Shown here: piece by piece, positions 1 to 30,057 of the stretch
Layout of the letters: each line of letters starts with the position of its first letter
Numbering within the stretch: the first letter of the stretch is position 1
Source: Chloroflexota bacterium
GTDB taxonomy: Bacteria > Chloroflexota > Dehalococcoidia > Lucifugimonadales > UBA3495
Direction: 5' to 3'
Assembly (NCBI GenBank): GCA_027623675.1
Contig: JAQBVF010000035.1
Coordinates: forward strand, 1-30,057
DNA: 30,057 bases
Program-made: the position numbers and the translations under genes
Notes under the pieces: generated by a model
The model's input: the letters and a program-made list of their open reading frames with translations, nothing else
Told to the model about the DNA's origin: nothing
Database searches by the model: none

Positions 1-320
1 ATCGCCGGGCGTTTTCAAGCGGATATTCCCGGCATAGGGCGGAATATAGGCCGGAAATAAGCACTGTTCGAGATCGATTTCGAGCAGTTCGGATGGGCGC
101 AACTTGCCATGTAGCCGGTTGTGCCCATTTTGGTGCAATGTCAGTTGGTAGTTGACCGGAAATCGCTGATAAATAAAACTAAATTCGAGCTAATCATTAG
201 TAATTTAGCATAAACACACTTAAATGACTCCTGGCCGCCTCTTGGACCAGGCACGGGTTTTGCGGAAGGGCGGGAAATAGACCCTAAGATGACATAAAAT
301 AGGGGTTTGAAGGCCGTGTT

Positions 321-353
321 TTTGAGGCTAATTAGCCTCAAATCTGCTATAAT
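321..353 (+). promoter_or_regulatory. gyrB promoter (extended -10 TGcTATAAT) overlapped by a perfect 22-bp palindrome
   Basis: TG at 345-346 and TATAAT at 348-353. TTTGAGGCTAATTAGCCTCAAA (321-342) is its own reverse complement and covers the -35/spacer region. Confidence 0.65.
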
Positions 354-516
354 AGGTGTAGTCTGAATCGTATCAGACCCACTGTTTCAAAGCCCCGGCC
401 CCACACGTGTTTCTTCTCTTGCAGAACCCATGCCCATCCGGCGAATGTGTGCGGCGAAACTACCGGCGAGTCCTTGGGTATTGGCCCAACGCCAGTCCAA
501 AAAATATCAACGGTGA

Positions 517-2460
<1,944 letters not shown>

Positions 2461-2476
2461 CACTTCTAACACCCCC

Positions 2477-2503
2477 AAGACGGTCGAGATGCGGCCGTCT
2501 TTT
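2477..2503 (+). terminator. probable intrinsic terminator after gyrB
   Basis: AAGACGGTCG-agatg-CGGCCGTCTT hairpin ending in a short T run. Confidence 0.55.
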
Positions 2504-2530
2504 GGAAACTGGGCCAACTTGGTTTATAAT
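2502..2530 (+). promoter_or_regulatory. sigma70-type promoter of rpsT
   Basis: TTGGAA (2502-2507), 17 bp spacer, TATAAT (2525-2530). Confidence 0.7.
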
Positions 2531-2669
2531 AGGCGCGTTGGCTTTTTATTCGGGTCCGCGCCTATTATTGTTGGGCTCACCGGGACCAATCAACGCCCAA
2601 CTCAATATTACTATCAGACATTCGTCCGGCCGCCACAGCGCCGGCGCAGATAACCAGAGGAGGAGCAAC

Positions 2670-2933
2670 TTGCCCGCAAAGAAGGCAGGCCGTCAGCAGA
2701 TAAAGAGGTCCATACGCACCAGGGGAGACCGCACCGAGACAAGGACGGCCTTGGCCAAGGCGTTGCGCAGCGTGGAATCGGGCGACGTAGCCGAGGCTGA
2801 GACCTCGGTCCGCGAGGCGCTGAGCATCATGGACCGCGCCGTGCAGAAGGGCATCCTGCACAAGAACAACGTGGACCGCCGCAAAGGCCGCCTGGCCGTC
2901 CGCCTCAACAAGATGAAAGCCGCGTCCGCCTGA
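2670..2933 (+). CDS. rpsT: 30S ribosomal protein S20
   Basis: TTG start after AGGAGG. 87-aa basic protein with MDRAVQKGILHKNNVDRRKGRL, the S20 signature. The upstream part of the 2502 ORF is not used. Confidence 0.93.
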   Translation: MPAKKAGRQQIKRSIRTRGDRTETRTALAKALRSVESGDVAEAETSVREALSIMDRAVQKGILHKNNVDRRKGRLAVRLNKMKAASA

Positions 2934-2981
2934 TTTAGAACGCCCGTCCGTTGGCCGTACGGCAACCGGACCGTTCCTGGC

Positions 2982-3021
2982 AAGCCCGTTCTCTTTGAAA
3001 GATAGAGCGGGCTTTTTCTTT
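2982..3021 (+). terminator. intrinsic terminator after rpsT
   Basis: AAGCCCGTTCT...AGAGCGGGCTT stem followed by TTTCTTT. Confidence 0.75.
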
Positions 3022-3073
3022 GTCCGGGGCCCCGTGGGCCTTTCGGTTCGAATCTGCCGGTGACATGGAATCG

Positions 3074-3121
3074 TTGACAGTCAGCGGGGCCTTTGCTAGC
3101 CTGAATTAGAACATAAGTTTT
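3074..3121 (+). promoter_or_regulatory. lexA promoter with LexA (SOS) box
   Basis: TTGACA (3074-3079), 17 bp spacer, TAGCCT (3097-3102) preceded by TG. AGAAC-ATAA-GTTTT (3108-3121) matches the GAAC-N4-GTTC box of Gram-positive/Chloroflexi LexA with one mismatch and sits over +1. Confidence 0.75.
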
Positions 3122-3235
3122 ATGTCAACGGCCGGCTGGCCCATCCGCCCAGTCAAGTCCCAACGGCCCAGGCTGAATGGTACAACCCGGCCAGGGCCGA
3201 CCCTGATCTGACACGATTAGACGCTTAAGGAAGAT

Positions 3236-3889
3236 ATGGTTAGCAAGAAGAAAATGCCGCCCCGGCGCCAACGGATCTTGGAATTCCTGCAGGAGTTCTA
3301 CTCGGTGAACGGCATTCCGCCCACGGTGAGGGACATCCAGAAGGCCTGTGACATCAGTTCCACCTCGGTTGTGGACTACAACCTGGAGAAGTTGGCCCTG
3401 GCCGGTTACATCAACCGGCGGCCGGACGTCGCCCGTGGTATCGAGATCCTGGATCAGGAAGGCCAGCCGGTCTCCAACGCCCCCAGGGTCCAGATAGTCG
3501 GCGCCATCGCGGCCGGTATCCCCATTCCCGCGTGGAGCACCGAGAACGCGGCGTCCAGTGAAGAATTCGACACCGTCGAGATATCCCCGGAACTGCAACG
3601 CCGGCATGGCAAGTTGTTTGGGCTGAAGGTACGCGGGACATCCATGATCGACGCCTTGATCGATGACGGAGACGTGGTGATCGTGAAGCCCGCCAGCGAC
3701 GCCAATAACGGGGAGATGGTGGTTGCTTGGCTCAAGGACAAAGAGGAGACCACGCTAAAGAAATTCTATGCCGAAGGCGCGCAGGTCCGCCTGCAGCCGG
3801 CCAACAGCACCATGGAGCCGATCTATAGCCCTGCTGAAAACGTGGAGGTCCACGGTAAAGTGGTCACCGTGATCAGAAATCTGGGCTGA
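3236..3889 (+). CDS. lexA: SOS transcriptional repressor LexA
   Basis: 217 aa. N-terminal wHTH (PPTVRDI...STSVV), Ala-Gly cleavage site (IAAG), catalytic Ser (GTSMID) and Lys (TTLKK). Confidence 0.96.
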   Translation: MVSKKKMPPRRQRILEFLQEFYSVNGIPPTVRDIQKACDISSTSVVDYNLEKLALAGYINRRPDVARGIEILDQEGQPVSNAPRVQIVGAIAAGIPIPAWSTENAASSEEFDTVEISPELQRRHGKLFGLKVRGTSMIDALIDDGDVVIVKPASDANNGEMVVAWLKDKEETTLKKFYAEGAQVRLQPANSTMEPIYSPAENVEVHGKVVTVIRNLG

Positions 3890-3973
3890 CCGGTCCGGAG
3901 GTGTCATCCGCGGTTTGGCCGCTATGATTGGCCGGTTCGGATCCAAGACCGGAATCAGATTCGCACCCACGAA

Positions 3974-4006
3974 AAAGCCCTGCCGTCCATCAGACGGCAG
4001 GGCTTT
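3974..4006. terminator. bidirectional terminator between lexA and the NrtS-like gene
   Basis: AAAGCCCTGCCGTC-catca-GACGGCAGGGCTTT perfect stem between convergent genes. Confidence 0.85.
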
Positions 4007-4027
4007 CTCGTGGTTACAGGAGTTCGA

Positions 4028-4384
4028 CTAACGGCGGCTGTTAGTTAGCGCCCCGTACGTGGCGACCAAGAAGGGTACGCAGTAAGTAAGCGGTATCTTC
4101 CAGTACATCGCGGACTTCCATTCGCCGGCGAAGAGTATGTCACCCTGGTTCAGCAAAGTCAGGACGGTTCCTACCGTGAGCGCCACCAACAGGGAACGGC
4201 GCACCATGGGGCGGTGGCGAATGGCGCACCTTGAGCATTTGATGATCTCACCGGCGTTGGCGTCGCCTTCGGTGACGGGCTTCTTGAAAGCGAACGACCA
4301 TCCCTTACCAGAGCGGCGCGAGCATAGCTCGCAGGTATTGAATCCCTCGGCTGCCCGAATGTTCGCCGAAACCGGTTGCGCCAT
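4028..4384 (-). CDS. small membrane protein, NrtS-like C-terminal domain with N-terminal CxxC...CxxC
   Basis: GGAG RBS plus ATG. The C-terminal ALTVGTVLTLLNQGD...WKIPLTYCVPFLVATYGA pattern resembles the NrtS family (recognised from memory). CELC and CSRC lie in the N-terminal half. Confidence 0.7.
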   Translation of the reverse strand: MAQPVSANIRAAEGFNTCELCSRRSGKGWSFAFKKPVTEGDANAGEIIKCSRCAIRHRPMVRRSLLVALTVGTVLTLLNQGDILFAGEWKSAMYWKIPLTYCVPFLVATYGALTNSRR

Positions 4385-4468
4385 CGTGGTTTCTCCGGAT
4401 TCAGATCCTTATGGACCCGATGCGGCAGTCATAGTTTTAATGGGCCGATAACTACCGATTGAATCAAG

Positions 4469-4943
4469 GGCGCGTGCCTGGGTGAAGCTCCCGAGCGACG
4501 AACCTGAGCTAGGTAATTGTAGGTGGTGGTAAAAAGGGTGTCAACGAAATCGGGCCGCCCATGGGAAGGTTGAGACCGGTATCCGGTGTGCGAAGTTGTT
4601 TGCGTAGCAGCCCGGATCGCTTCTTGGTCCGCTTGCCAAGAACCAATTCCGGGACCACACCCCGCCGTTGGTAGAGGAGACTGATGGACGATTCTCACAG
4701 CCGCGCTGCTCCCAGCGATGGCGTGCTCTTAACCATCGAGCTGATTCCTTCTCGGGGCGCTGCGCCAAGATCTACAGCGGGGTGGCCTGGACCGGCCTGC
4801 GGGAATCGGAAAAACGTCGAATTCCCGTGGACCCGAGTCCAGCGGCCCACCCGTTCAGGTAGTCAGGCGGTAAACGCCGTGAACCCAAGCCGCGGCGAAG
4901 AAAAGGTCTACGCCTGGTCGGGAGCCAACCCAGGAGGATCGCC
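4469..4943 (+). ncRNA. candidate large structured non-coding RNA, family not recognised
   Basis: No credible ORF. Nested long-range helices (4477-4494/4918-4934, 4502-4509/4853-4860, 4552-4558/4842-4848) and many internal hairpins. G-U wobbles and A-rich loops favour the + strand. Confidence 0.5.
4516..4544 (-). promoter_or_regulatory. near-consensus sigma70 promoter firing towards the NrtS-like gene
   Basis: Minus strand reads TTGACA, 17 nt, TACAAT. Confidence 0.7.
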
Positions 4944-4986
4944 GACCACGTTGGGCTGCCCGATGGCGCGGCAGTTTGGCCTGAGT

Positions 4987-5127
4987 CTACGATTTGCCGA
5001 TGCGAAACACCTTGGTCCCGCACTTCGGGCATACTCCCTGAGTGGCGGGACGGCCGTTCTTCAGAGTGACCTGGCGAGGACCGGATATCTCCCGTTTATC
5101 GCGGCACTTGAAGCAATAGGCTTCCAT
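4987..5127 (-). CDS. 46-aa zinc-ribbon protein, DUF5679-like
   Basis: Hand-translated: MEAYCFKCRDKREISGPRQVTLKNGRPATQGVCPKCGTKVFRIGKS*. Two CxxC pairs and a G-rich RBS. Too short for the ORF track. Confidence 0.88.
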   Translation of the reverse strand: MEAYCFKCRDKREISGPRQVTLKNGRPATQGVCPKCGTKVFRIGKS

Positions 5128-5219
5128 CTTATTTACCCCCAACAATCTCGGTGCGGCCTGGGTGTTAATGTGCGGCGTTTCGAAACATATTTGGCCAGCT
5201 GATTTACGTAACGGAGATA

Positions 5220-5247
5220 ACTATACAAAACAGATGTGGAAAGTCAA
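5220..5247 (-). promoter_or_regulatory. promoter of the DUF5679-like gene
   Basis: Minus strand TTGACT, 16 nt, TATAGT in an AT-rich intergenic region. Confidence 0.55.
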
Positions 5248-5389
5248 GGAAAATAGCTGATATCCCGCCGAATTGATAACTAGAAATGGATGATATTGTT
5301 AATTATCATCATAGGGAAAAAGCCAAATGGGAACGTTTCACGAAAACAACTGGGGGCAAATTACGCCGGGACGTGGAGCCGAAGACCGG

Positions 5390-6358
5390 TTATACGGAGG
5401 CCGGGGCGTAGGGGGAGGGCGGGCCGGATTGGAAGACCTTGACTGGCTGCCAAGAGTTGGCCGGGCGGTCGAAGCGGACCAATGCTAGAAAAACCCCTTC
5501 GGAGTTGTAGGCCCGGCATTCTTCCAGGTAACCGGCTTCCAACTCGGGGCGGCCCAAGGTCACAGCCTGGCCATTGCGTAGATGTTCTTCCGCCTGCGGG
5601 CTCAGGGTGATGCTTTTGAGACCCCTCACGACCCAATCAACCGGGAACAAGTGTTTCCGCCAACCATCGGGGCCGTCGCCTGCCTCTTCCAGTTCTTCAA
5701 GCGTGACCGACTCCTCGACCGTGAATCCGCCGCAGAGCGTGCGGACCAGGTCGGCAACATGGCCGCCGCACCCCAGGGCTTCGCCCACGTCATGGGCCAG
5801 CGATCGCATGTAGGTGCCGCCGCCGCATTCCACGTCCAGAACCAATCTGGGGGAGGAGAACTCCACGATCTGGATGTCGAAGATCTCCACCTGGCGGGCT
5901 TTCCGCTCGACCTCGATCCCGGCGCGGGCCAGCTTGTAGAGCCGTTCGCCATCGACCTTGAGGGCGCTGTACATGGGCGGGGTCTGGTCCACTAGGCCGA
6001 TCCAAGGCCGCAGACTCTCCTTAACCATCGCTTCCGTGACACCCTGGGGGTCTCCTGTCTTGACTACCTCGCCCTCGGCGTCATAGGTGCTGGTGGCAAT
6101 ACCCAAAGTCACGTCCACCCGGTACCGCTTGACGCCGCCGACGATGTGGTCCATCAACCTGGTCGCCTGGCCGAAGCACACCGGCAGCACGCCCTGGGCC
6201 AGCGGGTCCATGGTGCCGCCGTGCCCGACCTTTTTTCGCTGGCCGGTGATGCGCTTGATCTGGCGCAGGGCTTCCATGGAGGTTATCCCGGGGGGCTTGA
6301 ACAGATTGACGAAGCCGTTCTCCGCCGGCGGCCTGGGGTTAGTCTGGGCTGTGGCCAC
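5390..6358 (-). CDS. truB: tRNA pseudouridine(55) synthase TruB
   Basis: KVGHGGTMDPLAQGVL (catalytic Asp), PPMYSALKVDG, CGGGTYMRSLAHD. Start placed at the GTG 1 nt after the rbfA stop. Starts at 6409 or 6418 are alternatives. Confidence 0.93.
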   Translation of the reverse strand: MATAQTNPRPPAENGFVNLFKPPGITSMEALRQIKRITGQRKKVGHGGTMDPLAQGVLPVCFGQATRLMDHIVGGVKRYRVDVTLGIATSTYDAEGEVVKTGDPQGVTEAMVKESLRPWIGLVDQTPPMYSALKVDGERLYKLARAGIEVERKARQVEIFDIQIVEFSSPRLVLDVECGGGTYMRSLAHDVGEALGCGGHVADLVRTLCGGFTVEESVTLEELEEAGDGPDGWRKHLFPVDWVVRGLKSITLSPQAEEHLRNGQAVTLGRPELEAGYLEECRAYNSEGVFLALVRFDRPANSWQPVKVFQSGPPSPYAPASV

Positions 6359-6359
6359 G

Positions 6360-6788
6360 CTAACTGCCGTCCACGACGCCGGAGTTTCGAGCGTCTGGGT
6401 TTTCCCCATCGGCCTCATCGGACCTAAGGCTGTCCGGGCCCGAGTCGGCGGCCCGGACCTTGTTCATTGCCTGAATCACGTGGTCGGCCTCAAGGATCGA
6501 GTCGTCCAGCAGGTAGGTGATGAATGGGGTGTGTCTCATGTTGATGCGGTCCCGCATCTCGCGGCGAAGGAACGACGCAGCCGATTGGATGCCGGCCAAA
6601 GCAGCCTTTTTCGCCTCGGCATTTCCCATCACGCTGATGTAGGCCCTGGCGCTGCGCAGGTCACCGCTCGATTCCACGCGGGTGACGCTGATGATGCCGT
6701 TCAGGCGGGGGTCTTTTATCTCACGCGCTAGCAGCGTGCTAATCTCTACGCGCAACTGTTCGTTGACACGGTCGGTGCGTCGGGACAT
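6360..6788 (-). CDS. rbfA: ribosome-binding factor A
   Basis: MSRRTDRVNEQLR...IKDPRL...SGDLRSARAYIS...MRHTP...DDSI. Canonical position after infB. Confidence 0.94.
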   Translation of the reverse strand: MSRRTDRVNEQLRVEISTLLAREIKDPRLNGIISVTRVESSGDLRSARAYISVMGNAEAKKAALAGIQSAASFLRREMRDRINMRHTPFITYLLDDSILEADHVIQAMNKVRAADSGPDSLRSDEADGENPDARNSGVVDGS

Positions 6789-6833
6789 GGTGGATATACC
6801 TTGTGGCAGCGGTACAGGCAGGAAAGGGGCGGC

Positions 6834-8669
6834 TTAACGCCGACCCCGTTCCTGACGGTGGACTTCCAGAATGTCGCCTTCGTGGTAGTCGTTGAACCCC
6901 TGGAGGATGATGCCGCATTCGGTGCCGGCGTTCATCTCGTTCACTTCGTCGCGGAAGTGACGGATGCTGGTGAGAGTGCCTTCGTGGACGGCGACTCCGT
7001 CCCGCATGACCCGCACGTCGTTGTTCCGGATTACTCGGCCTTCCGAGACACGGCAACCGGCGATCTGGGTCCCGCGGCGGCCTTCGAATATCTCGCGGAC
7101 CTCTGCCCGGCCAACGATCACCTCGGTGTAGACGGGGTCTAGCATGCCGTGGAGGGCCTTTTCAACGTCGTCGATCAATTGGTAGATGATCTCGTAGTGG
7201 CGAATCTCCACGCCCATCCGGTCGGCCAAACGCTCGGCGCTGGGTTCGGCCCCAATGGAGAAGCTGATGACGATGGCCTCTGACGCGCTAGCCAGTAGGA
7301 TGTCTGATTCAGTCACGGCGCCGCTGCCGGTGTGCAATATCCTGACAGTGGCATCTTCGTCGGTGAGCTTTTCCAATGCGCCGCGGACCGCCTCCACGCT
7401 GCCTTGGACGTCGGCCTTGACCACCAGGTTCAGTTCTTTAACATCGTCACTGTCGACCTGGTTGACCACCTCCTCAAGTGTGAGGGCACGGGTCTGCCCG
7501 GTCCGGCCGCCGCGGGTTTTCACGTTCTCGCTGGCCAAGATGCGGGCGTCTTTCTCGGAGGGCGCCACGCTGAGTTGGTCGCCAGCTTCGGGCAGTGAGC
7601 CGAATCCCAGTACCTCGGCGGGTGAACCGGGTGGCACTTCCTGCACGGCGATCCCCTGGTCGTTGGTCATCGCTTTGACCCGGCCAAAGGTGCTGCCGGC
7701 GGAGATGAAATCGCCGATCCTCAGGGTGCCGTCCTGCACCAGAATGGTGGCGCTGGGACCGCGTTTCCGGTCTAGTTTGGCTTCAATGACCACGCCCTGG
7801 GCCGGTTTGTTGGGGTTGGCCTTGAGCTCGGATATCTCGGCCACCAGCAATATGTTCTCGAGAAGGGCGTCGATGCCGGCGCCGGTTTTGGCCGAGACGT
7901 CCACGGAGATGATGTCGCCGCCCCAATCTTCAACGAGAAGTTCCTGCTCGCTGAGTTGGCGCTTCACTCTCTCCGGGTCCGCGCCGGGAAGGTCCATCTT
8001 GTTGATGGCGACCACGATGGGGACCTTGGCAGCCTTGGCGTGGTTGATTGCTTCCAGCGTCTGCGGCATCAGACCGTCGTCCGCGGCCACGACCAATACT
8101 GCGATGTCGGTGACGCGGGCCCCCCTGGCCCTGATGGCCGTGAAAGCGGCGTGACCCGGCGTGTCCAGGAAGGTTATGGGGTGGCCGCCGGACTCCACCT
8201 GGTAGGCGCCGATGTGCTGGGTGATGCCGCCGACTTCCCGGTCGGCGACCTTGGAATTCTTGATCGAGTCCAAGAGCGAAGTCTTGCCGTGGTCAACGTG
8301 GCCCAGGACCGTAACCACCGGCGGGCGGCTGACAAGAGATGCCTCGTCATCGGCGATCGCCCCTTCTGGGGCCGGGCCCTTGGCGGCGGTGGGCCCTTCG
8401 GCCATGCTGGTGCGGATACCCAGCGCGGTCGAAACTACGGTGGCCACTTGATAATCGATCACCTGGTTCATGGACGCCATGATCCCGTTGCGCATCAATT
8501 GTTTGATAACGTCAATCGGGTTTTGGTTCAACACTTCAGCCAAGAATTGGACCGTCATCGTCTCAGGGAGGACGAGGGCGCGTGTCTGTGTCCGCCTTTC
8601 GGCCGCCTTACGGGGTCTGGCTTCGCTGTCTGCGTTGTCCACTGTGGCTGGTCGTCCGTCAGAAGTCAT
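6834..8669 (-). CDS. infB: translation initiation factor IF-2
   Basis: [54 protein letters not shown]. Confidence 0.98.
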
Positions 8670-8710
8670 ATATCAGTCCATCGTTAGTTCAGATAGTGGT
8701 TGCCGGTGGT

Positions 8711-9061
8711 TTACCGGGCGATGCTTTCGCCGCTGGTTTGTTCGGCGGCGGTTGCAGTAGCTTCTTGGGTGCGTTCTTGGGTGCTTTCTTGGATATGCTC
8801 GTGGAAGTAGGCCCTTAGCGGTTCCAAGTCTTGAGAGGAGAGGTCCGGGCCCAGGCTGCGGCCCAAAGACCCTTTCTCCAATGCCCGCTGCCAGCATCCC
8901 GGGACCCGGCATAGGTAGGCGCCTCTGCCTGGCGCCGATCCGGTTGCGTCCACTGCGGCTGGACCCTGGCTGGTCCGGACCACCCGGACGAGTTGCGACT
9001 TGGGCATCTTAACGCCGCAGGCGACACAACTGCGTTCGGGGATATGGCGTGTTTTAGGCAA
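8711..9061 (-). CDS. ylxR: YlxR/DUF448 family RNA-binding protein
   Basis: HIPERSCVACG...LVRVVR...GRGAYLC...C. Lies between nusA and infB. The TTG at 9061 is 6 nt after AGGAGGA. Confidence 0.9.
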   Translation of the reverse strand: MPKTRHIPERSCVACGVKMPKSQLVRVVRTSQGPAAVDATGSAPGRGAYLCRVPGCWQRALEKGSLGRSLGPDLSSQDLEPLRAYFHEHIQESTQERTQEATATAAEQTSGESIAR

Positions 9062-9171
9062 GTGCAATCCTCCTGAGAACTACCAAATGAATCCAGGTGA
9101 CGGGTATCTGCCGGCGAGCAGTCGCCGAGAACCGTCCACTGGAGCCGTCCCAAGAAGGGTTGAGGAAGGGT

Positions 9172-10824
9172 TTAGCGGCCTCCGCTGGCGGCAGCTCCGC
9201 CACCACGGGCTCCGCCTCTGGCCCCACCACCACGGGCTCCGCCTCTGGCCCCACCGCCACGAGCGCCACCACGGGCCGCGCCACCGCCGCCTCTGCGGCG
9301 CCGGCCGCCGCGGCTGCCGCCACGGAACTCTTCGACGATGTCTTCGGCGAACCGAATCTTGCCTGCATCAGGAATCAAGGACGGCAGAGTGGCAAGTTCT
9401 CCCTCGTCCTCGGTGTATTCTTCATCGTCCTCATCGTCATCCGAGTCATCGGAGACGTCGACATCGTCCAGGGTGAAGGCGTCAAGGTCTTCAACGCTGA
9501 GGCCCTCAGCAGCGGCAGGCTCGGCCACGCCAGCTTCCTGAGTTTCCTCATCAAGCATCAAAGCTTCGAGGATGCTGTCTTCGTCAATCTCTTCAGCGGG
9601 CGCCTCGACCGACGCGTCAGCCGTGACGGCTGTCTCAGGCGCGGGTTCGGATGTGGCGGCCGCCTTTTCGACGATGGCTATGGCTTCTTCAACGGCCTCG
9701 GCTACTTCCTCGGTCGTGGCTTCAGTCTCGCTGGCCGCCGCGGCCGCGGCCCCAGCCCGGGCTTGAGTCCTTTCCTTGATCTCTTCCCACTCGGTCATGC
9801 CCTTGATGTCCAGCCTCCAGCCGGTCAGACGGGCGGCCAGCCGGGTGTTCTGGCCCTCTTTGCCGATGGCCAAGGAGAGTTGCCGGTCAGGGACCACCAC
9901 GATGGCCGTCTGTTCCTGCTCTAGAAGCTCCACATGGACGGGTTCCGAGGGGCTGAGGGCGTTGGTGATGAACGCCCTGGAATCTTCGTCCCAAGAGACG
10001 ATGTCTATCTTCTCGCCTTGGAGTTCGTTCACTATGCTTTGTATCCGGTTGCCGCGGATACCGATACAGGACCCGACGGGGTCGATCCCCGGCTGGGTCG
10101 CGGTCACAGCTACCTTGCTGCGGAATCCGGCTTCGCGGGCGATGGCCTTAATCTCGACCACGCCGTTGTAGACCTCTGGCACCTCGATCTCGAACAGGCG
10201 TTTGAGCATGTTCTTGTGGCTGCGGGAGACCAGAATCTCCGGGCCCTTGGGCGTGCTTCTAACGCTGACCAAGTAGACCTTGGCCCGTTGGCCCTTGCGG
10301 TAACGCTCCGTGGGCGCTTGTTCCTCGACCGGGAGGACGGCCTGAGCGCGGCCAAGATCCAGGGTGATGGTCCGGCCGGGTTCGGCTTGTTCTATCACGC
10401 CGGAGACGATGTCGCCCTCATGCTGTTGGAACTCTTGGTAAAGGAGGTCTCGCTCGGCCTCACGCAGGCGCTGCAATACCACCTGCTTGGCGGTCTGCGC
10501 GGCGATACGGCTGGCGTTGTGGGGCAGAGGCTCGGCGGCCGCCACCTCGTCGCCCAGCACCGCACCCTTTTTGATGGATTGGGCTTCGGCTACGGTGACC
10601 TCTTTGTCTCGGTCCTCGACCGTTTCAACCACGGTTTTCAGAGCAAAAACGCTCACTTCCCCGGTGTTGGGATTGAGGGTGACCGATATATTTTGGCCCG
10701 ATGCCGGGTTGTCTTTCTTAAAAGCTGACGCCAATGCGACCTCAATCGCGCCGAGCACTTGCTCACGCGGTAGGTGCCGTTCGGCCACCAACTGGGTCAA
10801 TGCAATCAGAAAATCGCTTTTCAT
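9172..10824 (-). CDS. nusA: transcription termination/antitermination factor NusA with long acidic and RGG-rich tail
   Basis: RIAAQTAKQVVLQRLREAER, S1 domain, KH motifs (AREAGFRSKVAV, DPVGSCIGIRGNRI, LSLAIGKEGQNTRLAARLTGW). Confidence 0.97.
   Translation of the reverse strand: MKSDFLIALTQLVAERHLPREQVLGAIEVALASAFKKDNPASGQNISVTLNPNTGEVSVFALKTVVETVEDRDKEVTVAEAQSIKKGAVLGDEVAAAEPLPHNASRIAAQTAKQVVLQRLREAERDLLYQEFQQHEGDIVSGVIEQAEPGRTITLDLGRAQAVLPVEEQAPTERYRKGQRAKVYLVSVRSTPKGPEILVSRSHKNMLKRLFEIEVPEVYNGVVEIKAIAREAGFRSKVAVTATQPGIDPVGSCIGIRGNRIQSIVNELQGEKIDIVSWDEDSRAFITNALSPSEPVHVELLEQEQTAIVVVPDRQLSLAIGKEGQNTRLAARLTGWRLDIKGMTEWEEIKERTQARAGAAAAAASETEATTEEVAEAVEEAIAIVEKAAATSEPAPETAVTADASVEAPAEEIDEDSILEALMLDEETQEAGVAEPAAAEGLSVEDLDAFTLDDVDVSDDSDDDEDDEEYTEDEGELATLPSLIPDAGKIRFAEDIVEEFRGGSRGGRRRRGGGGAARGGARGGGARGGARGGGARGGARGGGAAASGGR
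9200..9253. repeat. two exact 27-bp tandem repeats in the nusA 3' end
   Basis: CCACCACGGGCTCCGCCTCTGGCCCCA at 9200-9226 and 9227-9253, encoding Gly/Ala/Arg repeats. Confidence 0.9.
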
Positions 10825-10874
10825 TTGTTCGCACCCCTCCCGAATCCCGGACGGAAAACGTAGTTTCCATCAGC

Positions 10875-10900
10875 AAGAAAGCGGGTCACACCCCGCTCTC
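10875..10900 (-). promoter_or_regulatory. rimP-leader-like hairpin upstream of nusA
   Basis: Minus strand GAGAGCGGG-GTGTGA-CCCGCTTTCTT, a GGG/CCC stem with a U-rich tail at the head of the nusA-infB operon. Confidence 0.6.
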
Positions 10901-10923
10901 ATAGGAAGGAAATATTTAGAGCC

Positions 10924-10953
10924 AGTATAGCATCGCCAAGGCTGATGATTCAA
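10924..10953 (-). promoter_or_regulatory. promoter of the nusA operon
   Basis: Minus strand TTGAAT, 18 nt, TATACT, with the extended -10 TG. Confidence 0.6.
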
Positions 10954-11085
10954 GTTGGGTCAAGCTCTTGGGCCGCTTCCGGCGCCGCCATTGTCGTGCC
11001 TGGAGGGCATGCTTTCCACGACGTCCAACGGCCCGGGGGCCGCCTTATGGTTCACCCCGCGCCGCCAAGTCCAAGTTTTAGGCAT

Positions 11086-11115
11086 GAAAAAGCCTGGCGG
11101 TTGCCAGGCTTTTTC
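11086..11115 (-). terminator. intrinsic terminator after cysM
   Basis: GAAAAAGCCTGGC-ggtt-GCCAGGCTTTTTC perfect stem with T tracts on both strands. Confidence 0.85.
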
Positions 11116-11157
11116 GATGAATCAGCGAAGAAATTGTCGATTGCAACTAGGCTGTGG

Positions 11158-12108
11158 TTACCACCAGATCTTGCCCTTGGCGTCTTTGGCCAGTTGCTCG
11201 TAGTCCTTGGTCCAGAGGGCTGTGCTCAGATACTTCCAGCCTCCGTCGGCCAGGAGGCACACGATGTCGCCTTCGTCCATGCGCTCCGCCTGTCGGATGG
11301 CCCCGTAGACGACGGAACCTGACGATACGCCGGCGAATATGCCCTCTTCCGCCAAAAGCCGCTTGGTGGTGGAGAAGGCGTCGAAGCTGCTGACCAGCAT
11401 CCGCGAGTCCAGCAGGTTGATGTCTAGTATGGGTGGGATGAACCCCTCTTCCAGACTGCGGAGTCCGGAGATGAAGTCATCAGGCTCCGGCGCGACGGCC
11501 ACCACCTTGACTTCGGGGTTGTGCTCTTTCAGACGGCGGCCCACGCCCATCAGGGTGCCGCCGGTGCCCAAGCCCGCAACAAACATCTTCACATCGGGCA
11601 GTGACTCTATGATCTCCGGGCCGGTGGTGTCGTAGTGGGCGTCGGGGTTGCCGCTGTTGCCGTACTGGTACAGCATGAAATAATCGCTGCCGCGCTTGTC
11701 TACCAGGTCCTGCGCGACTTCGATGGAGCCGTTGGTGCCCCGGGTGCCGTCGGATGGTATGATCTCCGCCCCGTAGGCCTCAAGCAGCTGCACCCGCTCC
11801 ACGCTCACGTTCTCCGGCATGACCACGGCGACCTTGTAGCCTTTTAGACGGCCGATCATCGCCAGAGATATGCCGGTGTTGCCGCTGGTGGGCTCCAAGA
11901 TGGTGCGGTTGGGGGATATCTCGCCGTCCCGTTCCGCCCGCTCAATCATCTTGAGGGCGATGCGGTCCTTGACGCTGCCGGTTGGGTTGTTCCCTTCCAA
12001 CTTGGCAAAGATGCGCACGCCCTCTTTGGGACTCATGCGCTGCAGTTGAACGACCGGTGTGTTGCCGATCGTGTCGATTATGCCTTTGTAGGTGAGCCTA
12101 GTAACCAT
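11158..12108 (-). CDS. cysM: PLP-dependent cysteine synthase, CysM-like (probably the sulfur-carrier-dependent type)
   Basis: KLEGNNPTGSVKDR (PLP Lys), EPTSGNTGI, GLGTGGT. The C-terminus ADGGWKYLST...GKIWW resembles actinobacterial CysM. Start at ATG 12108, with 12144 as an alternative. Confidence 0.85.
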   Translation of the reverse strand: MVTRLTYKGIIDTIGNTPVVQLQRMSPKEGVRIFAKLEGNNPTGSVKDRIALKMIERAERDGEISPNRTILEPTSGNTGISLAMIGRLKGYKVAVVMPENVSVERVQLLEAYGAEIIPSDGTRGTNGSIEVAQDLVDKRGSDYFMLYQYGNSGNPDAHYDTTGPEIIESLPDVKMFVAGLGTGGTLMGVGRRLKEHNPEVKVVAVAPEPDDFISGLRSLEEGFIPPILDINLLDSRMLVSSFDAFSTTKRLLAEEGIFAGVSSGSVVYGAIRQAERMDEGDIVCLLADGGWKYLSTALWTKDYEQLAKDAKGKIWW

Positions 12109-12173
12109 ATAGCCTGTATGTGTCTTAGGAATTACCTGGGCCAAGGTCCATCGTTAAACCCGATAGGTGCGTA

Positions 12174-12205
12174 AAAGGGGTGTCCGACGGTTCGGACACC
12201 CCTTT
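12174..12205 (-). terminator. strong hairpin between moeB and cysM (partial terminator or RNA-stability element)
   Basis: AAAGGGGTGTCCGA-cggt-TCGGACACCCCTTT, with only a short U tract on the minus strand. Confidence 0.55.
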
Positions 12206-12213
12206 GATCTAGC

Positions 12214-13059
12214 TTAGTCCGACCCAACGGCCGCCGCTTCGTGGGGTTCGGCGATGCCGCAGAATACTTCGTAATCGATCAACTCCGTCACGGTGGGGTT
12301 GTCACCGCACAACGGGCAGTCGGGGTTCTTCTTGAGTCTCACTTCCCGGAAGGTCATGCTCAGCGCGTCGATGAGCAACAGCCGCGAGCTGAGGGACTCG
12401 CCGATGCCCAAGAAATATTTGAGGGCTTCGGTGGCCTGGATGCTGCCGACCAATCCAGTCAAGGCGCCCAGCACGCCGGCCTCGGCGCAGTTGGGGACCA
12501 TGCCAGGAGGCGGAGGCGAGGGGAACAGGCAGCGGTAGCAGCCCTCTCCGGGCAGGAACACGGTGGCCTGGCCGTCGAAGATCAGGATGCTGCCGTCAAC
12601 CAGGGGTTTCTTCAGCAGGTAGCAGGCGTCGTTCACCAGATACCGGGTGGCGAAGTTGTCGGCGCCGTTGATCACCAGGTCGTATTGGCCGATGATCTCC
12701 ATGGCGTTGTCGGACTCCAAACGGGTCTCGTGGACTACCACGTTCACGTCTGGGTTGTAGGCCTTGATGTTGTCGATGGCGGACTGGACCTTGGGCCGGC
12801 CCACGTCGGCGGTGTGGTGCAGGACCTGGCGCTGGAGGTTCGACAGCTCAACCACGTCGAAGTCAACGATTCCGACGGTGCCAACTCCGGCCAATGCCAG
12901 GTAGATGGCGGAAGGGGAACCGAGCCCCCCGGCGCCGATGATCAGGGCCTTGGCGCCCATGAGTGCGCGCTGACCCTTGCTCCCCACATCGCCCATGATG
13001 ATGTGGCGGCTGTATCGCTTTACTTGATCTGGTGTGAGCGTTAGGGGCTGATCGGCCAT
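12214..13059 (-). CDS. moeB: MoeB/ThiF-family sulfur-carrier adenylyltransferase
   Basis: RYSRH, GAGGLGSP, DFDVVELSNLQRQ, DNFATRYLVNDAC, CYRC and CPLC Zn sites, active-site NCAEAGVLG. No rhodanese domain. AGGAGG RBS. Confidence 0.92.
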   Translation of the reverse strand: MADQPLTLTPDQVKRYSRHIIMGDVGSKGQRALMGAKALIIGAGGLGSPSAIYLALAGVGTVGIVDFDVVELSNLQRQVLHHTADVGRPKVQSAIDNIKAYNPDVNVVVHETRLESDNAMEIIGQYDLVINGADNFATRYLVNDACYLLKKPLVDGSILIFDGQATVFLPGEGCYRCLFPSPPPPGMVPNCAEAGVLGALTGLVGSIQATEALKYFLGIGESLSSRLLLIDALSMTFREVRLKKNPDCPLCGDNPTVTELIDYEVFCGIAEPHEAAAVGSD

Positions 13060-13205
13060 GGGTTGAACCCTCCTATTTTTCCCGGTGCTGCCGGACTATG
13101 CGTTTGGACCTGGCATCTTGCCCGATATGTTTGGTCTGATACCTTTTGCCTGGTTACTTGGATGTCCCTGAAGCCTGTTGGATGCTAACGAACATGGCTC
13201 AGAAT

Positions 13206-13259
13206 AAAAAAACCCGCGCTTACCCATATTCGGTTGCTCAAAACGGGTGGGCGCAGGCT
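13206..13259 (-). terminator. attenuator terminator hairpin in the moeB leader
   Basis: Minus strand AGCCTGCGCCCACCCGT...ATGGGTAAGCGCGGGTT followed by TTTTT (U7 in total), about 150 nt before the moeB start. Confidence 0.75.
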
Positions 13260-13285
13260 TCAGATATACAGAAATGTAGCCCGCC

Positions 13286-13357
13286 CTATGTGGGCGGACA
13301 CGTACAGGAGCAAGTTAGTTGAGATTGGCTATTCGGCCAGTTTTTGAACGTAATCAT
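13286..13357 (-). CDS. putative Cys-rich attenuator leader peptide (23 aa)
   Basis: Hand-translated: MITFKNWPNSQSQLTCSCTCPPT*. ATG is 10 nt after the -10 box. Three Cys codons precede alternative hairpins. Confidence 0.65.
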   Translation of the reverse strand: MITFKNWPNSQSQLTCSCTCPPT

Positions 13358-13396
13358 TGACTAATCGAGTCTATAGCTGCCGATAAATGTTGTCAA
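13357..13396 (-). promoter_or_regulatory. promoter of the leader-moeB-cysM unit with an overlapping IscR/Rrf2-like operator
   Basis: Minus strand TTGACA (13391-13396), 17 nt, TAGACT (13368-13373). The dyad TTGACT-AATCG-AGTCTA (13357-13373) covers -10 and +1. Confidence 0.72.
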
Positions 13397-13402
13397 GCTA
13401 AC

Positions 13403-14863
13403 TGTGGTAGACCAGAGAAAATGACACCCCTTAACAGTTCAGTGAAAATGTCACCCTATGGAAAAGGAGACAGTGTCATTGAACGGGAAGGAACAGCAGA
13501 GGGCAAAGGTGTTGAACCAGATGGAGCGGGGAGGCCTAACGGGGGAGGAGGCTGCCGGGCTCATGGGTCTGTCGGTGCGGCAGGTCCGGAGGTTGCTGGC
13601 GGCCTACAGGCAGGAGGGAGTTGCTGCCCTATCCCACGGCAATCGCGGCCGCGCGCCGGTCCACCGGATTCCAGAACACCTCAGAGAGCAGGCGGTAGCT
13701 TTGGCCCGGGGCCTTTACCAAGGTCTGAACCACCACCACCTGCAGGAGGTCTTAGCGGAGCGGGAGGAGCTGACCCTGAGCCGGTCCTCCCTGTGGCGCA
13801 TCCTCACCGAGGCAAAGGTGCCCAGCCCGAAGCGGCGCCGCCGTGCCCAACACCGGCACCGGAGGGAGCGCTACCCCCAAGAGGGGATGCTGCTCCAGGT
13901 GGACGGCAGCCGTCACGACTGGCTGGAGGGGCGGGGTCCCTACCTTACGTTGGTCGGGGCCATCGATGACGCCACGGGCACGGTTCCCCACGCCTTGTTC
14001 CGGGAACAGGAGGACGCCCAAGGCTACTTGCTGCTGCTGCGGGAGATTATCGGAAGCAAAGGCATACCCTTGGCCCTCTACAGCGACCGGCACAGCATCT
14101 TCCAGGTCAACCCCAAGCAGGGGGAGACCCTGGAGGAGCAGTTGGCTGGAGAACGTCAACCCACCCAGGTGGGCCGGGCCATGAATGAGTTGGGCATTCA
14201 GTCCATCGTGGCCCTCTCCCCCCAAGCCAAGGGCCGGGTGGAAAGGCTGTGGGGCACCTTCCAAGACCGACTGGTCAGTGAGCTGCGCCTGGCTGGAGCT
14301 GCCACGCTGGAGGAGGCCAACCAGGTGCTTTGGGACTTCCTGCCCCGGTTCGACGCTCGCTTCGCCGTGCCGCCTTCCCAGCCAGGCACCGCCTACCGGC
14401 GGCTGGAGCCTGGGATTAGCCTGGAAGGGGTGCTCTGCTTCAAGTACCAGCGTACCGTGGCCAAGGACAATACGGTGAGATTGGGAGAGCACACCCTGCA
14501 GATCTTGGCCGGAACCGGCCGGTCAAGCTACGCCCGGGCTCGGGTGGAGGTCCAAGAACGGCAGGATGGCAGCGTGGCGGTGACGTATCAGGGCCGAGTG
14601 ATCGCCAGCAGAGAAGCTCCGCCCCTTCCCTCCGCGCTCAGGGCTCGAAAGGGGGCTTGGAGGGAAGAGGCAAGGGCTGATGTTGCCCCCAACTCCGCGT
14701 TGGTCCCCGGCAGGGACGGCACTCCGGAGAGCGGGGCTGTGGTATCGGGACAAGAGCATCAACCGCACCCTCGAAAACCCAGCCCCAACCACCCCTGGAG
14801 GAGATCCCTGGTGGTGACAAAATCACAGAACTATTAGGGTGACATATTGACTGAACTACCACA
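13403..14863 (+). mobile_element. intact insertion sequence, ISNCY/IS1202-type, 1461 bp, 6-bp target-site duplication GCTAAC
   Basis: Ends TGTGGTAG...CTACCACA. Each end has two copies of an AGTTCAGTGAAAATGTCACCCT-like repeat. GCTAAC occurs at 13397-13402 and 14864-14869. Confidence 0.92.
13458..14837 (+). CDS. DDE transposase (ISNCY/IS1202 type)
   Basis: N-terminal HTH, then LLQVDGSRHDWLEGRG, AIDDATG, LYSDRHSIF, SPQAKGRVERLWGTFQDRL. Confidence 0.93.
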   Translation: MEKETVSLNGKEQQRAKVLNQMERGGLTGEEAAGLMGLSVRQVRRLLAAYRQEGVAALSHGNRGRAPVHRIPEHLREQAVALARGLYQGLNHHHLQEVLAEREELTLSRSSLWRILTEAKVPSPKRRRRAQHRHRRERYPQEGMLLQVDGSRHDWLEGRGPYLTLVGAIDDATGTVPHALFREQEDAQGYLLLLREIIGSKGIPLALYSDRHSIFQVNPKQGETLEEQLAGERQPTQVGRAMNELGIQSIVALSPQAKGRVERLWGTFQDRLVSELRLAGAATLEEANQVLWDFLPRFDARFAVPPSQPGTAYRRLEPGISLEGVLCFKYQRTVAKDNTVRLGEHTLQILAGTGRSSYARARVEVQERQDGSVAVTYQGRVIASREAPPLPSALRARKGAWREEARADVAPNSALVPGRDGTPESGAVVSGQEHQPHPRKPSPNHPWRRSLVVTKSQNY

Positions 14864-14926
14864 GCTAACTCAGGCGTGAAATGGTCTTCGTGCGCGCCGG
14901 TCCTGGGCGCTGGCCTGGCCACGGAG

Positions 14927-15364
14927 CTATAGCGGCAGCGCCTCCTGTCCGGCCAGACTGGACTGGCGTTCGGCCAGGTCGGCCACGGTGATATTGCTGA
15001 GCACGTCGCGGATCGACGCTTCCACCGTCTTCCACACCTCTTGCTGGGCGCAGGTGTGGGAGAACACACAATCGTGGGGGTTGATGAGGCAATCCAACGG
15101 CGAATTGCTGCTGTCCAGACGCTCCATCACCATGTTGAGGTCGATATCTTTGGGGTCGATGGCCAGGGCGTGTCCCCCCTGAGGTCCCCTGCGGCTATTG
15201 ACGAAGCCGAACTTGTTCAGAGAAGTCATCAGCTGGTCCAGGTAGGCTTCGGGGATGCCCTGTTTGGAGGCAATCGTCGCCGTTTGGACGTGGCCGTCAC
15301 CGTAGCGAAGAGCCAGTTCCACCAGCGCTCGCACCCCATAGTCCACTTTCATGGGGATCTTCAT
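14927..15364 (-). CDS. Rrf2-family transcriptional regulator (IscR/CymR-like, three Cys)
   Basis: ATG after GGAGGT. DYGVRALVELA, YLDQL, SRRGPQGGHAL, and a C-X6-C-X5-C putative Fe-S ligand set. Confidence 0.92.
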   Translation of the reverse strand: MKIPMKVDYGVRALVELALRYGDGHVQTATIASKQGIPEAYLDQLMTSLNKFGFVNSRRGPQGGHALAIDPKDIDLNMVMERLDSSNSPLDCLINPHDCVFSHTCAQQEVWKTVEASIRDVLSNITVADLAERQSSLAGQEALPL

Positions 15365-15398
15365 CAGGACGTACCTCCAGGCTGGTAAGCCAATATGA

Positions 15399-15454
15399 AT
15401 TATACACCAGGCCATCCCGGATTCCAAGATTGTCTACCAAGGTAGTCAACAATC
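15399..15454 (-). promoter_or_regulatory. rrf2 promoter with adjacent dyad operator
   Basis: Minus strand TTGGAA, 17 nt, TATAAT (15399-15427). The imperfect dyad GATTGTCTACC-AAGGT-AGTCAACAATC (15428-15454) abuts the -35. Confidence 0.65.
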
Positions 15455-15531
15455 ATGCCGGAATCCGGGGATTGGACTTGGCTTTTGAATGATTCCGGGA
15501 AAGCTTGGGAAAGCACCGGTGAGCAGTGGAA

Positions 15532-15948
15532 TCAGCTTCGGGGTTGGATCACCATATAGGTGCCCAGGCCCTGAGCGATGAGTCTGCCGTCCTGGTCCTT
15601 GACCTCCACCTCACCCACCATTATGGTGCGTCCGGGGCTGACGATCTTGGCGGTGGCGGTCAGTTCGCCCCTTTCGGCGGGGGCTAGGAAGTTGACCTTG
15701 ATCTCGATGGTGGTGGTCATCTCACCGGGCTTGAGCAGTGGCTTGACCGCCCGGAAGAAGGCGTAGTCGGCCAGGGCGACCACGATCCCTCCCTGGACCC
15801 GGCCGGCCTGCTGGAGGTGGCCTGGATTGATGGGCATGGTCACAACGCTGGAGCCATCGTCGGGGTCGGCTACCCGCATGTCCAACAACTCAGCGAACGG
15901 AGATTCGTGAACGTAGCCCCTGGGATCGGATGTTGAATCGGTGGCCAA
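15532..15948 (-). CDS. PaaI-family hotdog thioesterase
   Basis: GRVQGGIVVALADYA, TTIEIKVNFLAP, GRTIMVGEVEV...GRLIAQG. Confidence 0.88.
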   Translation of the reverse strand: MATDSTSDPRGYVHESPFAELLDMRVADPDDGSSVVTMPINPGHLQQAGRVQGGIVVALADYAFFRAVKPLLKPGEMTTTIEIKVNFLAPAERGELTATAKIVSPGRTIMVGEVEVKDQDGRLIAQGLGTYMVIQPRS

Positions 15949-16190
15949 TGGGATTCCTCGTTCGTCGGGGTCCGGGACTGGATTCCACGTACAGTATAAC
16001 GCCCTGCCCCACGGCTGGCTTGTGCGTGATCGACGTGGCGAGTCTATAATGATTGCTGAAATCGTTTGTGGGAACTTTGTTGGCCCGTCCGGCGGGCACC
16101 GCTTCCCACGGGCATCACACCAGGAGCATCACAGGTGAAACGCGGTAACACATTGCTCACATTCAGGACCCCACCGAGAGTGTCCAAATC

Positions 16191-16532
16191 ATGATTAAGG
16201 GCGTTTTCGTCGGATTCGCGATCATGATCGTGTTGGCCCTGGTTCCCATAGTGCATATCATCGGGATCCCGTTCGGCCCGTTCATCGGTGGATACTATGG
16301 AATCTCGGCAACCAGCGGCAATCAGGACCCGCCCGGTAAGAAGGCGCTGATGTTCTGCCTGTGGACCGGCGGTCTGATGTTCGTGGTCCTGGCAACCTCT
16401 GCCGCCATCGTAACCAAGGTCACCGATATCCAGCTGCTTCTATTGTGGGGCGGAGTTTGGGTGTTCACGTTCTACTATGGGACCATGGCCGGATTAGGGG
16501 CCTGGTACGCGGAGATCAAGGCCAAGGGCTGA
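16191..16532 (+). CDS. small integral membrane protein of unknown function
   Basis: 113 aa, about four hydrophobic segments, GPFIGGYYG motif. First gene of a co-directional cluster. Confidence 0.75.
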   Translation: MIKGVFVGFAIMIVLALVPIVHIIGIPFGPFIGGYYGISATSGNQDPPGKKALMFCLWTGGLMFVVLATSAAIVTKVTDIQLLLLWGGVWVFTFYYGTMAGLGAWYAEIKAKG

Positions 16533-16581
16533 CCCGTCCTGGATACGTCATTGGCGGTAAGGCACAAACAGGGGCCGGCCC

Positions 16582-17532
16582 ATGAGTAAGAAATTGCTCC
16601 TGCCGGCGTTGCTTGCGGTGGGCGTTTTCGCCGCCATGGCGGCCTACGGCGATCTAGGCGGGACCTTGGACGAGATCGGCAGGCTGCCAATCCTCTACCT
16701 CTTCGCGGCCTTGGGGCTGGCCTCGGCCAATTACCTGCTCCGCTTCTTCCGTTGGGCCATCTACCTCAGATTTCTGCGGATCAGCGTTCCGGGCGGCGTG
16801 AGCGCGTTGGTGTTTCTCTCCGGCCTCGCAATGTCCATAACACCGGGCAAGGCAGGCGAGTTGGTAAAATGTTACCTGCTGAACAGCCGCACCGGTATCC
16901 CCGTTGGCCGGTCGGCGCCGGTGGTCGTCATGGAACGGCTGACCGACGTCATCTCGGTAATCATCCTGGGATTAACCGGGTTCGCTTTGTTGCCCGTTCC
17001 AGTCATCGCGGTTCTGGCCGTGGCGCTGGCAGTCATGTTGGCGGGTCTGCTGTTCGCGGTATCCCGGTGGGCCACGAGGCTGGCCGGACTTCCGGTGCTC
17101 TCACGGTGGAGCGACCTGATACGCGACTCCCAAGAAGGATTCAGGGAGCTGGCTGCTCCCAAGGTGATGGCCGCCGGAATAGCCATCGGCGCGGTGGCCT
17201 GGTTCGCCGAGGGACTGGCCCTGTGGTTGATCTTGAAAGGCATCGGGTCCGACATCTCCTTGGTCCGGGCGCTGCCCATCTATGCCGCGGCGACACTGGT
17301 GGGGGCCGTAACCGCCCTGCCCGGCGGACTGGTCGGCACCGAGGGAAGCATGCTGGCTCTGCTGGGCCAGAGTGGTGTGACCAGGTCCGGCGCATCGGCC
17401 GGCACGGCGCTGGTCCGCCTGGTAACCCTGTGGTTCGCGGTGGCTATCGGTTTGCTGGCCCTTTTGGCGCTGCGGCGCGTCCCCAAGTTGGATACCGCGA
17501 CCGTCCCCGCGACAACTGACATGGAGATCTGA
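16582..17532 (+). CDS. LPG-synthase transmembrane domain (UPF0104, flippase-like) protein
   Basis: LRFFRW, SITPGKAGELVK, VVMERLTD, LPGGLVGTEG, VRLVTLW. Confidence 0.88.
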   Translation: MSKKLLLPALLAVGVFAAMAAYGDLGGTLDEIGRLPILYLFAALGLASANYLLRFFRWAIYLRFLRISVPGGVSALVFLSGLAMSITPGKAGELVKCYLLNSRTGIPVGRSAPVVVMERLTDVISVIILGLTGFALLPVPVIAVLAVALAVMLAGLLFAVSRWATRLAGLPVLSRWSDLIRDSQEGFRELAAPKVMAAGIAIGAVAWFAEGLALWLILKGIGSDISLVRALPIYAAATLVGAVTALPGGLVGTEGSMLALLGQSGVTRSGASAGTALVRLVTLWFAVAIGLLALLALRRVPKLDTATVPATTDMEI

Positions 17533-17565
17533 TTCGAAATTTGATTCAATGCAGCCTGACCCACA

Positions 17566-18510
17566 TTGAGCGCTGATGAACAAAGCGAAGCCGTGACTGA
17601 GACCGCGCCGGCGTTAAGTCCGGTCGCGCTCCTGAAAGCGCTGCGCCCTCTGCAGTGGGTCAAGAACGGTCTGGTGTTCCTGCCCTTCGTTTTCGCCGTG
17701 GATGTGGCCTGGAGCACCGACGACCTCAGTCCCGTGCCCGAGTTGTTGCTGCGCCTGTTGCTGGTCGCCGTGGCCTTCTGCGCCCTCTCCAGCGCCGTTT
17801 ACCTGTTCAACGACCTGATGGACCGGACTGGAGACCGGGCGCATCCGGTGAAACGCCACCGGCCCATAGCTTCGGGCAAGGTGAGCGTACCGGTGGCGGC
17901 GGTTGTCATAGCCGTGTTGGCGGCTGCGGGCCTGGTGGTTATGACCCTGGTCGGTCCCTGGCTGGGGGTGGCCGGAGCCGTTTACGCCCTGATCAACCTC
18001 AGCTATTCCCTGGGACTGAAAGAAGTGGTTTTGCTGGACGCCTTCGCGGTCACCAGCGGCTACGTCATCCGCGCCGTGGCGGGGGCAGTGGCCATCGACG
18101 TTACCGCGTCGCCGTGGCTGTACGCCACCACGGGCGCCGGAGCGTTGTTCATCGTCCTGGGAAGGCGGTTCGCCGAGGTGCGGCTGGCGGGTGACGAGGC
18201 CGAAGACCAGAGACCGGTCCTAAAGGAATACTCCGGCGCCTTCATCAACCAACTGCTGCTGCTGTCTGCCGCCGCCGCGTGGCTAAGCTATACTATTTAC
18301 ACGGTGGAAGCCGATAACCTTCCCGACAACAACACCATGCTGTTCACCCTGCCCTTGGTCACCTTCGGACTGTTCCGCTACCTGTATCTCCTGAACAACA
18401 GCGAAAGGGCCGAGGCCCCGGAACAGCTGATAATTCGCGATCTGCCGCTGGTCTTGTCCATCATAAGTTGGGTTGCGGTATCGTCATTAGTGCTGCTGTT
18501 AAATAACTGA
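17566..18510 (+). CDS. UbiA-family decaprenyl-phosphate phosphoribosyltransferase-like protein
   Basis: LRPLQWVKNGLVF, SSAVYLFNDLMD...DRAHPVKRHRPIASG, GYVIRAVAGA, GLFRYLY. Confidence 0.88.
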   Translation: MSADEQSEAVTETAPALSPVALLKALRPLQWVKNGLVFLPFVFAVDVAWSTDDLSPVPELLLRLLLVAVAFCALSSAVYLFNDLMDRTGDRAHPVKRHRPIASGKVSVPVAAVVIAVLAAAGLVVMTLVGPWLGVAGAVYALINLSYSLGLKEVVLLDAFAVTSGYVIRAVAGAVAIDVTASPWLYATTGAGALFIVLGRRFAEVRLAGDEAEDQRPVLKEYSGAFINQLLLLSAAAAWLSYTIYTVEADNLPDNNTMLFTLPLVTFGLFRYLYLLNNSERAEAPEQLIIRDLPLVLSIISWVAVSSLVLLLNN

Positions 18511-18560
18511 TCGATAACCGGCCGCCGACCGGCGGTTGCCCAACATCTAGGAGTTGATCC

Positions 18561-19706
18561 ATGACTTCCCGAGACTCAGGTTCCACCCAGCCGTCTCCCG
18601 CTGCCGGTCCCGGTAGTCAGCCGCGACCCGGCCAGTCGGTGGTGGCGGTGGTGGCGACGTCGCCGGAGACCGCCGTTGCCGACATGGGCCGGGCCATGGA
18701 CTTGGCAGGTGTCGGAGAATTCCTGTCTCCGGACATCAAGACGCTGTTGAAGGTGAATATTTCCTGGCAGCATTGGTACCCCGGCTGCTCCACAACTCCC
18801 TGGCAGATCGAGGGAGTGAGCCGGGCGCTGAAAGCCCGTGGGCACACAGACCTGGTGGCGGCCCACAACGGCACCGTGGTCGTTGACTCCTTTGAGGGCG
18901 AGTTCAAGAACAAACACAAAGCCGCTCAGGAAAGATGCGGCCTGCCCGACATCCACCTGGATTCCGAACCCAACAAGTGGATCTATTACAAACCAAAGGC
19001 TGAGATGCTGGTCTTGGACGACATCTTCCCAGAGGGGATTCAGATACCCGAGATCTTTCCGGGCACCAATATCGTCCATCTGCCCACGATGAAGACCCAC
19101 GTCTTCACCACCATGACCGGGGCTATGAAGAACGCGTTTGGCGGGCTGCTCCATCGCAAACGCCACTGGACCCACTCGGTGATTCACGAGACGCTGACCG
19201 ATCTTTTGGCCATTCAGCAAGAGATTCACCCGGGACTGTTCGCGGTGATGGACGGCACCTTCGCCGGAGACGGCCCCGGCCCCCGCGCCATGCGCTGGCA
19301 CATCAAGGACCGCATCCTGGCCAGCAACGACCAGGTGGCCATCGACGCCGTGGCCGCCAAGATGATGGGCTTCGACCCAATGAGCATCAAGTTCATCCGC
19401 TTGGCCCACGAACGGGGCCTGGGTTGCGGCGACGTGTCTCAGATAAACGTGGTGGGCGAGGACATAAGCCAGGTGAATTGGCAGTTCACCGGCGTGGAGA
19501 ACACCTTTGCCAGCCGCGGCCAAAAGCTGATCTACTGGGGTCCGCTCAAACCCTTGGAAAAGATGCTGCTCCGGAGTCCTTTCGTCAGCCTGGCCTTCTT
19601 AGCGTCCAACCTGTACCACAACGGGTACTGGCTGAAGACCAGGGGGCGCCGCCGGATCAAGGCCGCCCTGGAAACCGACTGGGGCAAGCTCTTCCAGTCC
19701 TATTAA
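18561..19706 (+). CDS. DUF362 domain protein
   Basis: LLKVN...TTP, HLPTMKTH...TGAMKNAFG, MDGTFAGDGPGP, ASNDQVAIDAVAAKMMG. Confidence 0.85.
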   Translation: MTSRDSGSTQPSPAAGPGSQPRPGQSVVAVVATSPETAVADMGRAMDLAGVGEFLSPDIKTLLKVNISWQHWYPGCSTTPWQIEGVSRALKARGHTDLVAAHNGTVVVDSFEGEFKNKHKAAQERCGLPDIHLDSEPNKWIYYKPKAEMLVLDDIFPEGIQIPEIFPGTNIVHLPTMKTHVFTTMTGAMKNAFGGLLHRKRHWTHSVIHETLTDLLAIQQEIHPGLFAVMDGTFAGDGPGPRAMRWHIKDRILASNDQVAIDAVAAKMMGFDPMSIKFIRLAHERGLGCGDVSQINVVGEDISQVNWQFTGVENTFASRGQKLIYWGPLKPLEKMLLRSPFVSLAFLASNLYHNGYWLKTRGRRRIKAALETDWGKLFQSY

Positions 19707-19740
19707 CAGGCAAACCACAAAAGAGGTTTACAGACCAGGT

Positions 19741-20835
19741 ATGGATATCGCAGTTATCGGACTGCCCCAAAGCGGGAAGTCCACCGTCTTCAACGCCCTA
19801 ACGGCAGGCCATTCCACGTCCACCGGCGCCGGCGGAGCCGGGCCCCTGCAAGTGGGTGTGGTCAAGGTCATCGACCCACGCCTGGCGGTGTTGGATGGCA
19901 TGTACCACCCCAAAAAGGTCATCCACCCGGAGATCAAGTATTGGGACCTGCCGCCCATCGACCGGGAAGCAGTCTCAGCCAACCAGCTGCTAAGCGGGCG
20001 GCAGCGGAACATCCTGCAGGCCGCCGATGCGCTGCTGGTTGTCGTTCGGGCCTTTGAAGACCCAGCCTTGCTTCATCCCTTGGGCGATGTTGACCCGGCC
20101 CGCGACGTTAAAGCGATGCTGGATGAGCTGATCCTGGCCGACCTGGAAGCCCTGGAACGCGCCGAAGCCCGTCTCAGCGACGGACTCAAAAAGGCCAAAC
20201 CGGCGGAGCGGCCGGCCATGGTCCCCCAGTTGGAGACGGTCCAGAAGGTGAAGGCCAACCTGGAGAAGGGCATTCCCATGAAATCCCAAACCCTGACCCA
20301 CTCGGAGACGGTGGCTTTGGTGGATTTCCAGTTACTGACCAGCAAGCCGGTGGTGGTGGCGTTCAATGCCGGCGAGTCCGAAAAGCCTCCGACATTTGAG
20401 AGTCTTGGCATCGCGAATGAGGTCGCGGGCGGCTTGGGCGAAGTGGGCTTGTGCGCCAAACTTGAAGTGGACCTGGCCATGATGGACGCCGACGAAGCCA
20501 ATGAATTCAGAGAGGCCATGGAACTGGACGAGCCGGCCGTGGAAAGGGTCAAGCAGGTGTGCTACAGCACCGTGGGATTGGTGTCTTTCCTGACCGTGGG
20601 CGAAGACGAGGTCCGCGCGTGGCCCGTGCCCATCGGAATCGAGGCCCAGATGGCTGCGGGAACGATTCACACCGACTTCACCCGGGGATTCATCCGCGCC
20701 GAGGTCATCGCCTACGAGGATCTGGTCCGTTGCGGCAGCCTGGCCCAGGGCAGGAAAGAGGGCGTGCTGCGCTCCGAGGGCAAGACCTATCCGGTCAAAG
20801 ACGGCGACGTGATCAACTTCTTGATCAACACTTAG
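19741..20835 (+). CDS. ychF: YchF/Obg-like ATPase, divergent
   Basis: P-loop GLPQSGKST, LLTSKP, and C-terminal TGS/DUF933 region FLTVGEDEVRAW...AGTIHTDF..GFIRAEV...EGKTY.VKDGDVINF. Confidence 0.85.
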   Translation: MDIAVIGLPQSGKSTVFNALTAGHSTSTGAGGAGPLQVGVVKVIDPRLAVLDGMYHPKKVIHPEIKYWDLPPIDREAVSANQLLSGRQRNILQAADALLVVVRAFEDPALLHPLGDVDPARDVKAMLDELILADLEALERAEARLSDGLKKAKPAERPAMVPQLETVQKVKANLEKGIPMKSQTLTHSETVALVDFQLLTSKPVVVAFNAGESEKPPTFESLGIANEVAGGLGEVGLCAKLEVDLAMMDADEANEFREAMELDEPAVERVKQVCYSTVGLVSFLTVGEDEVRAWPVPIGIEAQMAAGTIHTDFTRGFIRAEVIAYEDLVRCGSLAQGRKEGVLRSEGKTYPVKDGDVINFLINT

Positions 20836-20855
20836 CGAAAATCCGGCAGGAACAG

Positions 20856-21374
20856 ATGAGCGGCCAGTCCACACTTAACATAAGGGATTTCCTTCCGGGC
20901 GATTTGGCCCAGGTACGGGAGTTGTTCGCAAACGGCCTGATGGAGTTTGCTGGTGAGGTAGAGGAGGGAGTCCGGCGCTACGTTGACCAAGCTCTGAAAG
21001 ACGACATGGCGGACATTGCCGCCCACTACCAGGCCCACGCACGAGGCAACTTTTGGGTGGTGGAATCCCAGGACTCGGTTGTCGGTATCGTTGGCATTCA
21101 ACCCACTGATCGAGAAGAAGAAGCAGAGCTGCGCCGGATGAGCGTTTCTTCCACGGTGCGGAGGCAAGGAGTCGGCCGGCGGCTTTTGGAGAAGACCGAG
21201 GAATTCTGCCGGAGCCAAGGTTATCGTCGCATCGTTCTATCCACGGTTGACCTGCTACAGCCAGCGCTGGCGATGTACCAAAATAATGGCTACACTTTGG
21301 TTAAAGAAGAGCCCTACGGCGAGCCGCCAAACGGTGTCATAACCGTTTATCATCTGGTGAAGGAACTGGCCTAG
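20856..21374 (+). CDS. GNAT-family N-acetyltransferase
   Basis: ATG at 20856. ELRRMSV...RRQGVGRRLL (acetyl-CoA motif A), ALAMYQNNGY. Confidence 0.88.
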   Translation: MSGQSTLNIRDFLPGDLAQVRELFANGLMEFAGEVEEGVRRYVDQALKDDMADIAAHYQAHARGNFWVVESQDSVVGIVGIQPTDREEEAELRRMSVSSTVRRQGVGRRLLEKTEEFCRSQGYRRIVLSTVDLLQPALAMYQNNGYTLVKEEPYGEPPNGVITVYHLVKELA

Positions 21375-21406
21375 AAAGTCCGACCTCACCTAGGGTATAG
21401 AACAAG

Positions 21407-21442
21407 AAAGGTCCCCCGGCAGGAAACTGCCGGGGGACCTTT
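21407..21442. terminator. bidirectional terminator
   Basis: 16-bp perfect stem AAAGGTCCCCCGGCAG-gaaa-CTGCCGGGGGACCTTT between convergent genes. Confidence 0.9.
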
Positions 21443-21468
21443 TCGTTACGGAATATCCGGGTTAGCGA

Positions 21469-23253
21469 TTACCTTGGTTGAGCGTACTCAAATGCTACCG
21501 CGGTCCTCACTTCACTCCAGTCCGTGGGTTCCCATCCTTCGATGGAAAGCTTTTTCCCAATCGGCCAGATCGCGTCATGAGTGTAAATCGCAGACGCCAT
21601 AGCGTTGTCGAAGATCCAGTTGTAAACCTTCAGGTTCTTCTCCCACGCCAACTCGGGATCAACTTCTTCCGACGCGTCTCTCACGTTTTCATCCAACCAG
21701 GGATGGTGTGTGCCATAGCTGAACGTGGACCTGGTCTCGTAGTTGGATGCTCCAACGATAGGCGACAGGCGGACGCCAACGGTGTGGCAGGTTGCGCCTA
21801 TGTAGTTCCTGGCGATGACCTCAGGACGGAGCGTGGAGTATGGAATGTTCTGGAATTTTACATCCAGGCCAATGGCTTCCCAGTATTGGGCTACCGCCTC
21901 ACAGGCTTCGACCTCGGCAACCGCACCACGAATGGCCGGCGTCAAAGTGATGCTGAACCCATTGGGGAACCCGGCTTCAGCAATCATTTGCTTGGCCAGT
22001 TCAGGGTTGTACTCGTAGACCCAATCAGGGTTGGCTCGTGCTTCGTGGCCCATCCAGTCCCTGACTGATAGAGGTTTGCCAAAGCCGGACAGCAGCGTGT
22101 CAACGATGGTCTGCCGGTCGATGGCGATGTTCAAGGCCTTCTTGACCTTGACAGCGTTTGCCCATTCTTCGGACTCGGTGTCGGGGTTAGAAGAAACCCA
22201 AGCCAGGTCCGGATTGTACTGAGGGTATTCGTTGCCGTCCTTATCTAATCCGTAGAGCTGGCCATATAGATTGAGGCCGGCCTGACCGGCGTTGGGGAAG
22301 CCTTTGACCAGGGCCCCTTCCACCTGTTCCACAGTGGGTAGGGAGTCAAACGCCATGTCAAAGCTGTCTAGGGTCCCTGTTCGGAATCCGGCAACCCTGG
22401 CAGACTCTTCGGGTATCGTCCAGTAGATCAACCCGGCGAAGTAAGGCGTTTGACGCCAGTGGTCTTCCACGGCGGTCATTTTCCAGGAAACGCCGCTTTC
22501 AGAACTCTCGATCTCCCAAGGTCCGGTGGCGGCGATGTTTTTGCTGGCCGCTTCGATACCGACCTCTTCAGACTGTTTCTTACTGACGATCCAGGTGCTG
22601 GAGCCGCCGCTGTTGCGCATGAACTCGAATGCTTGTGCGGGTACCCACGGCACTCCGGTATTAACCACCAATGTGTAATCATCGATAATCTCAGAACCGC
22701 CGTCAGTGTGGTTGAAGAATTCACCGATGATACCGGCGCGGGCATGCTTGGCGCCGGCGTTCCACTGCTGGTAGGAGTAGAGGACGTCTTCGGCAGTCAT
22801 CTCTCCGTAACCCTTATGGAATTGGACTCCCTCTTGGAACTTCCAAGTCCAGGTCAAGAAGTCATCAGATATGCTCCAAGACTTGGCCAGCATGGGGTTA
22901 GCTGAGAAGTCAGGCGCAGTGGTAATCAGTCCTTCACCGACGCTGCTGTTGGTGAATTGAATCCGAGGGCTCGAGGTCATGCTCGGATGCCCCTCAAATA
23001 TCCCGGTCTCTTTCTGTCCCATATTAATGGTGCCGGCTGGTGAGGTCTTTACCGGCGTGGTTTTGGTGGCTTCCGGTTTCGACGTTGGAGTTTCACCGGA
23101 CGTTGCTGTCGCCGTGGACTCTGGGCTGCCGGTCGACGACACCGGAGTGGCGGTAGCGGAAGAACCGCAAGCCACTAGCAGGGCCGCGAACAACAGGACC
23201 AAAGCCTGAGGCCAAAAGCGGAAATAGTTTCTAGAAGTACCAGATTTGGGCAC
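21469..23253 (-). CDS. ABC transporter substrate-binding lipoprotein, family 5 (paralog 1)
   Basis: Signal peptide with lipobox LLVAC and a P/T/S linker. LAKSW...WKFQEGVQFHKGYGEMTAEDVLYS, ATGPW, ALNIAIDR, YNPELAKQMIAEAG. Confidence 0.93.
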   Translation of the reverse strand: MPKSGTSRNYFRFWPQALVLLFAALLVACGSSATATPVSSTGSPESTATATSGETPTSKPEATKTTPVKTSPAGTINMGQKETGIFEGHPSMTSSPRIQFTNSSVGEGLITTAPDFSANPMLAKSWSISDDFLTWTWKFQEGVQFHKGYGEMTAEDVLYSYQQWNAGAKHARAGIIGEFFNHTDGGSEIIDDYTLVVNTGVPWVPAQAFEFMRNSGGSSTWIVSKKQSEEVGIEAASKNIAATGPWEIESSESGVSWKMTAVEDHWRQTPYFAGLIYWTIPEESARVAGFRTGTLDSFDMAFDSLPTVEQVEGALVKGFPNAGQAGLNLYGQLYGLDKDGNEYPQYNPDLAWVSSNPDTESEEWANAVKVKKALNIAIDRQTIVDTLLSGFGKPLSVRDWMGHEARANPDWVYEYNPELAKQMIAEAGFPNGFSITLTPAIRGAVAEVEACEAVAQYWEAIGLDVKFQNIPYSTLRPEVIARNYIGATCHTVGVRLSPIVGASNYETRSTFSYGTHHPWLDENVRDASEEVDPELAWEKNLKVYNWIFDNAMASAIYTHDAIWPIGKKLSIEGWEPTDWSEVRTAVAFEYAQPR

Positions 23254-23366
23254 GTTATACGCTCCTAAACTACGAAATCCAAAAGTACCGTGTTTCTATC
23301 TCTTTAATGAGGTAGACATAGGAACCCCTAGAACCCCAGAGTGTTTCTGAGGGTTCAAACCTATGG

Positions 23367-23395
23367 TTTATAAGCCACAATATCCAAATTGTCAA
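23367..23395 (-). promoter_or_regulatory. promoter of SBP paralog 1
   Basis: Minus strand TTGACA, 17 nt, TATAAA. Confidence 0.8.
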
Positions 23396-23574
23396 TAACA
23401 TTAGATAATCACTATCATATTATTACTTACGATTTGGTGATTTATATCTCTGTTGTAATAAAGCAGAACGATGAGTTTGTCCGTTCAGTTAGATGTTTTG
23501 TTGGTACATATATGGATAAAGGGGAGAAAACGAGATTGCCATTTATGGCGCAAATTAAATCAATGGCGAAAAAC

Positions 23575-23608
23575 AAAAAAGAGCCCCAATCCGAGGATCG
23601 GGGCTCTT
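23575..23608 (-). terminator. terminator of SBP paralog 2
   Basis: AAGAGCCCC...GGGGCTCTT stem with an A6 run on + (U tract on minus). Confidence 0.8.
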
Positions 23609-23650
23609 CTGCAGGGCCAATCACGGCCCTAAATCTGCATTGCTTGTTGC

Positions 23651-25486
23651 TTACCGGTGCTTGGCGTACTCGAAGCCGACCGTGGTCCGAACTTCGCTGA
23701 AGTCGGTGGGGCCGAAATCGGGATCTAGCCGGGGTCCTATCGGCCAGATGCCATCATGAACGTACAGCGAGGATGCGAAAGAGTTATCGAAGATCCAGTC
23801 GTAGATCTCACGCTCGTCCGCCCGGATCTTTGCCGGATCGACTTCCACCGACGCTGCGGAGACGCGTTCTTCCATCCACGGGTGGTGAGACCCGTAGCTG
23901 AAGGTCGACTTCACGACGTAGTTGGAGGCGCCGATGATGGGCGAAAGGCGCACGCCAACGGTGTGGCAGGTGACGCCCACGAATTTCCGGGTGATTAACT
24001 CAGGCCGAATAGTTGCATAAGGGATATTCTGGAACTTTACGTTGATACCGATGTCGTCCCAGTACTGTGCGACCGCTTCACACGCTTCAACCTCAGCGGG
24101 AGCTCCGCGGATCGCCGGTACCAGGGAAATCTCGAAGCCATCGGGATAGCCCGCTTCGGCCAGCATCTGCTTGGCCAGTACCGGGTTGTAGTCGTAGACC
24201 CAATCGGGGTTGGCCCGTGTGTCATGACCCATCCAGTCCCTGACGGACTGGGGCCTTCCGAAACCGGACAGCAGTTCATCGACGATCGCCTGTCGGTCGA
24301 TGGCGATGTTCAGTGCCTTCCGGACCTTGACGGCGTTGGCCCATGCCTCAGATTCGGTGTCGGCATCCGAGGACACCCATGGCAGCTTGGGGTTGTAGGC
24401 CGGGTACTCTTTACCGTCTTTGTCTAGGCCATATAGCTGGCCGTAGAAGTTTAGCCCAGCTTGGCCGGCATTGGGCCAGCCGATCATGGCCGCGCCCTCC
24501 ACCGCTTCCACTACCGGCAGCGAGTCGAATGCCATGTCGAAGCTATCCAACTGGCCGGTCTGGAACCCGGCGACGCGGGCTGACTCTTCCGGGATGGACC
24601 AGTAGGTCAACTCGGCGAAGTAGGGGGTCTGGCGCCAATGGTCTTCCACAGCGCTCATCCGCCAAAATTCACCGCTGGAGTGCTCCTCAATCTGCCAGGG
24701 CCCGGTGGCGGCAATGTCTTTGCTGGCCGTATCGATGCCAATCTCTTCAGACTGCTTCTGGCTGACGACCCAAGAACTGGAACCGCCGCCGTTGCGCATG
24801 AATTCAAAGACCTGCGCGGGAACCCATGGCACTCCGGTGTTGACGACCATGGTGTAGTCGTCCACGATCTCAATGGAGGCGCCTTCCCGGCCGCCGAATT
24901 CGCCGTTGACCCCGCCGAAGTACTCGCCCATGATGCCGGAGCGGGCGTGCAGGGCGCCGGCGTTCCACTGCTGGTAGGAGTAGAGGACGTCCTCGGCGGT
25001 CATCTCCCCGTAGCCCTTGTGGAACTGGACACCTTCCTGGAACTTCCAGGTCCAGGTGAGGAAGTCGTCAGAAACGCTCCAAGATTTCGCCAGCATCGGG
25101 CCGGCTGAGAAGTCTGGCTGAGTGGTGATTAGTCCCTCAGCTACTGAGCTGCTGGTGAACTGGATCCTGGGGCTGGAACTCTTGCTCGGGTGCGCTTCAA
25201 AGATGCCCGTTTCCTTCTGACCCATGTTGATGGTCCCGGCCGGAGCAACCTTGGCCGGTGGGGCGTCCGTTGCTTGTGGCATGGCCGTGGGCTGGGCCGT
25301 ACCCCCGGCGGTTGACGGGGCCTTCGTAGCTGGGACCGCCGTCGGAGACGATGTGGCTCCGCCGCTGCTTCTCTGCGGGGTGGCGGTCGCTGACGACCCG
25401 CAAGCGAACAGCAAGGCTACGAACATTAGGACAATGGCCTTCGGTAGATGCTTGAGAACTGACGCTCTTAATCTTGGGTTGGGCAC
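23651..25486 (-). CDS. ABC transporter substrate-binding lipoprotein, family 5 (paralog 2)
   Basis: GTG start after GGAG, lipobox LLFAC, same conserved blocks as paralog 1. Confidence 0.93.
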   Translation of the reverse strand: MPNPRLRASVLKHLPKAIVLMFVALLFACGSSATATPQRSSGGATSSPTAVPATKAPSTAGGTAQPTAMPQATDAPPAKVAPAGTINMGQKETGIFEAHPSKSSSPRIQFTSSSVAEGLITTQPDFSAGPMLAKSWSVSDDFLTWTWKFQEGVQFHKGYGEMTAEDVLYSYQQWNAGALHARSGIMGEYFGGVNGEFGGREGASIEIVDDYTMVVNTGVPWVPAQVFEFMRNGGGSSSWVVSQKQSEEIGIDTASKDIAATGPWQIEEHSSGEFWRMSAVEDHWRQTPYFAELTYWSIPEESARVAGFQTGQLDSFDMAFDSLPVVEAVEGAAMIGWPNAGQAGLNFYGQLYGLDKDGKEYPAYNPKLPWVSSDADTESEAWANAVKVRKALNIAIDRQAIVDELLSGFGRPQSVRDWMGHDTRANPDWVYDYNPVLAKQMLAEAGYPDGFEISLVPAIRGAPAEVEACEAVAQYWDDIGINVKFQNIPYATIRPELITRKFVGVTCHTVGVRLSPIIGASNYVVKSTFSYGSHHPWMEERVSAASVEVDPAKIRADEREIYDWIFDNSFASSLYVHDGIWPIGPRLDPDFGPTDFSEVRTTVGFEYAKHR

Positions 25487-25584
25487 TTTTTCTTCTCCCT
25501 GATTACGATTAACGGTAAAGTAATTGCGCATTTCGGAAAAACGCGATTTTCATCACGATGTTCCCTTGCGTTTGCAACGTATGG

Positions 25585-25613
25585 TTTATAAGTCACTGTA
25601 TCCAGTATGTCAA
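25585..25613 (-). promoter_or_regulatory. promoter of SBP paralog 2
   Basis: Minus strand TTGACA, 17 nt, TATAAA. Confidence 0.8.
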
Positions 25614-25782
25614 TATATCGCGATAAAGATTATCAATAACCAATTTACGATTAGCTAATAACTATCGCTGATATTAATTAGTAATACGAATCATTTCAGC
25701 AAAATTAATACTAATTACTGTGATCTTTAACTTAATAGAACCAGTAAACGAGTTTTGTGAGTGAGTCAAGATGAACGGTAAC

Positions 25783-25824
25783 GCAACAAAGCGCCCTGCG
25801 CATCCGCGCAGGGCGCTTTGTTGC
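25783..25824 (-). terminator. terminator of SBP paralog 3
   Basis: 19-bp perfect stem GCAACAAAGCGCCCTGCGC-atcc-GCGCAGGGCGCTTTGTTGC. Confidence 0.8.
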
Positions 25825-25868
25825 CATGTGTCTGGGTTCCGGAGTCCTAGGCCAAATTGGCCGGGTAA

Positions 25869-27688
25869 TCAGCGAGGCATGGCGTACTCGAACGAGTTGG
25901 CAATCCGGGTCTCGCTATAGTCATATGGTTTCCAGTCGGGGTTGACCCTCGGCCCGATGGGCCAGACACCGTCGTGGGTGTAGAGGGCGAATGCCATAAC
26001 GTTGTCATATATCCAGCCGGCTATTTTCTTCTCCTTCTCTGCCAGCTTCACCGGGTCCACTTCCTTTAGCGCGTCGGAGATGTTCTCCTCCATCCACGGG
26101 TGCTCGGTCCCGTAGCTGAAGGTCGACTGCTTAACATAGTTGGAGGCCCCGATGATGGGAGTCAGCCGGCCGCTAACTGTGTGGCAGGTGGCACCCTGGT
26201 ACTTCCGGGTGATTATCTCGGGCCGGAGGGTGGCGTACGGTATATTCTGGAGCTTGACATCGACCCCGATGCCTTCCCAGTACTGGGCCACTGCCTCGCA
26301 GGCCTCGACCTCGGCGGGCGCCCCGCGGATGGCCGGGGTCAGCGTGATGCTAAAGCCATTGGGATAGCCAGCTTCGGCCAGCAATTCCTTCGCCCTCGCT
26401 GGGTCGTATTCATGCACCCAACGGGGGTCGGCCCTTCCTTCGAAACCCATCCAGTCCCGGAGGTACAGCGGAGCGCCGAATCCGGACAGGAGCGTATCGA
26501 CGATGGTCTGCCGGTCGATGGCGATCGCCAAGGCCTTCTTGACCTTGACGGCTTTGGCCCATTCCTCGGAAGTCGGGTCCTCGTCGCAGGAGACCCAGGC
26601 GTTGGTGCAGTCGAGGTACTGGTAGGGGTTCCCGTCCTTGTCGGTCCCGTAGGTCTGGCCATAGATGTTCAGGCCGGCCTGTCCGGCGTTCGGCCATCCA
26701 ACGATCTCAGCGCCCGAGATCTTCTCCACCGTGGGAATAGTGTCGAAAGCCATGTCGAAGTTGTCCAGTTGGCCGGTCTGGAACCCGGCCACCCGGGCCG
26801 ACTCTTCGGGGACGGTCCAGAAGACTAGTTGATCGAAATAGGGGGTCTGGCGCCAATGGTCTTGGACGGCCTTAAACCTCCAGAATTCGCCGCTGGCGGA
26901 ATCGACGATCTCCCAAGGCCCGGTCGCGGCGATGTTTTTGCTGGCGGCTTCGGCGCCGATCTCTTCGGACTGTTTCTTGCTCACGGTCCAGGTGCTGGAC
27001 CCGCCCAGGTTGCGCATAAACTCAAAGGCCACCGGCTGCACCCAGGGTTTGGCGGTGGTGATCTTTATGGTGTAGTCATCGACGATCTCCTGCGTCGTGC
27101 CATCTTTCCCTCCCCAATAGTTGCTGATGATTCCGGCGCGGGCATGCAACGCTCCTTCTCCAAACTGTTGGTAGGAATAGAGCACATCTTCGGCCGTCAT
27201 CTCCCCGTATCCCTTGTGGAGCTGGACTCCCTCTTGGAGGTTCCAAGTCCAGGTTAGGAAATCAGCGGAAACACTCCAAGACTTGGCCAGCGAAGGACCC
27301 GGGGACAGGTCTGGCTGAATGGCGACCAGGCCTTCACCCACGGTTTGGGAAGTGAACTGGATCCGTGGGCTGGAGACGAACCTGGGGTGCGCCTCGAAGA
27401 TGCCGGTCTCTTTCTGACCGACATTGAGTGTACCGGCGGCCTTAGCCTTGGCCGGTGGCGTGTTAGTGGCTTGCATGGCGGCCGTTGGCACCGCTGTGGC
27501 CTGGGCTGCTCCGCCGGTCGGGGCCGTTGTCGAAGGAACCGCCGTGGGCGAAGTGGTCGATCCGCCGCTGGGGACCGGGGGGTAGCCGTTGCCGATGAGC
27601 CGCATGCGAACAGCAAAACTACGAATAACAGAACGACCACCTTGGGCAATTGCCTAAATATCCGTGGGTTTGAACTAGTTTTTGGCAA
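25869..27688 (-). pseudogene. ABC substrate-binding lipoprotein, family 5 (paralog 3), frameshifted after the lipobox
   Basis: Signal peptide and LLFACGSSATATP are in the frame starting at TTG 27688, while the mature domain is in the 25869-27605 frame. The switch maps to a G6 run at 27577-27582. The total of 1820 nt is not a multiple of 3. Confidence 0.8.
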
Positions 27689-27795
27689 GGCTCCTTCTCC
27701 TTAGTCCGAGTTGATTACGTATTGCTATTAATTCTTACACATCTATAGATATATCAGCACTATATTTGCCAGAATCTAAGAGTTTAGCATGGATG

Positions 27796-27824
27796 TTTAT
27801 AGGTTATGCAGTATAGTTTGTCAA
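27796..27824 (-). promoter_or_regulatory. promoter of SBP paralog 3
   Basis: Minus strand TTGACA, 17 nt, TATAAA. Confidence 0.8.
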
Positions 27825-27991
27825 CACGGATATAATGATAACCAGCGATATATATAATCAAATAATGGTGGGGTAACAGATACGGAAAATACCAGGTAAT
27901 GCCGCCGAAATGCCGTCGACAGCCCGAGTGTTTGGTCGCTGCGTCGGTCGGCTGCCACCCGCGCGTTAGAGGGGTTGTTCCGAAGGCGGTC

Positions 27992-28033
27992 GGCTGATGG
28001 TGATTGGCTGATAGTGATTCGCTGATGGAGATG
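27992..28033. repeat. three imperfect 14-bp tandem repeats
   Basis: GGCTGATGGTGATT / GGCTGATAGTGATT / CGCTGATGGAGATG. Confidence 0.7.
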
Positions 28034-28037
28034 CAAT

Positions 28038-28075
28038 GAAAAGGCGCCTCGGCAACAATGCCGAGGCGCCTTTTC
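28038..28075 (-). terminator. terminator of SBP paralog 4
   Basis: GAAAAGGCGCCTCGGCA-acaa-TGCCGAGGCGCCTTTTC perfect stem. Confidence 0.85.
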
Positions 28076-28097
28076 GCAGCTATCGCTTCCGGTCGCC

Positions 28098-29924
28098 CTA
28101 TCGGGGTCTGGTGTACTCGAATCCAGTTGGCGTCCGGACGTCGGCAAAGTCGGCCGGCTCGAAATTGGGGTCGAGTCGCGGGCCGATGGGCCAGACGCCG
28201 TCGTGGACGTACATCGACGAGGCCATGGCGTTATCCCATATAAAGTTGTAGAACTCCAGTTCCCCCGACTCAATCTTCACTGGGTTTACCTGCACCGCGG
28301 CGCGGCCGAAGATCTCATCCAACATGGGATGGTGTGTCCCGTAACTGTAGGTCGAGGTTATCGGGTAGTTGGAAGCTCCGATCAAGGGGGTCAGGCGTAC
28401 GCCAACGGTGAGGCAGGTGATGCCCTGGTATTTCCGGGTGATCAGCTCGGGCCGGATGGTGGCGTACGGAACGTTCTGGATGTTGACTGAGATGCCGATC
28501 GCTTCCCAGTACTGGGCCAGCGCTTGGCAGGTCTCAACCTCGGCGGGCGCTCCCCGGATGGCCGGCGTCAACGTGATGCTGAACCCATCAGGATAACCGG
28601 CATCGGTCAACATCTGCTTGGCCAGGACCGGGTCGTACTCGTAGACCCAGGCCGGGTTGGCCCTCGCTTCGTGGCCCATCCAGTCCCTCATGGACTGGGG
28701 CCGCCCGAAGCCCGACAGAAGCGTATCGACGATGGTCTGGCGGTCGATGGCGATATTCATCGCCTTCCGGACCATTACGGCGTCCTTCCATTCCTTGGAA
28801 TCTATGTCTGCATCACAAGACACCCAAGCCTGTTCACATTTGTAGTACTGGTATTCGTTGCCGTCTCTATCCAAGCCATAGGTCTGGCCGTACCAGTTGA
28901 TCCCGGCCTGACCGGCATTGGGTACGCTTTTCATTATGGCGCCTTCGACTTTTTCAGACGTAGGAATGGAGTCGAAGTCCATGGCGAAGGTGTCCAGAAT
29001 ACCGGTCTGGAAACCAGCGACCCGGGCCGACTCCTCCGGAACGGTCCATAACACCAACTCGTCGAAGTAAGGAGTCTGGCGCCAGTGGTCTTGCACGGCT
29101 TTGAATTTCCAGAAAGATCCGCTCTCACTGTCCACAATCTCCCACGGCCCGGTGGAGGCGATGTTCACGCTGGCTTTTTCGATCCCAAGCTCTTCCGATT
29201 GCTTCTTGCTGACGGTCCAGTTGCTGACGCCGCCGCCGGTGCGCAAGAATTCGTAAACCCGCGCCGGTACCCATGGTTTGCCGGTAAAGACCTCAAAAGT
29301 TTGGTCATCGATTATCGTAGTGGTGGCGCCGATCTCCGGGTTCCCATCGAACCCGAAATACTCTCCGATGAACCCGGCGCGGGCGAGAAGGGCGCCTTCG
29401 TAGAACTGTTCGAGGGAGTAGACGACGTCCTCGGTGGTCACCGTGCCATAACCCTTGTGAAACCCCACCCCCGGCTGGATCTTCCAAGTCCAGGTTAAGA
29501 AGTCTTCGGAAATATCCCAGGATTCGGCCAACTGGGGGGTGCCCGCGAGGTCCGCTCCGACGCGTATCAGGCCTTCGCCTATCGATAGGGAGAGAAACTG
29601 AATCCTAGGGCTTGAGGCCTCCCTCGGATGGCCCTGGAAGATGCCGGTCTCCCGCGTGCCATAGTTGATGGCGCCGGCCGGTTCTGCCCTCGATGGCGGT
29701 GTCTGAGTGGCTTTAGGCATCGCCGTTGGTAAAGCCGCGCTTTCGGCAGATGATGACGGTACCGCGGTAGGCTGTGCCGTCGCGGTGGGCGAAGTCGGGC
29801 CGCTGCTCGCCACCGGGGTCGTGGTCGCCGATGAACCGCAAGCGAAAAGTAGGGCCACGAAGATTAGAACGACTGCTTGGGGTAGTTGCCTGAGTTTTCG
29901 GGGCTTGGTCCGTAACTTTAGCAT
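28098..29924 (-). CDS. ABC transporter substrate-binding lipoprotein, family 5 (paralog 4)
   Basis: AAGGAG RBS plus ATG, lipobox LLFAC, same conserved blocks as the other paralogs. Confidence 0.93.
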   Translation of the reverse strand: MLKLRTKPRKLRQLPQAVVLIFVALLFACGSSATTTPVASSGPTSPTATAQPTAVPSSSAESAALPTAMPKATQTPPSRAEPAGAINYGTRETGIFQGHPREASSPRIQFLSLSIGEGLIRVGADLAGTPQLAESWDISEDFLTWTWKIQPGVGFHKGYGTVTTEDVVYSLEQFYEGALLARAGFIGEYFGFDGNPEIGATTTIIDDQTFEVFTGKPWVPARVYEFLRTGGGVSNWTVSKKQSEELGIEKASVNIASTGPWEIVDSESGSFWKFKAVQDHWRQTPYFDELVLWTVPEESARVAGFQTGILDTFAMDFDSIPTSEKVEGAIMKSVPNAGQAGINWYGQTYGLDRDGNEYQYYKCEQAWVSCDADIDSKEWKDAVMVRKAMNIAIDRQTIVDTLLSGFGRPQSMRDWMGHEARANPAWVYEYDPVLAKQMLTDAGYPDGFSITLTPAIRGAPAEVETCQALAQYWEAIGISVNIQNVPYATIRPELITRKYQGITCLTVGVRLTPLIGASNYPITSTYSYGTHHPMLDEIFGRAAVQVNPVKIESGELEFYNFIWDNAMASSMYVHDGVWPIGPRLDPNFEPADFADVRTPTGFEYTRPR

Positions 29925-30019
29925 TAGTTTTCTCCTTGGTTACGTTTTGCAACTAACTATCGAAGAAAAAAGCTATTTTTATATTTCTAATTTGAAATAT
30001 ATTACGGTAGACATCCAGT

Positions 30020-30048
30020 TTTATAAGTCAATGGATCGGGTATGTCAA
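30020..30048 (-). promoter_or_regulatory. promoter of SBP paralog 4
   Basis: Minus strand TTGACA, 17 nt, TATAAA. Confidence 0.8.
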
Positions 30049-30057
30049 TACGGCTAT

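Follow-up and report, generated by a model that had tools for sequence, protein, structure and literature searches.

A predicted cysteine-codon transcription attenuator before moeB-cysM and other sulfur genes of SAR202 Dehalococcoidia

The moeB-cysM locus and its leader

The window examined here (the whole stretch of DNA analysed, 30,057 nt) carries on its minus strand a gene encoding a MoeB/ThiF-family adenylyltransferase and a cysteine synthase gene, cysM, preceded by a promoter, a short ORF with Cys codons close to its stop and RNA segments that can pair in alternative ways (Table 1). A Pfam search of MoeB identified a ThiF domain only, with no rhodanese domain. An Arg of the cysteine synthase aligns with mycobacterial Arg220. 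The best PDB relative of the enzyme was mycobacterial CysM, an O-phosphoserine sulfhydrylase (3dwg, E 2.5e-91; next unrelated match 3e-74). The genome of the window encodes, over the cut-off, five ThiS/MoaD-like carriers, one Prok-JAB protein and Rho; no cysE was found over the cut-off, a weak negative given that the genome is 91% complete. Four gene kinds of the CysM/CysO/Mec/MoeZ cysteine pathway, as outlined in the available text of PMC3227635, are thus represented, the carriers and the JAB protein being encoded outside this operon. Judged by these sequence matches, the moeB-cysM products are likely to make cysteine by a sulfur-carrier (CysM/CysO/Mec-type) route, in keeping with the original prediction that the downstream genes serve cysteine synthesis.

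Table 1. Positions of the features discussed, numbered along the window
Feature	Position	Strand	Remarks
Hairpin with A/U flanks after cysM	11087..11114	minus	seen by eye; likely operon end
Cysteine synthase gene (cysM)	11158..12144	minus	translation may begin a few codons further in
moeB, MoeB/ThiF-family E1-like adenylyltransferase gene	12214..13059	minus	likely sulfur-carrier activator
Segment 4 and 7-U tract	13206..13220	minus	closes the predicted intrinsic terminator
Segment 3	13249..13260	minus	3' strand of predicted antiterminator 2:3; 5' arm of terminator 3:4
Segment 2	13278..13286	minus	from the G of the UAG stop; partners 1 or 3
Leader ORF, 23 codons, ending CSCTCPPT-stop	13286..13357	minus	from translation and conservation
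Segment 1	13292..13299	minus	in the last Cys and Pro-Pro codons; from folding and swap test
-10 box TAGACT	13368..13373	minus	17 nt from TTGACA
-35 box TTGACA	13391..13396	minus	leader promoter
ISNCY-family insertion sequence, ends TGTGGTAG	13403..14863	plus	transposase 13458-14837
Rrf2-family regulator gene	14927..15427	minus	likely start 15364; normally adjoins the leader

The leader promoter matches the consensus at 10 of 12 positions, and its -35 box is common to 34 of the 49 orthologous loci examined. The leader ATG lies 10 nt 3' of the -10 box without a Shine-Dalgarno (SD) sequence. The transcript is predicted to begin at about 13361, some 3-4 nt before the ATG, and so to be near-leaderless, a start that we place by assuming the usual sigma-70 spacing. 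Translation of the ORF (13357-13286) gives MITFKNWPNSQSQLTCSCTCPPT followed by the stop, with Cys codons at 13312 (Cys16), 13306 (Cys18) and 13300 (Cys20), the final one four codons ahead of the stop. The U tract ends about 146 nt before the moeB start, and no sigma-70-like site was found between the terminator and moeB. Every coordinate of the original prediction for the promoter, the 23-codon Cys leader, the alternative stems and the U tract proved correct.

The frequency of such arrangements by chance was assessed in the same genome by a model-free scan. It contained 890 promoter-like sites, 74 of them with a short ORF and nine with a terminator as well. Three of the nine were Cys leaders, situated before moeB-cysM, sir-hemD and a cysH-like gene; the other six were put down to chance (three without Cys, one coding-like and two sharing a repeated contig-end sequence). 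Among RNA runs, five shared 0.05-0.06 of the words of the stretch, all as assembled contigs. Contigs of relatives, mostly less than 90% alike, covered 13206-13361 in three of four runs, and some connected the leader with moeB; as transcript ends, strand and level are unreadable from contigs, they are left out of the evidence.

The insertion sequence lies between rrf2 and the promoter, flanked by 6-bp target repeats (13397-13402 and 14864-14869), and its end is 7 nt upstream of the undamaged -35 box. Since rrf2 directly adjoins the same promoter in relatives, it appears to be a recent insertion that spared the promoter. The insertion sequence as source of the promoter was ruled out because relatives free of it share both boxes. 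A conserved CACGC-containing stretch just upstream of the genus promoter, possibly an operator or UP element, is split by the insertion, and a degenerate end of an insertion sequence was noted at C31:25618-25809. Elsewhere in the window (21469-29924, minus strand), four tandem paralogous ORFs of approximately 580-630 amino acids look by eye like ABC peptide/nickel-binding lipoproteins.

Conservation, translation and spread of the leader family

When moeB loci were chosen by gene, through cysM, promoter, ATG and Cys leader were present at 34 of 49. Within the family of the window the element occurred at 32 of the 33 loci with sufficient upstream DNA; two more were truncated at a contig end, and in one of these the leader end and the terminator were still present. 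Leaders before moeB comprise 14-29 amino acids with unrelated N-termini, and in 30 of 34 the final Cys precedes the stop by four codons. A second set of 80 moeB loci, in which some genomes were repeated, had the element in seven of nine new genomes of the same family and also in families f5, f61 and part of f14; it was absent from most others. Many moeB loci outside the family of the window have no leader, and some retain the terminator alone.

A pattern scan of GTDB returned at least 119 loci; among those listed, 66 were before moeB and 48 before sir, four were cut short but had promoter and leader, and one was from Verrucomicrobiota. The last was rejected as a chance match, being without promoter, start or terminator. 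Of 80 titled pattern matches, 78 were labelled Dehalococcoidia, SAR202 or Chloroflexota. A covariance model matched 23 of 151 genomes of the order, several of them twice, and found a second copy in the genome of the window (C45, E 0.016); second copies lie ahead of a gene for either a sulfite/nitrite reductase or a TauE protein. Promoter and Cys leader preceded sir in all 34 genomes of the window's family having sir (chosen by gene) and in 11 of 17 genomes from other families, the other six comprising one with a single Cys and no terminator, one whose element precedes an earlier gene, one truncated and three lacking it. At class level, seven of 48 sir loci (45 of them from other orders) had the element, all in family f81 of another order. 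Four kinds of cysteine or sulfur genes therefore follow copies of the element: moeB, sir, PAPS reductase and TauE genes.

Several individual loci deserve mention. The second copy in the genome of the window (G000:C45:39528-41540; L153:3529-6389, plus strand) lies before sir-hemD, and genus sir leaders, with three to five Cys, mostly continue beyond the ancestral TAG and end at a stop further on, within segment 2. The third copy (G000:C15:22187; L433, minus strand), with a leader of the MRFGDDLFHPC subtype, precedes the cysH-like gene, whose protein resembles proteins scored as PAPS reductase and is identified by that likeness only. As this gene was rare (two of 41 genomes and none of 19 genus relatives), it may be recently acquired or a contaminant, the genome being 5.7% contaminated. 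Cys leaders also occur before TauE/SafE-family genes, or before other genes that open a sulfur operon, at L097 (G108:C105), L094, L398, L431 and L202. A second moeB-cysM pair, 54-69% identical, with a MoaD/ThiS-type-looking gene ahead and no leader, is present at L048 (G013:C61). Terminator-like hairpins with a U tract and without promoter or uORF lie between rrf2 and moeB at L037, L040, L044, L047, L116, L117, L121, L129 and L131, the loop sequence being conserved between L040 and L047. In place of the leader, the rrf2-moeB gap of L052 (G291) holds more than 10 tandem copies of a 16-nt unit. L134 (G076) has another kind of ORF, nine codons long and with two Cys, which ends about 30 nt before moeB and has no terminator; it may have arisen by chance or may be a separate Cys sensor acting on translation.

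Signs of translation were examined in 115 distinct leaders with a promoter, the search pattern having fixed two Cys codons. In 113 of these an ATG located 3-16 nt beyond the -10 box was in the Cys frame, and in one it was in another frame; TTG seems to serve as the start in the two leaders without an ATG in the Cys frame. The Cys frame was open in 115 of 115, the other frames in 84 and 39. Among codons that the pattern had not fixed, Cys accounted for 122 of 1153 in frame (10.6%) vs 23 and 12 of 1040 out of frame (2.2% and 1.2%), and Cys at position -8 occurred in 75 of 113 leaders. Both a conserved start with an open frame and an enrichment in end-product codons, by which an attenuator is recognised, were thus found, and leader length and N-terminus varied as frame and Cys codons stayed. 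An SD-like 4-mer preceded the ATG in 3 of 114 leaders, a rarity that makes near-leaderless initiation likely. The mean number of Cys per leader was 3.7 before sir and 2.7 before moeB, as expected for codon counting. The 16 genus leaders have identical Cys codons with no synonymous change, and a TGT/TGC exchange at -6 occurs in other genera. Since the last Cys codon (TGT) sits in stem 1, its conservation may be partly structural.

A subtype of the leaders reads MRxxDDLFHLC followed by 3-5 residues. The motif pattern was found in 38 of 401 genomes of the order, spread over six families or more (with 20 of the 24 genomes of f14), and in 20 metagenome records; the reversed motif, run as a control, had no matches among the results listed. 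Of 51 distinct motif matches, 30 lie before sir, five before moeB and 16 elsewhere, a group that includes matches ahead of PAPS reductase or TauE genes, matches at truncated loci and one that looks like chance. Every one of the six Arg codons and of the six Leu codons is used among the 51, and 34 of the 51 have a single Cys. Two variants outside the motif pattern were met independently, at C15 in the genome of the window and in G043. Twelve leaders met via gene, model or architecture searches, whose extraction required D, D, L, F and C, had D-D-L-F-x-x-C at a fixed distance from Met and, over codons 5-11, 198 synonymous vs 22 non-synonymous pairwise differences. An assembly frameshift was ruled out as the origin of the single-Cys leader of L035, the same frame recurring in many genomes. 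In the moeB family of the window, amino-acid conservation is confined to the Cys block, and the window leader is without the motif.

RNA structures and the proposed attenuation mechanism

Folding of the naked leader RNA gave 1:2 together with 3:4 (-57.4 kcal/mol, z = -4.24; none of 200 shuffles as good), segment 1 being paired with segment 2 in what is predicted to be a pause/protector hairpin. The whole predicted terminator hairpin extends over approximately 13260-13206, contains an inner stem, ends in seven U at 13212-13206 and has by itself a folding energy of -26.1 kcal/mol. By computation, then, an intrinsic terminator lies between the leader and the first gene; in the pattern-scan loci it is conserved, 66-103 nt after the leader stop. 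A simple terminator scan did not pick up the 3:4 hairpin, probably because the scan allows a loop of 3-8 nt and the hairpin has an inner stem, and Rfam gave no match at the gathering score anywhere in the window. Named-pair counts for the terminator gave 95% of cells paired and three pairs altered on both sides. RNAalifold on a MAFFT alignment recovered four pairs and no more, a weak yield explained by mis-registration of segment 2 between subgroups.

Pairing was also assessed by a swap test, in which each segment was folded with its own partner and with the partners of other elements, for 61 non-redundant elements out of 185; its p values ignore kinship, and segments were misplaced in about five rows. 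For 1:2, own partners gave -13.1 kcal/mol vs -10.9 for swapped ones and were better in 48 of 61 elements. The signal for 2:3 was modest, at -12.3 vs -11.3 kcal/mol, with own partners better in 36 of 61 and a permutation p of 1e-4 (moeB p 0.002; sir alone p 0.06, not significant). By this measure, which disregards kinship, an antiterminator overlapping the 5' arm of the terminator is conserved by compensation. The values for 3:4 (-17.8 vs -11.1 kcal/mol) are circular, because folding itself defined segments 3 and 4. The negative controls gave p 0.28 for 1:3 and p 0.06 for 2:4. L034 and L035 have kept all three helices with different letters. Alignment of moeB leaders, proposed originally as a check, thus retained the Cys codons, with 1:2, 2:3 and 3:4 partner-specific in the swap test, and the trp/his-type geometry claimed for the locus is upheld by these pairings together with the conserved frame.

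The distance from the U tract to the SD of the first gene bears on read-through. It was within 35 nt in 70 of 91 sir elements and in 13 of 86 moeB elements; as the gap in those 70 has no room for a second promoter, sir would be reached by read-through.

A ribosome with a 12-nt footprint was then placed along the transcript as it stands before segment 4 emerges. The modelled P(2:3) was 0.08 at Cys16, 0.64 at Cys18, 0.78 at Cys20, 0.85 at Pro21, 0.56 at Pro22 and 0.00 at both Thr23 and the stop; without a ribosome the model gave wholly 1:2 and 3:4. Cys18 and Cys20 favoured 2:3 at all three footprints, Cys16 at 15 nt only and little at 9 or 12 nt. Folding under a ribosome constraint, another check suggested at the outset, therefore supports in the model the inference that stalling at Cys codons permits the antiterminator and that arrival at the stop does not, but a ribosome at the first Cys codon (13312) does little to promote 2:3. 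The same three states were obtained in the orthologues examined, among those listed, and for the C15 copy. When the complete transcript was taken to equilibrium with the ribosome placed at Cys20, P(3:4) was 0.99. Since 3:4 wins at equilibrium, the switch must be kinetic. Attenuation of trp is likewise held to be kinetic.

Taken together, we consider it highly probable, on sequence grounds, that a trp/his-type transcription attenuator sensing Cys-tRNA controls moeB-cysM, as one member of a family serving sulfur and cysteine genes in SAR202 Dehalococcoidia. RNA polymerase would begin some 3-4 nt upstream of the AUG, ribosome loading would take place without an SD sequence, and the 1:2 hairpin would likely hold the polymerase until the ribosome catches up. 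With Cys-tRNA scarce, the ribosome would halt at Cys18 or Cys20 and mask segment 1, leaving segment 2 free; 2:3 would then form ahead of the synthesis of segment 4, and transcription would read through into moeB-cysM. With enough cysteine, the ribosome would reach the UAG and mask segment 2, so that 3:4 and the U tract would end the transcript near 13206. Where there is no translation, 1:2 and 3:4 would form and transcription would stop.

Among other explanations, the one that survives best keeps the attenuator and lets the nascent peptide set the stall, in response to free cysteine, another sulfur metabolite or the state of the ribosome, and not only the supply of Cys-tRNA. We regard this as unlikely for the family as a whole; an arrest-type reading has its best case in the MRxxDDLFHLC subtype and in the Pro-Pro-x-stop ending. 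Codon counting does not need the conservation of MRxxDDLFHLC, so the nascent chain may share in stalling, and the sequence pattern is such that the subtype may be an arrest-type sensor. In its favour are the fixed D-D-L-F-x-x-C with its excess of synonymous differences, the recurrence of the motif in the order with no reversed match listed, the use of all Arg and Leu codons alongside a mostly single Cys, and the two copies outside the motif pattern that surfaced independently; in the model, moreover, 2:3 is favoured with the ribosome on Pro21-Pro22. Against it, the N-terminus and length of leaders in the window's family vary freely, Pro-Pro is replaced in many members, and the difference in Cys counts between sir and moeB leaders fits codon counting. 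Two regulatory codons are enough for trp attenuation in E. coli.

Far less probable is that the ORF yields a functional Cys-rich mini-protein, for example a metal-binding one, or forms part of a stand-alone small RNA, with a constitutive terminator and with Rrf2 controlling moeB-cysM. The Rrf2 gene does adjoin in most relatives, the terminator stands alone between rrf2 and moeB in some families, and CxCxC and CCxC motifs look like metal-binding peptides, but the peptide is mostly unconserved, its Cys codons keep a fixed distance from the stems and 1:2 and 2:3 pairing is partner-specific. In addition, 70 of 91 sir elements have no space for a promoter after the U tract, and the stretch from terminator to moeB is free of sigma-70-like sites. 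A ligand-binding riboswitch or T-box-like element with an incidental ORF is scarcely credible: the alternative structures are strong and T-boxes are used elsewhere in the genome (three T-box-like matches, one over the cut-off, at G000:C47:82423, C47:116913 and C6:20113), but Rfam found nothing in the window, the in-frame ATG (113 of 115) and open frame (115 of 115) are conserved, and the loops are free in length and sequence with no conserved aptamer-like core.

Returning to the attenuator that senses Cys-tRNA, approximately 190 natural variants with the full 1:2/2:3/3:4 layout before biosynthetic genes make the mechanism testable by reporters. Confirmation would show attenuation operating from near-leaderless transcripts and would offer a first regulatory handle on the sulfur metabolism of SAR202, a marine lineage that is abundant and for the most part uncultured. 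The leader would also flag genes that the cell treats as cysteine supply and so support the sulfur-carrier route in Chloroflexota. More tentatively, and with rather more doubt than belief, a wider picture may be drawn in which a SAR202 regulon of moeB-cysM, sir, cysH and tauE runs on one mobile family of near-leaderless terminator-attenuators, the MRxxDDLFHLC branch of which is a nascent-chain sensor of cysteine or sulfur in the ribosome tunnel. The subtype is a candidate for a new ribosome-tunnel sensor and, if that is true, it would be a sulfur-status arrest peptide wired to an intrinsic terminator, of which no example was found in the literature searched.

Relation to known attenuation systems

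The last regulatory codon of E. coli trpL is also four codons from the stop. With the E. coli trp and Salmonella his attenuators, as described in the available text of bioRxiv 10.1101/834739, the element shares a short ORF, regulatory codons towards the end of that ORF, the 1:2, 2:3 and 3:4 pairings, a U tract and a position before biosynthetic genes. It differs from them in its Cys codons, near-leaderless start without an SD sequence, association with several sulfur operons and one conserved-motif subtype, and no sequence homology or Rfam match ties it to them.

Cysteine has been the missing case in attenuation by amino acids. According to the same 2020 study, in the text available, uORF attenuation for cysteine had not been described until its own translational version. 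The polycysteine leaderless sORFs of mycobacteria act on translation by hiding the SD (bioRxiv 10.1101/834739; echoed in PMC13236596, both in the text available), and a response to cysteine was demonstrated for Ms5788A (bioRxiv 10.1101/834739). Actinobacterial cys leaders have, as far as the accessible part of PMC1262725 goes, no conserved terminator hairpins. The SAR202 element resembles the mycobacterial sORFs as a leaderless Cys-rich sORF before cysteine-pathway genes, but has a conserved terminator and Cys codons that mostly alternate (CxCxC). The mycobacterial arrangement, with a hidden SD and no terminator, does not describe the locus in the window, where a terminator is present and moeB lies well beyond it.

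Closer in kind is uORFC-8-2 of Rhodobacterales cysS, a predicted Cys uORF with two stems and a U run for which read-through on low Cys-tRNA was proposed (PMC8632094, in the text available). Compared by that description only, it belongs to Alphaproteobacteria and to cysS alone, has tandem Cys codons 14-15 and comes with no antiterminator in the description. The SAR202 element, in contrast, is found in Chloroflexota before moeB and sir, and the two cysS-like genes over the cut-off in the genome of the window (C8:37329 and C2:134226) have no Cys leader by eye. For Deinococcus deserti cysS, a leaderless peptide of 10 amino acids with two Cys was proposed as an attenuator (PMC4007540); it precedes cysS in another phylum, and the part of the description available gives no structure model.

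In its fixed length, amino-acid conservation and putative control of termination, the leader of the MRxxDDLFHLC subtype is like TnaC and SpeFL, arrest being putative here. TnaC and SpeFL are arrest peptides that act through Rho-dependent termination and respond to other ligands.

The original prediction knew of no terminator-based Cys attenuator described for this lineage, and a literature search agreed: none was found for Chloroflexota or for biosynthetic operons, subscription papers and supplements lying outside the search. A search by terms in the accessible text of PMC4833913, PMC2965389 and PMC8079986 likewise returned nothing on the element. The idea of a terminator-type Cys leader is nonetheless not wholly new, the version in print being, in the text available, the Rhodobacterales prediction for one tRNA-synthetase gene (PMC8632094). 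What appears new, from the sequences compared, is that the leader occurs in SAR202 and before a biosynthetic regulon, together with an explicit antiterminator, and that one subtype has a motif, MRxxDDLFHLC, seemingly selected as a protein and often with a single Cys.
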